DNA of 64,000 nt, from contig JAHAYO010000009.1 in assembly GCA_018384595.1 (NCBI GenBank), positions 11,233 through 75,232 of the forward strand, in the 5' to 3' direction. Positions 1 to 64,000 of this stretch are shown one piece after another. The notes under the pieces are model-generated. The model had not been told where the DNA came from. It saw nothing but the letters and a program-made list of their open reading frames with translations, and searched no databases. Position numbers and translations under genes: made by a program. The stretch comes from Thiopseudomonas sp. Lineage in GTDB: Bacteria; Pseudomonadota; Gammaproteobacteria; Pseudomonadales; Pseudomonadaceae. Each line of letters begins with the position of its first letter. Positions within the stretch are counted from its first letter, which is position 1.

Positions 1-1137
1 CGCCATAGCCTGATGGCGCGCCAACAGGGCACCGATATCATCATTACCAGCTATGCCCTGCTGCATCTGGATATCGACTACCACAGTACGCAGGCCTACG
101 CGCTGGCGGTGCTGGATGAAGCCCAGGCCATCAAGAACCCGCAAACCAAGACTGCCATCAGCGCGCGCCGCCTCAAGGCCGGCATGCGTCTATGCCTGTC
201 GGGCACACCGCTGGAAAATCACCTGGGCGAGCTCTGGTCGCTGATGGATTTTGCCCTGCCCGGTTTGCTGTACGGGCGCAGCTTTTTCAATGATGTCTTT
301 CGCAATCCCATTGAAAAAGACGGCGTGGAAACGGCTCGCAACGAGCTGGCCAGAAAAATTTCGCCGTTTATCCTGCGCCGCACCAAACAACAGGTGGCTG
401 CCGAACTGCCGGAAAAAACCACCATTACCCAGTACGTCGAGCTGGGCAGCAAACAGGCTGCCCTGTATGAAGGCATTCGCCTGAGCATGGAAAAGCACAT
501 CCGTGACCTAGTCGCCAAACAGGGTTTGGCCAAAAGCCATATCGCCTTTTTGGATGCTCTGCTCAAACTGCGCCAGGCCTGCATTGCGCCGCAGCTGGTC
601 AAGCTGGAGCAGGCACACAGCCTGCACGACAGCGCCAAACTGGACTGGCTCGACGACCATCTGCCCGCCATGCTGGAAGAAGGCCGCCGCATTTTGCTGT
701 TTTCACAATTTACCCAGGCGCTGGGCCTGGTCGAAGACTTACTGCGCAAACACCGGATTGCCTACAGCAAGCTGACCGGGGCCACCCGCAAGCGCCAGGA
801 AGCCATTGATGCCTTTCAAAACGGCAACACCTTGGTGTTTCTGATCAGCCTCAAGGCCGGTGGCGCTGGCCTCAACCTCACCGCCGCCGATACCGTGATC
901 CATCTGGACCCTTGGTGGAATCCCGCAGTAGAGAATCAGGCCACCGACCGCGCTTACCGTATCGGGCAAGACAAACCAGTGTTCGTGTACAAACTGGTCG
1001 CCAGCGGCACGGTGGAAGAGCGCATCCAGCTGATGCAAGAGCACAAACAAGCGCTGGCCGACTCACTGTTTGGCAGCGCCAGCACAGCCACCGCCGCTAT
1101 CGAAAAGGAAGAACTGCTGCAGCTGTTGGCACACTAG
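1..1137 (+). CDS. SNF2/SWI2-family helicase, C-terminal part (5' end outside window)
   Basis: Motifs LDEAQAIKN, LSGTPLENHLGELWSL, LISLKAGGAGLNLT, QATDRAYRIGQ; frame is open to base 1. Confidence 0.92.
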   Translation, partial: RHSLMARQQGTDIIITSYALLHLDIDYHSTQAYALAVLDEAQAIKNPQTKTAISARRLKAGMRLCLSGTPLENHLGELWSLMDFALPGLLYGRSFFNDVFRNPIEKDGVETARNELARKISPFILRRTKQQVAAELPEKTTITQYVELGSKQAALYEGIRLSMEKHIRDLVAKQGLAKSHIAFLDALLKLRQACIAPQLVKLEQAHSLHDSAKLDWLDDHLPAMLEEGRRILLFSQFTQALGLVEDLLRKHRIAYSKLTGATRKRQEAIDAFQNGNTLVFLISLKAGGAGLNLTAADTVIHLDPWWNPAVENQATDRAYRIGQDKPVFVYKLVASGTVEERIQLMQEHKQALADSLFGSASTATAAIEKEELLQLLAH

Positions 1138-1186
1138 GCGTCTGTTCAATGCGCTGAGACGTTGAGACAGCGGCCTAGGCGCCATA

Positions 1187-1216
1187 CCGCCGTGTTGATG
1201 CCTATTAACACGGCGG
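1187..1216. terminator. Inverted repeat between convergent genes (putative bidirectional terminator)
   Basis: CCGCCGTGTT-N10-AACACGGCGG perfect 10-bp stem; no strong U-tail. Confidence 0.5.
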
Positions 1217-1226
1217 CTACAGACGA

Positions 1227-1928
1227 TTAGAACAGGCTGGGCAACGGCAAACTGACCTGCAGGCAGGCACCGCCCAGCGGGCCGCCGTTTTTCAATTCCA
1301 GCCCCGCTTCGCAGCCGGACTGATCGTGCATGGCCACAATACTGGCGGCAAAATACAGGCCCAGCCCAGTGCTGCCGCTGCTACGGTCGATGCCGCTGGC
1401 ATCGCGCTCACGCACCGGCCCCAGCATCGCTTCTGGGTAACCCGGCCCGTCATCGCACAGGCTCAGCACAATGCCGCCCTCACCTGCCCGTGCATGCAGG
1501 CAGATCGCCGAACGGCAATGGTTGAGTGCATTACCCAGCGCATTATCCAGCACGGTCACAATCAGATTGCGGTCAAAAAATCCTTCCAGATCAGGATCAT
1601 CCAGCTCAATACGTAGCTCCACCTGACGGTATTGCAGCAATTCGGCATGGCGGTTATGCAGGTCTTCAAACAGGTCATCCACCCGACAATACTCACTTTG
1701 CAGGCTCAGCTGACCATGCTCAAACTTATACATGCCCAGCAGTTGCACCAACATACCGTCCAGCCGCAGCGATTCACGCTCAATCAGACGCACCTCGGCC
1801 GACTGTTGCAGTTCGGGCGGCAGCTGCGCCACCAAGCTCTCATAGGCCTGACTGACAGCGGCAATGATGTTTTTCATGTCATGCACGCTGGATGCCATCA
1901 GCGTGGAAAAATCGATCTGCTTTACCAT
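1227..1928 (-). CDS. Cytoplasmic histidine kinase without an evident sensor domain
   Basis: H-box SSVHDMKN, N-box VLDNALGNA, G1 DDGPG, G2 TGLGL; start MVKQID overlaps the upstream gene's stop. Confidence 0.85.
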   Translation of the reverse strand: MVKQIDFSTLMASSVHDMKNIIAAVSQAYESLVAQLPPELQQSAEVRLIERESLRLDGMLVQLLGMYKFEHGQLSLQSEYCRVDDLFEDLHNRHAELLQYRQVELRIELDDPDLEGFFDRNLIVTVLDNALGNALNHCRSAICLHARAGEGGIVLSLCDDGPGYPEAMLGPVRERDASGIDRSSGSTGLGLYFAASIVAMHDQSGCEAGLELKNGGPLGGACLQVSLPLPSLF

Positions 1929-3499
1929 GGGCGAGCCTCCAAGGGGTTGTTCATACGGGAAAAATCCAGTGCGGCCGGCTCCAACGGCGACATCTGACCA
2001 ATGCGCTGCAGACAAGCCGCCACCTGCGACGCAGAATCGGCAGCCGCCATCGCGGCGTACAGCCGCGCAGCGGCCATATTAGTTTCTAGCAGGGCCGGTG
2101 CCTGCTCCAGCACGGTCGCAAACAGTTGTGCTGCCTCGGCGGTTGCAGCGGTCAGATGCAAGGCAATCGCCTCACGGGTCTGGCGGGTGGCTTGGCGCAT
2201 GGCCGTGCCGGCAAAGCCGGTCAGTCGGCGCTCCAGCTGCTCGGGAACCCCTGTTACGGTGCTGTGACGCTCACCACAACGCTGCCACAGGGTTTGCGCC
2301 ACAGAGGCGGCATCCAGTTGTTGCAACCAGTCGCCCAGCTGCAGCAGGGTAACGGCGGTGTAACCGTCCTGTCGGGCCAGCAGCTCTGTACACACATCCT
2401 GCAATGCAGTCGCGTCCGGCTGCAGCCCCTTGCTCTGCGCCAGTATCAGCCGCAACAAAGCCGCCAGCGGGCGCAAACGTATCTCGTGCTGAGCCGCTTT
2501 GTCTAAATGCCGCAGCCAGTTCTGACTATCTTCGCTTGAGCGGCTATTACCCGCTTTGGCCAGCATCGACGCCAGCTGCCACAACAACTCGGCATCAAAG
2601 GCGACTGAGTAGCGGCCAATTTCCCAAATTTGCCGCAGCGCATACACGGCTACATCCGCTTGGCCATTGAGCCACGCCTGACGGGCCAGCATGATCTGAC
2701 GACGCACCGTATTGGGTGACAGCGAAACCGCCCGCTGCAGCGACTGCACCACGGCGGGCAAGTCGTTTTCCTGTGCTGACAACGCTGCGCGAATATCGTG
2801 TAGCTCAGGCATCAGCGGAAACTGACGCATGGCCGCATCCAGCAGAGGATTGAGCCGCGACAGCTGGCCTTGCTGCAACCACAGGCTGGCCAGCATTTGC
2901 AGGTTCCAAGCCGCCGGACGGCTGCGCACCTGCTGTTCAAGGTGACGCTCTAATTCGGCAAAACGACCCAGCTCATGCAGTGCTTGCGCCTTGTAACGCT
3001 GGCAGAGCACAGCGTGGCGCGGGTCTTGTGCTTCAATGGCGGCGCAGGCCTGCAGCACCTGCTCGCAGTCGCGCTGCTCCATGGCCTTCAACACCGGCGC
3101 CAGCACCTGCTTACGACGCACCATGCGCTCCAGTCGCGTTTGCAACGCCACCTTACTAAACGGTTTGCTTAAATAATCATCGGGTTCGCACTCGATGGCC
3201 GCCAGCACCATGGCCTGAGTGTTCTCTGCAGTCACCATGATAAAAATGCAGTGCGGCGACAGTAACTTTTCGACGTGCAGACGCTCCAGCACCTGCTGAC
3301 CGCTGATACCCTCGCCCAAGTTGTAATCATGCAGGATGACGTCATAACGATTGCGGCGACACAATTCGAGCACTTCGTCGCCATTAGCAGCCGTATCGAT
3401 TTTTTGTACGGCCAGCAAACCCAAAATGCCGCGAATGGAGCTGCGAAATTCAGAAAAATCATCCACAACCAGAAAGCGCATCTTGCTGAAATCAATCAT
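1922..3499 (-). CDS. Response regulator (REC) with TPR-like helical C-terminal region
   Basis: REC motifs FLVVDD, VILHDY, VTAE, YLSKPF, followed by an Ala/Leu-rich helical repeat region. Confidence 0.85.
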   Translation of the reverse strand: MIDFSKMRFLVVDDFSEFRSSIRGILGLLAVQKIDTAANGDEVLELCRRNRYDVILHDYNLGEGISGQQVLERLHVEKLLSPHCIFIMVTAENTQAMVLAAIECEPDDYLSKPFSKVALQTRLERMVRRKQVLAPVLKAMEQRDCEQVLQACAAIEAQDPRHAVLCQRYKAQALHELGRFAELERHLEQQVRSRPAAWNLQMLASLWLQQGQLSRLNPLLDAAMRQFPLMPELHDIRAALSAQENDLPAVVQSLQRAVSLSPNTVRRQIMLARQAWLNGQADVAVYALRQIWEIGRYSVAFDAELLWQLASMLAKAGNSRSSEDSQNWLRHLDKAAQHEIRLRPLAALLRLILAQSKGLQPDATALQDVCTELLARQDGYTAVTLLQLGDWLQQLDAASVAQTLWQRCGERHSTVTGVPEQLERRLTGFAGTAMRQATRQTREAIALHLTAATAEAAQLFATVLEQAPALLETNMAAARLYAAMAAADSASQVAACLQRIGQMSPLEPAALDFSRMNNPLEARPW

Positions 3500-3732
3500 G
3501 ACCGGCTCCTTGTGCCAGATGAGTGGCCTATATTGGTGAATTCAATGAGGCTGTGTTGGCATCATGAGCGCAGGATTTCAGCATCAAATTCCTCATTACC
3601 CGAATCTGAAACCGGCAGCCCAGCGTGCGCCAATACGATGGCAAAACCGCTGCATTATACAGCCTGTTTGTCACTCAACCATGGCAGGCAATGCGAACCC
3701 AGTCACGACTATGGCACTTTGCCCTATTGCCC

Positions 3733-4809
3733 TCAGCTGCGGCACGCCTTGCCCAGCTGTAACAGGGTGTGACCCAGCCCGATATCATCATGCTGTTCCA
3801 GCAGCTCAAAACCCGCTTGATGTACCAACGCCAGTAACTCGTCACTGCGATAAAAGCGGCTGTTGCCGTTGGCCAGACAGGTGAAATACAGTGACGTTGC
3901 ATTCAGCGAATAGCTGGCGGCGGCATGCTGCTGACGGTCCCAGCACAGCTCAAGAATGTACAGTTTGGCGTGATCGGGCATAGCGGCATGGACAGCACGC
4001 AGAATGTGCAGAACCTCAGGGGCAGAAAAACAGTCCAGAAACTGGCTCATCCACCAGATATCACCGCAGCGCGGCAACTCTACAACGGGTTCCAGCAGGT
4101 TGACCGGATGAAAAGTGGCCCGCTGCTCATGCCCTTGTTGCACCAGGTTGTCGCGCGCCAGTTGCAGCTGCTGCGGCAGATCAACCAGCACCATCTGCAC
4201 CTGCGCATCATAATTCAGGCACTGGCTGCTCCAGCGCCCTGTGTTGGCCCCCACGTCAACAATGCAACCGGGACGCTCGGCAAACACCCGTGGCAACAGC
4301 TCAGGAAAGGCACGGTCGCTATAAAAGTGATCAAATTCAAACCAACTGCTGCGGGCGGGTTCCGGCAGTCGCGACAACCCTTGGTAAATGGTTGGCCAGT
4401 CGCCCAGCTCGCGCAGTCCCGCCGGCGTGCCATCGCGAATGGCTTCATCCAGATGCTCCATGGCGCGGTAACACACATCATCGGTAAACGCCATGTTGAC
4501 GCGGGTCATCGCGTCATGTAGCAAAAAATAGCCCGTTTTGGCCAGCCGATAACGCTCGCCATCAAAGGTCACCAAGCGCGCGCTCATGCCCATGTCCAGC
4601 AACACCTGCACGCCGTATTCAGACAATCCTGCTTGAGCAGCCAGCGTCTGTACGCTGGCACCGGCGCTACCTGTTTCGTCCAGCGCCTTGAGCAGACCCA
4701 GCCGCTGCAGGCTGCGCGCCGCCTTAAAGGCAATGGGGGAAAACGCCAGATACTGGGCCAGTTCTTTGGCCTGCATGGCGCTGAGGTTGTCCTGTGCATA
4801 GTGCGGCAT
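3733..4809 (-). CDS. Class I SAM-dependent O-methyltransferase with dimerisation domain
   Basis: SAM motif IVDVGANTG, VDLPQQL, WMSQFLDCFS; probable start MPHYAQ. Confidence 0.85.
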   Translation of the reverse strand: MPHYAQDNLSAMQAKELAQYLAFSPIAFKAARSLQRLGLLKALDETGSAGASVQTLAAQAGLSEYGVQVLLDMGMSARLVTFDGERYRLAKTGYFLLHDAMTRVNMAFTDDVCYRAMEHLDEAIRDGTPAGLRELGDWPTIYQGLSRLPEPARSSWFEFDHFYSDRAFPELLPRVFAERPGCIVDVGANTGRWSSQCLNYDAQVQMVLVDLPQQLQLARDNLVQQGHEQRATFHPVNLLEPVVELPRCGDIWWMSQFLDCFSAPEVLHILRAVHAAMPDHAKLYILELCWDRQQHAAASYSLNATSLYFTCLANGNSRFYRSDELLALVHQAGFELLEQHDDIGLGHTLLQLGKACRS

Positions 4810-4869
4810 TGATGCCTCCTGATAGGGGTGAACAGCGCCGGACATGCCAGAGGCCACCGGCACAGCAAT

Positions 4870-5595
4870 TTAGTAACCGGTAAAGCTTTCGCTGCGGATG
4901 GCGTCGTCATCCACGCCAGCATCTTCCAGCAGATCACGCATGCTCTCCACCAGCGCTGGCGGACCAGACAGCAGATAGAGAGGGTCTTGCAGCGCAGCAC
5001 AGAAATCACGAATGGCGGCCTCATCCAGATAACCACGCGGGCCGCCCCAACTGTCATCGGCATCATCCATGCGGGTCATGGTGGCGATCAGCCGGAACGC
5101 TGGCAGCTGCTCCGCCAGCTGTTGCAGCTCGTCCAGAAAGGCCGCGTCCTGCGGGCAGCGATTGACATACAGCAGCAACAGCGAGCGCTGCCAGCCCTGA
5201 GACGCCGCCGTGCGTAAAATACTCATAAAGGGGGTAATACCGATACCGCCGGCAATCATCACCAGCGGTCTTTGCCCAGCTGGCGGCACCAGCGCGCTAC
5301 CAAATGGGCCATCCAGCTGCAGGCTGCTGCCGATAGGCAATGCAGCCAAACGGTTTTTATAGGCGCTGTCACGCATGCGGGTGGCCAACACCACGTGCGA
5401 CTCGTGGGGCGCGCTGACCAGCGAAAACGCATGACGAACATCCTGCAGCGCCTCACCTTCGCTGGCATCGGCCAGCAGCAGGTCAACCGCTTGTCCCGGC
5501 GAAAAATCAAAACCTTCGGGTTTTTCCAGCACAAAAGCGCGGGTGCCCGTCGCCAGCAGGCTGCTAGCAGACAGGCGCGTGGGGTAAAGGCTCAT
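4870..5595 (-). CDS. Ferredoxin-NADP reductase-like FAD/NAD-binding oxidoreductase
   Basis: RHAFSLVSAP (RxYS-like), MIAGGIGITPF, LSGPPALV, C-terminal ESFTGY. Confidence 0.88.
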   Translation of the reverse strand: MSLYPTRLSASSLLATGTRAFVLEKPEGFDFSPGQAVDLLLADASEGEALQDVRHAFSLVSAPHESHVVLATRMRDSAYKNRLAALPIGSSLQLDGPFGSALVPPAGQRPLVMIAGGIGITPFMSILRTAASQGWQRSLLLLYVNRCPQDAAFLDELQQLAEQLPAFRLIATMTRMDDADDSWGGPRGYLDEAAIRDFCAALQDPLYLLSGPPALVESMRDLLEDAGVDDDAIRSESFTGY

Positions 5596-5643
5596 AGTGG
5601 AACCCTCTATGCCAGTGCAGGCCGACATGGCCTGCATCCGTTT

Positions 5644-7266
5644 TTAGAGTCTGAACTGACTGACCAGTCTGCGCAACTCGCCTGCCAGCTCCACCAGCGT
5701 TTCGCTGTGTTCGCGGGTGCCGGACGCCCCCTGCGAGGTGACATCGGCAATCTGGCTAATGGTTGAAATATTACGATTGATTTCCTCGGCCACCGCGCTC
5801 TGCTCCTCGGCAGCCGTGGCAATCTGCATATTCATATCGTTGATGCCCGATACCTCGCCGGCGATGCTGGTCAGGCTGTTGGCTGCATTTTCAACATGCT
5901 CCACGCTTTGCGCGGCACGTTTTTGCGCGGCATCCATCACCGTTACCGCATCGGCCACGGCCGTGTGCAAACGCTGAATCATCTGTTGGATTTGCTCGGT
6001 GGAGTTTTGGGTACGCTGCGCCAGGGTGCGCACTTCGTCCGCTACCACGGCAAAACCCCGGCCCTGCTCGCCGGCCCGCGCTGCTTCAATCGCCGCATTG
6101 AGTGCCAGCAGGTTGGTTTGCTCGGCAATACCGCTGATCACGCCCAACACTTCACTGATGCTGGCCGAGTCGGCTTCGACCCGACCGACCACACGGGCAG
6201 CGTTTTCGATTTCTTCAATCAGGGCGACAATCGCCGTGCTGGCTTCATTGGCTACGCCCACACCCTGCCGAGCTTCGCCATCTGCACTCTGTGAAGCCAT
6301 TGCCGTGCGGGCCGCATTCGCCGCCACTTCTTGCACGGTGGCGCTCATTTCGTTCATGGCCGAAGCCACCATGTCGGTTTCGGTACGCTGCTGCACCACC
6401 TGCTGCAGGGTGTCATCCGCCACCTGTGCCACCTGCTCAGATACCTCACCTAAACGGCCAGTCACACCGGCCACCGCCTGCAAACTCTGACGAAACTTGG
6501 CAATCATCTGGTTAAAGGCAACCCCCATTGCACCCACTTCATCATGGGCCTCAATGGTGACAGCGCGGCTCAGATCGTCATCACGGGTCATATCCTGCAT
6601 GGTGTGACGCAGGTTGTTAATGCGCACAATCACCACGCGCCGCACGATGGTGATGATCACCACCAGCCCCAGCGCCAACAGCACCGCCTGTATGAGCGCC
6701 GCCAGCACCAGGTTGTTTTTAACTTTGGCATCCAGCTCGTCCAACGAATAACTGATACGCACCGCACCCACCACCGAGTCTTCCGGCACCATGTGGCACA
6801 TCAGGCAGTTGGTGCCCCGATAGTCTTTCAGGGCATGGATAGGATTAATGACGGTAAGAATGCGTGCGCCGTTGCTGGCATCGATGTGCACAATAGCCTC
6901 GTCCTGCAGGGCGCGGCGGTCAAGATCGTCGGCGGGTGCTTGGTGGTCATAGCCAGGGCCATACATGCTCGTAATGTGTTCATTACGGATGATGCGCGCC
7001 TCTACCACACCGGGGCGCTCCAGTATTTTGTCGCGCAGCACATTACGTTGCGCCATGGTGCCCGTCAGCATCATGGTGTTGACGCTGTCGAAATAGCTGT
7101 CGGCGGCGTCACGGGTCTGCTGTTCCACAACATCCAGCACCAGTTTGCGCTCGCTCATCACGGTAAACATCAGCGAGGTGGCCATAACCACAAAAAACAC
7201 GGCCAACAGGGCAATGTTGATCTTGGTTTGCACCGACAACTGTCGGCTCGAAGAGCTTTGACTCAT
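5644..7266 (-). CDS. Methyl-accepting chemotaxis protein with a periplasmic CxxCH sensor domain
   Basis: Two TM segments, HAMP, signalling core [34 protein letters not shown]; periplasmic CLMCH. Confidence 0.95.
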
Positions 7267-7488
7267 ACCCGTAACTCCTGATTCTGTTTTGACAGGTTCG
7301 TGGCTTGACTGGGCTACTTGCCGCCTCCCGCCTCAAAGGCGGATCTTTTGACGCCATAGTTATGGCATACCATGAACCAGTTCACACTTCAAAACAATAC
7401 AAGCAATTTACGCGCCAGCTCACCCAATAGTTATCACCGTCGCCATTGCTTTCTGCTCATTATGATGCAGGCACACAACAGCTACCAG

Positions 7489-8028
7489 TTACCACATCAG
7501 GTCATCCGGCACCTGATAAGCCGCATAAGGATCATCCTCATCCAGCGCGGCGGTGTGGGTGTTAAGCAGTACAATGCGCTGCGCATCGCGCTCTTGGATT
7601 TTCAGTGCAGCATCACGCGGCACGATTTCGTAACCGCCGCCGTGGCTGACAATGGCTAGGCTGCCGCTGCTCAGCTTATTACGCATCAACGCATTAACTG
7701 CAATGCGCTTAACCTTTTTCTGGTCAACAAAGTTGAAGTAGTCCTCGCTGTCCAGTTTGGGCAGACGGCAGCTTTCTATCAGCTGTTTGATCTGCGCCTT
7801 GCGCGCTTTTTGCTCGGCCTTGTCCTGCTGCTGGCGGTTGAGCGCGTGGTCTTTGGCGGCTTTGTCGGCCAGCGCCTGCATGGCGGCCTGCCGAGCAGAC
7901 TCATCCGCTTCTGCTTGGCCCTTGTTGACCAGCTTTTGCTGCTTGCGCTTGGCGCGATCGGCCTGTTTGGCCTGCTTTTCATTGACCAGCCCCGCTTTAA
8001 GCAGTTGGTCACGCAATGAGAGACTCAT
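7489..8028 (-). CDS. DUF2058 (YaiL-like) protein
   Basis: N-terminal MSLSLRDQLLKAGL and C-terminal DDPYAAYQVPDDLMW are family signatures. Confidence 0.88.
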   Translation of the reverse strand: MSLSLRDQLLKAGLVNEKQAKQADRAKRKQQKLVNKGQAEADESARQAAMQALADKAAKDHALNRQQQDKAEQKARKAQIKQLIESCRLPKLDSEDYFNFVDQKKVKRIAVNALMRNKLSSGSLAIVSHGGGYEIVPRDAALKIQERDAQRIVLLNTHTAALDEDDPYAAYQVPDDLMW

Positions 8029-8852
8029 GGTTTCTGTTCCTGTTGCTTGGCTTCGTCCCACAGCGCGTCCAGCACCTGTAGGCTGCAGTCATGCAGGTGA
8101 CGGCCCTGCGCCGCCACCTGCTGTTCAATGTAGTTAAAACGCTGATAAAAGCGCTGATTGGTGCCACGCACCGCTTGCTCGGGATCAACCCCTGCATGGC
8201 GGGCCAGATTGGTGACAGCAAACAGCAGATCACCGATTTCGTGTTCAATCGCTTGTGGGTCGGCGGCGGCCAGCGCCACTTCGGCTTCGTCCAGTTCCTC
8301 GCGGATTTTGGCCAATACCGGTGCCAGCGAATCCCAGTCAAACCCTACCTTCGCAGCGCGCTTTTGCAGTTTCACCGCACGGGTCATGGCCGGCAGATTC
8401 AGCGGTATGTCGGCTAGAATAGACGGCAGCTGTTCGCTTTGCTGCTGTTTTTCCTGTGCCTTGATGGCCTGCCACTGACCGGCCACTTCGTCGCTTTGCG
8501 CATTCTGCACGCCGGCACGGGCCCTGAGCTGCCCGCTGGGAAACACATGGGGATGCCGCCTTACCAGCTTGCGCACGATGCCATCCACCACATCAGCAAA
8601 ATCAAAACGGCCCTGTTCCTGACCAAACTGAGCGTAATAAACCACCTGAAACAGCAGATCACCCAGCTCCCCGGGCAGCTCGTCCAGCGCAGTGCGTTCA
8701 ATGGCGTCGGCTACTTCGTAGGCTTCTTCCAACGTGTGCGGCACAATGCTGCGGTAATCCTGCGCCCGATCCCAAGGGCAGCCGTCCTGCGGATCACGCA
8801 GACGCGCCATCAGGTACAACAAGTCATCCAGCTGGTAACGCGGCTCAGTCAT
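8025..8852 (-). CDS. mazG: Nucleoside triphosphate pyrophosphohydrolase MazG
   Basis: LRDPQDGCPWD, EEAYEV, ELGDLLFQV, KLVRRHPHVF, second domain EIGDLLF. Confidence 0.95.
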   Translation of the reverse strand: MTEPRYQLDDLLYLMARLRDPQDGCPWDRAQDYRSIVPHTLEEAYEVADAIERTALDELPGELGDLLFQVVYYAQFGQEQGRFDFADVVDGIVRKLVRRHPHVFPSGQLRARAGVQNAQSDEVAGQWQAIKAQEKQQQSEQLPSILADIPLNLPAMTRAVKLQKRAAKVGFDWDSLAPVLAKIREELDEAEVALAAADPQAIEHEIGDLLFAVTNLARHAGVDPEQAVRGTNQRFYQRFNYIEQQVAAQGRHLHDCSLQVLDALWDEAKQQEQKP

Positions 8853-10659
8853 CGAGCGCCTCCGGTTCATCAGCAAACTGGGTGGCATGCAGGCGGGCAT
8901 AGTAGCCGTTTTGCGCCAGCAGCTGCGCATGGGTCCCGCGCTCAACAATGCGGCCTTGATCCATCACCAAAATCAGGTCGGCGCGCTCGATGGTGCTCAG
9001 ACGGTGGGCGATAACCAGCGTGGTGCGGCCCTGCACCGCATGCTCCAGCGCGGCCTGGATATGACGTTCGGACTCGGTATCCAGCGCCGAAGTGGCCTCA
9101 TCCAGAATCAGTAACGGCGCATCTTTAAGCAGCGCACGGGCAATCGCCAAGCGCTGGCGCTGGCCGCCCGACAGCAACACACCGTTTTCGCCCACCAGAG
9201 TGTGATAGCCGTCGGGCATGCGCTCGATAAATTCGGCTGCAAACGCGGCTTCGGCGGCAGCGCGTACTTCTGCTTCGGTTTTGCTGGCTAGGTCACCGTA
9301 GGCAATGTTGTTGAACACCGTATCGTTAAACAGGGAAACCTGCTGATTGACCAGTCCAATTTGCTGGCGCAGATGACGCAACGGCAGCTGGCGGATTTCC
9401 ACGCCATCAATCAGGATCTCACCGCTGCTGTGGTCATAAAAGCGTGGAATCAGGTTGGCCAGCGTGGATTTGCCACTGCCCGAGCGGCCAACCAGCGCCA
9501 CCATCTGGCCAGGTTCCGCCACAAAACTGATGTCGTGCAGTACCTGCTTGTCAGTGTGCGGGTAGACAAAACTAAGATGGCGCACCTCAAGACGGCCCTG
9601 CACCTGTTGCAGCTGCTGGGTACCGCCATCCACTTCTTGCGGCTCGTCCAGCTGCTCAAAAATGCTTTCCGCGCCGGCCACGCCGCGTTGAATGGTAGAG
9701 CTGACCTCCGACAATTGACGGATCGGCTTGGGCAACAAACCGGCCAAAGTAATGTAGGCCACCAGATCACCCGGCGAGGCGTCACCGCGCAGCCAGAGCA
9801 CCAAAAACAACAGCACCGACATGGCCGAATAAATGACCAGCTGCAACGAAGGTGTATACACCGAGGTGGTTTTGACCATTTTCAGCTGCCGCTCAGTATT
9901 CTGCGCGCTGGCTTGCAGAAAACGTTGTTGTTCATAGCTTTCACCACCAAAGCTGCGTACCACGCGCTGGCCGTGAATGGTTTCGGACGCCACATGGGTG
10001 ACATCGCCCATGGCCACCTGAATTTTCTTGCTTTGTTTGCGGAATTTTTTACTGGCACTGCTCACCATCAACGCAATCACCGGCAGGATCGCCACCATCA
10101 CCAGCGTCAACTTCCAGTTCATCCATAGCAGCATGCCGAACAGAAACACCACCGTCATGCCTTCACGAACCACCACCTTGATCGCCTCGGTAGCCGCACC
10201 GGTAACCATGGTGACGTTGTAGGTGATACGCGAAATCAGGTGGCCAGAGTTGTGGTGGTCAAAGTAGCTATTGGGCAGGGTCAGCAGGTTGTTGAACAAT
10301 TGCACACGTAGATCGTGCACCAGCCCTAACGAGGTTTTGGCCAGAAAGAAGTTACCCAAGAAAGAACCGACACCCTGCCAGAACGCAATCAGCACAATCA
10401 GCAACGGCACCGCCTGTACCAAGCGCAAGTCGGCCAGCCAAGCCACATCAGGGAACAGTACCGCTTCAGGATTGCTCAGGCCGTCAACAAAGTACTTGAG
10501 GATATAGCCCAGCATGGGCTGAGTGGAGGCAAAGATCAGATAGCCCAAAATACTCAGACTGAAATAGCCAATGTAGGGCCGCACATAACGCAACAGGCGA
10601 AAATAGATTTTGACGCCGGACATGGACGGTTTTGCCGCTTTTTTATCACTATCAGTCAT
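8845..10659 (-). CDS. msbA: Lipid A export ABC transporter MsbA
   Basis: TMD plus NBD; [26 protein letters not shown]; 604 aa. Confidence 0.93.
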   Translation of the reverse strand: MTDSDKKAAKPSMSGVKIYFRLLRYVRPYIGYFSLSILGYLIFASTQPMLGYILKYFVDGLSNPEAVLFPDVAWLADLRLVQAVPLLIVLIAFWQGVGSFLGNFFLAKTSLGLVHDLRVQLFNNLLTLPNSYFDHHNSGHLISRITYNVTMVTGAATEAIKVVVREGMTVVFLFGMLLWMNWKLTLVMVAILPVIALMVSSASKKFRKQSKKIQVAMGDVTHVASETIHGQRVVRSFGGESYEQQRFLQASAQNTERQLKMVKTTSVYTPSLQLVIYSAMSVLLFLVLWLRGDASPGDLVAYITLAGLLPKPIRQLSEVSSTIQRGVAGAESIFEQLDEPQEVDGGTQQLQQVQGRLEVRHLSFVYPHTDKQVLHDISFVAEPGQMVALVGRSGSGKSTLANLIPRFYDHSSGEILIDGVEIRQLPLRHLRQQIGLVNQQVSLFNDTVFNNIAYGDLASKTEAEVRAAAEAAFAAEFIERMPDGYHTLVGENGVLLSGGQRQRLAIARALLKDAPLLILDEATSALDTESERHIQAALEHAVQGRTTLVIAHRLSTIERADLILVMDQGRIVERGTHAQLLAQNGYYARLHATQFADEPEALDD

Positions 10660-10746
10660 GCAAACTCGCTATAAACACGTATTTTCAGAGGCTCGCGCTG
10701 CAGATAACCTCGAAACAAACCCTCAGCAGCAGCCCTGCCCGATTCG

Positions 10747-11481
10747 TTAGGGTCGGCCATTATCTTCAAACAGCACATCTTTGACAAAAGGAATGGTTAG
10801 CTTGCGCTGTGCCTGCAGCGAAGCCTGATCCAGCTTTTCTAGTGCGGCAAACAGGGCATCCATACTGCGCGGTAGGCGTCCTAGCAAAAACCGCCCCACT
10901 TCGTCGGATAGAAACAACCCACGCCGAGACGCGCGCAGCTGCAGCGCACGCAATTTGTCGTCATCGCCGGCTTCTTGCAAATGAAACACCAGCGCTAGGC
11001 TAAACCTAGACTGCAGATCAGGCAGGCCAACCGCCAACTCACGCGGCGAACAGTGCGCACTCACCAGCAGCCGCTTACCGGCATCACGCAGACGGTTAAA
11101 GGCATGAAACAGGGCTACATCCCAGTCCTGACGCCCGGCAACCGATTGCATATCATCCAGCGCCACCAGGTCACAGTGTTCAATATTTTCCAGCACGTCT
11201 GGGCCGTAGGCTGCGCACTCGGCCAGTGGCAAATAAAGTGCGCGCAAGCCCAGTTCTTCGGCGCGCAGGCAAGCCGCCTGCAGCAAATGGCTGCGCCCAC
11301 AGCCCTGACTGCCCCACAACCAGATAAAACTTTCTACCCAGCCGTCTTGGGACTGACACGCCCGCTCAACATATCCCTGTGCCGCCGCATTGGCGCCCGG
11401 ATAATAATTGGCAAAGGTGGCGTCATCGCGCAAGCGAATGCCCAGCGGCAGCTGTACCGGTTTAACTAATTCACTCATCAC
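10747..11481 (-). CDS. hda: DnaA regulatory inactivator Hda
   Basis: Beta-clamp motif QLPL, DATFANY, GCGRSHLL, PDLQSR, LTIPFVK. Confidence 0.95.
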   Translation of the reverse strand: MMSELVKPVQLPLGIRLRDDATFANYYPGANAAAQGYVERACQSQDGWVESFIWLWGSQGCGRSHLLQAACLRAEELGLRALYLPLAECAAYGPDVLENIEHCDLVALDDMQSVAGRQDWDVALFHAFNRLRDAGKRLLVSAHCSPRELAVGLPDLQSRFSLALVFHLQEAGDDDKLRALQLRASRRGLFLSDEVGRFLLGRLPRSMDALFAALEKLDQASLQAQRKLTIPFVKDVLFEDNGRP

Positions 11482-12556
11482 TGACCTGCTGGTAAAGATC
11501 CGATGCCTGATAGCGCTGATACCAGTAACGCAGCCAAACCATTAATATCGCCGCTACCGGCAACGCCAGCAGCACGCCGGTAAAACCAAACAGCTGACCA
11601 CCGGCCAGCACCGCAAACATCACCGCCACCGGATGCAGACCAATGCGGTCACCCACCAGCATAGGCGTCAACACGACCGACTCCAGCACCTGGCCAATCA
11701 TGAACACCGCAACAATACCGCTCAACATCAGCCCGTCTGCGCCAAACTGGAAAAAACCAGCAATCAGTGCAGCGCCAATACCCACCACAAACCCCATATA
11801 AGGCACGATACTGGCCAAGCCGGCAATCAGCCCCACCAGCAGACCAAGACGCAGCCCCAACAGCATCAGTCCTAGTGCATACACCACTGCCAGCGCCAAC
11901 ATCACCAGCAGCTGTCCCCGCATAAAAGCACCCAGCACCTCATGGCATTCGCCCACCAGCCGAGCAACCAACGGTTCATGGCGACGCGGCAACAATACGC
12001 GGACTTTATCAACAATCAGCCGCCAGTCGCGCAACAGGTAGAAGGTCACCACCGGCACCAAAAACAGATTAGCCAACCAGCCAAACAACGCCATGCTGGA
12101 ACTGCCCAGAGCGCTCAATAACAGGCTGACAATGTCTGGGGTTTGGTTTAGTTGCGCGGCAAAGGTTTGCTTTAGGCGGCCAACATCCCAGACGTCTTCT
12201 TCAAGTCCCAGCGTCTGTTGTATCCAAGGCAGCGCAACCTGTTGCAGCCAATCCAGCAGTGTGGGCGTCAGGGCATACAGCTCGGCCAGCTGACGGCCAA
12301 GCATCGGCAGCAGAATAAGTAGCACCAACACGATCAGCACGGCCAACGCCACAAAAACCACCGCAACCGCCAAGCTGCGCGAGCGCAAACGCCAGCGCTG
12401 CAGGCCCTCCACCAGCGGGTTGCCCATATAGGCCAGCAGTGCACTTAGAAAAAAGGAGGTCAGCACCGGCAGCAGCGCATACAGCAGTGCCAGCACCAAA
12501 GCCAGCAGCAGCCAAGGCCAGAGCCGGCTCACTAATTGATCAGGCTGCATAGGCAT
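11471..12556 (-). CDS. AI-2E family (PerM-like) transporter
   Basis: Polytopic membrane protein with IPYMG, QVLES, LVGDRIGLHPV; usual neighbour of hda. Confidence 0.9.
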   Translation of the reverse strand: MPMQPDQLVSRLWPWLLLALVLALLYALLPVLTSFFLSALLAYMGNPLVEGLQRWRLRSRSLAVAVVFVALAVLIVLVLLILLPMLGRQLAELYALTPTLLDWLQQVALPWIQQTLGLEEDVWDVGRLKQTFAAQLNQTPDIVSLLLSALGSSSMALFGWLANLFLVPVVTFYLLRDWRLIVDKVRVLLPRRHEPLVARLVGECHEVLGAFMRGQLLVMLALAVVYALGLMLLGLRLGLLVGLIAGLASIVPYMGFVVGIGAALIAGFFQFGADGLMLSGIVAVFMIGQVLESVVLTPMLVGDRIGLHPVAVMFAVLAGGQLFGFTGVLLALPVAAILMVWLRYWYQRYQASDLYQQVSDE

Positions 12557-13545
12557 CAGCGTACAAACACCCGTTCAGCGCCCGCTTGCTCAGCTCCGTC
12601 ATCAAACTGCGGCAGCTCACGAAACTTATACAGACCCAACTGGCTACGCAATTGTTCAGGTAGGGCAGTCACATCCCAAACGCCTGTTTCGCCCTGTAAA
12701 TACACCAGCTGTGCACCAAACACCTGCAAAGCTTTTTCAGCAGCCAGCATGCCGTCGATATCCAGCCCCTGTAGGCGCACGCGCTGCCTGTTGCCCTGGC
12801 CCGGCAACACGGCATACTCCTGTGCCAACGCGGCAGCCAGCTGCAAGAACAGTGTGTCCGCTGCCGTTACCAGACTGTCACCCGCCAGCGAGCCGCTTTG
12901 CGTGTTCTCAAGACCGAGCAATTGCCAGCGACCACCAATAGCGCCATCTCGCTCGCTGCTCTCAACCACCAGCAGGATATCAGCGCCGTAGTTCTGCAAT
13001 ATTGTTTGCACCTGACCAGCCTCATCCCAACCTTTGTCGGCCTGCATTAACTCGTTCAGGTCAGCCAGCGGAAAACGCGCCGGCAAGCCGCGATTTAATG
13101 CCGCCTGCTGTAAATTGAGCGAACGGTTATTGCCCTCGCCCAGCAGGTTGCGCCCGTGCAGGCCTTCCTGCATCCACCACAACAGCACCACGGGCCGGTC
13201 ACTACCCCACACCGGTAACCCAGCCTCACGCAGCGCTTGCAACACGCTGGCCGCATCAAAGCTTACCTGCAGCTCGTCTTCCTGAAAGGTATAGCCCAGC
13301 GCAAGGTTTTGTGGTGCCTGTGCGGCCGCAGCGAGGCCAGCAGCTCGCGCATCATCGGCCCGTCCGGTCATGCGTTGCACCAGCGTGGCAAAGGCGCGGC
13401 TAAATGCTAGGTTACGCCCATCCTCGGTGTCGGCGCTTAGCGGCTCACGCACCTGATACAAGCCTGCCACCGGTGCGGCCATCACACCCTGTGCCAGCAC
13501 CAGTAACAGACCGCTCAATACTGTCGTCCTAAAAACTCTCATCAT
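12556..13545 (-). CDS. DUF2066 family exported protein
   Basis: Signal peptide, GLYQVRE, LPVWGSDRP, RGLPARFPLADL; usual position upstream of the AI-2E gene and hda. Confidence 0.85.
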   Translation of the reverse strand: MMRVFRTTVLSGLLLVLAQGVMAAPVAGLYQVREPLSADTEDGRNLAFSRAFATLVQRMTGRADDARAAGLAAAAQAPQNLALGYTFQEDELQVSFDAASVLQALREAGLPVWGSDRPVVLLWWMQEGLHGRNLLGEGNNRSLNLQQAALNRGLPARFPLADLNELMQADKGWDEAGQVQTILQNYGADILLVVESSERDGAIGGRWQLLGLENTQSGSLAGDSLVTAADTLFLQLAAALAQEYAVLPGQGNRQRVRLQGLDIDGMLAAEKALQVFGAQLVYLQGETGVWDVTALPEQLRSQLGLYKFRELPQFDDGAEQAGAERVFVR

Positions 13546-13640
13546 TACTCCCCTGCTTTCTCGCCGGCGCAATCATAAACGGGGCCATAGTGTATAAGAT
13601 TCAGCACTGAAAAACCGCCCACACAGAATCAGCAATCCAA

Positions 13641-13675
13641 AAAAAACGGCCCTGTCAGTCAAGACAGAGCCGTTT
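13641..13675 (-). terminator. Intrinsic terminator after comEA
   Basis: AAACGGC-CCTGTC/GACAG-AGCCGTTT stem with an A-run giving a U-tail on the minus strand. Confidence 0.6.
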
Positions 13676-13692
13676 GCAAACGCTGCGTGAAT

Positions 13693-14001
13693 TTATTCAA
13701 CCGTGAGGCGGTCGCGGATGCGCTCCAGGGTTGCTTGGCCAATTCCCTTGACCTCCAGCAGCTCGTCCACCGATACGAATGCCCCCTGCTGCGTGCGATA
13801 ATCCACTATCGCTTGCGCCTTGGCAGGCCCTATTCCCTTGAGCTCCCTGACCAACGTATCCACATCGGCATCGTTGAGATTAATCTTGGCCGTCATCGCC
13901 GCCACCGCCGCGACAGGCTCTTGCGTTGCCGCCTGTACAACGGGTAATGCAGGCACACAGGCCAAAGCAGCAAACAGCAGGGGGATCAGTTTGTTTCGCA
14001 T
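13693..14001 (-). CDS. comEA: ComEA-like helix-hairpin-helix DNA-binding protein
   Basis: Signal peptide, INLNDAD, LKGIGPAKAQAIVDYR, LLEVKGIG. Confidence 0.88.
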   Translation of the reverse strand: MRNKLIPLLFAALACVPALPVVQAATQEPVAAVAAMTAKINLNDADVDTLVRELKGIGPAKAQAIVDYRTQQGAFVSVDELLEVKGIGQATLERIRDRLTVE

Positions 14002-14157
14002 GATAATGCTCTCCTTGTCAGACAAATGACCGGCACGGGTGCCGGCAACTCCACTGCCAGACACAACAGCCTAGGGCGTTTGTGCTCCAGCATGACTGAC
14101 TGTAGTCCGTTACAAAAAAGCGACTATCTTTTTTATCAAAACGTGAAGCAGTTCACC

Positions 14158-15033
14158 TTATGGATTAAAACCAGCAAACTGCAAATAACTGCGAGTAATT
14201 TGCTCACCCCAAATAATGGCGATCCAGCCAGCAATCGCCAGATAGGGGCCAAACGGCAGTGGCTGCGCCATGCCTTGGCGCTGTAGACGCAGAATAATCA
14301 CCCCCAGCACCGCCCCCACCACCGACGACAACAGTATGGTCAACGGCAACACCTGCCAACCGCCCCACGCCCCGAGCATGGCCAGCAGCTTAAAATCACC
14401 GTAGCCCATGCCTTCTTTACCGGTCACCAGCTTGAACAGCCAGAACACCAACCACAGTGCTAAATAGCCAAACACGGCACCGTAAACAGCATCTTCTAGA
14501 CTGACAAACAGACCAAAGCTATTGACAATCAGGCCCAGCCACAGCAAAGGCAGCACCAGAGTGTCTGGTAATAATTGATGGTCGGCATCAATCAGGCTCA
14601 GGGCCAGCAGCCCCCAAGTCAAGACCAGCAGCGCCAGACCCTGCGCGGTTCCACCCAACTGCCAAGCCACTACAACCGCCAGCAAGCCGCTGGCCAGCTC
14701 TACCAAAGGGTAACGCAAGCTGATGCGACCCTTGCAGCCGCTGCAGCGTCCGCGCAGCAATAACCAGCTCAACAACGGAATATTCTGCCAAGCACGAATA
14801 CCGGCGCAACAGTGCGGGCAGCGCGACGGCGGAAACAGTAAATTGAATGGTTTGAGCCCCTCGTCCACCGGCAGCTCCAGTACCTCGCGGGCCTGCGCCT
14901 GCCAATCACGCTGCAACATCAGCGGTAGACGGTACACCAGCACATTCAGAAAGCTACCTACCAGCAGCCCTAGCACCCCGGCCACCAGCACCACGGCCAG
15001 CGGGCTGGCCTGTAAGAACTCAATCGCCTCCAT
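14158..15033 (-). CDS. pilD: Prepilin peptidase/N-methyltransferase
   Basis: GSFLNV, CPHC/CSGC pairs, IDADHQLLPD, GMGYGDFKL, PFGPYL. Confidence 0.96.
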   Translation of the reverse strand: MEAIEFLQASPLAVVLVAGVLGLLVGSFLNVLVYRLPLMLQRDWQAQAREVLELPVDEGLKPFNLLFPPSRCPHCCAGIRAWQNIPLLSWLLLRGRCSGCKGRISLRYPLVELASGLLAVVVAWQLGGTAQGLALLVLTWGLLALSLIDADHQLLPDTLVLPLLWLGLIVNSFGLFVSLEDAVYGAVFGYLALWLVFWLFKLVTGKEGMGYGDFKLLAMLGAWGGWQVLPLTILLSSVVGAVLGVIILRLQRQGMAQPLPFGPYLAIAGWIAIIWGEQITRSYLQFAGFNP

Positions 15034-16265
15034 TAAACCACCGCACCCAGCTGGAAGATCGGCAGGTACATGGCAATGATCAGACCACCCACCAGCACAC
15101 CCAATACCGCCATGATCAGCGGCTCCATCAGGGCGGTCAGGCCATCCACCGCGTTATCCACCTCGGCTTCGTAGTGGGTGGCCACCTTATCCAGCATCTC
15201 ATCCAGGGCACCAGATTCCTCACCAATAGAGGTCATCTGTAGCGCCATTGCCGGAAAGGCGTTAGTCGCGCGCATGGCAATGTTGAGCTGAGTACCACCG
15301 GTCACCTCGCTCTTGATATTCATGACCGCATTTTTGAACACCACGTTACCGGTAGCCCCCGCCACCGAATCCAGCGCATCCACCAGCGGTACACCCGCCG
15401 AGAACGTGGTGGCCAGCGTGCGGCCAAAACGCGCTACCGCCGAGTTATAGACGATATTGCCAATCACCGGTGCCTTCAGCATAAAACGGTCAACCGAGTT
15501 GCGCAGCGATTCTGAACGCTGCAGCGCCGTTTTGAATGCAAAGCCAATACCGAACATCACGCCCAGCACGATCAGGCCGTGTTCCTGCAGCGCCTCCGAC
15601 AGGTTGATCACCATTTGAGTAAAGGCAGGCAGTTCGGCACCAAAGCCGGCAAATACGTTCTGAAACTGCGGCACTACCTTGATCAACAAAATGGCGGATA
15701 CGATCACTGCCACCACGATTACCGCAATCGGGTAGTTCATGGCTTTCTTGATTTTGGATTTCAGCGCTTCGGTTTTTTCTTTATACGTAGCAATCCGGTC
15801 CAGCAAGGTTTCCAGAGCACCCGACTGTTCGCCCGAATCCACTAGGTTGCAAAACAGGTCGTCAAAATATTTGGGATGTTTACGTAGCGAACTGGCCAGA
15901 CTGTTACCGCCCCCCACATCCGTTTTGATCGACTCCACCAGCCGGCTCATATTCTGGTTTTGCAACCCTTCCAGAATAATATCGAACGACTGCAGCAGTG
16001 GTACCCCCGATTTCATCATGGTCGCCAGCTGGCGGGCAAAAATGGCAATGTCCATCGGCTTGATAGCCTTGCCGCCACCAAACAACTGAATACCCTGCTT
16101 GCGCACCTTGGTCGGGTTGATGCCCTGCTTACGCAGCTGAGCCTTGACTAGCGACGGGTCTTGGCCGCTCATCTGGCCCTTAATTTTGGTTCCCTGTCGT
16201 GTTGTTCCTTCCCACAAAAAGAGCGTTTCTTTGGGTGCCTTAGCTTTATTGACTGGTTTAGCCAT
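15033..16265 (-). CDS. pilC: Type IV pilus inner-membrane platform protein
   Basis: RQLATMMKSGVPL, GEQSGAL, GEESGALD, MYLPIFQLG. Confidence 0.96.
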   Translation of the reverse strand: MAKPVNKAKAPKETLFLWEGTTRQGTKIKGQMSGQDPSLVKAQLRKQGINPTKVRKQGIQLFGGGKAIKPMDIAIFARQLATMMKSGVPLLQSFDIILEGLQNQNMSRLVESIKTDVGGGNSLASSLRKHPKYFDDLFCNLVDSGEQSGALETLLDRIATYKEKTEALKSKIKKAMNYPIAVIVVAVIVSAILLIKVVPQFQNVFAGFGAELPAFTQMVINLSEALQEHGLIVLGVMFGIGFAFKTALQRSESLRNSVDRFMLKAPVIGNIVYNSAVARFGRTLATTFSAGVPLVDALDSVAGATGNVVFKNAVMNIKSEVTGGTQLNIAMRATNAFPAMALQMTSIGEESGALDEMLDKVATHYEAEVDNAVDGLTALMEPLIMAVLGVLVGGLIIAMYLPIFQLGAVV

Positions 16266-16268
16266 GGT

Positions 16269-17969
16269 TTAGTCCTTAGTTACACGGTTAACTTCTGCCA
16301 GGCTGGTCACACCCTGGATAACTTTGAGCAGGCCGGAGGCACGCAGGTCGTTGAAGCCTTCTTCACGCATTTTCGCGCTGATCTCAATGGCATTGCCGTC
16401 TTCCATAATGATGCGCTGCAGAGGCGGAGTGATTTTGGTTACCTCGTAAATACCCACGCGTCCCTTATAGCCGTTGTTGCAGTTTTCGCAGCCATTGGGG
16501 CCGTAGACCTTGAAGGTGCCGATCTGCTGTTCGGTAAAGCCTTCTTTGAGCAGCACGTCCTTAGGCACATCCACTTCTTTCTTACATTTGCACAAACGCC
16601 GTGCCAGGCGCTGGGCAATAATTAGGTTGACCGACGTGGCTAGGTTGAAAGCCGCCAGCCCCATGTTGCGCAGACGGGTCAGGGTTTCGGCACAGCTGTT
16701 GGTGTGCAGCGTTGACATCACCATGTGTCCGGTTTGCGCCGCTTTGACCGCAATTTCGGCGGTTTCCAAGTCACGGATTTCCCCGACCATGATCACGTCA
16801 GGGTCTTGACGCAGGAAGGCACGCAGCGCTTGGTTGAAGTCCATGCCTTGTCTCGGATTAACGTTGACTTGGTTGATGCCTTCAAGGTTGATCTCAACCG
16901 GGTCTTCAGCGGTCGAGATGTTGCGCTCAACGGTATTGAGGATGTTGAGGCCGGTATATAACGAAACCGTCTTGCCCGAACCGGTCGGACCGGTTACCAG
17001 AATCATGCCCTGCGGATGGCCTAACGCTTCCAAGTACAGTTGCTTCTGTTCATCTTCATAGCCCAGCGCATCAATACCCATCTGCGCACTACTGGCATCC
17101 AGAATCCGCATCACAATTTTTTCGCCCCACAGCGTGGGCAAGGTGTTGACCCGGAAGTCGATGGATTTAGTTTTGGATACCTTGAGCTTAATCCGCCCAT
17201 CCTGAGGCTTGCGGCGCTCGGAAATATCCAGCCCGGCCATCACTTTAAGGCGGGCAGAAATACGGTCGCGTAGCTGGATGGGGGGGCGTGAAACTTCGTG
17301 CAGCACGCCATCAGTACGAAAACGGACACGGTAGGACTTTTCGTAGGGTTCAAAGTGCAAGTCCGAAGCGCCCCCTTTAATGGCATCCAGCAGCATTTTA
17401 TTGACAAAGCGAACAACCGGTGCTTCTTCAGCGGCATCAACGGTAACGGCACCCTCGGCTTCTCCATCACCAGACTCACTTTCTAGGCCGTCCAGATCCA
17501 TGGCGTCCAGCCCTTCCATCGCCGAAGCCGGCGTGTCATACAGCTTTTCGATGGCTTGGCCCAGCTTGTCATCTTCGACCAGTAAGCCCTCGACATTCAT
17601 TCCACTGCTGAACTGCACATCGTTGACTGCCTGCTGATTGGCCGGGTCTGACATGGCAATAAACAACTTGTTACCGCGTTTGAACAGCGGCAACACACGA
17701 TGCTGGCGGGCCAGCTTTTCTGACACAGCATCCTTGACAAACATCTCGGGGTTGATCGCGCTCAGGTCAAGAAAAGCCACCCCAAACTGGTCCGCAGCCA
17801 GCTCCATCAAACGTTTGGCGGGTGCCAATTTTTGTTGCACCAGCCAGGTAACCAGCGGTGTATTGTTGCGTTTAGCTTGTTCGACCGCCTCAAGCGCCTT
17901 GGCTTCGGAGAGCAGATCGGCATCCACTGCAGCGCGCGCCAAGCCGATCAGATTCACCTTTGTATTCAT
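16269..17969 (-). CDS. pilB: Type IV pilus assembly ATPase
   Basis: ASDLHFEP, GPTGSGKT, TAEDPVE, LRQDPD, TGHMVMSTLH, Cys zinc motif. Confidence 0.96.
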   Translation of the reverse strand: MNTKVNLIGLARAAVDADLLSEAKALEAVEQAKRNNTPLVTWLVQQKLAPAKRLMELAADQFGVAFLDLSAINPEMFVKDAVSEKLARQHRVLPLFKRGNKLFIAMSDPANQQAVNDVQFSSGMNVEGLLVEDDKLGQAIEKLYDTPASAMEGLDAMDLDGLESESGDGEAEGAVTVDAAEEAPVVRFVNKMLLDAIKGGASDLHFEPYEKSYRVRFRTDGVLHEVSRPPIQLRDRISARLKVMAGLDISERRKPQDGRIKLKVSKTKSIDFRVNTLPTLWGEKIVMRILDASSAQMGIDALGYEDEQKQLYLEALGHPQGMILVTGPTGSGKTVSLYTGLNILNTVERNISTAEDPVEINLEGINQVNVNPRQGMDFNQALRAFLRQDPDVIMVGEIRDLETAEIAVKAAQTGHMVMSTLHTNSCAETLTRLRNMGLAAFNLATSVNLIIAQRLARRLCKCKKEVDVPKDVLLKEGFTEQQIGTFKVYGPNGCENCNNGYKGRVGIYEVTKITPPLQRIIMEDGNAIEISAKMREEGFNDLRASGLLKVIQGVTSLAEVNRVTKD

Positions 17970-18086
17970 GCCCATATACTCACGTTTGTCCCATTTTCAG
18001 CCAGCCTACACCCTAAGACTGGGCTGCTTTATACCCTAACCGGGCACTCATTACCAAAACCGGCGCACACTTTAACAAAGTAGCCC

Positions 18087-19247
18087 TCAACAATCTCCAG
18101 ACGCACCACACAGGCGATTACGCCCTGCATTTTTTGCTTGATACATGCGCTGGTCAGCCCGCTCAAGCAAGGCGGCCAGCGTCTCACTGCCATCCTGGCA
18201 ACGCTCGGCCAGCCCCATACTGGCCGTCAACGGTTGGCCATCCGGCCGCTCACCAAATCCGCCGGCCTGCACCCGTCTTAGTACCTCAACGGCCACCGCA
18301 TGCGGCGTCATAGGTAGCAGCAAGACAAACTCTTCCCCGCCCCAGCGCACCAACACATCCTGCTCGCGCACCGCTCCTCGAACTCTGTGGGCAAACTGGC
18401 TCAATACCTGATCCCCCGCATCATGCCCGTAGCGGTCATTGATCGTCTTAAAATGGTCTAGGTCCAGAAATACTAGCGTCAACGGCTCATCCTGACGCAG
18501 CGAACGACGCCAGTACACCTCCATGATTTCTTCTCCACTACCCCGTGCATAGGCTCCGGTCAACGGATCATGAATCATTTGCCGAACAAGCACCAACATA
18601 AAGGCCAGCTGGCTCATACCCGCCAGCACTACTACACCAGCCAGCAGCACCAACAGCCAAGTACCGCCCAGAAACGAGGGCCAGTTCAGGGTAGACCAGC
18701 TGAAATAACCGGCCAGCAACTGCGCCCCCAGCACTGAGCTTGCAACCAACAGACTTTCCAACATCGTCAGCGGAAAAACGGCCAGCCCAGCCATCAGTAC
18801 AAAGGGCAAAAAGGCATAACCCGTTGCCACGGCCTGCGAAAAATCGTTTAGCTCGTAACTCGCCAGTACGCTATGCGAAGCAATATAAAACAGCGTAGGA
18901 ATGGCAAATAGCCAAGCGATCACTCGATACGCATCACGCATGCGGTCTCGCGGCGGATGCCACAGCAACACGGCAAAGCAGGCACTGGCCAGCAGCCGCA
19001 GCCCAGCGAGGTAATACCAGAGCGGCGCATCAAACACCAAAAAATCTACCACACACCACAGCGGTGTGAGCACTGCAAATAAAAAAGCAAACAGCCGCAC
19101 TCGATTGATGATCAAGCGTGCCCGCCGACTGCTCAACAGCAAAGAGTGATCACTCAAGGTCAACAAGGCGCGCAGCTCTCGACCTTCCATTTCGGGGGGT
19201 AACAGTGCCTGCAGCCGATGCCGGCTGCGTATCAGAAAAGGAGTCAT
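18087..19247 (-). CDS. Membrane-bound diguanylate cyclase (GGEEF)
   Basis: About 6 TM segments, DPLTG, DLDHFKTIND, RWGGEEF. Confidence 0.92.
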   Translation of the reverse strand: MTPFLIRSRHRLQALLPPEMEGRELRALLTLSDHSLLLSSRRARLIINRVRLFAFLFAVLTPLWCVVDFLVFDAPLWYYLAGLRLLASACFAVLLWHPPRDRMRDAYRVIAWLFAIPTLFYIASHSVLASYELNDFSQAVATGYAFLPFVLMAGLAVFPLTMLESLLVASSVLGAQLLAGYFSWSTLNWPSFLGGTWLLVLLAGVVVLAGMSQLAFMLVLVRQMIHDPLTGAYARGSGEEIMEVYWRRSLRQDEPLTLVFLDLDHFKTINDRYGHDAGDQVLSQFAHRVRGAVREQDVLVRWGGEEFVLLLPMTPHAVAVEVLRRVQAGGFGERPDGQPLTASMGLAERCQDGSETLAALLERADQRMYQAKNAGRNRLCGASGDC

Positions 19248-19611
19248 TACAGGGATCGACCAGTGCGTACTCAGGGAGCCCATGGTACAGCACAACCAGC
19301 CCGATAGAATACCGACCAACGTCAAGAGTCTGACATCGCACGTGCCCCGTCGCGCCACCCGTTCACCCGCATGATTACAACTTGCAAATCAATTAGTTGC
19401 AGCAGTCTTAAAGCCTTAGACGCCATGTACCTATCACTCACCAAGCGTATCTGTCGCGTGCAAACGGATGTTAGGTGCGTAAAGATTTTTTTGCGTATGA
19501 CCCATGCTGTGCGCTAAAGCCAGTTTCGCAGCTTGGTCGTGTTGCGCTGCTTGGATCAGCCGCTAACACCGATAGGTCAGCCTTGACGATGAGCATGCCT
19601 GCGCATGCGCA

Positions 19612-19645
19612 AACCCGTCGCGCCACTGAGTGGCGATGACGGGTT
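19612..19645. other. Long imperfect hairpin in the MarR-GGDEF intergenic region
   Basis: AACCCGTC-GCGCCAC-TGA-GTGGCG-AT-GACGGGTT; adjacent 12-bp palindrome TGCGCATGCGCA at 19600-19611. Confidence 0.7.
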
Positions 19646-19862
19646 AGAGGGTGTGGCCGTAATAAGCTTGGTGTAGCAACGTCCGATAGTTGTCAGCTGA
19701 GAACTTACGGATCGTGCTGAATCTGCAGGCATCTGTCGACACAATCAATAAGCACAGGTCAAACCGGCCAACGCTCCGTGATGCACAGCCCGTGACCACT
19801 GATCGCCCTACCCTAGGCGTTGGCGCTACGGGCGCTCGTCCATGACCTGCTTTCGACACCTG

Positions 19863-20300
19863 CTAGCGCTTGCAGGCATCTAAATTTTTAAACATTTTTT
19901 GGAACAGATGCTGGCAGGCATCAATCTCGTCATCACTGATGCCGACAAACACTTCGCTGCGCAGTTCACGGGCCAGTTCGGCAATATCCACCGCAATCTG
20001 CCGCGCTTCTTCGGTCAGCAGTACCCGTTTGATGCGCCGGTCCACCCCACAGGGCTCACGCTCCACCATTTTCATGGTTTCCAGTGCATCCAGCGTGCGC
20101 GCCAGCGTTGGGCTTTCAATGCCGATCCAGTCCGCCAACTCGCGCTGGGTGGGCGACTCACCGGTATTGCGGATCAAATGCAGCAACACCAACCAACGGG
20201 CCTGCGACAACCCTGTATTGACCAGCCGTCGATCAAGCTCTGCCCGCCACGCTCGGGACAAGTGGGCCAGCTCCATGGCAAAACGATGTTTTTCGTACAT
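19863..20300 (-). CDS. MarR/SlyA-family transcriptional regulator
   Basis: GLSQARWLVL, TQRELA, IESPTLARTL, DRRIKRV winged helix. Confidence 0.92.
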   Translation of the reverse strand: MYEKHRFAMELAHLSRAWRAELDRRLVNTGLSQARWLVLLHLIRNTGESPTQRELADWIGIESPTLARTLDALETMKMVEREPCGVDRRIKRVLLTEEARQIAVDIAELARELRSEVFVGISDDEIDACQHLFQKMFKNLDACKR

Positions 20301-20487
20301 AAAAATCCTGGCTACTCATCTTATTGTTTGCCATGGAGTATACCTATCTCTGGATAAAGCTAAGCACGCCCTTGGTCTAATGTCGAATATCGAATATCGA
20401 ATGTCCGGCAACAAGCGCTTGTGTCCAATACGCCAGTGAACCAGCCCCACCACAAACCCCGTAACCTGCTTAACTGTGCCAGCCAAC

Positions 20488-20511
20488 AAAAAGCCCCGCC
20501 TAAGCGGGGCT
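20488..20511 (-). terminator. Intrinsic terminator after the DUF5610-like gene
   Basis: AGCCCCGC-CTAA-GCGGGGCT with an A-run giving a U-tail on the minus strand. Confidence 0.75.
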
Positions 20512-20528
20512 GGGTTGCACGGACCTGT

Positions 20529-21146
20529 TTAGGCATCGTCGGCAACGGCGGCAGCATCTTTGGTTTGTTGCAAATCAGCGAGCTTGTTTTCAAGAAAATC
20601 ATCATAACCCTGCTGCACTAGCTGAAACGTTTTACCGATTTCTTCGGCAACAAAGCTGCCTTCTCCCATGACGCCCAGCCCCTGCAAGATCTGTGCGGCT
20701 TCGTTATAGCCTTTTTCAAAGCCTCCGCGAATGACATCGACAAAGTCGCGCAGCACGTCTTCTGGGTCGTCATTGGGGCGTTGTGCCGCGTAGGCTTCAT
20801 AAAAACCGGTGGACATGGACAAAATCCGGCCGGCGGTGCCTTCTGGGCTGTTGTCCTGTCCCATGGCGTTCTGGATGGCGTTGGGGCCTAGCTCAGGCGC
20901 TAACTGTTCGTTGATGCTGTCAATGGCCGAACGGTACAGCAAGGCGAGCGAATTGTTGCCGGAGGTAATGGATACATCCAGCGACGCTTGCATGATCTGC
21001 GCACCCAGCTGGGCACGCTGACCTTCGCGGCTGCTGGCGGCGGCTTTGCGCGCCTCATCCATGCTGTCTGCCGGACGCGCTGCGGCTTCTTTATTGACTG
21101 TGCTGATACTACCGGCACCGGCACTTGGGGAAACGGGGTTTAACAT
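20529..21146 (-). CDS. DUF5610-like protein
   Basis: SLALLYRSAIDSIN, SPEGTAGRI, GFEKGYNEA pattern. Confidence 0.7.
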   Translation of the reverse strand: MLNPVSPSAGAGSISTVNKEAAARPADSMDEARKAAASSREGQRAQLGAQIMQASLDVSITSGNNSLALLYRSAIDSINEQLAPELGPNAIQNAMGQDNSPEGTAGRILSMSTGFYEAYAAQRPNDDPEDVLRDFVDVIRGGFEKGYNEAAQILQGLGVMGEGSFVAEEIGKTFQLVQQGYDDFLENKLADLQQTKDAAAVADDA

Positions 21147-21197
21147 AACATTCTCCTGCGGTAAAACCGGCTTGGCGGGGTCAACGGGATTGCTCTT

Positions 21198-21224
21198 ATA
21201 TCGGCAAACCGGTAGAAAGATTAA
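21198..21224 (-). promoter_or_regulatory. Putative sigma-28 (FliA) promoter
   Basis: TTAA-N15-GCCGATAT on the minus strand, about 50 nt upstream of the start codon. Confidence 0.5.
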
Positions 21225-21253
21225 CCCTTTCGTCCTGCCCACTATTTCATTTC

Positions 21254-22060
21254 ATGTACCTGATCGACAGCCATTGCCACCTTGACTTTCCTGATTTTGA
21301 TGCCGACCGCGACACCGTTTTGCAGCAGGCTGCCCGCCAAGGTGTTGAGCGTCTTATTCTGTGCGCGGTTGAACGCCGCCACTGGCCGCGCCTGTGGCAG
21401 ACGGTCGAGGCCAGCGCGGCCTGTTACGGCACTTTGGGGCTGCACCCGTACTTTACCGATCGCCACCAGCCTGCCGACTTACAGCACCTGCGCGAACAGC
21501 TGATCCGTTATCGTCAGCACCCCAGCCTGTGCGCCATCGGTGAAATCGGGCTCGACTATCAACTGGCCACTGCACAACCGGATGTACAGCGCTTTTATTT
21601 TGAGGCCCAACTCGAACTGGCCCAGACATTCGATCTGCCGGTGATTGTGCATGTACGCAAAGCCCATGCGCAGGTATTGGACTGTATTAAACGCATTGCG
21701 CCTGCTCGCGGCGGCATCATCCATGCATATAACGGCAGCTTCGAGCAAGCACAGGAATACCATAAGTTGGGTTTTTTGCTCGGCATTGGCGGTGCCTATA
21801 GCTGGCCCGCCGCACGCAAATTGCGCGCCCTGCTGCCGCGCCTACCCCTGCAACAGCTGGTGCTGGAAACAGACAGTCCGGATATGGCTCCTGCCTTTGC
21901 CGCTGGGCAACGCAACAGCCCTGAACGACTGCCACAGCTATGCCGCGTACTGGCTGATGTACGCGGCGATATCACTGCCGAACAACTGGCTTGGCATACC
22001 AGCAACAATCTGTGCCGGCTGATGGGCTGGGACCAGCCAGCCCCCGAACTGCACCCATAA
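21254..22060 (+). CDS. TatD-family metal-dependent nuclease
   Basis: IDSHCHLD, GLHP, AIGEIGLD, VHVRKAH, IIHAY, LETDSP. Confidence 0.93.
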   Translation: MYLIDSHCHLDFPDFDADRDTVLQQAARQGVERLILCAVERRHWPRLWQTVEASAACYGTLGLHPYFTDRHQPADLQHLREQLIRYRQHPSLCAIGEIGLDYQLATAQPDVQRFYFEAQLELAQTFDLPVIVHVRKAHAQVLDCIKRIAPARGGIIHAYNGSFEQAQEYHKLGFLLGIGGAYSWPAARKLRALLPRLPLQQLVLETDSPDMAPAFAAGQRNSPERLPQLCRVLADVRGDITAEQLAWHTSNNLCRLMGWDQPAPELHP

Positions 22061-22089
22061 AAAAGGGCAATCCAGCGGATCGCCCTTTA
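22059..22089. terminator. Bidirectional intrinsic terminator between the TatD gene and gltX
   Basis: AAAAAGGGC-AATCC/GGATC-GCCCTTTAT. Confidence 0.75.
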
Positions 22090-22149
22090 TCACTCAAGCC
22101 GCCATTACAGCTCTTTAAACTGCTTCTCCCACTCTTTGGCTTCTTTTTT

Positions 22150-23595
22150 CTAGGCTCCGCCCAACACTTCCAGCGCCTGGCGCAAGCGGAAGCGGGTCAG
22201 GTCCGGACCGAGGATAACCATGGCATCCAGCACCGACACCGAGCTGGCCTGGCCGGTAATGGCGACAAACATCAGCGGCATGATATCGCGCAGTTTCAGC
22301 TCCAGCGCCGCGCCGACGCGGTTGATGCACTCGGTGATGGCATCCTTGCTCCAGCTGCGCTGCTCTTCCAGCGCCCAGAGGACAAACTGGATGGTTTGGC
22401 GCACCTGCTTTTCATCCAGCTTTTTGTGCGCCAGCGCTTCGGGCGTGACCTGTACCGTGCCGGAGAAGAAAAACGCCGCCAGCGGCGCAATCTGGCTGAA
22501 GTTCTCTACCCGCCCCTGCACATGCGGGGCGATCTGCATCAGGTAATCCGGGTTGAACGCCCATTTTTGTACACGGCTGGCAAACTCTTCCAGCGGCAGC
22601 TCACGCAGCCACTGGCCGTTAAGCCAAGACAGTTTTTCCACGTCAAAAATCGGTCCGCCCAGCGAGACACGGTTGATATCGAAATGTTCGATCATCTCCG
22701 CCAGCGAGAATTTTTCGCGCTCGTCTGGCATCGACCAGCCCATGCGACCTAGGTAGTTGAGCATGGCTTCGGGCAGGTAGCCCATGCGCTCGTAAAAGGT
22801 AATCGAGGTCGGGTTTTTGCGTTTGGACAGCTTGCTCTTGTCCGGGTTGCGCAGCAGCGGCATGTAGCACAGCTCGGGCTGCTCCCAGCCAAAGTCCTCA
22901 TACAGTTTGATCAGCTTGGGTGCCGAGGACAGCCATTCTTCGCCGCGCAGCACATGGGTGATGCCCATCAGGTGGTCATCGACCACGTTGGCGAGAAAGT
23001 AGGTTGGCAGACCGTCGGCTTTCATCAGTACCTGTTCGTCCATGCGGTCCCAGCCGATTTCCACATCGCCGCGCAGCATGTCTTTAACCACACAAACGCC
23101 CTCAGCGGGTACGCGCATGCGGATCACATGGGATTCGCCGGCATCCACCCGCGCCTGTGCTTCGGCCTTGTCCAGATGGGCGCAGTGTCCGTCATAACGC
23201 GGTGTTTGTTTGTTGGCCATTTGCTCGGCACGCACGGCGTCCAGCCGCTCTGGCGTACAGAAACAATGGAAGGCGTGGTCTTTTTCGACCAGCTGGTTGG
23301 CGTATTTCTGGTAGATCTCGCTGCGCTCGGACTGCCGATAAGGGCCGTGCGGGCCGCCGACATCCGGGCCTTCGTCCCACTCGATGCCGAGCCAGCGCAG
23401 GGCATCAAAAATCTGCTGTTCGGACTCGCGGCTGGAGCGCAGCTGGTCGGTATCCTCGATGCGCAGGATAAACTGGCCGCCGTGCTGGCGGGCAAAGCAC
23501 ATGTTGAACAGTGCAATATAGGCGGTGCCAACATGGGGATCGCCAGTGGGTGAAGGCGCAACGCGGGTACGAACAACTTGGGTCATGACAGGCAT
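22150..23595 (-). CDS. gltX: Glutamate--tRNA ligase; ends at TAG, with a conserved-looking tail continuing in frame to 22105
   Basis: [12 protein letters not shown] (HIGH), RIEDTD, KLSKR (KMSKS). Confidence 0.97.
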
Positions 23596-23834
23596 CCATA
23601 ATCAGGAAACGTAAAGCCGCATAGTCTAGCAAAACAGCACGCCATGTTGCAGCGTGCCTGCTGCCTGCCCATCAATCATCGCCAGCTGTTCAAGGGTGCA
23701 CAAAACAGCGCCCTTGTCACAACACACTCGGCACGGTCGAAAGGCAGCCCCAAAACTCGCTGACAAATATCTGCAGATAGGCGTTCTCATTACCCGCCAT
23801 AACGAACACTCGCTTAATGTATTTATATAATTAT

Positions 23835-23848
23835 TTGATAAATATCGT
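23835..23848 (+). promoter_or_regulatory. Possible Anr/FNR-type box
   Basis: TTGAT-AAAT-ATCGT versus consensus TTGAT-N4-ATCAA (8/10), in an AT-rich stretch upstream of the CZB gene. Confidence 0.3.
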
Positions 23849-24060
23849 GTTTACAAATGCTGTCCCAGATCAAAAGAGCATATTTTTGACGCCAGTTTCA
23901 TTGTCGTATCATGGCGGAAGGCCCAGCCTCTACCTATAATGCCTGCGTCCTACTCCCACCGTAGTCGGTTGCGCACATAGAACAGCCCAAGCCGGGAGCA
24001 ATACAGAGTGGATTTTGCAAAGCAAATCCATAACCTTGGCTAACTTATAAGGAAGAACAC

Positions 24061-24498
24061 ATGGGTTTTTTTGACTTTTTCAAATCCAAAGACAGCTCGA
24101 ACGGCGAAGATGAAAAAACGGCCAAGGCAGCACTGGCCAAGGCTACCCGCAATCTTGATATTGATATTTCCATTGCCGCGCACGAAAACTGGAAAATACG
24201 CTTGGACTCCTTCGTCGAAGGCCGCTCGACAGAAGCATTCACCGCCAGCGATGTAGCCTGCGACAAGAGCTGCGAGCTGGGCAAATGGATCTACAGCGAT
24301 GGCGAAGCCAGCCTGGGCAAATATGCCGCATTTGTTGATCTCAAAGCCCAGCACAAAATGTTCCACTTTACTGCGTCCAGCGTTATCAGTCTGACCCAGG
24401 CCGGCAAAACGGACGAAGCACACAGCCTGCTGAACAGCGACTTCGAAAAGCTCAGCACCCGCGTCAAACAGCGCCTGATTGACCTAAAAGGCATGTAA
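24061..24498 (+). CDS. Stand-alone CZB (chemoreceptor zinc-binding) domain protein
   Basis: HENWK, CELGKW, HKMFH His/Cys zinc-ligand pattern. Confidence 0.88.
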   Translation: MGFFDFFKSKDSSNGEDEKTAKAALAKATRNLDIDISIAAHENWKIRLDSFVEGRSTEAFTASDVACDKSCELGKWIYSDGEASLGKYAAFVDLKAQHKMFHFTASSVISLTQAGKTDEAHSLLNSDFEKLSTRVKQRLIDLKGM

Positions 24499-24511
24499 GT
24501 CAGCATCAAAC

Positions 24512-24549
24512 AAAAAGGGCCGGATACGCATGTATCTCGGCCCTTTTTT
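24512..24549. terminator. Bidirectional intrinsic terminator
   Basis: AAAAAGGGCCG-GATAC/GTATC-TCGGCCCTTTTTT between convergent genes. Confidence 0.8.
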
Positions 24550-24565
24550 ATTGCATTATTGCCAC

Positions 24566-25018
24566 TTAAAGTTCGTTTTGCTGCTTTTCTTCGGCAGCTG
24601 CCCGCAGCAAAAAGCGTCGCACGGCGCGATATTCTTTGAGTCTGGCCAGATCATTCTCGTCCGGCTCGGGAATACGTTTTACATTCAGGTTATCCGCATT
24701 GTCAGCCAGCTTAACCCTAAGCGCCAACGGATGCGTTGCAGCCCGCTGCGCGGCTTGCATACGGCTTTCACCCGACTGGCGGCTCAAGCATTGCACAGCT
24801 TCCAGCACATCAGCCGAAAATCCGGCCTCCTGCAAATCCAGCATGCTCACCCCTGTATCTTCCAGCACATCATGCAACAGGGCCACCTGGCGTTCTGCAT
24901 CCGTATCCAGTTTCAGCATCATCCGCAGCGGATGCAGCACATAGGGCGCACCGCCCTTATCTCGCTGGCCGGCATGGGCTAACGCAGCAATCACCAGCGC
25001 CTTTTCTAGATCACTCAA
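24566..25018 (-). CDS. RelA/SpoT-type HD hydrolase (small alarmone hydrolase-like)
   Basis: AHAGQRDKGGAPYVLHP, LLHDVLEDT, VKLADNADN; probable TTG start 6 nt after AAGGGA. Confidence 0.8.
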   Translation of the reverse strand: MSDLEKALVIAALAHAGQRDKGGAPYVLHPLRMMLKLDTDAERQVALLHDVLEDTGVSMLDLQEAGFSADVLEAVQCLSRQSGESRMQAAQRAATHPLALRVKLADNADNLNVKRIPEPDENDLARLKEYRAVRRFLLRAAAEEKQQNEL

Positions 25019-25104
25019 GCTGTTTCCCTTGAACGGCGGCAATGCGGAGGCCCGCATCGGTGCCTGCTGAAAATTAATAAGACCGGTTATCGGCAATCCG
25101 CCAT

Positions 25105-25135
25105 AAAAAACGGGACGCGCTGCGTCCCGTTTTTT
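25105..25135. terminator. Intrinsic terminator after the YggL-family gene
   Basis: AAAAAACGGGACGC-GCT-GCGTCCCGTTTTTT. Confidence 0.85.
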
Positions 25136-25148
25136 ATAAAGCAGTCGC

Positions 25149-25490
25149 TTAACCCTGACGGATGGGTGTTTCAGGGTACCAGGCATCCTGCAGCGGGCTG
25201 ACTTCGACACTGCTCGGCTCGCTACGGCCCTTGAGCCAAGACTCAACCGCAGCACGCTGTTCAGCACTGACCGAGCCGCGCTTGCCTAGGCACACCAGCG
25301 CGTAATCAGGACCGCCCAGTAGACCCAGACCGTTACGCTCAATGGCTTCTACTACAAAGTCGGAAAAAAAGTCTTCAATTGCTTCGTCAGACAGGGTTTC
25401 TGGATAAACAACCTGCACTTCAAAACCCAGTTCCTGGAATTCGTCAACACAGAGCTTTTTGCGCAAACGGCGCGAACGGTTTTTTGCCAT
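25149..25490 (-). CDS. YggL (DUF469) family protein
   Basis: MAKNRSRRLRKKLCVDEFQELGF, VSPLQDAWY. Confidence 0.9.
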   Translation of the reverse strand: MAKNRSRRLRKKLCVDEFQELGFEVQVVYPETLSDEAIEDFFSDFVVEAIERNGLGLLGGPDYALVCLGKRGSVSAEQRAAVESWLKGRSEPSSVEVSPLQDAWYPETPIRQG

Positions 25491-25567
25491 GACAGCCTCC
25501 AAATTTCTAGGCGCGTAGTCTAGCAGAGTTCACGCCAGCACGCGGGACAATTTATCCGCAGCGCCGC

Positions 25568-26347
25568 TTACTGGCGCATCCCCCGCCCGCTTTTCAGCAG
25601 CCGCACACTGAATACATACAGCGCCACTGCCGTCACCCCCATGAAAATAATGGCCGTTTGCGGAGAAATATCGGAAACCCCCAAGATTCCGTAACGAAAC
25701 GCATTGACCATGTGCAGCACCGGATTCACCAGCGATACCTGTTGCCAAAATTCGCTCAGCAGATTAATCGAGTAAAACACCCCACCCAAATAGGTCAAAG
25801 GCGTCAGCACAAAAGCCGGAATGATGGAGATGTCATCAAAGCTGCGGGCATACACGGCATTGATAAAGCCGCCCAGCGAAAACACCACTGCTGTCAACGT
25901 AATCACCAGCACGGTAATACCCAAGTGGCGCACCGACAACTCGGTAAAAAACAGCGACAGCAGCGATACAATCAACGCCACCAACAAGCCACGCATCACC
26001 CCGCCCAGCATAAAGCCAACCAGTATGGTGTGTGGCGACACCGGCGACACCAGCAGTTCTTCAATCGAGCGCTGAAACTTGGCACTGAAAAAGCTCGACA
26101 CTACGTTGCTATAGGCATTGGTAATCACCGACATCATGATCAAGCCAGGCACGATGTACTGCATATAGCTGAAACCGCCCATTTCGCCAATGCGACTGCC
26201 AATCAGGTTGCCAAAGATGACAAAGTACAACACCATGGTAATCGCTGGCGGCAGCAAGGTTTGCGGCCAGATACGCAAAAAGCGCCGCCCTTCGCGCCAT
26301 GCAATGGTGTACAGCGCGACCAGATTAGACTTAAATTCGCTATGCAT
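25568..26347 (-). CDS. ABC-2 type transporter permease (YadH-like)
   Basis: RIWPQTLLPP, YMQYIVPGL, SSFFSAKFQ, NPVLHMVNAFRYG. Confidence 0.92.
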   Translation of the reverse strand: MHSEFKSNLVALYTIAWREGRRFLRIWPQTLLPPAITMVLYFVIFGNLIGSRIGEMGGFSYMQYIVPGLIMMSVITNAYSNVVSSFFSAKFQRSIEELLVSPVSPHTILVGFMLGGVMRGLLVALIVSLLSLFFTELSVRHLGITVLVITLTAVVFSLGGFINAVYARSFDDISIIPAFVLTPLTYLGGVFYSINLLSEFWQQVSLVNPVLHMVNAFRYGILGVSDISPQTAIIFMGVTAVALYVFSVRLLKSGRGMRQ

Positions 26348-27278
26348 CGCCTTTTTCTCCCTGCAGGTTTTTTTCCACCAGAGAGACAAACAGCTCTTCT
26401 AGCCGGTTGGCTTTATTGCGCATACTGACCACCTCGATGCCTTGCCCGTGCAACTGGGCAAACAGGCTGGTCAGCCCGACGGCCTTGTCCACCCGCACCT
26501 CCAGTGTACATTCGTCAATCTGGCTAAATTCATAGCCCTGCAGGTCCGGCAACCGGTCCAGCGTGCGCGTGAGGTCAAGAATGAAGGTTTCCACCTGCAG
26601 CGTGGTCAACAAGGCGCGCATGCTGGTATTTTCAACAATCTGGCCATGGTCGATGATGGCGATGTTGCGGCACAGCTGCTCGGCCTCTTCCAGATAGTGA
26701 GTGGTCAGAATGATGGTGGTACCTTCGGCATTCAGTTGCGTCAGGTATTCCCACATTGAGCGGCGCATCTCGATGTCCACACCGGCTGTCGGCTCGTCAA
26801 GGATCAACAAGCGCGGACGGTGCATCAGCGCGCGGGCAATCATCAGCCGCCGCTTCATGCCGCCAGACAACATGCGCGACTGCGTATGGCGCTTGTCCCA
26901 CAGATCCAGCTGGCGCAGCAACTGTTCAGCCCGCTGCTGCGCTTCGGCGCGGCGAATGCCGTAATAACCGGCCTGCACCAGCAGGATGTTTATGGCCAGC
27001 TCAAACTGGTTGAAGTTGAACTCTTGCGGCACCACGCCAATACAGCGTTTAAGCGACAAGGGTTCGCTATCTAGGTCATGCCCAAAAACCTCAACCTTGC
27101 CCGCGCTCTTGTTGACCAGCGTAGACAAAATACCAATGGTGGTGGACTTGCCAGCCCCGTTCGGACCCAGCAGCGCGAAAAAATCACCCTCGCGCACATC
27201 CAGGTCAATGCCCTTGAGCGCCTTGAAGCCGTTGGCATAGTTTTTTTCCAGCCCGCGGATGGATAATGCGTAACTCAT
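26340..27278 (-). CDS. ABC transporter ATP-binding protein (YadG-like)
   Basis: GPNGAGKST, LSGGMKRR, LDEPTAGVD, TTHYLEEAE. Confidence 0.93.
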   Translation of the reverse strand: MSYALSIRGLEKNYANGFKALKGIDLDVREGDFFALLGPNGAGKSTTIGILSTLVNKSAGKVEVFGHDLDSEPLSLKRCIGVVPQEFNFNQFELAINILLVQAGYYGIRRAEAQQRAEQLLRQLDLWDKRHTQSRMLSGGMKRRLMIARALMHRPRLLILDEPTAGVDIEMRRSMWEYLTQLNAEGTTIILTTHYLEEAEQLCRNIAIIDHGQIVENTSMRALLTTLQVETFILDLTRTLDRLPDLQGYEFSQIDECTLEVRVDKAVGLTSLFAQLHGQGIEVVSMRNKANRLEELFVSLVEKNLQGEKGDA

Positions 27279-27315
27279 GAAATAGAACTGTTCGGGGTGC
27301 TTGCTGCGCCCCGCC

Positions 27316-27876
27316 TTATGACGGATCGGATTCGGGATGCAGGGCAAACGCCTTGCCTCTGCTGTAGATGACAGGAGGATGTTGGTCGCCGCCGGCCTGC
27401 TCCAGCGCCCAGTCAACCAGCTGGTAATAGTGGCTGCGCTGCAGTAAAGCCCGCAAGCCACGCCCCAGTAGCACACAGGGCAGCTGCTCGCCGTTACCCG
27501 CATCTACAAACTGCAGCGGGTGCTGCGCATCCAGTGTCAGCTGCTCGCCTGTATTGGTAAGCAGAACAACCTCTTGATGGTGGCCTTGGCCACGAATTTC
27601 AAGCGTTTGGCTGACAAAGGGCAATAATTCAACTTCGATGGAAAACTTTTCCACCGGTGAGACCAGATAATAACCACCCCGCTCCAACCGCAAAATGCCG
27701 GCAAACAGCCTGACCAGCGCCTCGCGCTCGATAGGGCTGCCTTGATAATGCCAGACACCATCACGGCTGATGCGCAAATCCAGCGCGCCACAGTCAGGCG
27801 GGTTCCAGTCCCCCGTCGCATTGCCGGCCGTACTTGCCTGTGCGGCAAGCGTTTGTAAGCTGACAGCCACCGCCAT
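27316..27876 (-). CDS. DUF1285 family protein
   Basis: WNPPDCGALDLRISRDGVWHYQGSPI signature. Confidence 0.88.
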   Translation of the reverse strand: MAVAVSLQTLAAQASTAGNATGDWNPPDCGALDLRISRDGVWHYQGSPIEREALVRLFAGILRLERGGYYLVSPVEKFSIEVELLPFVSQTLEIRGQGHHQEVVLLTNTGEQLTLDAQHPLQFVDAGNGEQLPCVLLGRGLRALLQRSHYYQLVDWALEQAGGDQHPPVIYSRGKAFALHPESDPS

Positions 27877-28433
27877 CAGCGGCCCAATCCCTGCAAACGC
27901 CGTGCGTAATCGTGCATCGGCCGGCGCAAAAAATCTTCTGGACGATTATTGATTGAGCGCAAAAGCCCTGAACGGATTGGAATATGGGCATTGTCCACCA
28001 ACCGACGGCGCACCGGATCATAAAGCATCAGTTGGATCACGGTCTGGTCTACTAACATACGGTCCTCGGCTTGGGCCAAGCGCAGGTAAAGCAGATAGTC
28101 GGCCTGTTCCTGCTGAGCACCGGCAAAGGCTTCATCCAACCCTAGCGGCACTGCCGAGCGGCGCATGCGCGGAAAGTATTCAACAAACGCCTTGTAGGTT
28201 TCCAGCGCTAGAGCGTTGGGTTCAACATCATAGGGCTCGCGGTCTACCGGCGGAAAATGGCTCTGTACGATATACAGCAGCGCATCGCGTTCGATACGTA
28301 TATTGTTGGCGCGCTCGATACGATGATGGCTCAGCAAACCGGCATCGGCCAACTGATAGCGGCTTTCATAGGCCAGATCGCTGGTTTTCATGCAGCCTGT
28401 CAGCATTAACAACAACAGCACTAACACAGGCAT
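27876..28433 (-). CDS. Putative lipoprotein (DUF4823-like)
   Basis: Lipobox LTGC; conserved neighbourhood with DUF1285 and TetR genes. Confidence 0.65.
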   Translation of the reverse strand: MPVLVLLLLMLTGCMKTSDLAYESRYQLADAGLLSHHRIERANNIRIERDALLYIVQSHFPPVDREPYDVEPNALALETYKAFVEYFPRMRRSAVPLGLDEAFAGAQQEQADYLLYLRLAQAEDRMLVDQTVIQLMLYDPVRRRLVDNAHIPIRSGLLRSINNRPEDFLRRPMHDYARRLQGLGR

Positions 28434-28509
28434 GGTTACCTCCGACGGTGTCAGAATTGGGACGCAAGGATTGGATAGCAATTTGCAGGCCAGCCCCTGC
28501 TGTTAGCGC

Positions 28510-29154
28510 TTATTTTAAGGGTTCCTTGCCCATATCTTCACGCCGCCTACGGTTACCCATGCGCACACCAAGGTCCATCAGGAACTGGAAAAAACCTTCT
28601 TGGTCTTCCAAGACGGTGTTCCAAAACGGCGAGTGATACAGCGCCACCGCGCCATGTACCAGTGCCCAAGCGGCGCAATAATGAAAATATGGGGGGACGT
28701 CTTCCAGCTTGCCTTCATTGATTCGGTCTTCAATAAGGCGGGTCAGACGCTCGAAATTCGAGGCACGAATGCTGTGCAGCTGCTCGACCATTTCCGGCGC
28801 TTGGTTGCCTTTAACGATGCGCTCTTCCAGCCGGTCAAACAGTCGGTAACGCTCGGGGTCGCCCATACGAAAGGCAAAATAGGCGCGTGACAAAGCATCT
28901 TTGTCTTTAGCCACGCTATCGGAATGAAACAACTGATTGAGCTCACGCTCGTAATCGAGCATCAGGCGCAAATAAATTTCGGTTTTGGATTTGAAGTGTT
29001 TGTAGATGGTGCCTTTGCCAATACCCACTGCATCGGCAATCATTTCCACCGTAACGCTGTCCTCGCCCCGCTCTAAAAATAGCTGCAGAGCGGTATCGAG
29101 AATTTCCTGCTCGCGGCGTCGAAATTCGCGAACCTTACGCGATTCTTTTTCCAT
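28510..29154 (-). CDS. TetR/AcrR-family regulator
   Basis: VTVEMIADAVGIGKGTIYKHF HTH. Confidence 0.93.
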   Translation of the reverse strand: MEKESRKVREFRRREQEILDTALQLFLERGEDSVTVEMIADAVGIGKGTIYKHFKSKTEIYLRLMLDYERELNQLFHSDSVAKDKDALSRAYFAFRMGDPERYRLFDRLEERIVKGNQAPEMVEQLHSIRASNFERLTRLIEDRINEGKLEDVPPYFHYCAAWALVHGAVALYHSPFWNTVLEDQEGFFQFLMDLGVRMGNRRRREDMGKEPLK

Positions 29155-29261
29155 AACGGGACTCCATAGTCATCTTGAGTCAGCATTATGCATTTTTTAC
29201 GCCAAAAAAACGACCCACCAATTTATGACTGAAAGCAAAACAACGTACATGCTTAGAACGA

Positions 29262-30032
29262 CTAATCGTACATCTGTTTTTTCTTCCACAGATCGTCGTC
29301 TTCCGCCTCGGCCATGGAAGCCGACAGCTCACTGGCCTGACTGGCCGCGCTTTGGTCATGCGCCATCACGATGGCATTGGTTTTTTGCAGTAGCGTATCG
29401 AATACCTGTAGGCGCTCGGTAAACGGCTGCAGGTTTTTCTGGCGTTTGATCAGCCCTACCGCACGCTCGAACACCAGCCTAGCCTGACGGGCCTGACCAC
29501 GCTGCAGATGGTTCTGGCCCGATGCATGAAAAAAGTCCAGATACAGGTTGATTAACTGTTCCTGCAGATGGGCCAACCACTGACGGCCCGTGTTAACCGG
29601 CACTGCGCCGTCTTGGATCGCGCGTTTCAGCTGGGCATGCAGGCTCTCAAGCTGAAAACGAATTTCTTTAACTTGCTCCTCCGAATGCAGGCTCAACTTT
29701 TCGCCGGGCAGCTGATAAGCCGTGCCTAGCGAAATGCGCTCTCGCAGTTCTTCGCCGCGCGCCTGTAGTTTGATCTGGCTGTCGTCGAGCTTGAGCAGCT
29801 CATTAATGAAGCCAAGCTCAAGCTCGTGCAAACCCTGCTTGATCGTGGCGGTCAGGTACTGGGGCGGCAAGCCTTCGGAGAGGGTGGCCAAACGCATCTG
29901 GCGGTCAACCAACGCCGAGCGGCGGCGCGCCTGTTCTAGCTTTTTTTTCTCGTACTGATTGTTCAGATAACCCAGAATAATTAGGGCAAAAATCCCGACA
30001 ACCACCAAGGCAACAATAAAGGCAGATGACAT
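29262..30032 (-). CDS. Conserved hypothetical protein, N-terminal TM plus helical domain
   Basis: 256-aa ORF filling the gap between the MerR and TetR genes. Confidence 0.75.
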   Translation of the reverse strand: MSSAFIVALVVVGIFALIILGYLNNQYEKKKLEQARRRSALVDRQMRLATLSEGLPPQYLTATIKQGLHELELGFINELLKLDDSQIKLQARGEELRERISLGTAYQLPGEKLSLHSEEQVKEIRFQLESLHAQLKRAIQDGAVPVNTGRQWLAHLQEQLINLYLDFFHASGQNHLQRGQARQARLVFERAVGLIKRQKNLQPFTERLQVFDTLLQKTNAIVMAHDQSAASQASELSASMAEAEDDDLWKKKQMYD

Positions 30033-30111
30033 CAGTTCATCCTATTCGTGACCGACTCGGGGTTAGGATACGTCTGCCAAGCAATCACCTGCACCAGCAG
30101 ACGGGCTGCTC

Positions 30112-30468
30112 TCACGCCTTGAGCAGCCTAAGCACGTCCTCCAGTTCGGTGATCATCTGGCGGATCACCAACTTGTAACGGGTGCTTTCCTCGCCGTTCT
30201 GTTCATTGCTCAACCGCTGGCGGGCACCGCCAATGGTAAAGCCCTGATCATACAGCAGGCTGCGGATCTGGCGAATCATCAAAACGTCATGGTGCTGGTA
30301 GTAACGCCGGTTGCCGCGTCGTTTGACCGGAGTCAGCTGCTCGAACTCTTGCTCCCAATAGCGCAGCACGTGCGGCTTGACACCACACAGCTCACTGACT
30401 TCACCAATGGTGAAATAGCGTTTGCCGGGAATCGGCGGCAATTCGTTATTATGGCTGGCTTCCAGCAT
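30112..30468 (-). CDS. MerR-family regulator coupled to ihfA
   Basis: [30 protein letters not shown]. Confidence 0.93.
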
Positions 30469-30751
30469 GGCTTTCGACGCGCTCCCTCAGTTTTTGTCCT
30501 GGACGGAAAGTCACCACACGCCTGGCGCTAATAGGAACTTCCTCGCCGGTTTTAGGATTGCGGCCGGGACGCTGGCGCTTGTCACGCAACTCAAAGTTGC
30601 CAAATCCGGAGATTTTGACAGGCTCGTTATTTTCCAGAGACGCACGAATTTCTTCAAAAAACAGGTCCACCAGTTCTTTGGCTTCCCGCTTGTTGAGGCC
30701 CAGCTCGAAAAATAAGTTTTCGGCCATATCTGCCTTGGTTAACGCGCTCAT
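30449..30751 (-). CDS. ihfA: Integration host factor alpha subunit
   Basis: [26 protein letters not shown]. Confidence 0.96.
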
Positions 30752-30754
30752 GCA

Positions 30755-33133
30755 TCACGTCCTTAGGGTTGCCCCGAAGCTAGTTTGTAAGGCTTGCAGC
30801 ATCTGCTCAACGTTAGCGTTGATTTCATCGTCCGTAAGAGTGCGTGATGGATGCTGCCAGGTCAAGCCTAGCGCAAGGCTTTTGCGATCTGGCTCAATCC
30901 CTTGGCCCTGATACACATCAAACAGGCGCACATCATTCAACCAATCTCCGGCGTGCTCGCGCATGCAACCGGTAATCTCGGCTGCTGGCACGGCAGCATC
31001 CACAACCAACGCAAAGTCCCTGCGTACTTCTGGGAAACGCGACAGCTCTTGGAACGCAGGTAGTTTGCCCAGCTGGATGGCTTCCAATTCCAGCTCAAAC
31101 ATCTGTACATTCTGGTCGATATCCAGCTCGCTAGCGGTTTGCGGATGCAAAGTGCCCAGATGGCCAATTACCTGACCATCACGTTCAATAGCAGCACACT
31201 GGCCGGGGTGAAAGCCATCTTTTTGTGCCGGCTTAAAGCTGAAGGCATCCAGACTGCCGGCCGCAGCCAGCACAGCTTCGACATCGGCTTTCAGGTCGTA
31301 AAAATCAACCTTGTCCTTGCCATTGGCCCAGCCTTCGGGCAGGCGCAAGCCGGTGATAACACCCGCCAGCATCGGTTCCTGCTTTAAATTGTCCAACTGG
31401 CCAACAAAGCGCAAACCGCTTTCGAACAGGCGTACACGGGTTTGCTGGCGGTTCAAGTTATGTGCCAGCGCCTTGAGCAGACCCGGCAACAAAGATGAGC
31501 GCATGCAGGACAGATCAGCAGAAATCGGATTGGCCAATTTCAGCGGCGGCTGCTGGCTGAACAGCACATAGCTATCTTCGTCGATAAAGCTGTAGGTCAC
31601 CGCTTCCTGATAACCACGCGCCACCAGCAGGCGGCGCAGCAGCGGTAATTCGGCACGGGCTTCGGTCTTCTTTTGTGGCGCCAGACGTGCCGCCGGATAG
31701 CGCACGGGCAGGCGGTCGTAGTTGTACAGACGACCGGCTTCCTCGATCAGGTCTTCCTCGATGCTGATGTCAAAGCGGTGACTGGGTACGTCAACCTGCC
31801 ACTGCCCTGCTCCTTCGGCTTTGAGCTCAAGCCCCAGCGGCAGCAGCAGGCTTTCAATTTCGTTATCGGTCAGCTCAAGACCAAACATGCTGTTGACCCG
31901 CTCGGCACGCAACTTGACCTGCTGTGTTTGCGGCATGGCGCTGTCATCGCGGGCATCAATCAATGGCCCGGCCTCACCGCCGACAATTTCCAGCAACAGT
32001 TCGGTGGCGCGCTGCATGGCGCGTGCGGCCAGATCATAGTCCACACCGCGCTCAAAACGGTGCGAAGCATCAGTATGCAGCCCATAACTGCGTGCCTTGC
32101 CGGCCACGGCGATGGGGGCAAAAAAGGCACTTTCCAGAAACAGGTCTTTAGTGCTGGCGGTATCCACGCCGCTATCTTCACCACCCATCACGCCGGCAAT
32201 GGCCAGCGCCCGTTCGTGGTCGGCAATCACCAGCGTATCGCTGTTGAGCTTGACTTCCTGCCCATCCAGCAAGGTCAGCGGCTCGCCCGCCTGCGCCATG
32301 CGTACGCGGATACCACCGCGAATCTGCGCCAAATCGAAGGCATGCATCGGCTGCCCCAATTCCAGCATCACATAGTTGGTCACATCCACTGCAGGGTCGA
32401 TGCTGCGCACACCGCTACGCTCAAGGCGGGTTTTCATCCAGTCGGGCGTTGGGCGAGTCAGGTCAATATTACGAATTACGCGACCTACATAGCGCGGGCA
32501 AGCGGAGGGAGCCAGCAGCTCAACCGGCAACACCTGCTCGTGACTGGCGGAAATCTCTTTAATTTGCGGGTAACTGACCTCTGTGCTGTACAAAGCACCC
32601 ACTTCACGTGCCAGGCCAGTCAGTGACAGACAGTCACCGCGGTTGGGGGTCAGATCAACCTCGATGCTGACATCATCAAGATCCAGATATTCGCGCAGGC
32701 ACTGGCCCACCGGCGCATCCGCCGGCAGCTCGATAATGCCGTTGTGATCCTCGCTGATTTTTAGTTCTGCATCTGAACACAGCATGCCGAAGGATTCGAC
32801 ACCACGCAGCTTGGCTTTCTTGATTTTGAAATCGCCTGGCAATACAGCGCCCACTTTGGCAAAGGCCACTTTCAGGCCGGCACGGGCATTGGGTGCACCA
32901 CAGACCACATTGACCTGCTGCTCACCATCGCTAACCACGCACAGGCTGAGCTTGTCGGCATTTGGGTGCTGGCCGCACTCCAGTACCTCGCCGACCACCA
33001 CACCGGAAAACTCGCCAGCCACCGGCTCCACTGCATCCACTTCCAGACCGGCCATGGATAGCCGGGCCACCAGTTCGTCACGGCCAACTTGCGGATTAAC
33101 TAGAGTGCGCAACCATTGTTCACTGAATTTCAT
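30755..33133 (-). CDS. pheT: Phenylalanine--tRNA ligase beta subunit
   Basis: MKFSEQWLR, LTPNRGDCLS, RFERGVD, FPEVRRD; 792 aa. Confidence 0.98.
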   Translation of the reverse strand: MKFSEQWLRTLVNPQVGRDELVARLSMAGLEVDAVEPVAGEFSGVVVGEVLECGQHPNADKLSLCVVSDGEQQVNVVCGAPNARAGLKVAFAKVGAVLPGDFKIKKAKLRGVESFGMLCSDAELKISEDHNGIIELPADAPVGQCLREYLDLDDVSIEVDLTPNRGDCLSLTGLAREVGALYSTEVSYPQIKEISASHEQVLPVELLAPSACPRYVGRVIRNIDLTRPTPDWMKTRLERSGVRSIDPAVDVTNYVMLELGQPMHAFDLAQIRGGIRVRMAQAGEPLTLLDGQEVKLNSDTLVIADHERALAIAGVMGGEDSGVDTASTKDLFLESAFFAPIAVAGKARSYGLHTDASHRFERGVDYDLAARAMQRATELLLEIVGGEAGPLIDARDDSAMPQTQQVKLRAERVNSMFGLELTDNEIESLLLPLGLELKAEGAGQWQVDVPSHRFDISIEEDLIEEAGRLYNYDRLPVRYPAARLAPQKKTEARAELPLLRRLLVARGYQEAVTYSFIDEDSYVLFSQQPPLKLANPISADLSCMRSSLLPGLLKALAHNLNRQQTRVRLFESGLRFVGQLDNLKQEPMLAGVITGLRLPEGWANGKDKVDFYDLKADVEAVLAAAGSLDAFSFKPAQKDGFHPGQCAAIERDGQVIGHLGTLHPQTASELDIDQNVQMFELELEAIQLGKLPAFQELSRFPEVRRDFALVVDAAVPAAEITGCMREHAGDWLNDVRLFDVYQGQGIEPDRKSLALGLTWQHPSRTLTDDEINANVEQMLQALQTSFGATLRT

Positions 33134-33154
33134 GCTGTTCTCCTCAAGTCAGAA

Positions 33155-34171
<1,017 letters not shown>

Positions 34172-34194
34172 TTAACCTTGACTCCGGTGGAGAT

Positions 34195-34228
34195 GCTTGC
34201 AAAGCGCTCTGTGATGTTCTTTGCAAGC
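34195..34228. repeat. Inverted repeat upstream of pheS
   Basis: GCTTGCAAAG-N14-CTTTGCAAGC perfect 10-bp arms. Confidence 0.7.
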
Positions 34229-34258
34229 AGCTCTGATTGTGCTTTGGTAGAGACGGAC

Positions 34259-34364
34259 CCACGTGGAGTATGGGTTACGCAAACACGCCGCAAGTACATC
34301 CCTGTAGGCTCCAGCAACGCCATCCCTGGCGTTGCAAGGTTTGCTCCACCCATACTCCACGTGG
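34259..34364. repeat. 106-bp element with 17-bp terminal inverted repeats and nested hairpins (REP/MITE-like)
   Basis: CCACGTGGAGTATGGGT ... ACCCATACTCCACGTGG; inner GCAACGCCA-TCCC-TGGCGTTGC and TACA-TCCC-TGTA. Confidence 0.7.
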
Positions 34365-34432
34365 ACACCACATTCCGCGCTGTCCTCATTTACTCCGTCT
34401 GCGATACGTACGATTGAGAAATGAAGAGAGCT

Positions 34433-34470
34433 AAAACAAAATAAGGGAAGAGCCATGGCCCTTCCCTTAT
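34433..34470 (-). terminator. Intrinsic terminator after rplT
   Basis: ATAAGGGAAG-AGCCATGGCC-CTTCCCTTAT followed by TTTGTTTT on the minus strand. Confidence 0.75.
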
Positions 34471-34501
34471 CAAGCAATTCAGCGATAGAGCTGGAAAGAC
34501 C

Positions 34502-34858
34502 TTAAACCAAGGAGGCTTTGGCTTTCTCAACAATAGCGGCAAAAGCTGCTTTTTCGTTTACTGCCAGATCAGCCAGTACCTTACGGTCGATTTCAATGGA
34601 AGCCTTTTTCAGACCTGCAATGAAACGGCTGTAGGACAGACCGTTGATGCGGGCACCAGCGTTGATGCGAGCAATCCACAGAGCGCGGAATTGACGCTTA
34701 CGCTGACGACGGTCACGGTAGGCATACTGACCGGCCTTGATCACGGCCTGTTTAGCTACGCGGAATACGCGTGAACGCGCGCCGTAGTAACCTTTAGCCA
34801 GCTTTAGAACTTTTTTGTGACGGGCGCGTGCCTGTACACCACGTTTTACTCGAGCCAT
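34502..34858 (-). CDS. rplT: 50S ribosomal protein L20
   Basis: [29 protein letters not shown]. Confidence 0.99.
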
Positions 34859-34880
34859 TCTCTATTCTCCTCGACCTGGA

Positions 34881-35075
34881 TTAACGAACACGCAACATGC
34901 GTTCAACGTTGGCGACATCGGAAGGATGCACCTGGCTGCAACCGCGCAGCTGACGCTTACGCTTGGTGGTCATTTTGGTCAGGATGTGGCTCTTGAAAGC
35001 GTGCTTGTGCTTGAAGCCGTTGGCCGTAGCCTTAAAGCGCTTCTTCGCACCGCTTTTGGTTTTCATTTTTGACAT
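34881..35075 (-). CDS. rpmI: 50S ribosomal protein L35
   Basis: [19 protein letters not shown]. Confidence 0.98.
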
Positions 35076-35156
35076 GTTTGAACTCCGCATTCAAAGGTAT
35101 AAACAACAGTAACCTTGGGGCCTGTCAACGCCCGGGCTGCAAGCAGCCGGTTGGGG

Positions 35157-35705
35157 TTACTTTTTCTTTTTGGGGGCGATGACCATGATCAGCTGGCGTC
35201 CTTCCATCTTAGGATGCTGTTCTACGGTACCGTATTCAACCAGGTCGTTTTCAACCTGTTTGAGCAACTCCATACCCAGCTCCTGGTGGGCCATCTCGCG
35301 GCCGCGGAAACGCAAGGTCACCTTGGCTTTGTCCCCTTCTTCTAGGAAACGTATCAGGTTGCGTAGTTTTACCTGATAATCCCCTACGTCCGTCCCTGGC
35401 CGAAACTTAACTTCTTTCACTTGGATCTGCTTCTGGTTTTTGCGTGCTTGCGCCTGCTGTTTTTTCTTTTCAAACAGGTGCTTGCCGTAGTCCATGATGC
35501 GGCAGACCGGAGGTTGCGCATCCGGAGAAATCTCAACCAGATCCAGCTTGGCCTCTTCGGCAGCGGCCAATGCTTCGTCAATCGAGACGATCCCGACTTG
35601 TTCTCCGTCTGCGCCAATCAGGCGAATTTCACGGGCGGTAATATTTTCATTAATCGGTGCCTTAGGGGCTGAACGTCTGTCTTGTCTCATATCTCGTTTG
35701 AAGAT
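35157..35705 (-). CDS. infC: Translation initiation factor IF-3 (start uncertain: ATC at 35705 or ATG at 35690)
   Basis: [38 protein letters not shown]. Confidence 0.96.
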
Positions 35706-35923
35706 TCCTCTCAGGATGTGGCTTTCGCCAAATTCGTTACAGTCTATAGAGCGGTCGCGTGAGCAGGCTTGCAACTGTAACGCCTTGTTTTACTTGTCCC
35801 GAAACCCTGCCTATCTCGATAAGGCAATGTCCCGATATAAAATGACTCGCGGATTTTATAGGCAAACGACTGATTACTCAAGCCGGATGTGGTTAGCGCG
35901 CGCAAAAGCTGTCCTTGTTTGAG

Positions 35924-35958
35924 CTATCCACACAGGCTGTGGACAACCCTGTAGACAA
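35924..35958. promoter_or_regulatory. Cluster of DnaA-box-like 9-mers
   Basis: CTATCCACA (35924), TGTGGACAA (35938), TGTAGACAA (35950) versus TTATCCACA. Confidence 0.45.
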
Positions 35959-36171
35959 GCTGGAAGCAGATTGCGCTACGCCACAGACCACCGTGTGTGC
36001 CACCGACTTGGCTGTTTTTTAACCACCCGCGTATTGGTTTGCTTTTCAACAGGTTACAACGTAAAACCCGCATCGCATACAGGGCATCAGCACAGGCTAA
36101 CAGCCACATGCGCAGCGTTCGCACCTGTTAGCAACCGCTGGAGCCAAGCCCGTCAGCCCCATCCAATTCTG

Positions 36172-37032
36172 CTAATCCTCATCACCCAGCACCGTGTTGC
36201 GGTCTAGGCCATGCCGATCCAGCGCCGTGCGTAGCGCGGTCAACGCGCGATTGCGCAGCTGTATGACCTGCTGGCGACTCATCCCCAGCCGCGCGCCGCA
36301 GGCCGGCAAGCTGTGTTTCTCCTCGCCCTCCAGCCCAAAGCACAGTACCAACACCTGTGACTGCATCTGTGGCAGGCAACCTATCCAGTGTTCAATTTTT
36401 TCCTGTAGCCGTTGGCGGGCCAGCTCATGGCAGGGAGACAGATGGCAGATGTGCTCATCCAGCGCGGGCGTCAAACCATCCAGCTCGCCACTGTAGTCTG
36501 CGCGCGGACTGAACGCTTGCATACTCTCTGGCAGGTCCTGTATCTGTTGTCGGCGCGCCGCAAGGCGCTGTTCACGCCGCTGCTGCAACACCAGCTTCCT
36601 AGGACGCGCCACCACCGACACCTGCTGCTCAAGCACTTGCTCCATGGCGGCGCGTATCCACCAGGTGGCATAGGTTGAAAAACGGCGGTCAAACGCTGGA
36701 TCGAATTTTTCGACCGCACGGATCAGCGCCAGATTACCGGCTGCCACCAACTCAGCATGCAGGGCACCGCTGCGCCGGTACTTTTTAGCGATGCTGATAA
36801 CCAGCCCCAGATTATGCAGAATCATGGCCGTGCGCGCCTGCCCATCCCCTGCCTGAACGCGACGGGCATAGGCCTGCTCTTGCTCACGCCCGAGCAGCGG
36901 CAGGCGCACAGCGCCGCAGCTGTAGCGGGGGCTGTCTTCGCGCAGCGCAAAGACTTGGTCCGCTATCAGCCATACCGATGATGAAAAAACATGTGTTGGA
37001 TAATGATGCAACGCAGCAGCTGAAGCTGGCAT
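36172..37032 (-). CDS. Diverged sigma-70-family factor at the rpoS locus
   Basis: GNLALIRAVEKFDP, RFSTYATWWIR, region-4-like CFGLEG...LGMSRQQVIQL; directly downstream of nlpD. Confidence 0.85.
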   Translation of the reverse strand: MPASAAALHHYPTHVFSSSVWLIADQVFALREDSPRYSCGAVRLPLLGREQEQAYARRVQAGDGQARTAMILHNLGLVISIAKKYRRSGALHAELVAAGNLALIRAVEKFDPAFDRRFSTYATWWIRAAMEQVLEQQVSVVARPRKLVLQQRREQRLAARRQQIQDLPESMQAFSPRADYSGELDGLTPALDEHICHLSPCHELARQRLQEKIEHWIGCLPQMQSQVLVLCFGLEGEEKHSLPACGARLGMSRQQVIQLRNRALTALRTALDRHGLDRNTVLGDED

Positions 37033-37102
37033 GGCGACGTCCTCCCTGACGTAGAGTGCGGGATGCAAAGCATCCCTGCTGGGTGTACTGGGGCCGGATT
37101 AT

Positions 37103-37942
37103 TTACCGTTTGGGCAAATACTGCAAGGGGTCTACCGGACTGCCCTGGCGGCGGATTTCAAAGTGCAGTTTGACCTGATCGGTGCCCGTCGAGCCCATCT
37201 CGGCGATCTGCTGTCCAGCACTCACCTGCTGGCCTTCATTGACCAGCAACCGGCGGTTGTGTCCGTACGCACTGATGTAGGTATCGTCATGGTTAATGAT
37301 GACCATTTCACCGTAGCCGCGTAGGTCGCCGCCGGCATAGACCACGGTGCCCTTGCTCGATGCACGCACCGGCTGGCCGAGGCGGCCGGCAATATCAATG
37401 CCCTTGTTCAGTGAGGAACCGGATGAAAAGCGACTGATCACTGCGCCCTCAGCCGGCCACTGCCACTTGCCAGCGGTAGAAGGCACCGCGGTCGGCTTTT
37501 GCGTGGCAGCCGGTTTGCTGGCTGGCGTGGTGGGCGTCGGTGCCGGTTTGCTCGCCGGCTTGCTGGCAGGCGGTGTGGCCGGTTTGCTGACCGGTTTGGC
37601 AACAGGCTTGGTAGCCACCGCCCTGGTAGAGGTCTTGCGCGATAGCTGAATCACCTGCCCAGGTTTAATGGTATAGGGCGCGGCAATGCCGTTGATGGCT
37701 GCCAGCTCTTTCCAGTCACGGCCCAGACGAAATGCGATGGAGTATAGAGTGTCCTTAGGCTGTACACGGTAGCTACCCGAGGTCACCGGACGCGCACTCA
37801 CCGTGCGACTGCCCTGAGCGTTGTGCTGACGGTCCACCACCGGCGCGTTACCACTGCCTGTACAGCCAGCCAGCAACAGAGCCAGCCCCGCAGCCATACA
37901 GCCAAAACGCCCCGCCCTTGCAAAGAGTGCACCCTTAGTCAT
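37103..37942 (-). CDS. nlpD: LysM/M23 lipoprotein NlpD
   Basis: Lipobox LAGC, LysM YRVQPKDTLYSIA, NKGIDI, LHFEIRR. Confidence 0.93.
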   Translation of the reverse strand: MTKGALFARAGRFGCMAAGLALLLAGCTGSGNAPVVDRQHNAQGSRTVSARPVTSGSYRVQPKDTLYSIAFRLGRDWKELAAINGIAAPYTIKPGQVIQLSRKTSTRAVATKPVAKPVSKPATPPASKPASKPAPTPTTPASKPAATQKPTAVPSTAGKWQWPAEGAVISRFSSGSSLNKGIDIAGRLGQPVRASSKGTVVYAGGDLRGYGEMVIINHDDTYISAYGHNRRLLVNEGQQVSAGQQIAEMGSTGTDQVKLHFEIRRQGSPVDPLQYLPKR

Positions 37943-37985
37943 CCGTTTTCCCGCTTCCTGTTATGTCAGAGCCGATATTATGAAG

Positions 37986-38945
37986 CTATTTGCAAGACTG
38001 GCAATCGGCGCTGGCCGCCTGAGCACTCGCACGATGGCGAGAGGCCAGATAGTCCAGCAACAGCACCAGCCCAAATCCCGCCATGGCCAACAGAATAGCC
38101 GTCAGCAACTGGGCATCTTGGCCAGTGGTTACCGAGAAATCCCAAGGCAGCAGGTTAGCCTGCTGCAACGGAATCGCTTCACCCTTGCTGTTGGTGTAAA
38201 CCGTCAGGGTTTGCTTCCAAGGCCAAACCTTGTTCAGTGAGCCGGCCATAAAGCCGGTCAGCAGCGCCAGCGTCACATCATGAAAGCGCGCCAGCGCCGC
38301 CCTAAGCACGCGGGAAAATGCCAGCAAACCAAAGGCACAGCCCAGCGCAAACACCGCCATGACACCCAGCTCTAGGTTTTTCACGGCCCCCAGAACAAAG
38401 TGATACAGCCCCATCAGCAGCAGCAGAAAGCTGCCGGAAACACCCGGTAAGATCATCGCGCAAATAGCAATGGCACCGGCAAAAAACAGGCTTAGGTAAT
38501 CCTGCCCCCAGTGCACCGGTGCCGCCACCGTGATGCACCACGCGCTGAGCGCACCCAGTGCCAGCGCGATCAGTGCAGCTGCATTCCAGCGGCGAATACT
38601 GCGCCCGACCAGCCCGCAAGACACTAGAATCAATCCAAAAAAGAAGGACCACAGCGCAATGGTCTGATGCTCCATCAGCCAGGTGATCAGACGCGCAAAG
38701 CTAAGAATACTGGTGAGGATACCGGCCAGCAGCACCAACAGAAAGTTGGCATGCACCAGCGCCCATGCCTCGCGCACGCGGCCCTTGAGCAGTAACAGCA
38801 CACCCTCGGGCATACGCGCCAAGGCTTCTAGCAGCTGCTCGTAAATACCGGAAATAAAGGCAATGGTGCCGCCGGATACGCCGGGCACTACATCGGCCGC
38901 CCCCATGGCCATGCCCTTGAGGTACAGCAACAGGTGTTTTTTCAC
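37986..38945 (-). CDS. DUF368 family membrane protein (undecaprenyl-phosphate translocase family)
   Basis: [16 protein letters not shown] and MILPGVSGS repeats; GTG start overlaps the pcm stop. Confidence 0.88.
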
Positions 38946-39610
38946 TGCAATGCTCCACTGAGCAGGGGGACAAACCGCACCGGGTCCAGCACCTGGCGTA
39001 CAAAACCATGCGGGGTATGCTCTATCAGGTACAGGTGCTGCTCGCCCTGCTCTTCGCCCACCGGAATCACCATGCGCCCGCCTGGAGCCAGCTGGTCGAG
39101 CAAGTCTTGCGGAATTTCGCGGGCTGCAGCAGTAACCAAAATACCGTTGTAAGGGGCCAGCGCGTTCCAGCCGGTCCAACCATCCGCCCAGCGGTACACC
39201 ACGTTGCGAATATTGAGCCGTTGCAGGCGCTCCTTGGCGCGGTCCTGCAGTGCTTGAATGCGCTCAACGCTAAACACCCGCTCCACCAGCTGCGCCAGCA
39301 CAGCCGTCTGATAACCGCAGCCGGTACCGATTTCAAGTACCTTGTCCAAAGGGCCGCCGGCCAGCAACAGCTCAGTCATACGCCCCACCGTGTAGGGCTG
39401 GGAAATGGTTTGGTTATGGCCAATCGGCAAGGCGGTATCTTCATAGGCGCGGTGCGCCAGCGCCTCGTCGATAAACAAGTGGCGCGGAGTGCTGCGGATC
39501 ACTTCCAGCACCTGCATATTGGTCAGACCCTCTTCGTGTAGGCGCTGAACCAGCCGCTCGCGGGTACGCTGCGAGGTCATGCCGATGCCGCTTTGCAACA
39601 GGCCGTTCAC
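38942..39610 (-). CDS. pcm: Protein-L-isoaspartate O-methyltransferase
   Basis: [30 protein letters not shown]. Confidence 0.96.
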
Positions 39611-40356
39611 AGCAGGCCCTCCACCCAGTGCTGCACATCGTCCAAGCGCGCATGGAAGGTGCGATCCAGCTGCAACGGCGTCACCGTAACATAGCCCTGC
39701 TTGATGGCATGAAAGTCGGTGCCTTCCTCGCCATCCACTTCAAGGCCCACCGCCGCCAGCCAGTAGCCCGCTTTGCCGCGCGGATTGACGCTCTTGACCG
39801 GTGCCGCAGCGCGGGCGCGGTGGCCCAAACGGGTCAGCTTGATACCGCGAATTTCATCCAGCGGCAGATTGGGAATATTGACGTTAAGTACGCTGTGCGG
39901 CGGCAGATTCAGCTTGTGCTGGCCTTCAATAAACTGGCGGGCAAACCAGCTGGCCGTCGGCAAATGGGTGGTGTGACGCGACACCAGCGAGAAGGCAAAC
40001 GCCGGACGCTGCAGAAAACGCCCTTCCAGTGCGGCCGCCACGGTGCCGGAATAGAGCACATCATCGCCCAGATTGGCACCTAGATTGATGCCAGACACCA
40101 CCATATCCATGGGCTGCTGCAGATAGCCGTTGAGCGCTAGGTGCACGCAATCAGTGGGAGTACCGTCGACACTGATAAAGCCGTTATCCAGCTGCTGCGG
40201 ATACAGCGGACGGTCCAGTGTGAGCGAGCTACTGGCACCGCTGCGGTCTTGTTGCGGGGCCACCACGGTACAGTCGGCAAAAGCGGACAGCGCATCATGC
40301 AGGGCAGCAAGGCCGGGCGCATGCACGCCGTCATCATTGGCAATCAGGATTCGCAT
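39607..40356 (-). CDS. surE: 5'/3'-nucleotidase SurE
   Basis: [32 protein letters not shown]. Confidence 0.97.
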
Positions 40357-41398
40357 TCAGATCTGCCCCTTCCACAGGCGTCAATTCAACCAGCTCGCGC
40401 ACCACCGCAGTGGCAAAGCAGCCGGTTGGTAAAACAAATTCAAGTTGCAGACAGTCGGTCTGCGGCCAACTCCAGCGCAGCGCTTGCACCGGCAGACGCA
40501 AAATACGCCGCTCTTGCTGCAGCCCGGCTTGCTCCAGCCAGCGGCACAGGTCTGGCTCACCTGCTGCTACTGCAAGCTCCAGCGCACGGGTTTCACCCTG
40601 CACCGGCAACTCCCCTGCGCCCCACAGCGCTGCCGTAGCATGCAAATCTAGTTCAGCCAGCCGTGGATCATCACACTCCGCATCACCGGCCATAAAAAAG
40701 CTGCGGCTTTGGGTAAACGACAGCGCATCACCCGGCACCGCACGGTTCCAACTGCCGGCAGCCACTCGCTGCGCCAGTATGCGGTTAAACAGCAGGCTGC
40801 GCGCGCTGGACAACAGGCGCGAGCGCAGATTGCGCCGTTCCGGCAATTGGGCGAGCTGTGCATAATGCCGTGCCTGCAACACATTCTGGCCAGCATGGCC
40901 AAAACGCTGCGGGCCATAATAGTTGGGTACGCCGGCCACGGCAATCTGTTGCAGGCGCTGCGCCAGCGCGGCGGCATCACCGCTAAAACGACTGAGCTGT
41001 AGCACAAAACCGTTGGCACTGTGTGCCCCACGCTGCAGTTTGCGGCTATGGCGTACCGCCTGCAAAACTCGCAACTGCGGATGCGAAAAAGCCGTCACAT
41101 CCAGCTCGCGTCCCGGCAGGTGCAGGCTGATCCACTGGCGGGTCAACGCCATGCGGTCCTTAAGACCGGCATAGCTAATCTGGCGCTGCGCAACACCCAA
41201 TGCTTTCGACAGGATGCGCACTGCTTCTTCTGTATTGAGCTCGCGCTTTTCCAGCCACAGCCACAGGTGCTCGCCGCTGCCGCTCAGCGGAATATCCAGC
41301 ACTTCATTGACCTGAAAATCTTCGGCGCTGGCCTTGAGCACTGCACGGCCGCAGGGCGCACCCCAGGCCGTTGGCCCTAGCAGTTCGGATTCGCTCAT
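40334..41398 (-). CDS. truD: tRNA pseudouridine(13) synthase
   Basis: [37 protein letters not shown]. Confidence 0.96.
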
Positions 41399-41871
41399 TC
41401 GTGTTCCAGCAGCACCACAGCATGGGCTGCAATACCTTCTTTGCGGCCGACAAACCCTAAGGTTTCCGTGGTAGTCGCCTTGACATTGACCTGCTCTTCG
41501 CTGACCTGCAGTACCTGAGCAATCGCGCTACGCATGGCTTCGATATGCGGTGCCAGTTTTGGCGCTTGGGCCAAAACCGTGCTGTCCAGATTAACCACTC
41601 GCCAGCCACGGGCCTCTGCCATGCTCATCACGGCGCGCAATAACTGGCGGCTATCCGCCCCCTTAAAGCGCGGATCAGTGTCGGGAAAATGACGGCCAAT
41701 ATCACCCAAGCCCAACGCACCCAGCAACGCATCACAGATAGCATGCAGCAGCACATCGCCATCGGAATGGGCCACAAACGCCTGATCATGGGCAATACGC
41801 ACGCCGCCTAACGTAATGTGATCGCCCTCCTGAAAACGGTGCACATCGTAACCGTGACCTATACGTATCAT
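41395..41871 (-). CDS. ispF: 2-C-methyl-D-erythritol 2,4-cyclodiphosphate synthase
   Basis: [25 protein letters not shown]. Confidence 0.98.
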
Positions 41872-41888
41872 GGTGCAAGCCTCCGCGT

Positions 41889-42272
41889 TCAGGATGCCAT
41901 ATTCTGCGGCGCAAAGCGCCCGTCCAGATACTCAATAATCGCCGACGACTCGTACAACCACTGCACGCCGCCGTCCACTTCGATACGCAGGCAGGGCACC
42001 TGCTTTTTGCCGCCCTGCTCTAGCAGTTCTTCACGCGCCGCTGTGCCCTGTCCGGCTTCAATCAGCGCAACCGGCACATTGAGCCAATGCAGGTGGCGAC
42101 GCACCTTGACGCAAAACGGGCAGGCATTGAACTGGTACAACTTCAATTCACTGGCCTGTTCATCCACCCACTGCTGCTGTTCGGCTGTACGCACCACCTT
42201 TTTAGGCAAGGTCAGCCAGTTGGCAAACACAATCAACATGCCCAGCCCGTTACGCAATGCCTTGATCAGCAT
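41889..42272 (-). CDS. Glutaredoxin/GST N-terminal-like protein
   Basis: [29 protein letters not shown]. Confidence 0.88.
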
Positions 42273-42519
42273 GATTTTTCCTCCGCTGTGCCGACTGCCA
42301 GACAGCGGCAGCCGAAAATAAAGCAGGCATTCTAGCAAGCTTTACGCCACCACCGCCAAGGCAGCACGGTGGTCATCGGGATATTCTTCAATCCCCCTAC
42401 ACGCTGCAGCGATGACCGGTATGAACAAGCATCTGCACAATCCCTGCAGATGCTATATTTTGTCGTCTCTTTGCGTATAATGCCCCGCTTAATACAGACA
42501 ATTACCACAGGAGTGCACA

Positions 42520-43086
42520 ATGGCAACTCATGCAACCAACGAATTTCGCCCCGGCCTGCGTGTGCTGGTCGAAGGCGAGCCTTGCATCATGATTGATGTC
42601 GAATTTGTCAAACCGGGCAAAGGCCAAGCCTTTACCCGCGTCAAGATGCGCAACATCCGCACCGACCGTGTATGGGAGCGCACCTTCAAGTCCGGCGAAA
42701 CCCTAGAAAGCGCCGACATCCAAGAACGCGACATGGAATACCTCTACACCGACGGCGAGTTCTGGCACTTCATGGCCACCGACGACTCCTTTGAGCAGCT
42801 GGCTGCCGGTGAAGGCGCGCTGGGCGACACCAAAAAGTGGCTGAAAGAGCAAATCGTGTACACCGTTATGATGTTTAACGAGGCCGTGGTCAGCGTCACC
42901 GCACCCAACTTCATCGAGCTGGAGGTGACTGAAACCGACCCCGGTCTCAAGGGCGATACAGCCCAGGGCGGCTCCAAGCCGGCCACCCTCAGCACCGGTG
43001 CCGTGGTGCGTGTCCCGCTATTTATCGTTGAAGGCGAAAAGCTCAAAATCGATACCCGCAGCGGCGAGTACGTCAGCCGCGCCTGA
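42520..43086 (+). CDS. efp: Elongation factor P (Lys34 type)
   Basis: [29 protein letters not shown]. Confidence 0.97.
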
Positions 43087-43214
43087 GTCTGCCACTGTCA
43101 TTGCGCGCAACGCCACGCAACCTGCACCATTCAACCTCATCCCTTGTCGCTGGGTGGTGCAGCCCGGCGGTATTGCGCACATCTAACGGCAGCACAGCCG
43201 TCACAGGAATACGT

Positions 43215-44150
43215 ATGAACCTGCCCTGGCAACCCAGCGCCAGCCGTGATCTGCTGCTGGCTCGGCAAACGCTGTACCAAGGCATTCGCCGCTTTTTTTT
43301 CGAGCGCCATGTACTGGAAGTGGAAACCCCGCTGCTGGGCCAAGCGCCGGTAGCCGATCCCAACATCACCCCCATGCAAGCCGACAGCAACCGCTGGCTG
43401 CACACCTCGCCCGAATACGCCATGAAGCGCCTGCTGTGCGCAGGCAGCGGCGATATTTACCAGATTTGTAAGGTCTTTCGGCAAGGCGAAGCCGGTAACC
43501 GCCATAACCCCGAATTTAGCATGCTGGAGTGGTACCGCGTGGGCTGGTCATTACGCCAGCTGATGGATGAAGTGGCACAGCTGCTGCAACAGGCACTGCA
43601 AAACCGCTACCCGCAGTTACCGGTGCTGTTTTTGAGTTATCGCCAAGCCATGCAGCAGTTTGCTGGGCTGGATGTAGCCACCTGCAACGACGAAACAATC
43701 GCCCAATTAGGCCGCCAGCTAGCCAATGCCGACCTGCAGCTGGAGCGCGATGGTTGGCTGGACGTGATTATGAGCCATCAGATCGAGCCAGCGTTGCCGC
43801 GTGATACGCTGGTGTTTATCGACAATTTTCCCGCCTCCCAAGCTGCGCTGGCTAAAATCACAGCACAGGCCGACGGTCACGCTTGGGCGCAGCGTTTTGA
43901 AGTGTTTTTCAACGGTATGGAACTGGCCAACGGCTACGACGAGCTGCTGGATGCCAATATCCAACGCCAGCGTTTTGAGCAGGAACTGGCCGGCACCGGC
44001 CGCCCCTGTGACCTGCTGCTGCTGTCTGCGCTTGAACATGGCCTACCCGACTGCTGCGGCGTTGCGCTGGGTCTGGACCGCCTACTGCTGCATACCACCG
44101 GCATGCGCAGCATCAAAGATGTGCTCAGCTTTGCCTGGGAGCGTGCTTAA
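43215..44150 (+). CDS. epmA: EF-P lysine ligase EpmA (GenX/PoxA)
   Basis: LHTSPEYAMKRLL, HNPEFSMLEWY, ELANGYDEL, GVALGLDRL. Confidence 0.95.
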   Translation: MNLPWQPSASRDLLLARQTLYQGIRRFFFERHVLEVETPLLGQAPVADPNITPMQADSNRWLHTSPEYAMKRLLCAGSGDIYQICKVFRQGEAGNRHNPEFSMLEWYRVGWSLRQLMDEVAQLLQQALQNRYPQLPVLFLSYRQAMQQFAGLDVATCNDETIAQLGRQLANADLQLERDGWLDVIMSHQIEPALPRDTLVFIDNFPASQAALAKITAQADGHAWAQRFEVFFNGMELANGYDELLDANIQRQRFEQELAGTGRPCDLLLLSALEHGLPDCCGVALGLDRLLLHTTGMRSIKDVLSFAWERA

Positions 44151-44156
44151 TCCAGC

Positions 44157-44768
44157 CTATTGCAGCTGCGCCTCAATCAGTGGCCACGCGGTGTCCAGCA
44201 GCTGTTGCTGCGCCGCTTCAGTGGGGTGAATGCCATCATTCTGGATCATGCCCGGCACACCACCGACGCCCTCCAGAAAGAAATCCACCAGCGCCACAGG
44301 CTGTTCTGCCGCCAGCTGCTGGTAAACCTGATAAAAGCCCTCGCTGTAGCGCGGGCCATAATTGGGCGGGATACGCATACCCAAGAGCAGCACGCGCGCG
44401 CCCTGTGCCTGCGCCTGGGCGATCATCGCTGCCAGATTGTCCTGCATGGCGGTCAACGATAACCCGCGCAAGCCGTCGTTGCCGCCCAGCTCGATAATCA
44501 CCAGCGCCGGCTGATGCTGCTCAAGTAGCGCAGGCAGACGGCTGCGCCCGCCGGCCGTGGTGTCGCCGCTTATGGAAGCATTGACAACCTGATAAGATAG
44601 CCCCTTTTCGTCCAGTCGTTGCTGCAACAGCGCCACCCAGCCCAGCCGGGTATCCAGTCCGTATGCAGCACTGATGCTGTCGCCCACCACCAGCAGAGCG
44701 TGTGCTTGGGCAACGGCCACTAGCATAAACAACAAGACGCCCGCCAACAGGCGTACACAATTTTTCAT
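44157..44768 (-). CDS. tesA: GDSL arylesterase/thioesterase TesA
   Basis: GDSISA, NASISGDTT, ELGGNDGLRG, DGIHP. Confidence 0.93.
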   Translation of the reverse strand: MKNCVRLLAGVLLFMLVAVAQAHALLVVGDSISAAYGLDTRLGWVALLQQRLDEKGLSYQVVNASISGDTTAGGRSRLPALLEQHQPALVIIELGGNDGLRGLSLTAMQDNLAAMIAQAQAQGARVLLLGMRIPPNYGPRYSEGFYQVYQQLAAEQPVALVDFFLEGVGGVPGMIQNDGIHPTEAAQQQLLDTAWPLIEAQLQ

Positions 44769-44778
44769 TGGAATCTCC

Positions 44779-45456
44779 ATGTCTGAACCTGTCTTACACG
44801 CCCAATCTCTTGGTAAAAGCGTTTTGGTCGCCGGCCAGCCGCTGACCATTTTGCACCCGCTGGACCTGTCATTGAAGACCGGTGACAGCTTGGCCATTAT
44901 CGGGCGCTCCGGCTCCGGCAAATCCACCCTGCTGGGGCTGCTGGCCGGTCTGGACCTACCCAGCAGCGGCGAGGTCACTTTGGCGGGCCACGGCCTCAAC
45001 AGCCTGAATGAAGACCAGCGCGCCAGCCTGCGCGCACAGCAAGTGGGCTTTGTATTTCAGTCGTTTCAGCTATTGGACAGCCTGAACGCCCTCGAAAACG
45101 TCATGCTACCGCTGGAGCTGAAAAACCGCAAAAACGCCCGCCAGCAAGCCATAGCACTGCTCACGCAGGTTGGGCTGGATCAGCGCATGCACCATTATCC
45201 GCGTCAGATGTCGGGCGGCGAGCAGCAACGGGTCGCCATTGCCCGCGCCTTTGCCGCCGAACCCAAAATCCTGTTTGCCGACGAACCCACCGGCAACCTC
45301 GACAGCCAGACCGGCGAACGCATCACCGATCTGCTATTTGATCTCAACTACCAACAGGGCACCACGCTGGTGCTGGTGACCCACGACGAGCGCTTGGCCG
45401 AACGCTGCGCCCGCCACATCCGGCTGGAAGCCGGTCACATCACGGAGCGCAGATGA
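44779..45456 (+). CDS. ABC transporter ATP-binding protein (YbbA-like)
   Basis: [27 protein letters not shown]; divergent from tesA. Confidence 0.92.
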
Positions 45457-47954
45457 TGCGCCAGTGGTTTTTTCTGCTACGTCTGGCCCTGCACCAGAGC
45501 CTGCGCGAAATGCGCTCGCCCGAGCTGTACACCCTGTTTTTTGCCCTGCTCATAGCCGTGGGCAGCAGCAGTACCATTGCCCACTTTGCCGAGCGCCTGC
45601 ATTTGGCCATGCAACTGCGCGCCAGCGAGTTTTTAGCGGCGGATTTGGTCATCAGCGGTAGCATTGCCTCGACGCCAGAGCAAATCGCAGCCGGCAGCGC
45701 ACTCGGGCTGGACACCGCCCACACCGTCGAATTTACCAGCATGATCGGCAACGATGACAGCATGCAGCTGGCCAGCCTCAAGGCAGTAGATGACGCCTAT
45801 CCGCTGCGCGGTCAGCTTGGTTCTAGCATGGCACTGTACGGCGAGGTCATCACCGGTGGCCGCCCCGCAGCGGGTGAAATTTGGCTCGACGCCCAGCTGT
45901 TCGAGCTGCTGCATATCCAACCCGGTGATACGATCGAAGTCGGCTTTGCCGAGCTGCGCGCTACCCGCATTCTGACCGACGAGCCCGACCGTTCGGGTGG
46001 TTTTGCCGCCTTTACCCCCAGAGCGCTGTTCAATCTGGCTGATCTGGAAGCTACCCAAGCCATCCAACCGGGCAGCCGCGTGCACTACCGCCAGCTCTGG
46101 CGCGGCGACGAATCGGCACTGGCCGCGTATCGCCAATCGCTGGAGCAACAGCTGCAACCCCAACAAAAAATCGACAGCCTGTCCGAAGGCAATCCCGCGC
46201 TGCATGAGGCACTGGAGCGCGCTCGCCAGTATTTAGGGCTGGCCAGTTTGGCCGCCATCCTGCTGGCCAGCGTCAGCGTTGCCCTGTCCGCCGGCAATTT
46301 TGCCGCCAAACGCTACGACCACGCCGCCCTGCTGCGCTGTTTTGGCCTGTCACGCCGGCACACCTTGTTACTCTTTCTGCAGCAACTGGTACTGATCGGC
46401 CTGTGCGCTAGCCTGCTGGGCATTGCCCTGGGCTGGCTCGCACAGCAGCTGCTGTTTAGCCTGCTGGCCGACCTGCTGCCCGCGCACATTCCTGCCGCTG
46501 GCTGGAGCGCTGCCCTGACCGCCCTGCTCACCGGCATGGTCAGCCTGCTAGGTTTTGGCTTGCCGCCGCTAATCGGGTTGGGACAGATTCCGCCCCTGCG
46601 CGTGCTGCGCCGCAACCTACAGCCGGTGCCGATGGCGGCCTGGCTGGTTTACCTCTTGGCGTTGCTAGCGCTGGGCCTGCTGATGTGGCAGCTCAGCCTT
46701 GACCCACAACTCACCGCTACCCTACTGGCAGGCGGCCTGTTGGTTGGCCTGCTGCTGGGCGCTGTGGTGTATTTTGCTTACCGCACGCTGGCACACAGAC
46801 TGGCTGGCCGGCGCTTAGCTTGGCGGCTGGGGTTAGGTCATCTGCTGCAAAATCCTTTGCTCGCCGTCGGCCAGAGCCTGGCCTTTGCCCTGATTCTGTT
46901 TGCCATGGCCCTGATCGCCCTACTCCGCAGCGAACTGTTGGGTAACTGGCAGGCCCAGTTGCCACTGGAGGCCCCCAACCACTTTGCCTTCAACATCATG
47001 CCCCACGAGCAGCAGGCAGCCAGCAACTGGCTACACCAACACAGCCCCAACGTGGCCAATTTTTATCCGATGACACCCGGCCGCCTCACCCACATCAATG
47101 GCGAACCCGTGCTCGACCGTCTCGCCCCCGACTCCAAAGCCCTGCCCACCGTACAGCGCGACCTCAACCTGACGTGGAGTGACAACCTACCCGACGCCAA
47201 CGACCTCGCCGACGGTCTGTGGTGGGACGAACATGCCACCGACCCTGCTGTGCTGATCTCCATGGAACAAGAACTGGCCGATCGTTTGGGCGTGCTGCTT
47301 GGCGACGAAGTCAGCTTCAACATTGGCGGGCAGATCATCCACAGCCGCGTACACAACCTGCGCACGGTAGACTGGGGCAGCATGCAGCCCAACTTCTTTG
47401 TCATCTTTGCCCCACACAACCTGCCGGCCCTACCGCATAGCTTTATCACCAGCTTCTACCTACCGCCCACGCAGACAGCTGTACTGAGTGAATTTAGCCA
47501 GCAATTTCCGGCGGTCAGCCTTCTGCGTATTGACGCCATCCTTAACCAGCTGCGCAGCATCCTGCAGCAGGTGACCTTGGCCGTTGAATTTATCCTGCTG
47601 TTTGTACTGGCCGCTGGGCTGGCCGTACTGCTGGCTGGCGTCCAAAGCACCCTGGCCAGCCGCATCCATCAGGGTGCCCTTTTGCGCGCACTGGGCAGTG
47701 ACCGGCAGCTACTCAAAGCGATCAGCCGCTACGAGTTTGCCACGCTGGGCATCACCAGCGGCCTGCTGGCCTGGCTGGCCTGCGAGCTGAGTAGCCTGTT
47801 GCTCTATCGCTGGGTATTCAAACTGGAATGGCACCTGCACCCTTGGCTCGCCCTGCTGCCGCTGGCCGGTGCACTGCTGGTGCTGGCCGCCGGTCGCCTC
47901 GGCACCCGCAGCATACTGCGTAGCAGTCCGCTGCAGATTTTGCGTGGAAACTAG
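45453..47954 (+). CDS. ABC transporter permease (YbbP-like, FtsX-type)
   Basis: LAADL, YPLRG, PNHFAFNI, MQPNFFVIF; 833 aa. Confidence 0.9.
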   Translation: MMRQWFFLLRLALHQSLREMRSPELYTLFFALLIAVGSSSTIAHFAERLHLAMQLRASEFLAADLVISGSIASTPEQIAAGSALGLDTAHTVEFTSMIGNDDSMQLASLKAVDDAYPLRGQLGSSMALYGEVITGGRPAAGEIWLDAQLFELLHIQPGDTIEVGFAELRATRILTDEPDRSGGFAAFTPRALFNLADLEATQAIQPGSRVHYRQLWRGDESALAAYRQSLEQQLQPQQKIDSLSEGNPALHEALERARQYLGLASLAAILLASVSVALSAGNFAAKRYDHAALLRCFGLSRRHTLLLFLQQLVLIGLCASLLGIALGWLAQQLLFSLLADLLPAHIPAAGWSAALTALLTGMVSLLGFGLPPLIGLGQIPPLRVLRRNLQPVPMAAWLVYLLALLALGLLMWQLSLDPQLTATLLAGGLLVGLLLGAVVYFAYRTLAHRLAGRRLAWRLGLGHLLQNPLLAVGQSLAFALILFAMALIALLRSELLGNWQAQLPLEAPNHFAFNIMPHEQQAASNWLHQHSPNVANFYPMTPGRLTHINGEPVLDRLAPDSKALPTVQRDLNLTWSDNLPDANDLADGLWWDEHATDPAVLISMEQELADRLGVLLGDEVSFNIGGQIIHSRVHNLRTVDWGSMQPNFFVIFAPHNLPALPHSFITSFYLPPTQTAVLSEFSQQFPAVSLLRIDAILNQLRSILQQVTLAVEFILLFVLAAGLAVLLAGVQSTLASRIHQGALLRALGSDRQLLKAISRYEFATLGITSGLLAWLACELSSLLLYRWVFKLEWHLHPWLALLPLAGALLVLAAGRLGTRSILRSSPLQILRGN

Positions 47955-47957
47955 ACC

Positions 47958-48350
47958 ATGACCGACACACCCTGTCCCTGTTCACCCGATCGACTGCTGG
48001 CCAGCTGCTGCGGCCGCTATCACCAGGGTGAAAAAGCGCCCGGTGCCGTCGAGCTAATGCGCTCGCGCTATAGCGCCTTTGCGCTGGGCCTGATCGACTA
48101 CATCCGCGACACCACCCACCCCAGCCAGCAGGCCGACCTCGACATGGACCACATCGCCGCTTGGAGTCATAACAGCCGCTGGCTGGGGCTGACCCTTCAC
48201 GCCGACGCCCCACTCCAAGCTCGACCGCCGAGTCATAGCGTCGAGTTCACTGCCCTCTGGCAGGACACAGCGGGGCAATTACACCAACATCACGAAACCT
48301 CGCGCTTTGTCCGTTTTAAAGGCCGCTGGTATTTCATCCAGCCGCACTGA
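47958..48350 (+). CDS. YchJ family (SEC-C motif) protein
   Basis: CPCS...CC, LMRSRYSAF, HETSRF, GRWYF. Confidence 0.9.
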   Translation: MTDTPCPCSPDRLLASCCGRYHQGEKAPGAVELMRSRYSAFALGLIDYIRDTTHPSQQADLDMDHIAAWSHNSRWLGLTLHADAPLQARPPSHSVEFTALWQDTAGQLHQHHETSRFVRFKGRWYFIQPH

Positions 48351-48466
48351 CCACGCAGCGATAAAAGCCATTCATACAAAAGTTTGATCCAGCCACCCCG
48401 TTAGTCATGCTTTTGCGTCATAATCACGGCCTTGTCACGACGGCTGCCATGCCCTAAGGAGTTCAC

Positions 48467-49369
48467 ATGCAACTAAAAAACCTACTTGTGGTGATCGACC
48501 CCACCAGCAAAGACAAGCAACCCTCCCTGCAACGCGCCAGCCTAGTGGCCCAGCGTACCGGTGCTGCCGTTGAGCTGCTGATTTGCGACCATAACTCGGC
48601 GCTGGAAGACGGTTTTTTCACTGACCGTGCCGCCCAGCAGCGCGCCCGCACCGCCCTGCTTGCCGAACGCCTAGAGTGGCTGGAAGAGCTGGCCAAACCC
48701 CTGCGCGACGCAGGCATCACCGCCACCTGCAAAGTACGCTGGGGCAAGCCGCTGTATGACGAAATTGTTGCCCATGTAAGCGAAAGCAAGCCCGACCTCG
48801 TTTTCCGCAACGCCACCACCCACGGCACCCTGCAGCGCCTGCTGTTCAACAACACCAGCTGGCAGCTGATCCGCCGCTGCCCCGCCCCGCTGTGGCTGGT
48901 GCGTGATGGCGAATGGAAAGGCCAGAAAGCAGCTGTCGCCGTTGATCCGGTGCACGCCGCCGACAAGCCAGCCGCCCTTGACCACCGCTTGATCGAAGCC
49001 AGCCTGCAACTGCAACAAAGCGGCATGCAGACCGACTATGTACACAGCTACAACCCGCTGCCGAAAACGCTAGTACTGGAAGCCGAGTTGGTGCTGGCCT
49101 ACGACGACTACTTGGCCAGCGCCGAACAACGTCACCGCGAAGCCTTTGCCGAGCTGTTTGCCCAGTACCCAGTCAAACCCGACCAGCAACACCTGCTCAA
49201 GGGCGTGCCGGAAGAATCCATTCCGCGCTTCGTGGAAGACAACGGTGTTGATCTGCTGATTATGGGTGCTATCTCCCGTGGCAGCCTAGAAAACGCCCTG
49301 ATCGGCAACACCGCCGAGCGTGTACTGGAAAACTCCGACTGCGATTTGCTGGTCATCAAGCCGGCATAA
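48467..49369 (+). CDS. Tandem-domain universal stress protein (UspE-like)
   Basis: LLVVIDP, LIRRCPAPLWLV, AVDPVH, MGAISRG...IGNTAERVL. Confidence 0.92.
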   Translation: MQLKNLLVVIDPTSKDKQPSLQRASLVAQRTGAAVELLICDHNSALEDGFFTDRAAQQRARTALLAERLEWLEELAKPLRDAGITATCKVRWGKPLYDEIVAHVSESKPDLVFRNATTHGTLQRLLFNNTSWQLIRRCPAPLWLVRDGEWKGQKAAVAVDPVHAADKPAALDHRLIEASLQLQQSGMQTDYVHSYNPLPKTLVLEAELVLAYDDYLASAEQRHREAFAELFAQYPVKPDQQHLLKGVPEESIPRFVEDNGVDLLIMGAISRGSLENALIGNTAERVLENSDCDLLVIKPA

Positions 49370-49379
49370 TCCCTGCACT

Positions 49380-49407
49380 CCGGCCCTGCCTAGGCAGAGC
49401 CGGTTTT
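49380..49407 (+). terminator. Intrinsic terminator after the usp gene
   Basis: CCGGCCCTGCC-TA-GGCAGAGCCGG-TTTT. Confidence 0.6.
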
Positions 49408-49459
49408 CTCTGGCAGCGTTCGCTGCCTGCCCCGCGCCAATCCAACTGTTTAGCCCGCC

Positions 49460-50302
49460 ATGATCCTGCTTGCCTGTGCCATCGCCGCCAGTGTGGCCGT
49501 ATCCATTCTGCTTAAACTGGCCCGCCGTTTTCAGCTACAGATTGCCCAGTCGGTGCTGGTCAATTATGGGGTGGCCAGCGGCCTGACCCTCTACCTGCTC
49601 AAACCCGCACCCGCCGCCCTGTTACAGCTAGGCCCACACTGGCCACTGCTGGCGACCCTCGGCCTCTTGCTGCCTAGCGTCTTTCTGATCATGGCCGCTG
49701 CGGTAGACCGCGCCGGCATCGCGCGCAGCGACGCCGCCCAACGCCTGTCGCTGGTGTTGCCTCTACTGGCCGCCTTCATCTGGTTTGGCGAAAGCGCCGA
49801 CACCAGCAAACTGCTCGGCCTGGGCTTGGCCCTGCTCGCGCTCACCGGTCTGATTCACCGCGACGCCAGCCCCGAAGAACGCAAGGGCGGCTGGCTGTTG
49901 CTGCCCGCCGTCTGGCTCGGCTACGGCATCATCGACATCGGTTTCAAGCAGATGGCCAAAACCGGCAGCGGCTTTGCCGCCATCCTGCTGGCCTGCTTCG
50001 TGCTGTCCGGCCTGTTGTTGGCGGGCTGGCTGCTGCTGCGAAAAACCCGTTGGCACCTGCCCAGTCTGGCCGCAGGTGTGCTGCTGGGCGCACTCAACTT
50101 TGCCAATATCTACGCCTACATCCGTGCCCACCAAAGCCTGCCCGACAACCCTGCGCTGGTTTTTACCGCCATGAACATCGGCGTAATTGCACTGGGCAGC
50201 CTGACCGGCCTGCTACTGTTTCGCGAACGCCTGAGCCTCATCAACCTGGCCGGCTTGCTACTGGCCGGTGCCGCTATTCTGCTGTTGATGCCACCGTTGT
50301 AA
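49460..50302 (+). CDS. EamA/DMT-family transporter
   Basis: About 10 TM segments in two repeated halves. Confidence 0.82.
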   Translation: MILLACAIAASVAVSILLKLARRFQLQIAQSVLVNYGVASGLTLYLLKPAPAALLQLGPHWPLLATLGLLLPSVFLIMAAAVDRAGIARSDAAQRLSLVLPLLAAFIWFGESADTSKLLGLGLALLALTGLIHRDASPEERKGGWLLLPAVWLGYGIIDIGFKQMAKTGSGFAAILLACFVLSGLLLAGWLLLRKTRWHLPSLAAGVLLGALNFANIYAYIRAHQSLPDNPALVFTAMNIGVIALGSLTGLLLFRERLSLINLAGLLLAGAAILLLMPPL

Positions 50303-50313
50303 ACACACAGGCA

Positions 50314-50343
50314 CAAAAAAGGGCCGCAGCGGCGGCCCCTTTT
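50314..50343. terminator. Bidirectional terminator between the DMT and MCP genes
   Basis: AAAAAAGGGCCGC-AGCG-GCGGCCCCTTTT. Confidence 0.75.
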
Positions 50344-50356
50344 GGCAGTTACGCCA

Positions 50357-51955
50357 TTAGTGGGTTTTGAAGTGTGCCAATAGGCTGTTGAGCTGCTGCA
50401 TGTTTTCGCGGATCTCGCGGCTTACCGATACCGTTGCCTCGGCATCTTCGCTGGTCTGGCGGGCAATGTTCATGATGTTCACCACCGAGGCATCCATCTC
50501 CGCCGCTACATGACTCTGCTGCTCGGCGGCGGTAGCAATCTGGCTGCTCATATCGGTGATGCGACTTGCCGAGGTCACGATATGATCCAGCACCGAATCG
50601 GCCGCCGCCGTGCTGTCTACCGTTTCGCGGGCTTGATTGCGGCTCTGCTCCATCATCTCGGTCGAACGCAATGCCTGATTCTGCAGACGCTCCACAATTA
50701 CGCGGATTTCTTCGGTGGACGTTTGCGTGCGCTGTGCCAGCGTGCGCACTTCGTCAGCCACCACCGCAAAGCCACGGCCTTGCTCGCCAGCCCGCGCCGC
50801 CTCAATCGCCGCGTTCAGCGCCAGCAGGTTGGTTTGCTCGGCAATGCCACGGATAACCTGCATCACCTGCCCCACTTCATGGCTGTCTTCCTGCAGCTGC
50901 TGCATATCGCGCGCGCCCTGCTCCACCTGCTCCGCCAGCCGCGTAATGCTGGCAATGGTGTGGGTCACCACTGAACGGCCACTTTCGGCCTGACCACGGG
51001 CCTGACCGGCCAGCTCGTCGGTCAGTGCGGTATTCTTTGCCACTTCCTGCACGGTCGCCGCCATTTCGTTCATCGCGGTGGCCATCTGGTCCAGTTCCAT
51101 GTGCTGCGTCTGCACGCCACGGCTGGTCTGCTCCAGATGTTCCACGACAGTCGCCACCGCCTGCGTCACCTGTGCAGTGGCCTGACCCACCCTGCCAATC
51201 AACTGCCCTACCTGCTCCGTCATCTCGTTGTAAGCGGCATACATCTGGCCTATCTCGTTATCGGCCACATCAATCTGCAAACGGTCGGAAAAATCACCCT
51301 GCGCCACCCGCAGCAACGACTCGCGCAGCTGCTGAATTTTCATCATCAGCACCGTCATGCCGAACATCCGCCCCAGCGTCACCAGCAGCAAAATACTCAC
51401 CGTTGAACCAAAAGCCACCAGCAACTGCTTCTTGCCCTCGGCCTGCGCCACCGACTCCATCATCATCACCGCTGCGTTCATCTCCTTGAGCACCACCTGC
51501 GACTGACCATGAATGGCCGTCAGACTGTCGGTACTGCCTGTGTCCAGATACGCCATGATCGCCGCACGGTAGGCGATCCACAGCTGCTCTACCTGCTCCA
51601 GCTGTCGACGGATTTCCGGCACTGTCACCCGCTCGATACCCCGCTCTTTGTTGCCCTGCAGCAGCGACTTGTGCGCCGCCTCGAACACCGCCATGGTGCC
51701 CAACACCGTCTCACGCTTCTCCAGCCCCTGAGCGGTCAGCAACGCCTCCTTGGCAGTTTTCTGACTCAACATGCGCTGCGCGCCCGCCACGTTGATGCTG
51801 GTGGCATCATTGCTGAACGACAGCAGCAAATGCCCCGCCACCACTACCGTAAAAAATCCGATCAGGCAGTACGACAACAAAAACTGTTTGTCCACACTAC
51901 GCACACCCAGACCACGCAAGGTAGCCTGAATCACACCTGCAATAAACGCTCTCAC
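50357..51955 (-). CDS. MCP with PilJ/NarX-like sensor domain (McpN-like); GTG start likely, alternative ATG at 51988
   Basis: [13 protein letters not shown] box, HAMP, MCP signalling core. Confidence 0.9.
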
Positions 51956-52243
51956 GCTCCATCCCTCCCCATCACGGGCCTGCTTCAATCATCCACCCTA
52001 CCCGGCACCGACACACTATCGCCCGCGTATGCTGGCATTATGCTCCATCACCGACAGAAAAGCCCTACACAGATCATTTTTTTGGCATACCGCCAAAAAA
52101 CTACGAAACTGCACCGGCGACAAGCAAAGCAAAGCAAAAAATACGCCAACCCTTGCGCATCCCAAAAAAACCGGCATGCTGCAGACGGCCGCCTTTCCCA
52201 CTAGAATGCCCACATCCGTAACTGTTGCCATAAGGACTTGTTA

Positions 52244-52732
52244 ATGACCCGCAAACTGCTCACCGCCGAAGGCTACGACCGCCTCAAGGCCGAGCTCGGC
52301 TACCTGCTGCGCGAACACCGTCCCGAAATCACCGCCATTGTCAGTTGGGCCGCCAGTCTCGGCGATCGCTCGGAGAACGCCGACTATCAATTTAACAAGA
52401 GAAAACTGCGCGAAATCGACCGCCGCATCCGCCACCTCACCAAACTGTTCGACGTAGCCGAGCGCATCGAATACAACCCCGTCCAACAAGGCAAAGTCTA
52501 CTTTGGTGCGTGGTGCGAGCTAGAAAACGACAACGGCGACAGCCTGCGTTTTCGCATTGTCGGCGACGAAGAAGTCTACGGTGCTAAGGACCATATCTCG
52601 CTCAAATCCCCCATGGCTCGCGCCTGCCTCGGCAAAAGCCTCGACGACGAGGTGGTGGTGCACACCCCCGAAGGCGAAAAGCACTGGTATATCACTGGTA
52701 TTACCTACCAAGCCCCTGCTAGCGCCGAATAA
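52244..52732 (+). CDS. greB: Transcription elongation factor GreB
   Basis: WAASLGDRSENADY, REIDRRIR, ISLKSPMARA. Confidence 0.95.
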   Translation: MTRKLLTAEGYDRLKAELGYLLREHRPEITAIVSWAASLGDRSENADYQFNKRKLREIDRRIRHLTKLFDVAERIEYNPVQQGKVYFGAWCELENDNGDSLRFRIVGDEEVYGAKDHISLKSPMARACLGKSLDDEVVVHTPEGEKHWYITGITYQAPASAE

Positions 52733-52929
52733 GTCGGCGTTTTCAGTCGCTGCCTGTCCAACGCGTACCGGCCACTGCTTTACTGTAAAGTCACGCCCTA
52801 CAACGGCATACCGTACGCATCGAAACATAGTTGCGCACCGCCCATAGCTCTTTTCAGCACCCGCGCACAATGGACCTACAAGGCATCTGCCTGATCTCAG
52901 TATCTGACGTAGATCTTAAAAGGATACCC

Positions 52930-54666
52930 ATGAACTGCGAAGCACAATTCAAACAGCAACTTGAGCAACTGCAACAGTTTGTCACCGATGAAAAGGCCGC
53001 CACCCTGCAGCAGCTAGAGTCAGTATGGCTGAAAAACCTCGATGCCAAACTAACCACCGGCCAGACTCAGGCCATCAGCGGTCTGCAGCAGATAGACAAA
53101 CATAGCATCCGTGCGCAGCTGGGCGATAACGAGTCCAGATACCGAGAGGGCGATATTGTGAGGCTCTATCTGGATGATCCGTTGACCGGAACCAGCCTGA
53201 CCCAGCTACGTATTGAGACGGTGCACGAAGACGAATGGCTGCTCAGGGCGCATCAACTCAACACCGACAGTTTCCGAGAGCTAAAAGACGGCTGCTTCGC
53301 TGACCCCTGCTTTATCGACTTGGAAGGGTTGTATCAAAAAGCGCTGAGCGAAGTCGCCGCAATGCACATAGGTCGCTCCATCATCCTGCCGCTACTGGCT
53401 GGACAGCTGGAAAACAACTTGGTGGATGAGGATCTGTACGATGAAGCCATGCTCCGTCTGGAAGAAGACGAATTTAATGACCCACAGCGTGACGCCATTG
53501 CACTGGGTGTAGCCGCCGAATATCTAGTCTGTATTCAGGGACCACCGGGTACCGGTAAAACCCGCGTCATTGCCAAAATAGCGCAACTTTTGACGGAAAA
53601 AGGCGAGCGCATTCTGCTGACCTCCCACACCCACATGGCTATCAACAACGCGCTGAATAAGATCAAACCGCTTGTTGTAAACACAGTGAAAGTCGGCAGT
53701 CTAGACAGTTGTAGCGCCCTCAATTCCGACATTGAACGCTTCACCCATGGCGAAAACTGGAAAAACATGCCCGATAATGGCTATGTAATTGGCGCTACAC
53801 CCTTTGCCACCTGCACCCAGCGCTTAGAAGACTACAGCTTTGATACGGTCATCTTTGACGAGGCGAGTCAAATCACCTTGCCGCTGGCCATTATGGCCAT
53901 GCGTAAAGGCACCCGTTTTATCTTTGTGGGCGACCATAAACAGCTGCCGCCTGTGGTTTTATCCAACTCCATTCTGGACAGGAGCCACTCGGCGTTCTCC
54001 GCCCTGATTAACAACAACAATGAACTGTCCGTCATGCTGGATGAAACCTATCGCATGAACCAGTGGCTGACCGCCTGGCCATCGCGCACTTATTACCAGC
54101 ATGCGCTCAAGGCCAGCGGCCCCAACCAGGCACGCCGTTTTCCGCTGAGTCCACCACCCGGTTTTGCCAGCCAAATACTCAACCCCGAACACTCGCTGGT
54201 TTACATACCTTCGCCCGGCACCGACGCCAAAAACAAAAACGAACAGGAAGCTCAGCTGGTCGAACGCATCATTCTTGCCGCCCTCGCTGCTGGACTGGAT
54301 TGTAGCGACATAGGTGTAGTGGTGCCTTTTCGACTGCATGGTAAAAACATCAGGCAAAAGCTGCACAAGCATGCGATCGGGCCCATAGTGGTCGATACGG
54401 TTGAGCGGATGCAGGGGCAGGAAATGGAGCTGGTCATTCTGTCGCTGTGCAGCACCGCTGCAACCTATTTACAGGCACTGGCCGATTTTATGTTTGCGCC
54501 CGAACGCATCAACGTTTCTATCACGCGCGCCAAGTCCAAGCTCATCATTATTGGTCCTGAGCTGGATCTGAACGATTTTGCATCAGCCAGTCCCCATACT
54601 CGGCGCTTAATCCAACACTATCAGTCCCTCATTACCAGCGCTAAGCGTCAGGAATGGATACCCTAA
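52930..54666 (+). CDS. Upf1/Dna2-like superfamily 1B helicase
   Basis: QGPPGTGKT, FDEASQ, VGDHKQLPP, YRMN, TVERMQGQE, RINVSITRAK. Confidence 0.9.
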   Translation: MNCEAQFKQQLEQLQQFVTDEKAATLQQLESVWLKNLDAKLTTGQTQAISGLQQIDKHSIRAQLGDNESRYREGDIVRLYLDDPLTGTSLTQLRIETVHEDEWLLRAHQLNTDSFRELKDGCFADPCFIDLEGLYQKALSEVAAMHIGRSIILPLLAGQLENNLVDEDLYDEAMLRLEEDEFNDPQRDAIALGVAAEYLVCIQGPPGTGKTRVIAKIAQLLTEKGERILLTSHTHMAINNALNKIKPLVVNTVKVGSLDSCSALNSDIERFTHGENWKNMPDNGYVIGATPFATCTQRLEDYSFDTVIFDEASQITLPLAIMAMRKGTRFIFVGDHKQLPPVVLSNSILDRSHSAFSALINNNNELSVMLDETYRMNQWLTAWPSRTYYQHALKASGPNQARRFPLSPPPGFASQILNPEHSLVYIPSPGTDAKNKNEQEAQLVERIILAALAAGLDCSDIGVVVPFRLHGKNIRQKLHKHAIGPIVVDTVERMQGQEMELVILSLCSTAATYLQALADFMFAPERINVSITRAKSKLIIIGPELDLNDFASASPHTRRLIQHYQSLITSAKRQEWIP

Positions 54667-54668
54667 CC

Positions 54669-56594
54669 ATGGCAAAACTCGATTCACTGCACACCCTGCA
54701 CAGAACGGTTCGCAGCAAAGTTAAAAAGCTACTTTCTGCGTTGTCCGACCATTACATCGTTCGCGACCAAATGATCGACAACGAACGGCTGTCGCCCTTG
54801 CTGATTGAGGGGCCACACAACAGCTGGGCCTTTTGTGGATACGCCCAACACGCGCTACCTCCAGACATCCTGAACAAACTGGATAGCTACAACAAGGGCC
54901 GCGAAGAGCGGGGTTACTCACCGATTAAATACCTGCTGATTAGCGCACAGGAACAGGACTTGTTCTCGCCATCTACGGCCTGCCCTCACCTGATCACCTT
55001 GGCTTTGGACAGCAGCCCCGAGGTAGCTGCCGCACGCATTAAAGATGCGCTGACCGCCCTGCCTGATGAGCAGCACGACAATTTCAAAAGCCAGTTTGTC
55101 AAAGAGTCCATCGTCATCACCAGGCGGAAAACCCGACGCTTTACCGACAGCCGCAGCAACGATGCCTGTCTGGGCAACTTTTTTCTGGACTATGACCAAG
55201 AGCGCGCCACCAAAATGGGTCTGCTGCACGCAGCGGAGGATAGCCCATCAGACAAGGATGATTATTCAGTCAACCTGATCAATGGCGTAGCCGGCAGCGG
55301 CAAAACGCTTATCCTGATCAACAGAGCGCTGCTCTATCAAAAAAAGAACCCTGATAAAAAAACCATCATCCTGATCCACAATAAGCCCATTGTTAGCTGG
55401 GTTCGCAGCATCATCAGACAGCATAGCCGCGATATTGCAGTCGAAACCTTTCATGCTTTTGCCAAACAACAAGCAGAGCGTGCGCTGGCGACAAAAATCA
55501 ACCCGCTGTTCAAACTCTATGCCAGCCATATCCCCAACCTGGCCGAGCAAATCAAGCTGGATAAGGACAAGATCGCCGAAGAAATCGAATATATAAACGA
55601 CTATCTGATTAGCAGCGAAGAAGCCTATCTGGAGTACGAGCGCCAGGGACGCGGTTTTTCGCTGCAGAAAAACCAGCGCAGCCTGATCTGGCAACTCTAC
55701 GAAAACATAACTGCCGCACTAAAAACCAACAACACTGCTGGGCAGCCGCACCTGGCCAGTCTGTACATTCGCGACCTGTGCCTGCTGGACAGTCCCGAAA
55801 ACCTGCGCAAATATGATCACATCATGATTGATGAAGCTCAGTTTTTTGCGCCATCTTGGCTGCAACTGGCGAAAAAATCACTCCAGGCCAACGGCAAAAT
55901 TTTTATGTGTGCCGACCCCAACCAAGGTTTTTTAAAACACCGCCTCAGCTGGCGTAGCGTCGGCCTAAATGTGCAGGGCCGTACTCGAAAACTGCAACAG
56001 CCCTATCGCTCGACCTATCAAATCATGGCTGCCGCCAACCGGCTGATTTCTTTGATTCAGGAAGAGGATGAAGACTATGTAAAGCCAGAGTTTCGATCCA
56101 TTCCCCACGGCCCGAAACCCAAGGTCATTTATACCGCCAGTCAAGCCGACGAGAACACTCGTTTTCTCAATGAGCTGAACAATCTAATCCACCAGAACAG
56201 CATCCCTCTAGAGCAGATCGTGGTATTGACCAGCGGCTACGCCGACAACATCCAGCAGTTAATCGAACAACGTATCGGTCAAGGCATTAGCTTGGATATC
56301 AACAACTACACACAGCAGCGTGCTGATCAATCCAACAAAATCAGGGTAATGAGTATCAACAGTTGCACCGGCATTGAAGCCTCCATTGTGCTGGTGCTGG
56401 GTGCCGGAAAACTCATCGCCGCCTATAACGACATCCGGCTCAGCGCAGAAGAAAAGCAGCAGACCATGCATGAGTCCATTCGCAAACTCTATGTATCCAT
56501 GACCCGTGCCGCACAACACTTGGTCATATTCAGTACCGAGCCACTGCCCTCCATTCTGGGTGAAGCCATTGAAAGTAGCGGCCGGACTGCATAA
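54669..56594 (+). CDS. UvrD/Rep-like superfamily 1A helicase with an uncharacterised N-terminal domain (alternative start 54654)
   Basis: GVAGSGKT, IDEAQFF, ADPNQ, YRST, GIEA, LYVSMTRA. Confidence 0.88.
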   Translation: MAKLDSLHTLHRTVRSKVKKLLSALSDHYIVRDQMIDNERLSPLLIEGPHNSWAFCGYAQHALPPDILNKLDSYNKGREERGYSPIKYLLISAQEQDLFSPSTACPHLITLALDSSPEVAAARIKDALTALPDEQHDNFKSQFVKESIVITRRKTRRFTDSRSNDACLGNFFLDYDQERATKMGLLHAAEDSPSDKDDYSVNLINGVAGSGKTLILINRALLYQKKNPDKKTIILIHNKPIVSWVRSIIRQHSRDIAVETFHAFAKQQAERALATKINPLFKLYASHIPNLAEQIKLDKDKIAEEIEYINDYLISSEEAYLEYERQGRGFSLQKNQRSLIWQLYENITAALKTNNTAGQPHLASLYIRDLCLLDSPENLRKYDHIMIDEAQFFAPSWLQLAKKSLQANGKIFMCADPNQGFLKHRLSWRSVGLNVQGRTRKLQQPYRSTYQIMAAANRLISLIQEEDEDYVKPEFRSIPHGPKPKVIYTASQADENTRFLNELNNLIHQNSIPLEQIVVLTSGYADNIQQLIEQRIGQGISLDINNYTQQRADQSNKIRVMSINSCTGIEASIVLVLGAGKLIAAYNDIRLSAEEKQQTMHESIRKLYVSMTRAAQHLVIFSTEPLPSILGEAIESSGRTA

Positions 56595-56647
56595 CAGCCT
56601 GCCTGCATCTGTTTAAGGGCTTCCGCTTGATCCTGCAATCTGGTCTG

Positions 56648-56710
56648 TCATATATCGGTTTCACACAGCGCCGCCGGTGTGATGTGTTTCAGGTCGTGGA
56701 AGTTTTTCAT
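56648..56710 (-). pseudogene. Possible tyrosine-integrase remnant
   Basis: Short frame MKNFHDLKH... resembles the catalytic H-x-x-R(K) box (HDLKH/HDLRH); lies just 3' of the tRNA. Confidence 0.4.
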
Positions 56711-56751
56711 GGCAGTCACCTTTAGCAGTTAAGAGGGTGCCAAGCGAAATT

Positions 56752-56772
56752 GGTACACGAATCGGTACACGA
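56752..56772. repeat. Two 9-bp direct repeats (att arm-site-like)
   Basis: GGTACACGA at 56752 and 56764. Confidence 0.6.
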
Positions 56773-56786
56773 CACTTTGAGGAAAT

Positions 56787-56822
56787 AAAAAAGCCCCTAA
56801 GTATCAGGTACTTAGAGGCTTT
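56787..56822 (-). terminator. Hairpin/terminator directly 3' of tRNA-Leu
   Basis: AAAGCCTCTAAGTA-CCTGA-TACTTAGGGGCTTTTTT on the minus strand. Confidence 0.75.
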
Positions 56823-56825
56823 ATA

Positions 56826-56912
56826 TGGTGCCCGGAACCGGAATCGAACCGGTACGAAGTTGCCTTCGAGGGATTTTAAGTCCCTTGCGTCTACCTATTC
56901 CGCCATCCGGGC
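56826..56912 (-). tRNA. tRNA-Leu (anticodon TAA)
   Basis: GCCCGGATGGCGGAATAGGTAGACGC...AGGGA-CTTAAAA-TCCCT, long variable arm, GGTTCGATTCC, encoded CCA; 87 nt. Confidence 0.97.
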
Positions 56913-56954
56913 TGAATGACAAGACCTAGCCAAGCTGGCTCAGGCAGGTGCGAG

Positions 56955-56983
56955 AATATATAGGGTTTACCGATCAAGTTCAA
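56955..56983 (-). promoter_or_regulatory. Sigma-70 promoter of tRNA-Leu
   Basis: TTGAAC-N17-TATATT followed by a GC-rich discriminator. Confidence 0.65.
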
Positions 56984-57000
56984 CTGCTGGGCGGGCTTTG

Positions 57001-57450
57001 TCAGCAGCGAAAAATCAGATGGTTCTCCCACTCTTCCTCTGCGACCTCGGTTTCACTCAGCATGCGCCCAAGCTGGGATATGCCAGCGGCATGCACAGCG
57101 TTTTCGTCGCCGCACACCAGCGGGTGCCAAGGCCCCAGCGGTTTGCCTTCGGCCAGCATGCGGTAAGCGCAGGTTTGCGGCAGCCACTGATAAGAACGAA
57201 TGTCGCCGGGTTTGAGCTGGATGCAGTCCGGCACAAATTTTTGTCGCTCGGGGTAATTGCTGCAGCGGGCGGTGCCCAAATCCAGCAATTTACAGGCAAT
57301 GCGGGTGTAATAAATGCTATCGGCATCCTCGGCGTCGGCCAGTTTTTGCAGGCAGCACAGGCCGCAGCCGTCACAGAGCGATTCCCACTCTTCCTGATTC
57401 ATCTGTTCCAGTGTTTTGCTTTGCCAGAACGGCTTAACGATGGCGGCCAT
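57001..57450 (-). CDS. YcgN-family cysteine cluster protein
   Basis: [28 protein letters not shown]. Confidence 0.92.
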
Positions 57451-57452
57451 GC

Positions 57453-57776
57453 TTATTTACCACTCGCCTTGCACTGCACACTGACGCGCATACGAATAAC
57501 CTCATGGTTAAAGCCGGCGGTTACGTGGCTTTTCTGGCCGGCCGCCAACCGTGCATTGCGCCTAACCGGCACTCCAGGGCCACTGCGAAAACGCACGCTG
57601 CACTGCGCGCTCCGAGCCCCCTGGTTGTACAACACCACAGCAGCGGTATTGTCGCCCAGATCCAACGGCTCCACCGTCACGGCCACATCTTGCATTTTTT
57701 CTTCCACTTCAAAAGGAAAAGCCCAGCTTTGGCTGCAGGCCAAAACTGCGCTCAGTATCAATATTTTTGGGTACAT
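57453..57776 (-). CDS. Small exported hypothetical protein
   Basis: Signal peptide ending SWA-FP, single Cys pair; 107 aa. Confidence 0.7.
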
Positions 57777-57886
57777 GGACAGGTTTCGCTTGAATACAAC
57801 AAGCGCACAGTTTAACGCAAACGAAGCGCTATCGGGCAGCCACCCGGCTTGCCGTTGCGCACAGGCGTCGCTGCTCGTAGCAAGTA

Positions 57887-58783
57887 TTACTGCAGATCAA
57901 GCTTTTCTTCTTCCTGCTCAGGCGTGAGTGCAAAGCGCTCATCGTGACGTTCAAGCTGAATGGTGACGCGACGGTTGGCAGCCTTGTTGGCGCTGCTGGT
58001 ATTGGGTTTGGCAGGATAACGCTCGCCATGAAAGCGCACGATGATGGCTTCGTCGGCTATCCCTTTGTTTGTTAGATAGTTTTTCACCACCAAGGCACGC
58101 CGGCGCGACAGGTCACGATTAATCAGGCGGTCGCCACTGTTATCCGAGTGGCCGTCCAAGCGGATGCGGTTGACGGTTTTGTCCTCGGCCATGTAGTCCA
58201 GCAGGATATCCAGATGGGCCATAGCACGCTCGTTTAGCTCATAGCCGTCGTCAAAGCGCACCATGGTGAATTTGGCTTGATCAAAATTAATCGGTAGCAG
58301 CTTGGCTGTACAGTCGAGATAACTCTGATAAGCCTCCAGCACATTGACCGGATGCAGGCGGATTTCTAAGGGCTCCCCCTGCACCGTTTTGTGCCGAACC
58401 ACCGGCGCACGCCCCTCCAAAACACCGCTCAACAGGCGTCCGGCCTGCTTCTGATCGGACTCGGCGCTACGCTCGTTGCCGGCCACCGGCATGCGGCCCA
58501 GCAACAGGTCGCTTTCGCCGCCACGCCAAGTCGCAGCCGCGGCATACAGCATAGCATTGCCACGCGCCAGCCAAGCCTCGCGCGTTACGATGCGGAATAC
58601 CGGCTTTTCGCCTGCCCTGCGTACAAACATGCCATAACCAAAACGCGGCACGGGCTGACTGAGGCGGCACTCGAAACGGTCGCCTTCAACCTCCCATGTC
58701 ACGTCTTCAATTCGCTCCTGAAACGTCAGCGCATGTACCAGCACCGGCACCGCCAGAACTCCCAGCCAGAAAAAACGGCGCAT
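57887..58783 (-). CDS. motY: Flagellar stator-associated MotY (OmpA-like C-terminus)
   Basis: WEVEGDRFECRLSQ, GHSDNSG, NRDLSRRRA, NRRVTI. Confidence 0.85.
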   Translation of the reverse strand: MRRFFWLGVLAVPVLVHALTFQERIEDVTWEVEGDRFECRLSQPVPRFGYGMFVRRAGEKPVFRIVTREAWLARGNAMLYAAAATWRGGESDLLLGRMPVAGNERSAESDQKQAGRLLSGVLEGRAPVVRHKTVQGEPLEIRLHPVNVLEAYQSYLDCTAKLLPINFDQAKFTMVRFDDGYELNERAMAHLDILLDYMAEDKTVNRIRLDGHSDNSGDRLINRDLSRRRALVVKNYLTNKGIADEAIIVRFHGERYPAKPNTSSANKAANRRVTIQLERHDERFALTPEQEEEKLDLQ

Positions 58784-58912
58784 AACACTACTCCCGACAA
58801 AAATTTGGCATTTCAAGGCCCACCTTGAGGTATCCGCAGGCCGATACATGATAAGTACGGCATTTTACGGTAAGATCCGGCGTTTATATTCACCACAGAA
58901 CTACGGGACCAC

Positions 58913-59962
58913 ATGATGACCGAACGCCTGACCATTTTACGCCCCGACGACTGGCACATTCACCTGCGTGACGGTGCTGTCCTGTCGCATACCGTCGCCG
59001 ATGCGTCACGCATGTTTTCCCGTGCAATTATCATGCCGAACCTCGTGCCACCCGCACGCAATGTCGAAGAAGCCGGCCAGTACCGCGAGCGTATCTTGGC
59101 TGCCGTGCCAGCCGGACGCAGCTTCGAGCCGCTGATGACCCTGTACCTGACTGACCAGACCACTCCAGACATCATTCGCACCGCCAAAGCCAGCGGCTTT
59201 GTGCACGCGGCCAAACTGTATCCAGCCGGTGCCACCACCAACTCCGATTCAGGCGTGACCGCGCTGGAGCATATTTTTCCGGCACTGGAAACCATGGCCG
59301 AGGTGGGCATGCCGCTGCTGGTGCATGGCGAGGTAACCCACGCTGAGGTCGATATTTTTGACCGTGAAAAACGTTTTATCGACGAACAGCTCGCTGCGCT
59401 GGTGCAGCGCTTCCCCACCTTGAAGGTGGTGATGGAGCACATTACCACCGCCGATGCAGTGCAGTTTGTCGAGTCGGCCCGTGCCGGCGTGGCGGCAACC
59501 ATCACCCCACATCACCTGCTGTTTAACCGCAACCACATGCTGGTCGGCGGCATCAAGCCACACTTTTATTGCCTGCCCATCCTCAAGCGCAACACACACC
59601 AGCACGCCCTGCTGCAGGCTGCCACCCGTGGTAACCCTAAGTTTTTCCTCGGTACCGACTCGGCCCCGCATGCACAGCACACCAAAGAAGCGGCCTGTGG
59701 CTGCGCTGGCTGCTACAGTGCTTTTGCCGCCATCGAACTGTACGCCATGGCCTTTGAGCAAGAAGGCGCACTGGACAAACTGGAAGCCTTTGCCAGCCAT
59801 TTCGGTGCTGACTTCTACGGCCTACCGCGTAATACCGAAACCGTAACCCTAGCCCGCGAAAGCTGGCAAGTGCCGGCACAACTGCCCTTTGGCGACACCC
59901 ATGTGGTGCCGCTTTGCGCCGGCGACACCCTGACCTGGCGTCTGCAGGAGCAGCCAGCATGA
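58913..59962 (+). CDS. pyrC: Dihydroorotase
   Basis: [31 protein letters not shown]. Confidence 0.97.
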
Positions 59963-60639
59963 GTCAGGATTACGACGACTTTGACGAACAGGAAGACGCA
60001 CCCCAAAGCGGAAAAAACAAGCCTAAATCACCGCTCGCGCAGCGTTTTCGCGGCTATTTGCCGGTGGTGGTGGATGTGGAAACCGGCGGCTTTAACAATG
60101 CCACCGACGCTCTGCTGGAGATTGCGGCCGTGATTCCTGGCATGGACGACCGTGGCCTGCTGTATGCCGAGCACACACAGTTTTTCCGCGTGGAGCCCTT
60201 TGAAGGTGCCAATATCGAACCGGCCGCGCTGGAATTTACCGGCATCAAGCTCAATCACCCGCTACGCATGGCGGTGAGCGAAGAGCACGCGCTGGGCGAA
60301 ATTTTCAAGAGCATACGCAAGTCAATGAAAAGCCATGGCTGCAAACGCGCCATCTTGGTCGGCCATAACAGCCCCTTTGACCTGGGCTTTGTGCAAGCGG
60401 CCGCCGCTCGCTGCGCGCTCAAGCGCAACCCCTTCCATCCATTTTCCAGCTTTGATACCGCCACTCTGGCCGGCCTTGCCTACGGCCAAACGGTATTGGC
60501 CAAGGCCTGCGAAGCAGCCGGTATTGAGTTTGATAACCGCGAGGCACACAGCGCCCGCTACGATACCGAAAAAACCGCCGAGCTGTTTTTTGAGATCGTG
60601 AACCGCTGGAAATCAATGGGCGGCTGGAACGACTACTAA
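59959..60639 (+). CDS. rnt: Ribonuclease T
   Basis: [25 protein letters not shown]. Confidence 0.96.
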
Positions 60640-60659
60640 CCCCTGCCGTTAAACGCGCG

Positions 60660-60689
60660 TGTCACGGGCTGGTAAGCAGGCCCGTGACA
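60660..60689. terminator. Inverted repeat between convergent rnt and rlmKL
   Basis: TGTCACGGGC...GCCCGTGACA. Confidence 0.65.
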
Positions 60690-60697
60690 GTCAAGCG

Positions 60698-62905
60698 TTA
60701 CTCGTCAACAGAGTGCCGAATCCGCCATGCACGGTGGATTTTTTGATTGCGGGCAAAGTCCTGGTCGATGGTCTGGGCGCTGATTTCTTCGATGGCGTAC
60801 AGTTCTGCCAGCTCTGGTTCCAGCTCGAACTTGCGGAAGTTGTTGGAGAAATACAGCGTGCCGTCTTTGGCCAGCAGGCGCATGGCCTCGTTGATCAACG
60901 TGCGCTGGTCACGCTGCACATCAAACACATCCTGCATGCGCTTGGAGTTGGAGAAGGTCGGCGGGTCGATGAAAATCAGGTCGTATTCGCCCTGCTCTTT
61001 GGCCAGCCACTGCATGACATCGGCCTGCACCAGCTGGTTCTTGTCGGAAAAACCATTGAGTGACAGGTTGCGCCGTGCCCAGTCGAGGTAGGTTTTTGAC
61101 AAATCGACGCTAGTAGTGGTGCGCGCACCACCGGCAGCAGCATGCACGGTGGCGACACCGGTGTAGCAGAACAGGTTGAGAAAACGCTTGCCCTGGGCTT
61201 CATTAGCGATGCGCAGACGCATGGGGCGGTGATCCAGAAACAGGCCGGTATCCAGATAATCGGTCAGGTTGACCAGCAGCTTGACGCTGCCTTCCCGCAC
61301 TTCAAGAAACTCGCCCTTGCTGGCTTGGCGCTCGTATTGGTTAAGGCCGCTCTGGCGCTCGCGGCGCTTGATCACCACCTTGTCGGTCGGTACGTCCAGC
61401 GCTGACGGAATCGCTGCCAGCACATCCAACAGGCGAGATTGCGCCTTGTCCGCATCCACCGACTTAGGTGCGGCATATTCCTGCACATGCACCCAATCGC
61501 CATACATATCAATGGCCACCGCGTATTCAGGCATATCGGCGTCGTACAGGCGATAACACTGAATTTCATTCTGACGCAGCCATTTAGCCAGCTGTTTGCG
61601 GTTTTTTTGCAGACGATTGGCGAACATCTGCGCCCCATTGGACAGCATCGCCGGCGCTTCAGCTTTGGCGGTTACACGATCTGATTGCTGAGATGCCGCG
61701 CCCTGCTCCGGCTCGCGTGCGGTGACAAAGCTTTGCTCCCGCACATCAAACATCAGCAGCTTGCAGGGGATTGCGCCATTAAAAAACGCGTACTGTTTTT
61801 GGCTACGGATGCCCATGCGCTTGCACAGTTGCGGTGCACCGGTGAATACGCCGGCCTGCCAGCCTTGTAGCTGACCGCGCATACGCTCACCCAGATGCTG
61901 ATAAAGGTACAGCAGGCTGGCTTCGTCACCCAGCCGCTCGCCATAGGGCGGGTTACAGATCATCAAACCGGGCTGGCCGTGATCCGGGCTGGGCGCATAG
62001 GTGGCCAGCTCGCCTTGGTACACCTTGACCCAGTCGGCAAGGCCGGCGCGGGCAATGTTGTTGCGCGCCGGCTGCATCAGACGCGGGTCGGCTTCGTAGC
62101 CGCGAATCCACAGCGGTTCTTGCTGCAGGCCTATTTCGGCGCGCTGCTCGGCCTCCTCCAGCAAGCGGCTCCAAATGGATGGAACATGACCTTGCCAGCC
62201 CTGAAAGCCCCAGTACTCACGGCGCAAGCCTGGGGCCACATCAGCGGCCATCAGCGCACCTTCAATCAAAAAAGTACCCATGCCACACATCGGGTCACTC
62301 AGCGCATAGCCTTGTTTGGCCAATGCCGGCCAGTTAGCGCGCAACAAAATAGCGGCAGCAAGGTTTTCTTTCAAAGGTGCCGCACCCTGCTGCAAGCGGT
62401 AACCACGCTGGTGCAGGCTGGTGCCGGAAAAATCCAGCGCCACAGTGATTTCATCACGGCGCAAATGGACGTTGACGCGCAGGTCTGGATTACGCTTTTC
62501 CACCGACGGGCGATTGCCGAGACGGTCACGCAGCGCATCAACAATCGCATCCTTAACCTTGAGTGCACCAAAATGACTGTTGTCGATGGTCTTGCTGGTG
62601 CCGGAAAAATCGATCGCCAATGTGCTTTTGCTGTCCAGATGGTCGCGCCAGTCGATGCTTTGAATGGCGGCATACAGCTCGTCGGCGTTGCGCACCGGAA
62701 AGCGGCCGATCACCAGCAACACGCGGTTGGCCAAGCGTGACCACAGACACAGGCGGTAGGCAGTTTCCAACGTGCCCTGCCCACTGACCAGCGCCGGACG
62801 CTGACGCGCCTGTTCCAGCCCTAGGTCTTGCGCCTCGGTCAGCAGCAGCTCTTCTAGGCTTTTTGGGCAACTGAGGTGTATTTCTAGCAAATTCTCTATG
62901 GTCAT
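60698..62905 (-). CDS. rlmKL: Bifunctional 23S rRNA methyltransferase RlmKL
   Basis: THUMP domain, LHQRGYR, NPPYGERL, DTGLFLDHR, IDPPTFSNSK. Confidence 0.96.
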   Translation of the reverse strand: MTIENLLEIHLSCPKSLEELLLTEAQDLGLEQARQRPALVSGQGTLETAYRLCLWSRLANRVLLVIGRFPVRNADELYAAIQSIDWRDHLDSKSTLAIDFSGTSKTIDNSHFGALKVKDAIVDALRDRLGNRPSVEKRNPDLRVNVHLRRDEITVALDFSGTSLHQRGYRLQQGAAPLKENLAAAILLRANWPALAKQGYALSDPMCGMGTFLIEGALMAADVAPGLRREYWGFQGWQGHVPSIWSRLLEEAEQRAEIGLQQEPLWIRGYEADPRLMQPARNNIARAGLADWVKVYQGELATYAPSPDHGQPGLMICNPPYGERLGDEASLLYLYQHLGERMRGQLQGWQAGVFTGAPQLCKRMGIRSQKQYAFFNGAIPCKLLMFDVREQSFVTAREPEQGAASQQSDRVTAKAEAPAMLSNGAQMFANRLQKNRKQLAKWLRQNEIQCYRLYDADMPEYAVAIDMYGDWVHVQEYAAPKSVDADKAQSRLLDVLAAIPSALDVPTDKVVIKRRERQSGLNQYERQASKGEFLEVREGSVKLLVNLTDYLDTGLFLDHRPMRLRIANEAQGKRFLNLFCYTGVATVHAAAGGARTTTSVDLSKTYLDWARRNLSLNGFSDKNQLVQADVMQWLAKEQGEYDLIFIDPPTFSNSKRMQDVFDVQRDQRTLINEAMRLLAKDGTLYFSNNFRKFELEPELAELYAIEEISAQTIDQDFARNQKIHRAWRIRHSVDE

Positions 62906-63064
62906 GTGTCGCTTTTTCGGTAAGGAAATATAAGGGTTGTACCGACGCTTTATGTTACGTACAGCACATTTGTGTTCCTGCTAGCCTATCGCCTGCTGCG
63001 TAGATCCTGCCACTTCGTGCAGGATGACAACGGCCCCTGCTGAAACACCAAAACGAAACTGCAA

Positions 63065-64000
63065 TCAGCGGGCCATCGCCGCAATGGCATCGACCGACTG
63101 GCGAATCAACGCCGGCCCTTTGTACAAAAAGCCCGAATAAAGCTGCACTAGGCTGGCTCCGGCCTCGATTTTTTCTGCCGCGTGCTTGCCTTCGGTAATG
63201 CCACCCACGGCAATGATCGGCAAGCGGCCCTGCAGGGTTTCGGCCAACACCCGCACCACATGGGTGCTTTGCTCGCGTACTGGAGCGCCGGACAAGCCGC
63301 CGGCCTCATCCGCATGCTGCATGCCTTCGACACTGGCGCGTGACAAGGTGGTGTTGGTGGCAATTACCCCGTCCATACCGCAGTCGAGAATAATTTCAGC
63401 GGTTTGCACGATTTCTTCATCGCTCATATCCGGCGCAATTTTCACCGCAATCGGTACGCGCTTGCCATGCATTTCGGTCAGATCTTCCTGACGCTGTTGC
63501 AAGGCACTGAGCAGTTCTTTCAGCGAATCACCATATTGCAGACTGCGCAAACCCGGCGTGTTGGGCGAGCTGATGTTGACCGTAATATAGCTGGCGTAGC
63601 TGTAAACCCGATCAAGGCAGTACAGATAATCCTCAGTGGCCTGCTCAACCGGCGTGGTCAAATTTTTGCCGATATTGATGCCCAGCACACCCTGAAACTG
63701 AGCGTTACGCACCCGCTCCAGCAGATAGTCCACACCCCGATTGTTAAAACCCATCCGGTTGATAACGGCTTCGGCTTGCGGCAAACGGAAAATACGCGGT
63801 TTCGGATTGCCCGGCTGCGGACGCGGCGTGATGGTACCAATTTCAACAAAACCAAACCCTAGATCAGACAGCCCACGAATGGCATCGCCATTTTTATCCA
63901 ACCCAGCCGCCAAGCCCACTGGGTTGGGAAAGTCGATCCCCATCACAGCAATCGGCAGCTTACGTGGCCGCCCGCCCAAAACTTTACTGACACCCAGCCG
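63065..64000 (-). CDS. pyrD: Quinone-dependent dihydroorotate dehydrogenase (5' end outside window)
   Basis: [40 protein letters not shown]. Confidence 0.97.

What the first reader, a model, noticed from the sequence alone, without database searches (positions are those of the whole stretch)
36172..37032. Intact but strongly diverged sigma factor occupying the rpoS locus
The position is exactly surE-pcm-DUF368-nlpD-[rpoS] and the frame is uninterrupted (286 aa). The core of region 2 survives (AVEKFDP, RFSTYATWWIR). However, the region 1.2 motif (DATQLYL-type) is unrecognisable, and region 2.4 reads AAMEQVLEQQ instead of QTIERAIMNQ. Region 3 is about 20 residues shorter than the RpoS sequence I recall. 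The -35-recognition helix reads SRQQVIQL instead of TRERVRQI, losing conserved Arg/Glu contacts. Neighbouring genes are well conserved, so the divergence is gene-specific. Inference: either relaxed selection (RpoS decay) or a change of function, such as altered promoter specificity or a core-RNAP-binding antagonist. The SD (AGGGAG) lies in the loop of a small ACGTC/GACGT stem, preceded by a GGGATGC-AAA-GCATCCC hairpin at 37060-37076.
Basis: partly seen in the sequence, partly recalled or inferred. Interest (0 to 1): 0.7.

Follow-up and report, generated by a model that had tools for sequence, protein, structure and literature searches.

The report
Remodelled RpoS sigma factor lacking domain 3
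This intact gene is the true rpoS (stress sigma factor) of a Thiopseudomonas bacterium, but across this genus the normally very conserved protein has been rebuilt step by step: it has lost its middle domain and changed its promoter-reading residues, yet it is still kept by selection.

Summary
Window 36172-37032 (-) is an uninterrupted 286-aa sigma-70-family ORF directly downstream of surE-pcm-DUF368-nlpD. It is the positional rpoS ortholog, and the genome (a Thiopseudomonas MAG) has no second rpoS.

It scores 158 bits on the RpoS equivalog model (cut-off 379), less than the RpoD paralog scores on that model (284). It has no Pfam region 3. It is 22 residues shorter between regions 2 and 4. It differs at 14 near-universal sigma residues.

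This is not strain-specific decay. All nine other Thiopseudomonas genomes searched carry intact, graded versions. The same allele occurs in at least 20 metagenomes without frameshifts.

dN/dS is 0.22-0.25 overall: 0.03-0.09 in sigma-2, 0.13-0.24 in sigma-4, and near 1 in the N-tail and former region 3.1/3.2. AlphaFold gives confident sigma-2 and sigma-4 joined by one basic helix and a disordered linker. A canonical control folds a normal sigma-3.

Twenty-six columns are conserved in the derived clade with a new residue. They cluster in regions 3.0 and 4.2.

Most likely it is a working sigma factor with an ECF-like two-domain build and changed promoter reading. This is untested. It is a new variant of a known kind, of moderate interest.

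The parts
36172..37032 (-). Complete CDS of the remodelled RpoS ortholog (286 codons plus TAG stop at 36172-36174)
   Evidence: Best NCBIfam family is RpoS TIGR02394 at 157.6 bits, cut-off 378.7. Best PDB sequence matches are P. aeruginosa and E. coli RpoS.
36904..37032 (-). N-terminal tail, residues 1-43: disordered and fast-evolving; the acidic N-terminus of canonical RpoS is gone
   Evidence: pLDDT is below 50 for residues 1-32. dN/dS versus G002 is 0.88-0.96. Net protein charge is +5, against -7 to -12 in canonical RpoS.
36625..36903 (-). Regions 1.2(C-terminal half) to 2.4 = sigma-2 domain, residues 44-136: core-binding and -10 melting module
   Evidence: Pfam r1_2 22.4 bits and r2 56.4 bits. 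pLDDT 86-98. dN/dS 0.03-0.09. F118, Y121, W124 and W125 are invariant in the clade.
36535..36624 (-). Former region 3.0, residues 137-166: arginine-rich helix VSVVARPRKLVLQQRREQRL..., re-specified relative to TRTIRLPIHVVKELNVYLR
   Evidence: 8 of the 26 re-specified columns fall here. AF2 models it as part of one continuous helix 118-165. dN/dS 0.23-0.56.
36442..36534 (-). Remnant of regions 3.1/3.2, residues 167-197: disordered linker of variable length; the two C-terminal helices of sigma-3 are deleted
   Evidence: pLDDT is below 50 for residues 171-189. The canonical control folds helices at 170-189, 196-203 and 207-217 at pLDDT 90-97. No Pfam r3. Spacing is 96-117 in the clade versus 128. 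dN/dS 0.45-1.1.
36208..36441 (-). Sigma-4 domain, residues 198-275, starting at the invariant S199-P200-C201; recognition helix SRQQVIQLRNRAL instead of TRERVRQIQVEAL
   Evidence: Pfam r4 32.1 bits. pLDDT 90-98. dN/dS 0.13-0.24. 8 re-specified columns fall here. E254Q, R255Q and R257I replace residues that are 97-100% conserved in 58 other group 1/2 sigmas.
37037..37052 (-). Shine-Dalgarno AGGGAG (37042-37047) flanked by ACGTC/GACGT; start codon ATG at 37030-37032
   Evidence: The motif GTCAnGGAGGAC followed by ATG is conserved across the genus. The stem is not in the centroid fold.
37060..37076 (-). 7-bp hairpin GGGAUGC-UUU-GCAUCCC between the nlpD stop (37103-37105) and the SD
   Evidence: It is kept in G002 with only the loop changed and is absent in more distant relatives.
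37103..37942 (-). nlpD (LysM + M23 peptidase), the upstream synteny anchor
   Evidence: The order ispF-truD-surE-pcm-DUF368-nlpD-sigma is kept in G001-G003, G005-G009 (G004 partial) and in G013, G022, G024 (G022 without DUF368).
36067..36083 (-). Terminator-like hairpin plus T-run about 90 nt downstream of the stop codon
   Evidence: This is a consensus scan only, and the number found is not above the shuffle expectation.

Best explanation
The gene is the vertically inherited rpoS ortholog of a Thiopseudomonas species. It is the end state of a genus-wide, stepwise remodelling of sigma-S.

SHOWN
- Orthology by synteny, with no second rpoS in the genome.
- Evolution many times faster than the neighbouring genes and RpoD.
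- Purifying selection on sigma-2 and sigma-4, and near-neutral evolution of the N-tail and the former region 3.1/3.2.
- Loss of the sigma-3 three-helix bundle. One arginine-rich helix remains, followed by a ~35-residue disordered linker whose length varies within the clade.
- Loss of the acidic N-terminus, and a change of net charge from about -10 to about +5.
- Replacement of near-universal residues in regions 2.4, 3.0, 4.1 and 4.2. Many of the new residues are themselves conserved within the clade.

INFERRED
- The protein still binds core RNA polymerase through sigma-2 and sigma-4.
- It still opens a -10 element, because the F/Y/W/W melting residues are invariant.
- It therefore works as an alternative sigma factor, in a two-domain mode like that of ECF sigmas, with the linker taking the path of region 3.2.
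- It reads the -12/-13 position, the extended -10 and the -35 differently from canonical sigma-S, or more loosely. The extra arginines of the 3.0 helix probably add non-specific DNA contacts.
- Its regulon is probably smaller or different, in keeping with the 2.2-2.8 Mb genomes.
For: ORTHOLOGY
- Synteny is shown. RpoS is the best family and the best PDB match.
- GC (0.607) and GC3 (0.664) match the neighbouring genes.
- With RpoD as outgroup, all Thiopseudomonas proteins form one clade beside canonical RpoS: (G005,G009),(G007,(P0124, G000 group, G001 group)).
- No second rpoS exists in G000, G003, G005 or G007.

SELECTION
- Whole-gene dN/dS is 0.22-0.25 (bootstrap range 0.15-0.34).
- By domain: sigma-2 0.03-0.09, sigma-4 0.13-0.24, linker 0.45-1.1, N-tail ~0.9.
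- 72 columns are invariant across eight clade members that are only 41-76% identical.
- Of 198 canonical-conserved columns, 58 are kept, 26 re-specified and 114 relaxed. The re-specified ones cluster in region 3.0 (8) and region 4 (8).

STRUCTURE
- AF2 mean pLDDT is 80.7, with sigma-2 and sigma-4 at 90-98, a single helix 118-165, and residues 171-189 below 50.
- The same alignment with a canonical RpoS as target gives a normal sigma-3 at pLDDT 90-97.

POPULATION
- The allele is held by at least 20 metagenomes (pig gut, manure, compost, landfill, wastewater).
- In the eight runs laid on it, the gene shows three single-base differences and no indels. The most frequent is C>G at 36319, a Glu-to-Asp change.
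- Metatranscriptome contigs cover the gene at 2-7x, similar to nlpD and pcm.

CONTROLS
- RpoD in the same genome is fully canonical.
Against: - There is no functional data of any kind.
- 114 canonical-conserved columns are simply relaxed. Whole-gene dN/dS is 2-10 times that of the neighbours. Part of the change is therefore loss of constraint.
- The G000 subclade has also replaced four residues in the core-binding regions 2.1/2.2 that are 97-100% conserved elsewhere: R76G, D94E, E98A and G102A. This could weaken core binding.
- A related 2.6-Mb genome that is 100% complete (G021) has no rpoS at all. RpoS is therefore dispensable in this group.
- The position equivalent to sigma-70 Q437 (reads -12) is not conserved even within the clade (A/E/Q). 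That fits drift better than a new specificity.
- The transcript evidence is low-depth and could be DNA carry-over.
- dS is 0.5-1.2, so the dN/dS estimates are rough.
Confidence: 0.55

Rival explanations
1. Hypomorphic RpoS with the same role. As the genomes shrank and the regulon contracted, constraint on sigma-S fell. The protein drifted but still does the old job (general stress and stationary-phase transcription) from essentially the same, mostly -10-driven promoters. It has gained no new specificity.
For: - 114 relaxed columns against 26 re-specified ones.
- The genus genomes are small, 1.4-2.8 Mb assemblies.
- RpoS HMM scores fall in a gradient across small-genome relatives: G024 310, G015 267, G005 247, G007 195, G000 158 bits. 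One of these relatives (G021) has lost the gene outright.
- The -12-reading position is variable inside the clade.
- From my own knowledge, not tested here: sigma-S promoters are known to depend little on the -35 element.
Against: - Regions 3.0 and 4.2 are not merely degraded. They are fixed to new, clade-invariant residues (RPR.L.LQ.R, SRQ.V, R260, A263, L264) across members only 41-48% identical.
- Charge reversal and clean loss of a whole sub-domain are unusual for simple drift.
Confidence: 0.27
2. A non-initiating sigma derivative. The protein binds core RNAP or DNA but no longer directs initiation. It would act as a competitor of RpoD or as a plain DNA-binding regulator.
For: - It lacks sigma-3 and has a shortened region 3.2 'finger'.
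- It lacks universal -35-contact residues.
- It is a basic protein with no autoinhibitory acidic N-terminus.
- The G000 subclade has altered region 2.2 residues.
Against: - The residues used for -10 strand capture and melting (F118, Y121, W124, W125; R117 too) are invariant in the clade, and sigma-2 has dN/dS 0.03-0.09. That conservation is hard to explain for a protein that never opens DNA.
- From my own knowledge, not tested here: ECF sigmas initiate without sigma-3.
Confidence: 0.08
3. A pseudogene in the making. The ORF is open only by chance or recency, and the product has no function.
For: - It scores far below the RpoS model cut-off.
- rpoS is lost in a related genus.
Against: - Intact ORFs occur in all ten Thiopseudomonas genomes and several further metagenomic lineages, over divergences where dS is saturated.
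- dN/dS is well below 1.
- The eight metagenome runs laid on the gene show no indels or stops.
- A strong SD plus ATG is conserved across the genus.
Confidence: 0.04
4. Xenologous replacement. A foreign sigma-70-family gene replaced rpoS at the locus.
For: - Recombination between Thiopseudomonas species does occur right next to the gene. The infC-pheST-ihfA block is 87% identical to G006, while the flanks are 72-75%.
- The concatenated neighbour-gene tree places G007 beside G000/G002, unlike the sigma tree.
Against: - A profile search of 1.84 billion representative proteins finds the derived form in only about four 50% clusters, all from this lineage. No outside donor family appears.
- Graded intermediates sit at the same locus.
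- Composition is native.
- The neighbour genes do not reject a tree congruent with the sigma tree (AU p = 0.14).
Confidence: 0.03

Closest known systems
Canonical RpoS (sigma-S / sigma-38) of Pseudomonas and Enterobacteria (e.g. PDB 7vf9, 7f0r, 5ipl)
   Same: - Same locus, downstream of nlpD.
- Best sequence, profile and fold match.
- Regions 1.2(C-terminal half), 2.1-2.3 and the sigma-4 fold are retained.
- The WW/Y/F melting residues are retained.
   Different: - 158 bits against a cut-off of 379.
- No sigma-3 bundle, and 22 residues shorter.
- Acidic N-terminus lost and net charge reversed.
- Near-universal residues replaced: Q128A and R132Q (region 2.4), R142A (3.0), R231C (4.1), E254Q, R255Q and R257I (4.2).
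- The Lys that aligns with E. coli K173 (a -13C reader, from my own knowledge) is Leu here (column 214).
ECF (group 4) sigma factors
   Same: A working architecture of sigma-2 plus a flexible linker plus sigma-4, with no folded sigma-3. This is the architecture predicted here. The protein passes the TIGR02937 superfamily model (81.5 bits, cut-off 42.9), but all sigma-70-family proteins do.
   Different: - It is derived from a group 2 sigma, not related by descent to ECFs.
- It keeps region 1.2, the region 3.0 helix and the group 1/2 type YATWW melting motif.
- No anti-sigma gene lies beside it.
- The best family hits are RpoS and RpoD, not ECF subfamilies.
Borrelia burgdorferi RpoS (a short, divergent RpoS with a specialised regulon)
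   Same: It is a precedent for an rpoS-named sigma that is short, sequence-divergent and controls a lineage-specific regulon. This rests on my own knowledge and on titles seen. It was not compared here.
   Different: It comes from a different phylum, there is no nlpD synteny argument, and no sequence or structure comparison was made here.
Attenuated or null rpoS alleles in E. coli and Salmonella isolates
   Same: They also reflect lowered or shifting selection on RpoS.
   Different: Those are recent strain-level point mutations, frameshifts or truncations (my own knowledge). Here the change is ancient and genus-wide, the gene is intact, and it is under purifying selection.

Membership tests
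RpoS (sigma-S), gammaproteobacterial equivalog | Positional orthology: encoded immediately downstream of nlpD in the surE-pcm-nlpD-rpoS cluster | tested here: met
   The gene order is conserved in G001-G003, G005-G009 (G004 partial) and in three other Pseudomonadaceae genera (one lacks DUF368).
RpoS (sigma-S), gammaproteobacterial equivalog | Scores above the curated cut-off of the equivalog HMMs (TIGR02394 378.7 bits; NF004207 394 bits) | tested here: not met
   157.6 and 150.3 bits. The RpoD paralog of the same genome scores 283.6 bits on TIGR02394.
RpoS (sigma-S), gammaproteobacterial equivalog | RpoS is the best-matching sigma family (ahead of RpoD, RpoH and FliA) | tested here: met
   RpoS gives the top two NCBIfam hits, the top PDB sequence hits and the top Foldseek hit, 5ipl_F.
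RpoS (sigma-S), gammaproteobacterial equivalog | Group 2 domain set: regions 1.2, 2, 3 (folded sigma-3) and 4 | tested here: not met
   Regions 1.2, 2 and 4 are found. Region 3 is absent from Pfam and from the AF2 model, while the canonical control folds it.
RpoS (sigma-S), gammaproteobacterial equivalog | Conserved promoter-reading residues in regions 2.4, 3.0 and 4.2 (RQTIERAI, IHVVKE, TRERVRQI) | tested here: not met
   The sequences here are RAAMEQVL, RKLVLQ and SRQQVIQL.
RpoS (sigma-S), gammaproteobacterial equivalog | Directs the stationary-phase / general stress regulon | not testable with these tools
   This needs a mutant, RNA-seq or ChIP-seq in a cultured Thiopseudomonas.
Sigma-70 family (functional sigma factor) | Sigma-2 with core-binding region 2.1/2.2 and aromatic -10 melting residues; sigma-4 helix-turn-helix | tested here: met
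   Pfam r2 56.4 bits and r4 32.1 bits. F118, Y121, W124 and W125 are invariant in the clade. Caveat: the G000 subclade has R76G, D94E, E98A and G102A in regions 2.1/2.2.
ECF (group 4) sigma factors | Only sigma-2 and sigma-4, no region 1.2; usually co-encoded with an anti-sigma factor; matches ECF subfamily models | tested here: not met
   Region 1.2 and a region 3.0 helix are present. No anti-sigma neighbour was seen among the genes beside it: the window has infC, and other genus members have rraA, a small ORF, cmpX and sigX. Only the general superfamily model TIGR02937 is passed.

The most novel reading that the evidence does not exclude
Thiopseudomonas preserves, in living sister species, the successive stages by which a group 2 sigma factor (sigma-S) turns into a basic, two-domain, ECF-like sigma with a new promoter code.

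The stages seen are:
1. G005/G009: near-canonical length with a weak region 3.
2. G007: region 3 no longer detected, ancestral region 4.2 partly kept.
3. P0124 lineage: new RPRRLLLQQRR helix, full-length linker, SRERVR kept.
4. Derived form: region 3.1/3.2 deleted, SRQxVIxLR in region 4.2.

If so, it would be a natural experiment on how sigma domains are lost and promoter recognition is rewired. It would also imply that the general stress response of this genus runs on a promoter grammar different from that of other gammaproteobacteria.
Probability: 0.3. Interest if true: 0.65.

Novelty: new variant of a known kind. Interest (0 to 1): 0.45.

Why it matters
RpoS is normally among the most conserved proteins of gammaproteobacteria. 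Here two other genera share 87% RpoS identity while their Pcm proteins share only 66%. Its architecture is taken as fixed.

A genus in which the true ortholog has shed sigma-3, reversed its charge and re-specified its DNA-reading helices, while staying under selection, shows that group 2 sigmas can be restructured in nature.

It also offers a graded series of natural variants for asking three questions:
- What sigma-3 and the region 4.2 Arg/Glu contacts contribute to promoter choice.
- Whether a region 3.2 'finger' of arbitrary sequence is enough for initiation.
- How a stress regulon is rewired during genome reduction.

On the practical side, automatic annotation names these proteins only 'sigma-70 family'. 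Thiopseudomonas, which is common in manure, compost, landfill and wastewater metagenomes, could therefore be wrongly scored as lacking RpoS.

Tried and rejected
1. Second canonical rpoS elsewhere. None was found in G000, G003, G005 or G007.

2. rsmZ or another known RNA downstream of rpoS, or a known leader upstream. Rfam at E<=1 gives only a sub-threshold Ysr224 hit, in the rplT-pheS gap.

3. Regulatory leader structure. The fold is no better than shuffles, and the stems are conserved only in the closest relative.

4. Word-indexed protein search. It found only relatives at 64% identity or more and then jumped to generic sigmas. The genus orthologs came from the whole-genome search and the profile search.

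5. First sigma tree, with RpoH and RpoD as outgroups. It was dominated by long-branch effects and did not recover RpoS monophyly. Dropping RpoH and adding P0124 gave a coherent tree. G024 is still pulled to the root.

6. Chimeric MAG contig at the rpoS-infC junction. I suspected this because PheT is 95% identical to G006. It is rejected: single contigs from independent metagenomes span the junction with even depth, and G002's contig reaches the same junction.

7. Horizontal origin of the sigma gene. Composition is native, there is no outside donor family, and the AU test does not reject congruence (p = 0.14).

8. P0003 and P0125 as 'intermediates'. They are assembly chimeras joined at the RFSTYATWWIR word.

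9. dN/dS for deeper pairs. dS is saturated, so only the G000/G002/P0005 trio was used.

10. Literature. No paper in the library links Thiopseudomonas with RpoS or with sigma factors. A search for RpoS 'lacks region 3' found no paper using that phrase.
Full report
WHAT IS THERE

Window 36172-37032 on the minus strand is an open frame of 286 codons. It starts at an ATG preceded by AGGGAGGA and ends at TAG. Upstream on the same strand lie NlpD (LysM + M23), a DUF368/VCA0040-like membrane protein, Pcm and SurE, then TruD and IspF.

Pfam finds sigma-70 region 2 (56 bits), region 4 (32 bits) and the C-terminal half of region 1.2 (22.4 bits, just above the cut-off). It finds no region 3 even at E<=1. 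The best NCBIfam families are the two RpoS equivalogs, at 157.6 and 150.3 bits against cut-offs of 378.7 and 394. The best solved-structure matches by sequence and by fold are P. aeruginosa and E. coli RpoS. Against the P. aeruginosa chain, 44 query residues (154-197) stand where the chain has 66 (183-248).

ORGANISM AND ORTHOLOGY

The window lies in a 2.25-Mb MAG of 124 contigs, 91% complete. The genome also has a canonical RpoD, an RpoH and a FliA, but no other RpoS-like gene. Its closest public relative is an uncultured Thiopseudomonas MAG.

A whole-genome search of 40 relatives found one ortholog in each of the nine other genomes of the genus, all without stops. Identity to this protein is 76% (G002), 45-48% (G001, G003, G004, G006, G008), 41% (G007) and 37% (G005, G009). 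All other genera of the family and order carry ordinary ~330-aa RpoS proteins. In G001-G003 and G005-G009, and in three other genera, the gene follows ispF-truD-surE-pcm-DUF368-nlpD (one genus lacks DUF368); G004's contig starts at nlpD. GC and GC3 equal those of the neighbours. It is therefore the resident rpoS ortholog, not an insertion.

HOW UNUSUAL THE DIVERGENCE IS

Two canonical genera (G013, G022) share 87% RpoS identity although their Pcm, SurE, NlpD and TruD proteins share only 59-73%. Inside Thiopseudomonas the order is reversed: RpoS orthologs share 32-66%, while Pcm shares 76-94%. RpoD of G000 is 81-90% identical to its genus orthologs.

RpoD of this genome is textbook in regions 2-4. 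On the RpoS HMM it scores 284 bits, more than the true ortholog does (158 bits here, 195 in G007, 247 in G005).

The same search shows lower-than-normal scores in two other small-genome genera (G024 at 310 bits, G015 at 267). It finds no rpoS at all in a 100%-complete 2.6-Mb genome (G021). Constraint on RpoS seems to have loosened in a group of reduced pseudomonads.

A profile of the eight most derived proteins was searched against 1.84 billion representatives. It finds only about four clusters of this type before falling to the plateau of ordinary sigmas. The form is lineage-restricted.

IS IT DECAYING?

No. Three sequences close enough for synonymous sites to be informative were compared: G000, G002 and the metagenomic P0005.
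- Whole-gene dN/dS is 0.22-0.25 (bootstrap 0.15-0.34).
- It is 0.03-0.09 in sigma-2 (residues 44-136) and 0.13-0.24 in sigma-4 (198-275).
- It is 0.23-0.56 in the region 3.0 helix.
- It is roughly 0.5-1 in the first 43 residues and in residues 167-197.
- Neighbouring genes give 0.02-0.15.

Across eight clade members that are only 41-76% identical, 72 columns are invariant. At least 20 metagenomes from pig gut, manure, compost, landfill, wastewater and bioreactors hold the same allele. In the eight runs laid on it, the gene shows three single-base differences (the most frequent a conservative Glu-to-Asp change) and no indel. Contigs of four metatranscriptome runs cover the gene at about the depth of nlpD and pcm, with gaps over the intergenic regions. 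This is weak evidence of transcription.

WHAT CHANGED

Columns conserved in nine canonical RpoS sequences were compared with the eight derived proteins. Of these columns, 58 are kept, 114 are relaxed and 26 are fixed to a different residue. Eight of the re-fixed columns lie in the 30-residue region 3.0 and eight in region 4.
- Region 3.0 changes from TRTIRLPIHVVKELNVYLR to S(V/I)V.RPR(R/K)L(L/V)LQQRR.QRL. It gains three to five positive charges.
- Region 4.2 changes from LTRERVRQIQVEAL to LSRQ.VI.LR.RAL. It loses the Glu and two Arg that are 97-100% conserved in 58 other group 1/2 sigmas, and gains two Arg further along the helix.
- The residues aligning with sigma-70 Q437 and R441 (numbering from my own knowledge) are Ala and Gln here. 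The first of these is not conserved even within the clade.
- The residues aligning with sigma-70 F427, Y430, W433 and W434, which capture and open the -10 element (established knowledge, not tested here), are invariant.
- The spacing from YATWW to FGL is exactly 128 in every canonical sequence and 96-117 in the derived ones.
- Net charge goes from -7/-12 to +5/+9.
- The G000 subclade has additionally replaced four residues of regions 2.1/2.2 that are 97-100% conserved elsewhere (R76G, D94E, E98A, G102A). It then kept them under strong purifying selection.

STRUCTURE

AlphaFold2 was run on a 66-sequence alignment dominated by canonical sigmas.
- For the window protein it gives confident sigma-2 and sigma-4 (pLDDT 90-98), a single long helix 118-165, and a disordered stretch 166-199 (pLDDT below 50 for 171-189).
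- With a canonical RpoS (G013) as target and the same sequences, it predicts the break after region 2.4, the region 3.0 helix and the two further sigma-3 helices at pLDDT 90-97.

The absence of a sigma-3 bundle is therefore a property of this sequence, not of the method.

HISTORY

With RpoD as outgroup, the Thiopseudomonas proteins form one clade next to canonical RpoS. The order is (G005,G009), G007, then P0124 together with the two derived groups. Branch lengths are several-fold those of canonical RpoS.

The stages are visible in the sequences:
- G005/G009 keep length and SRERVR, and have a weak region 3 (29 bits).
- G007 has lost the Pfam region 3 signal but keeps RLRFGL and R.RIRQLQ.
- P0124 has the new RPRRLLLQQRR helix with a full-length linker and SRERVR.
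- The derived forms add the deletion and SRQxVIxLR.

A tree of the six flanking genes instead puts G007 next to G000/G002. It does not reject the sigma-tree order (AU p = 0.14). It does marginally reject a stricter grouping that excludes P0124 (p = 0.03). I regard vertical, stepwise change as most likely. Allele exchange between species cannot be excluded, especially since a recombinant block begins about 430 bp downstream.

MECHANISM (inference)

The parts a sigma needs to bind core and open DNA are the parts under the strongest selection. The parts that read the -12/-13 position, the extended -10 and the -35 have been replaced. The domain between them has become a flexible tether.

The simplest reading is a still-functional alternative sigma that works in the two-domain manner of ECF sigmas. 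In those, a linker of unrelated sequence takes the path of region 3.2 (established knowledge from ECF holoenzyme structures, not tested here). The protein would recognise promoters differently or less stringently than sigma-S. The arginine-rich helix would supply extra, probably non-specific, DNA contacts upstream of the -10.

I put 0.55 on this reading. I put 0.27 on a merely drifted RpoS with the old specificity. Small odds go to a non-initiating competitor, a pseudogene or a xenolog.

LEADER

The hairpin at 37060-37076 and the ACGTC/GACGT stem around the SD exist as described. The 96-nt leader is no more stable than shuffled sequence (z = 0.10). The SD stem is missing from the centroid structure. 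Both stems are shared only with the closest relative, without compensatory changes. What is conserved genus-wide is the SD context GTCAnGGAGGAC. I attach no regulatory meaning to the stems.

COMPARISON WITH THE KNOWN, AND NOVELTY

By locus and best match the gene is rpoS. By the curated equivalog threshold, the domain set and the promoter-reading residues it fails the family definition.

It resembles ECF sigmas in predicted working architecture. It is not one of them: it has region 1.2, a region 3.0 helix and the YATWW motif, and no anti-sigma neighbour.

No paper in the searchable library connects Thiopseudomonas with RpoS or sigma factors.

I class it as a new variant of a known kind. It is of moderate interest (0.45) because all functional statements are still inference.

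Noticed in passing
window 29262-35745 (ihfA-pheT-pheS-rplT-rpmI-infC): This operon block is 87% DNA-identical to genome G006 (PheT 95% aa), while the flanks are only 72-75% identical to G006. The otherwise closest genome, G002, has a PheT C-terminus only 80% identical. G000 has a single pheT. Other Thiopseudomonas have rraA-orf-cmpX-sigX-oprF downstream of rpoS instead. The rpoS-infC junction is real: single contigs from independent metagenomes span it, and G002 shares it. It looks like an inter-species transfer or translocation of the infC-pheST-ihfA operon. That would explain why infC is detached from thrS.
   Followed up: partly
window 34264-34359 (rplT-pheS gap): A ~95-bp element has dozens of copies at 80-95% identity in all six Thiopseudomonas genomes searched. 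It is a dispersed REP/MITE-like repeat. The sub-threshold Rfam Ysr224 hit (34243-34342, 32 bits versus 70) falls on it.
   Followed up: partly
proteins P0003 (310 aa) and P0125 (434 aa) from public metagenome assemblies: These are chimeric assemblies. A canonical RpoS N-terminus is joined to this protein's C-terminus (P0003), or region 2 is duplicated (P0125). The join is at the conserved word RFSTYATWWIR. The Logan contigs of several runs also break inside the gene at 36252-36280, with higher word depth there.
   Followed up: partly
relatives G021, G015, G024 (other small-genome Pseudomonadaceae genera): G021 (2.6 Mb, 100% complete) has no rpoS homolog at all. G015 (2.5 Mb) and G024 (3.3 Mb) have rpoS orthologs scoring only 267 and 310 bits on TIGR02394 (cut-off 379). 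RpoS erosion is therefore not confined to Thiopseudomonas.
   Followed up: partly
window 36172-37032, residues C39, C196, C201, C219, C231, C245: The protein has six cysteines (2.1%), against about one in canonical RpoS. They include C196-x4-C201 in 'CHLSPCH' at the start of sigma-4. Only C201 is invariant in the clade. A redox or metal role is pure speculation.
   Followed up: no
window 37541-37578 (nlpD, Pro/Ala/Lys-rich linker): Contigs of two metatranscriptome runs skip 36 bases in frame (12 codons) in the low-complexity linker of NlpD. This is a length polymorphism between populations.
   Followed up: no
window 36067-36083 (-): A terminator-like hairpin with a T-run lies about 90 nt downstream of the sigma gene's stop codon. 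The remaining ~300 nt before infC carries two weak sigma-70-like promoter matches.
   Followed up: no

What the first reader, a model, noticed from the sequence alone, without database searches (positions are those of the whole stretch)
52930..56825. Coupled SF1B + SF1A helicase pair in a tRNA-Leu-anchored cargo slot: candidate undescribed anti-phage module
Seen in the sequence: two co-oriented genes with the first stop 2 nt before the second ATG (or overlapping via 54654). Both carry full helicase motif sets, Upf1/Dna2-like then UvrD-like. Each has an N-terminal region of about 170-200 aa that I cannot assign. They sit between greB and the 3' end of tRNA-Leu, look more AT-rich in places than the flanks (by eye), and abut an integrase-like fragment. 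Established: tRNA 3' ends are integration hotspots whose cargo is often defensive, and SF1 helicases occur in Gabija (GajB), Nhi and Mokosh. Inference: a helicase-helicase pair with no visible TOPRIM, PLD or HEPN partner matches none of these as I know them. It could be a new two-component defence system, with a cryptic nuclease (e.g. degenerate NERD/PD-(D/E)xK) in one N-terminus.
Basis: partly seen in the sequence, partly recalled or inferred. Interest (0 to 1): 0.75.

Follow-up and report, generated by a model that had tools for sequence, protein, structure and literature searches.

The report
Mobile two-helicase cassette, candidate defence module
Two tightly coupled helicase genes sit as a foreign 4-kb insert next to a tRNA gene; the same pair travels as a unit through many bacteria, often beside anti-phage genes, so it is a credible but untested and unnamed immune module that has no working nuclease of its own.

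Summary
Gene A (52930-54666, 578 aa) is a Upf1/Dna2-type SF1B helicase. Gene B (54669-56594, 641 aa) is a UvrD-type SF1A helicase that starts 2 nt after A's stop. They lie between greB and the 3' end of tRNA-Leu(UAA), in DNA of 50-55% GC against 58-64% in the flanks.

Both N-termini can now be assigned. A's is the standard Upf1-family stalk plus beta-barrel (best fold match IGHMBP2). B's has a restriction-endonuclease-like fold, but the catalytic D...(D/E)xK residues are not conserved, so the "cryptic nuclease" idea is not supported.

The pair is a conserved unit. B follows A in 27 of 28 non-redundant loci, from Gamma- and Betaproteobacteria to Chloroflexota. The genes co-evolve (r = 0.91) and are under purifying selection (dN/dS about 0.1). 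The pair was not detected in 23 of 24 related genomes searched. About 11 of 28 loci sit directly beside RM, Gabija-like, GmrSD, reverse-transcriptase or toxin genes; the rest are isolated islets among housekeeping genes.

No model in PADLOC 2.0, NCBIfam 20 or Pfam, and no paper found, names this system. Best reading: a mobile, unnamed helicase-helicase module, probably acting against phages or plasmids. Function and mechanism are untested.

The parts
52238..52732 (+). greB, the left flank (core gene, not part of the cassette)
   Evidence: It matches GreA_GreB_N and GreA_GreB. Homology with relatives G003, G006 and G008 ends inside or at the end of greB, at window 52690-52708.
52733..52929 (.). 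Left junction and leader. The island boundary lies somewhere in this stretch; the RBS AAGGA sits 8 nt upstream of A's ATG.
   Evidence: The sequence is shown. Homology to the closest cassette variants (L125, L123) starts at 52920. No repeat of the tRNA 3' end is present here.
52930..53472 (+). Gene A, N-terminal 181 aa: Upf1-family stalk (1C) plus beta-barrel (1B) accessory domain
   Evidence: The AlphaFold2 model has pLDDT 94.6. The top Foldseek match is IGHMBP2 (4b3f): 180 aligned columns, probability 1.00, TMq 0.58. Sen1, Upf1 and Dna2 follow. The motif NESRFREGD is conserved.
53473..54666 (+). Gene A, SF1B helicase core (Walker A GPPGTGKT; DEASQ; GDHKQLPPV; TYRM; VERMQGQE; NVSITRA)
   Evidence: It matches AAA_11 and AAA_12. 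The best PDB sequence match is the Dna2 helicase domain at E 5.7e-54, then Upf1, Sen1 and IGHMBP2. The motifs are invariant in alignment A1.
54669..55178 (+). Gene B, N-terminal 170 aa: restriction-endonuclease-like (alpha-beta-beta-beta-alpha-beta) domain without a conserved catalytic triad, carrying a basic helix (RRHFKK in the family consensus)
   Evidence: The AlphaFold2 model has pLDDT 85.4. Foldseek top matches are weak (best E 8e-3, TMq 0.43); nucleases dominate the top of the list: Bax1, Can2, R.BspD6I, NucS/EndoMS, DdmD and Cap4. The D and K positions are not conserved. hhalign against a true NERD protein gives probability 0.2. The domain occurs only at the N-terminus of B-type proteins: 106 clusters among 1.84 billion representatives.
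55179..56594 (+). Gene B, SF1A UvrD-like helicase core (Q motif FFLDYDQE; Walker A GVAGSGKT; DEAQF; CADPNQGF; YRST; SCTGIE; YVSMTRA)
   Evidence: It matches UvrD-helicase and UvrD_C. PDB sequence matches are PcrA, UvrD and Rep. The motifs are invariant in alignment A2.
56595..56825 (.). Spacer between B and the tRNA. It holds a 20-codon minus-strand ORF with an FHDLKH motif (56648-56710), the direct repeat GGTACACGA at 56752-56760 and 56764-56772, and the tRNA's own terminator hairpin (56790-56822, minus strand).
   Evidence: The spacer is 99.1% identical to the sister-species contig, whereas flanking core genes are 83-88% identical.
56826..56912 (-). tRNA-Leu(UAA), the right anchor of the insert
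   Evidence: ARAGORN finds it. Homology with G003 and G008 stops exactly at window 56825, the 3' end of the tRNA.

Best explanation
The two genes form one horizontally mobile, self-contained cassette. It encodes a pair of SF1 motors of opposite families: a Upf1/Dna2-type SF1B helicase (A) and a UvrD-type SF1A helicase (B) whose N-terminus is a catalytically degenerate, nuclease-fold nucleic-acid-binding domain.

Shown here: the pairing, the conserved translational coupling, co-evolution, purifying selection, intact ATPase motifs in both proteins, foreign base composition, no detection in 23 of 24 related genomes searched, and frequent (though not universal) residence among defence genes.

Inferred: the two proteins work as a complex against foreign nucleic acid (phage or plasmid). 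The most likely form is a two-motor machine whose subunits track opposite strands of a DNA end or fork, as RecB and RecD do in RecBCD or Sgs1 and Dna2 do in end resection. Because it has no nuclease of its own, it would act by unwinding DNA or stripping proteins, by handing single strands to host nucleases, or by aborting replication or transcription of the invader.
For: The pair is conserved in 27 of 28 non-redundant loci. The gap between A's stop and B's start is -26 to +13 nt, with one exception of 66 nt. The distance matrices of A and B correlate at r = 0.91, with 0 of 2000 Mantel permutations reaching that value. dN/dS is 0.10-0.11 for both genes. Helicase motifs are invariant.

The GC dip is seen. 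A is absent from 9 same-genus and 15 same-family genomes, and from 400 sampled genomes of the class. In the sister-species contig the cassette is 99.7% identical while flanking core genes are 83-88% identical. In the landfill sample X4, a co-occurring relative covers the flanks but not the cassette.

Defence neighbours occur in several loci. Vibrio anguillarum has BrxR, Mrr and type I RM. V. coralliilyticus has a Gabija-like pair and an AAA+HNH pair. V. parahaemolyticus has an integrase-VapE-HNH element with an Abi gene. Hahella has GmrSD and type IIG RM plus toxins. Other loci carry RT, Fic and ParE, type I RM (L002) or a type IV REase (L003) directly adjacent, and type IIG RM in L001.

Nuclease-fold-plus-UvrD helicases are recurrent partners in defence systems, according to bioRxiv 10.64898/2026.09.30.754977.
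Against: There is no experimental evidence of any kind. No effector (nuclease, protease, NADase or membrane protein) is present. About 60% of loci have only housekeeping neighbours, for example Variovorax, Zooshikella, L120 and most of the Beta/Chloroflexota loci. Three Massilia species keep the pair in one chromosomal context, which also fits a genome-maintenance role. Complex formation and opposite polarities are inferred from family membership only. The enrichment beside defence genes was not tested against a background.
Confidence: 0.5

Rival explanations
1. The pair is an accessory genome-maintenance machine, not an immune system. It would be a nuclease-less RecBCD/AdnAB-like or Sgs1-Dna2-like two-motor helicase used for end processing, fork restart, or R-loop and protein-roadblock removal in the host's own DNA.
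For: Many loci lie among housekeeping genes. Three Massilia species share one context. The closest solved relatives are Dna2, IGHMBP2, UvrD and PcrA. There is no toxic effector. Another scan finding read a Dna2/Upf1 helicase pair as a maintenance module (e1-890970).
Against: The distribution is very patchy: 0 of 400 class genomes, and not detected in 23 of 24 close relatives searched. The composition is foreign. Transfer between species appears recent. The pair occurs on plasmids and an integrase-VapE element. It repeatedly lies directly next to RM, GmrSD or Gabija-like genes.
Confidence: 0.25
2. The pair serves the mobile element that carries it, for example replication, transfer or maintenance of a satellite, island or plasmid, rather than the host.
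For: It lies in an integrase-HTH-VapE-HNH element in V. parahaemolyticus and on large Vibrio plasmids. It sits next to a tRNA 3' end here.
Against: In most loci the conserved unit is just the two ORFs, with no replication, integration or transfer genes. Homology between variants starts 10 nt before A and ends inside B. No family members were found on IMG/VR viral contigs or in phage records. Contexts differ from locus to locus.
Confidence: 0.1
3. The pair is directed at RNA or transcription. A would act like Sen1, Upf1 or IGHMBP2 on RNA or RNA:DNA hybrids, and B like UvrD or HelD on RNA polymerase. Together they would dislodge transcription complexes or R-loops, either of invaders or of the host.
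For: A's N-terminal domain matches IGHMBP2, Sen1 and Upf1 best. B has weak matches to helicase IV and HelD. The scan found a HelD-like plus Upf1-like cassette elsewhere (e1-2691255).
Against: A's helicase core is closest by sequence to the DNA motor of Dna2. B lacks the HelD coiled-coil N-terminus; its N-terminus has a nuclease fold. Nothing here discriminates RNA from DNA substrates.
Confidence: 0.1

Closest known systems
RecBCD / AdnAB / AddAB two-motor helicase-nucleases, and eukaryotic Sgs1(BLM)-Dna2
   Same: They combine an SF1A (UvrD-like, 3'-5') motor with an SF1B (RecD- or Dna2-like, 5'-3') motor encoded together. A nuclease-fold domain is attached to the SF1A subunit.
   Different: No active nuclease is present here. 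The nuclease-fold domain is N-terminal and degenerate. There is no RecC-like subunit. NCBIfam recB, recD and addA scores are far below cut-off. The SF1B partner is Upf1/Dna2-type with a stalk and barrel, not RecD-type. The distribution is patchy and mobile rather than core.
Mokosh (MkoA helicase + MkoB PLD nuclease; MkoC fusion)
   Same: A is the same kind of Upf1-like SF1 helicase. The best PADLOC hit is MkoA at E 2e-50.
   Different: Only the C-terminal helicase part of the MkoA profile is matched (774-1075 of 1112 positions). A is half the size of MkoA. No PLD nuclease is present. The partner is a second helicase.
Gabija (GajA OLD/TOPRIM nuclease + GajB UvrD-like helicase)
   Same: It is a two-gene module that contains a UvrD-like SF1A helicase.
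   Different: There is no GajA, ABC-ATPase or TOPRIM gene. B matches GajB profiles only weakly and partially (E 1e-10 at best).
NERD-UvrD helicases of defence islands (Gao 2020 candidate C3a187; DRT-associated NERD-helicase; partner of Tiamat type I-G)
   Same: The architecture is a nuclease-fold N-terminus plus a UvrD-like helicase that works with a neighbouring partner. The best PADLOC hit for B is C3a187 at E 9e-28. Background comes from bioRxiv 10.64898/2026.09.30.754977.
   Different: Only the helicase half of the C3a187 profile is matched. B's N-terminus is not NERD by sequence (hhalign probability 0.2) and lacks the catalytic residues. The partner is an SF1B helicase, not an RT, a viperin or Tiamat.
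IGHMBP2 / Upf1 / Sen1 / Dna2 (eukaryotic Upf1-like SF1B helicases)
   Same: A shares the full domain plan: stalk, beta-barrel, RecA1 and RecA2.
   Different: A is a bacterial, mobile protein with no nuclease, CH, R3H or zinc-finger accessory domains. It is obligately paired with an SF1A helicase.

Membership tests
Gabija | An adjacent GajA gene (OLD-family ABC ATPase + TOPRIM nuclease) | tested here: not met
   Only two genes lie between greB and tRNA-Leu. Neither has an ABC-ATPase or TOPRIM match.
Gabija | A full-length GajB-type UvrD helicase | tested here: not met
   The best GajB profile hits are E 1.6e-10 to 3e-10 and partial.
Mokosh | A PLD-family nuclease, either MkoB or fused as in MkoC | tested here: not met
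   Neither protein has a PLD match, and the cassette has no third gene.
Mokosh | A full-length MkoA-type helicase (about 1100-1600 aa with its N-terminal region) | tested here: not met
   A is 578 aa. Only positions 774-1075 of the 1112-position MkoA profile are matched.
Nhi | A single protein with an N-terminal nuclease plus an SF1 helicase, matching the Nhi profile | tested here: not met
   Nhi profile hits are E 1.2e-6 for A and 1.5e-8 for B, over short stretches only.
NERD-UvrD (PADLOC C3a187 candidate) | An N-terminal NERD domain (Pfam PF08378) | tested here: not met
   B has no Pfam NERD hit. The C3a187 match covers profile positions 319-541 only. hhalign of the B N-terminal profile against a true NERD protein gives probability 0.2. 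Only the fold resembles PD-(D/E)xK nucleases.
PD-(D/E)xK nuclease (active) | A conserved catalytic D...(D/E)xK constellation | tested here: not met
   Among 130 family members, the D position is P in 58 and D in 35. The K position is G in 93 and K in 3. The window's protein has neither residue.
RecBCD/AddAB/AdnAB helicase-nuclease | SF1A and SF1B motors encoded together | tested here: met
   
RecBCD/AddAB/AdnAB helicase-nuclease | An active RecB-type nuclease domain, and membership by curated model | tested here: not met
   NCBIfam recB scores 23.7 bits against a cut-off of 696, recD 44.8 against 310, and addA 29.8 against 861. No active nuclease is present.
Upf1-like SF1B helicases (structural class) | AAA_11/AAA_12 core plus an N-terminal stalk and beta-barrel (1C/1B) | tested here: met
   
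tRNA-anchored genomic island | Lies at the 3' end of a tRNA gene, has deviant composition, and is absent from relatives | tested here: met
   
tRNA-anchored genomic island | An integrase gene and a direct repeat of the tRNA 3' end at the far boundary | tested here: not met
   Only a 20-codon ORF with an FHDLKH motif is present. No repeat of the tRNA end lies near greB.
Anti-phage defence system (generic) | Enrichment in defence islands | tested here: inconclusive
   About 11 of 28 non-redundant loci have known defence genes next to or within 10 kb of the pair. No background rate was computed.
Anti-phage defence system (generic) | Protection against phage on expression | not testable with these tools
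   This needs an experiment.

The most novel reading that the evidence does not exclude
The cassette is the first member of a nuclease-free class of immunity. In this reading a heterodimer of opposite-polarity SF1 motors (Upf1/Dna2-type plus UvrD-type) recognises ends or forks of invading DNA through the degenerate nuclease-fold domain. It then disables the invader purely by unwinding or stripping. It would act as a RecBCD-like surrogate that phage RecBCD inhibitors cannot block, leaving degradation to host exonucleases.
Probability: 0.2. Interest if true: 0.8.

Novelty: new variant of a known kind. Interest (0 to 1): 0.55.

Why it matters
If the pair protects against phages or plasmids, it would add a system built only from two helicases. 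That would challenge the usual sensor-plus-nuclease logic and offer a compact model for how opposite-polarity motors cooperate outside RecBCD. It is small (3.7 kb), self-contained and present in culturable Vibrio, Hahella, Xenorhabdus and Massilia strains, so the test is easy. If it turns out to be a repair module instead, it would be a mobile, nuclease-less analogue of Sgs1-Dna2 in bacteria.

Tried and rejected
1. Named systems. PADLOC 2.0, NCBIfam 20 and Pfam give core-only hits below cut-off. ARMADA II, which came up in the literature search, is a four-gene DISARM-like system and is unrelated.

2. Literature. Eight searches found no description. They included protein accession numbers and terms such as SF1B, UvrD, Dna2, Upf1-like and NERD.

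3. Cryptic nuclease in A. Rejected: the N-terminus is the Upf1-family stalk and barrel.

4. Active NERD nuclease in B. Rejected.

5. Empty greB-tRNA-Leu site in relatives. Such a site does not exist as stated. In G003, greB, tRNA-Leu and motY lie on three different contigs, and tRNA-Leu is followed by RND efflux genes. Only the break of homology at the tRNA 3' end could be shown.

6. A conserved third gene. A 140-153 aa gene follows B in the closest variants only (L123-L125). It occurs nowhere else and is not in the window.

7. Phage or viral carriage. None was found.

8. Class-level census. 0 of 400 genomes had A, so no co-occurrence statistics could be drawn from that sample.

9. Exception to pairing. 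L009 carries A without B downstream. This was not pursued.
Full report
**1. Observation**

The window holds two co-oriented ORFs between greB (52238-52732) and tRNA-Leu(UAA) (56826-56912, minus strand).

- Gene A starts at the ATG at 52930, preceded by the RBS AAGGA. Homologues and nucleotide homology both begin there. It ends with TAA at 54664-54666.
- Gene B starts at the ATG at 54669, 2 nt later. The identical database cluster is 641 aa, and the 'MA..' N-terminus is conserved.
- GC is 0.50-0.55 over the pair. It is 0.58-0.64 upstream and 0.56-0.60 downstream.

**2. What the proteins are**

Gene A (578 aa) matches AAA_11 and AAA_12. By sequence its core is closest to the helicase domain of Dna2 (E 5.7e-54), then Upf1, Sen1 and IGHMBP2. 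Its first 181 residues were modelled with a 32-sequence alignment at pLDDT 94.6. They give a long helix, a six-stranded barrel and further helices. The best fold match is IGHMBP2 over all 180 columns (probability 1.00, TMq 0.58), followed by Sen1, Upf1 and Dna2. This is therefore the ordinary stalk-and-barrel accessory domain of Upf1-like helicases, not a hidden nuclease.

Gene B (641 aa) matches UvrD-helicase and UvrD_C and PcrA, UvrD and Rep in the PDB. Its first 170 residues model at pLDDT 85.4 as alpha-beta-beta-beta-alpha-beta-beta-alpha. The fold matches are weak (best E 8e-3, TMq 0.43); PD-(D/E)xK nucleases dominate the top of the list: Bax1, Can2, R.BspD6I, NucS/EndoMS, DdmD and Cap4.

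The catalytic positions of that fold are not kept:
- Gammaproteobacterial members read aPxxIEGPxxSWxxxG.
- Betaproteobacterial members read PDFFxxHxxxGWLAIAV.
- Chloroflexota members read PDFLI....LLLKVS.
- Among 130 members, the D position is D in 35 and the K position is K in 3.

A profile of this domain does not match a genuine NERD protein (hhalign probability 0.2). In an exhaustive search of 1.84 billion representatives, the domain appears only at the N-terminus of B-type proteins of about 640-700 aa or their fragments (106 clusters). A conserved basic helix (consensus RRHFKK) suggests nucleic-acid binding; that is inference. All ATPase and helicase motifs of both proteins are invariant across their families.

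**3. The pair is a unit**

- In loci found through A, B follows directly wherever the contig allows: 14 of 15 in genome contigs and every locus fetched by identity.
- Three loci chosen through distant B homologues all have A directly upstream.
- The total is 27 of 28 non-redundant loci. L009 is the exception.
- The gap from A's stop to B's start is -26 to +13 nt, with one case of 66 nt.
- The hosts span Gamma- and Betaproteobacteria and Chloroflexota.
- The pairwise distances of A and B correlate at r = 0.91, with 0 of 2000 Mantel permutations reaching that value.
- Against the 81%-identical variant L125, dN/dS is 0.10 for A and 0.11 for B.

**4. Accessory and mobile**

A was not detected in the 9 other species of the genus, in 15 other genera of the family, or in 400 sampled genomes of the class. 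The sister species G002 carries the 3' part of B at a contig edge, as described below.

Homology of G003 and G008 to the window stops exactly at the 3' end of the tRNA. In G003 the tRNA is followed by RND efflux genes, and greB lies elsewhere. The predicted 'empty greB-tRNA site' therefore does not exist as such.

One sister species (G002) has a contig that starts inside B and runs through the tRNA into the core genes. Identity by segment is:
- B: 99.7%
- spacer: 99.1%
- tRNA: 100%
- the five flanking segments, core genes plus their spacers: 83-88%

That pattern means either recent transfer to the same site or a chimeric contig joined at the identical tRNA. I could not decide between these.

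Near-identical copies occur in at least 20 metagenome runs from pig and rabbit gut, manure, landfill, compost and wastewater. In four of them the cassette has the same depth as its flanks and is joined to greB. No contig skips the cassette. In run X4 a co-occurring relative covers the flanks but not the cassette.

No att duplicate was found. The 'integrase fragment' is a 20-codon ORF that cannot be verified. No family member lies on viral contigs or in phage records. Four Vibrio plasmids carry the pair.

**5. Neighbourhoods**

Loci with defence or conflict genes next to the pair:
- Vibrio anguillarum: BrxR plus unknown genes, Mrr, type I RM and IS elements.
- V. coralliilyticus plasmid: a Gabija-like endonuclease and helicase, and an AAA+HNH pair.
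- V. parahaemolyticus: an integrase-HTH-VapE-HNH element with an Abi gene.
- Marinobacterium: NERD, a Schlafen-type helicase and a resolvase.
- Hahella: SNF2, type IIG RM, GmrSD, SymE, Zeta, YafO and a transposase.
- One large contig: a 1226-aa RT, Fic, ParE and Tse2.
- L121: a Gp49/HTH pair, an SMC-type ATPase with a phosphoesterase, and KilA-N.
- L002: a complete type I RM ending 30 nt before A. L003: a GmrSD-type REase just after B. L013: a PADLOC candidate protein.
- L001: type IIG RM.

Loci with plain housekeeping neighbours include Variovorax, Zooshikella, L120, L123 and most Massilia and Chloroflexota loci. Xenorhabdus has housekeeping genes beside the pair, with an integrase, an RHS/deaminase toxin and SymE 6-10 kb away. 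Three Massilia species share one context. The association with defence genes is clear but not universal, and I did not compute a background rate.

**6. Comparison with known systems**

PADLOC 2.0 gives MkoA for A (E 2e-50, helicase part only) and the candidate 'NERD+UvrD' C3a187 for B (E 9e-28, helicase part only). GajB, Nhi, Hhe and DpdJ hits are weak or partial. In NCBIfam 20 every hit is far below its curated cut-off, including IGHMBP2-family, PLuB, ProA, recB, recD, uvrD and helicase IV.

There is no TOPRIM, PLD, HEPN or other effector domain. Eight full-text searches found no paper that describes the pair. ARMADA II is unrelated. A 2026 preprint documents NERD-helicases as recurrent partners of other defence proteins.

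The scan's own notes list the same architecture in another genome (581-aa SF1B plus 673-aa NERD-like/UvrD-like, e1-3165028, not followed up) and a HelD-like plus Upf1-like cassette (e1-2691255). These are leads, not evidence.

**7. Mechanism**

Shown: two intact motors of the SF1B and SF1A families, obligately co-encoded and co-evolving; a degenerate nuclease-fold domain on B; no effector.

Inferred: they form a complex that engages opposite strands of a DNA end or fork, as RecB and RecD or Sgs1 and Dna2 do. The B N-terminal domain would serve as the nucleic-acid-binding or strand-separating element. The outcome would be unwinding or stripping, not cutting.

Whether the target is foreign DNA (my preferred reading, about 0.5), the host's own DNA (about 0.25), the carrier element (about 0.1), or RNA and transcription complexes (about 0.1) cannot be decided with these tools.

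**8. Verdict**

The feature is real and conserved. It is an unnamed helicase-helicase cassette on a small foreign insert. The 'new defence system' reading is plausible but unproven, and the 'cryptic nuclease' detail is not supported. I class it as a new variant of a known kind (helicase-based conflict modules). Interest is 0.55.

Noticed in passing
window 55074-62889 vs L113 (G002 contig C22): The cassette, spacer and tRNA are 99-100% identical between two species whose flanking core genes are only 83-88% identical. The switch falls at the tRNA. This means either recent inter-species transfer to the same tRNA-Leu site or a chimeric MAG contig joined at the identical tRNA.
   Followed up: partly
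L125:3943-4404, L123:9348-9770, L124:7323-7745: The closest variants of the cassette carry a third small gene (140-153 aa, 60% identical to each other, no Pfam family) right after B. It is missing from the window and from all other loci.
   Followed up: partly
window 50357-51988 (-): The PilJ/HAMP methyl-accepting chemotaxis gene is absent in relatives G006 and G008, where the usp and eamA genes abut greB directly. It is therefore a second insertion, next to the cassette.
   Followed up: partly
window 56998-57927 (+): This 309-aa ORF next to the tRNA has no Pfam family. Its DNA is conserved at about 75% identity in the same-genus genome G003, beside motY.
   Followed up: no
window 56752-56772 and 56790-56822: The direct repeat GGTACACGA occurs twice with a 12-nt period. 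A 14-bp hairpin with a T-run directly after the tRNA is most simply the tRNA's own terminator, not an att scar.
   Followed up: partly
L081:7237-9673 (Vibrio anguillarum): A BrxR-type regulator is followed by a 677-aa protein with no family and a 136-aa Schlafen-helicase fragment. IS elements interrupt it in some strains. It is a separate, possibly decaying, uncharacterised defence candidate upstream of the helicase pair.
   Followed up: no
L005, L007, L008 (Massilia spp.): Three Massilia species keep the pair in the same chromosomal neighbourhood. In that genus the cassette seems to be inherited vertically.
   Followed up: no
L009:9956-11755: This is the one A-family gene without a B gene downstream; the next genes are on the opposite strand. 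It is the only exception to the pairing among 28 loci.
   Followed up: no
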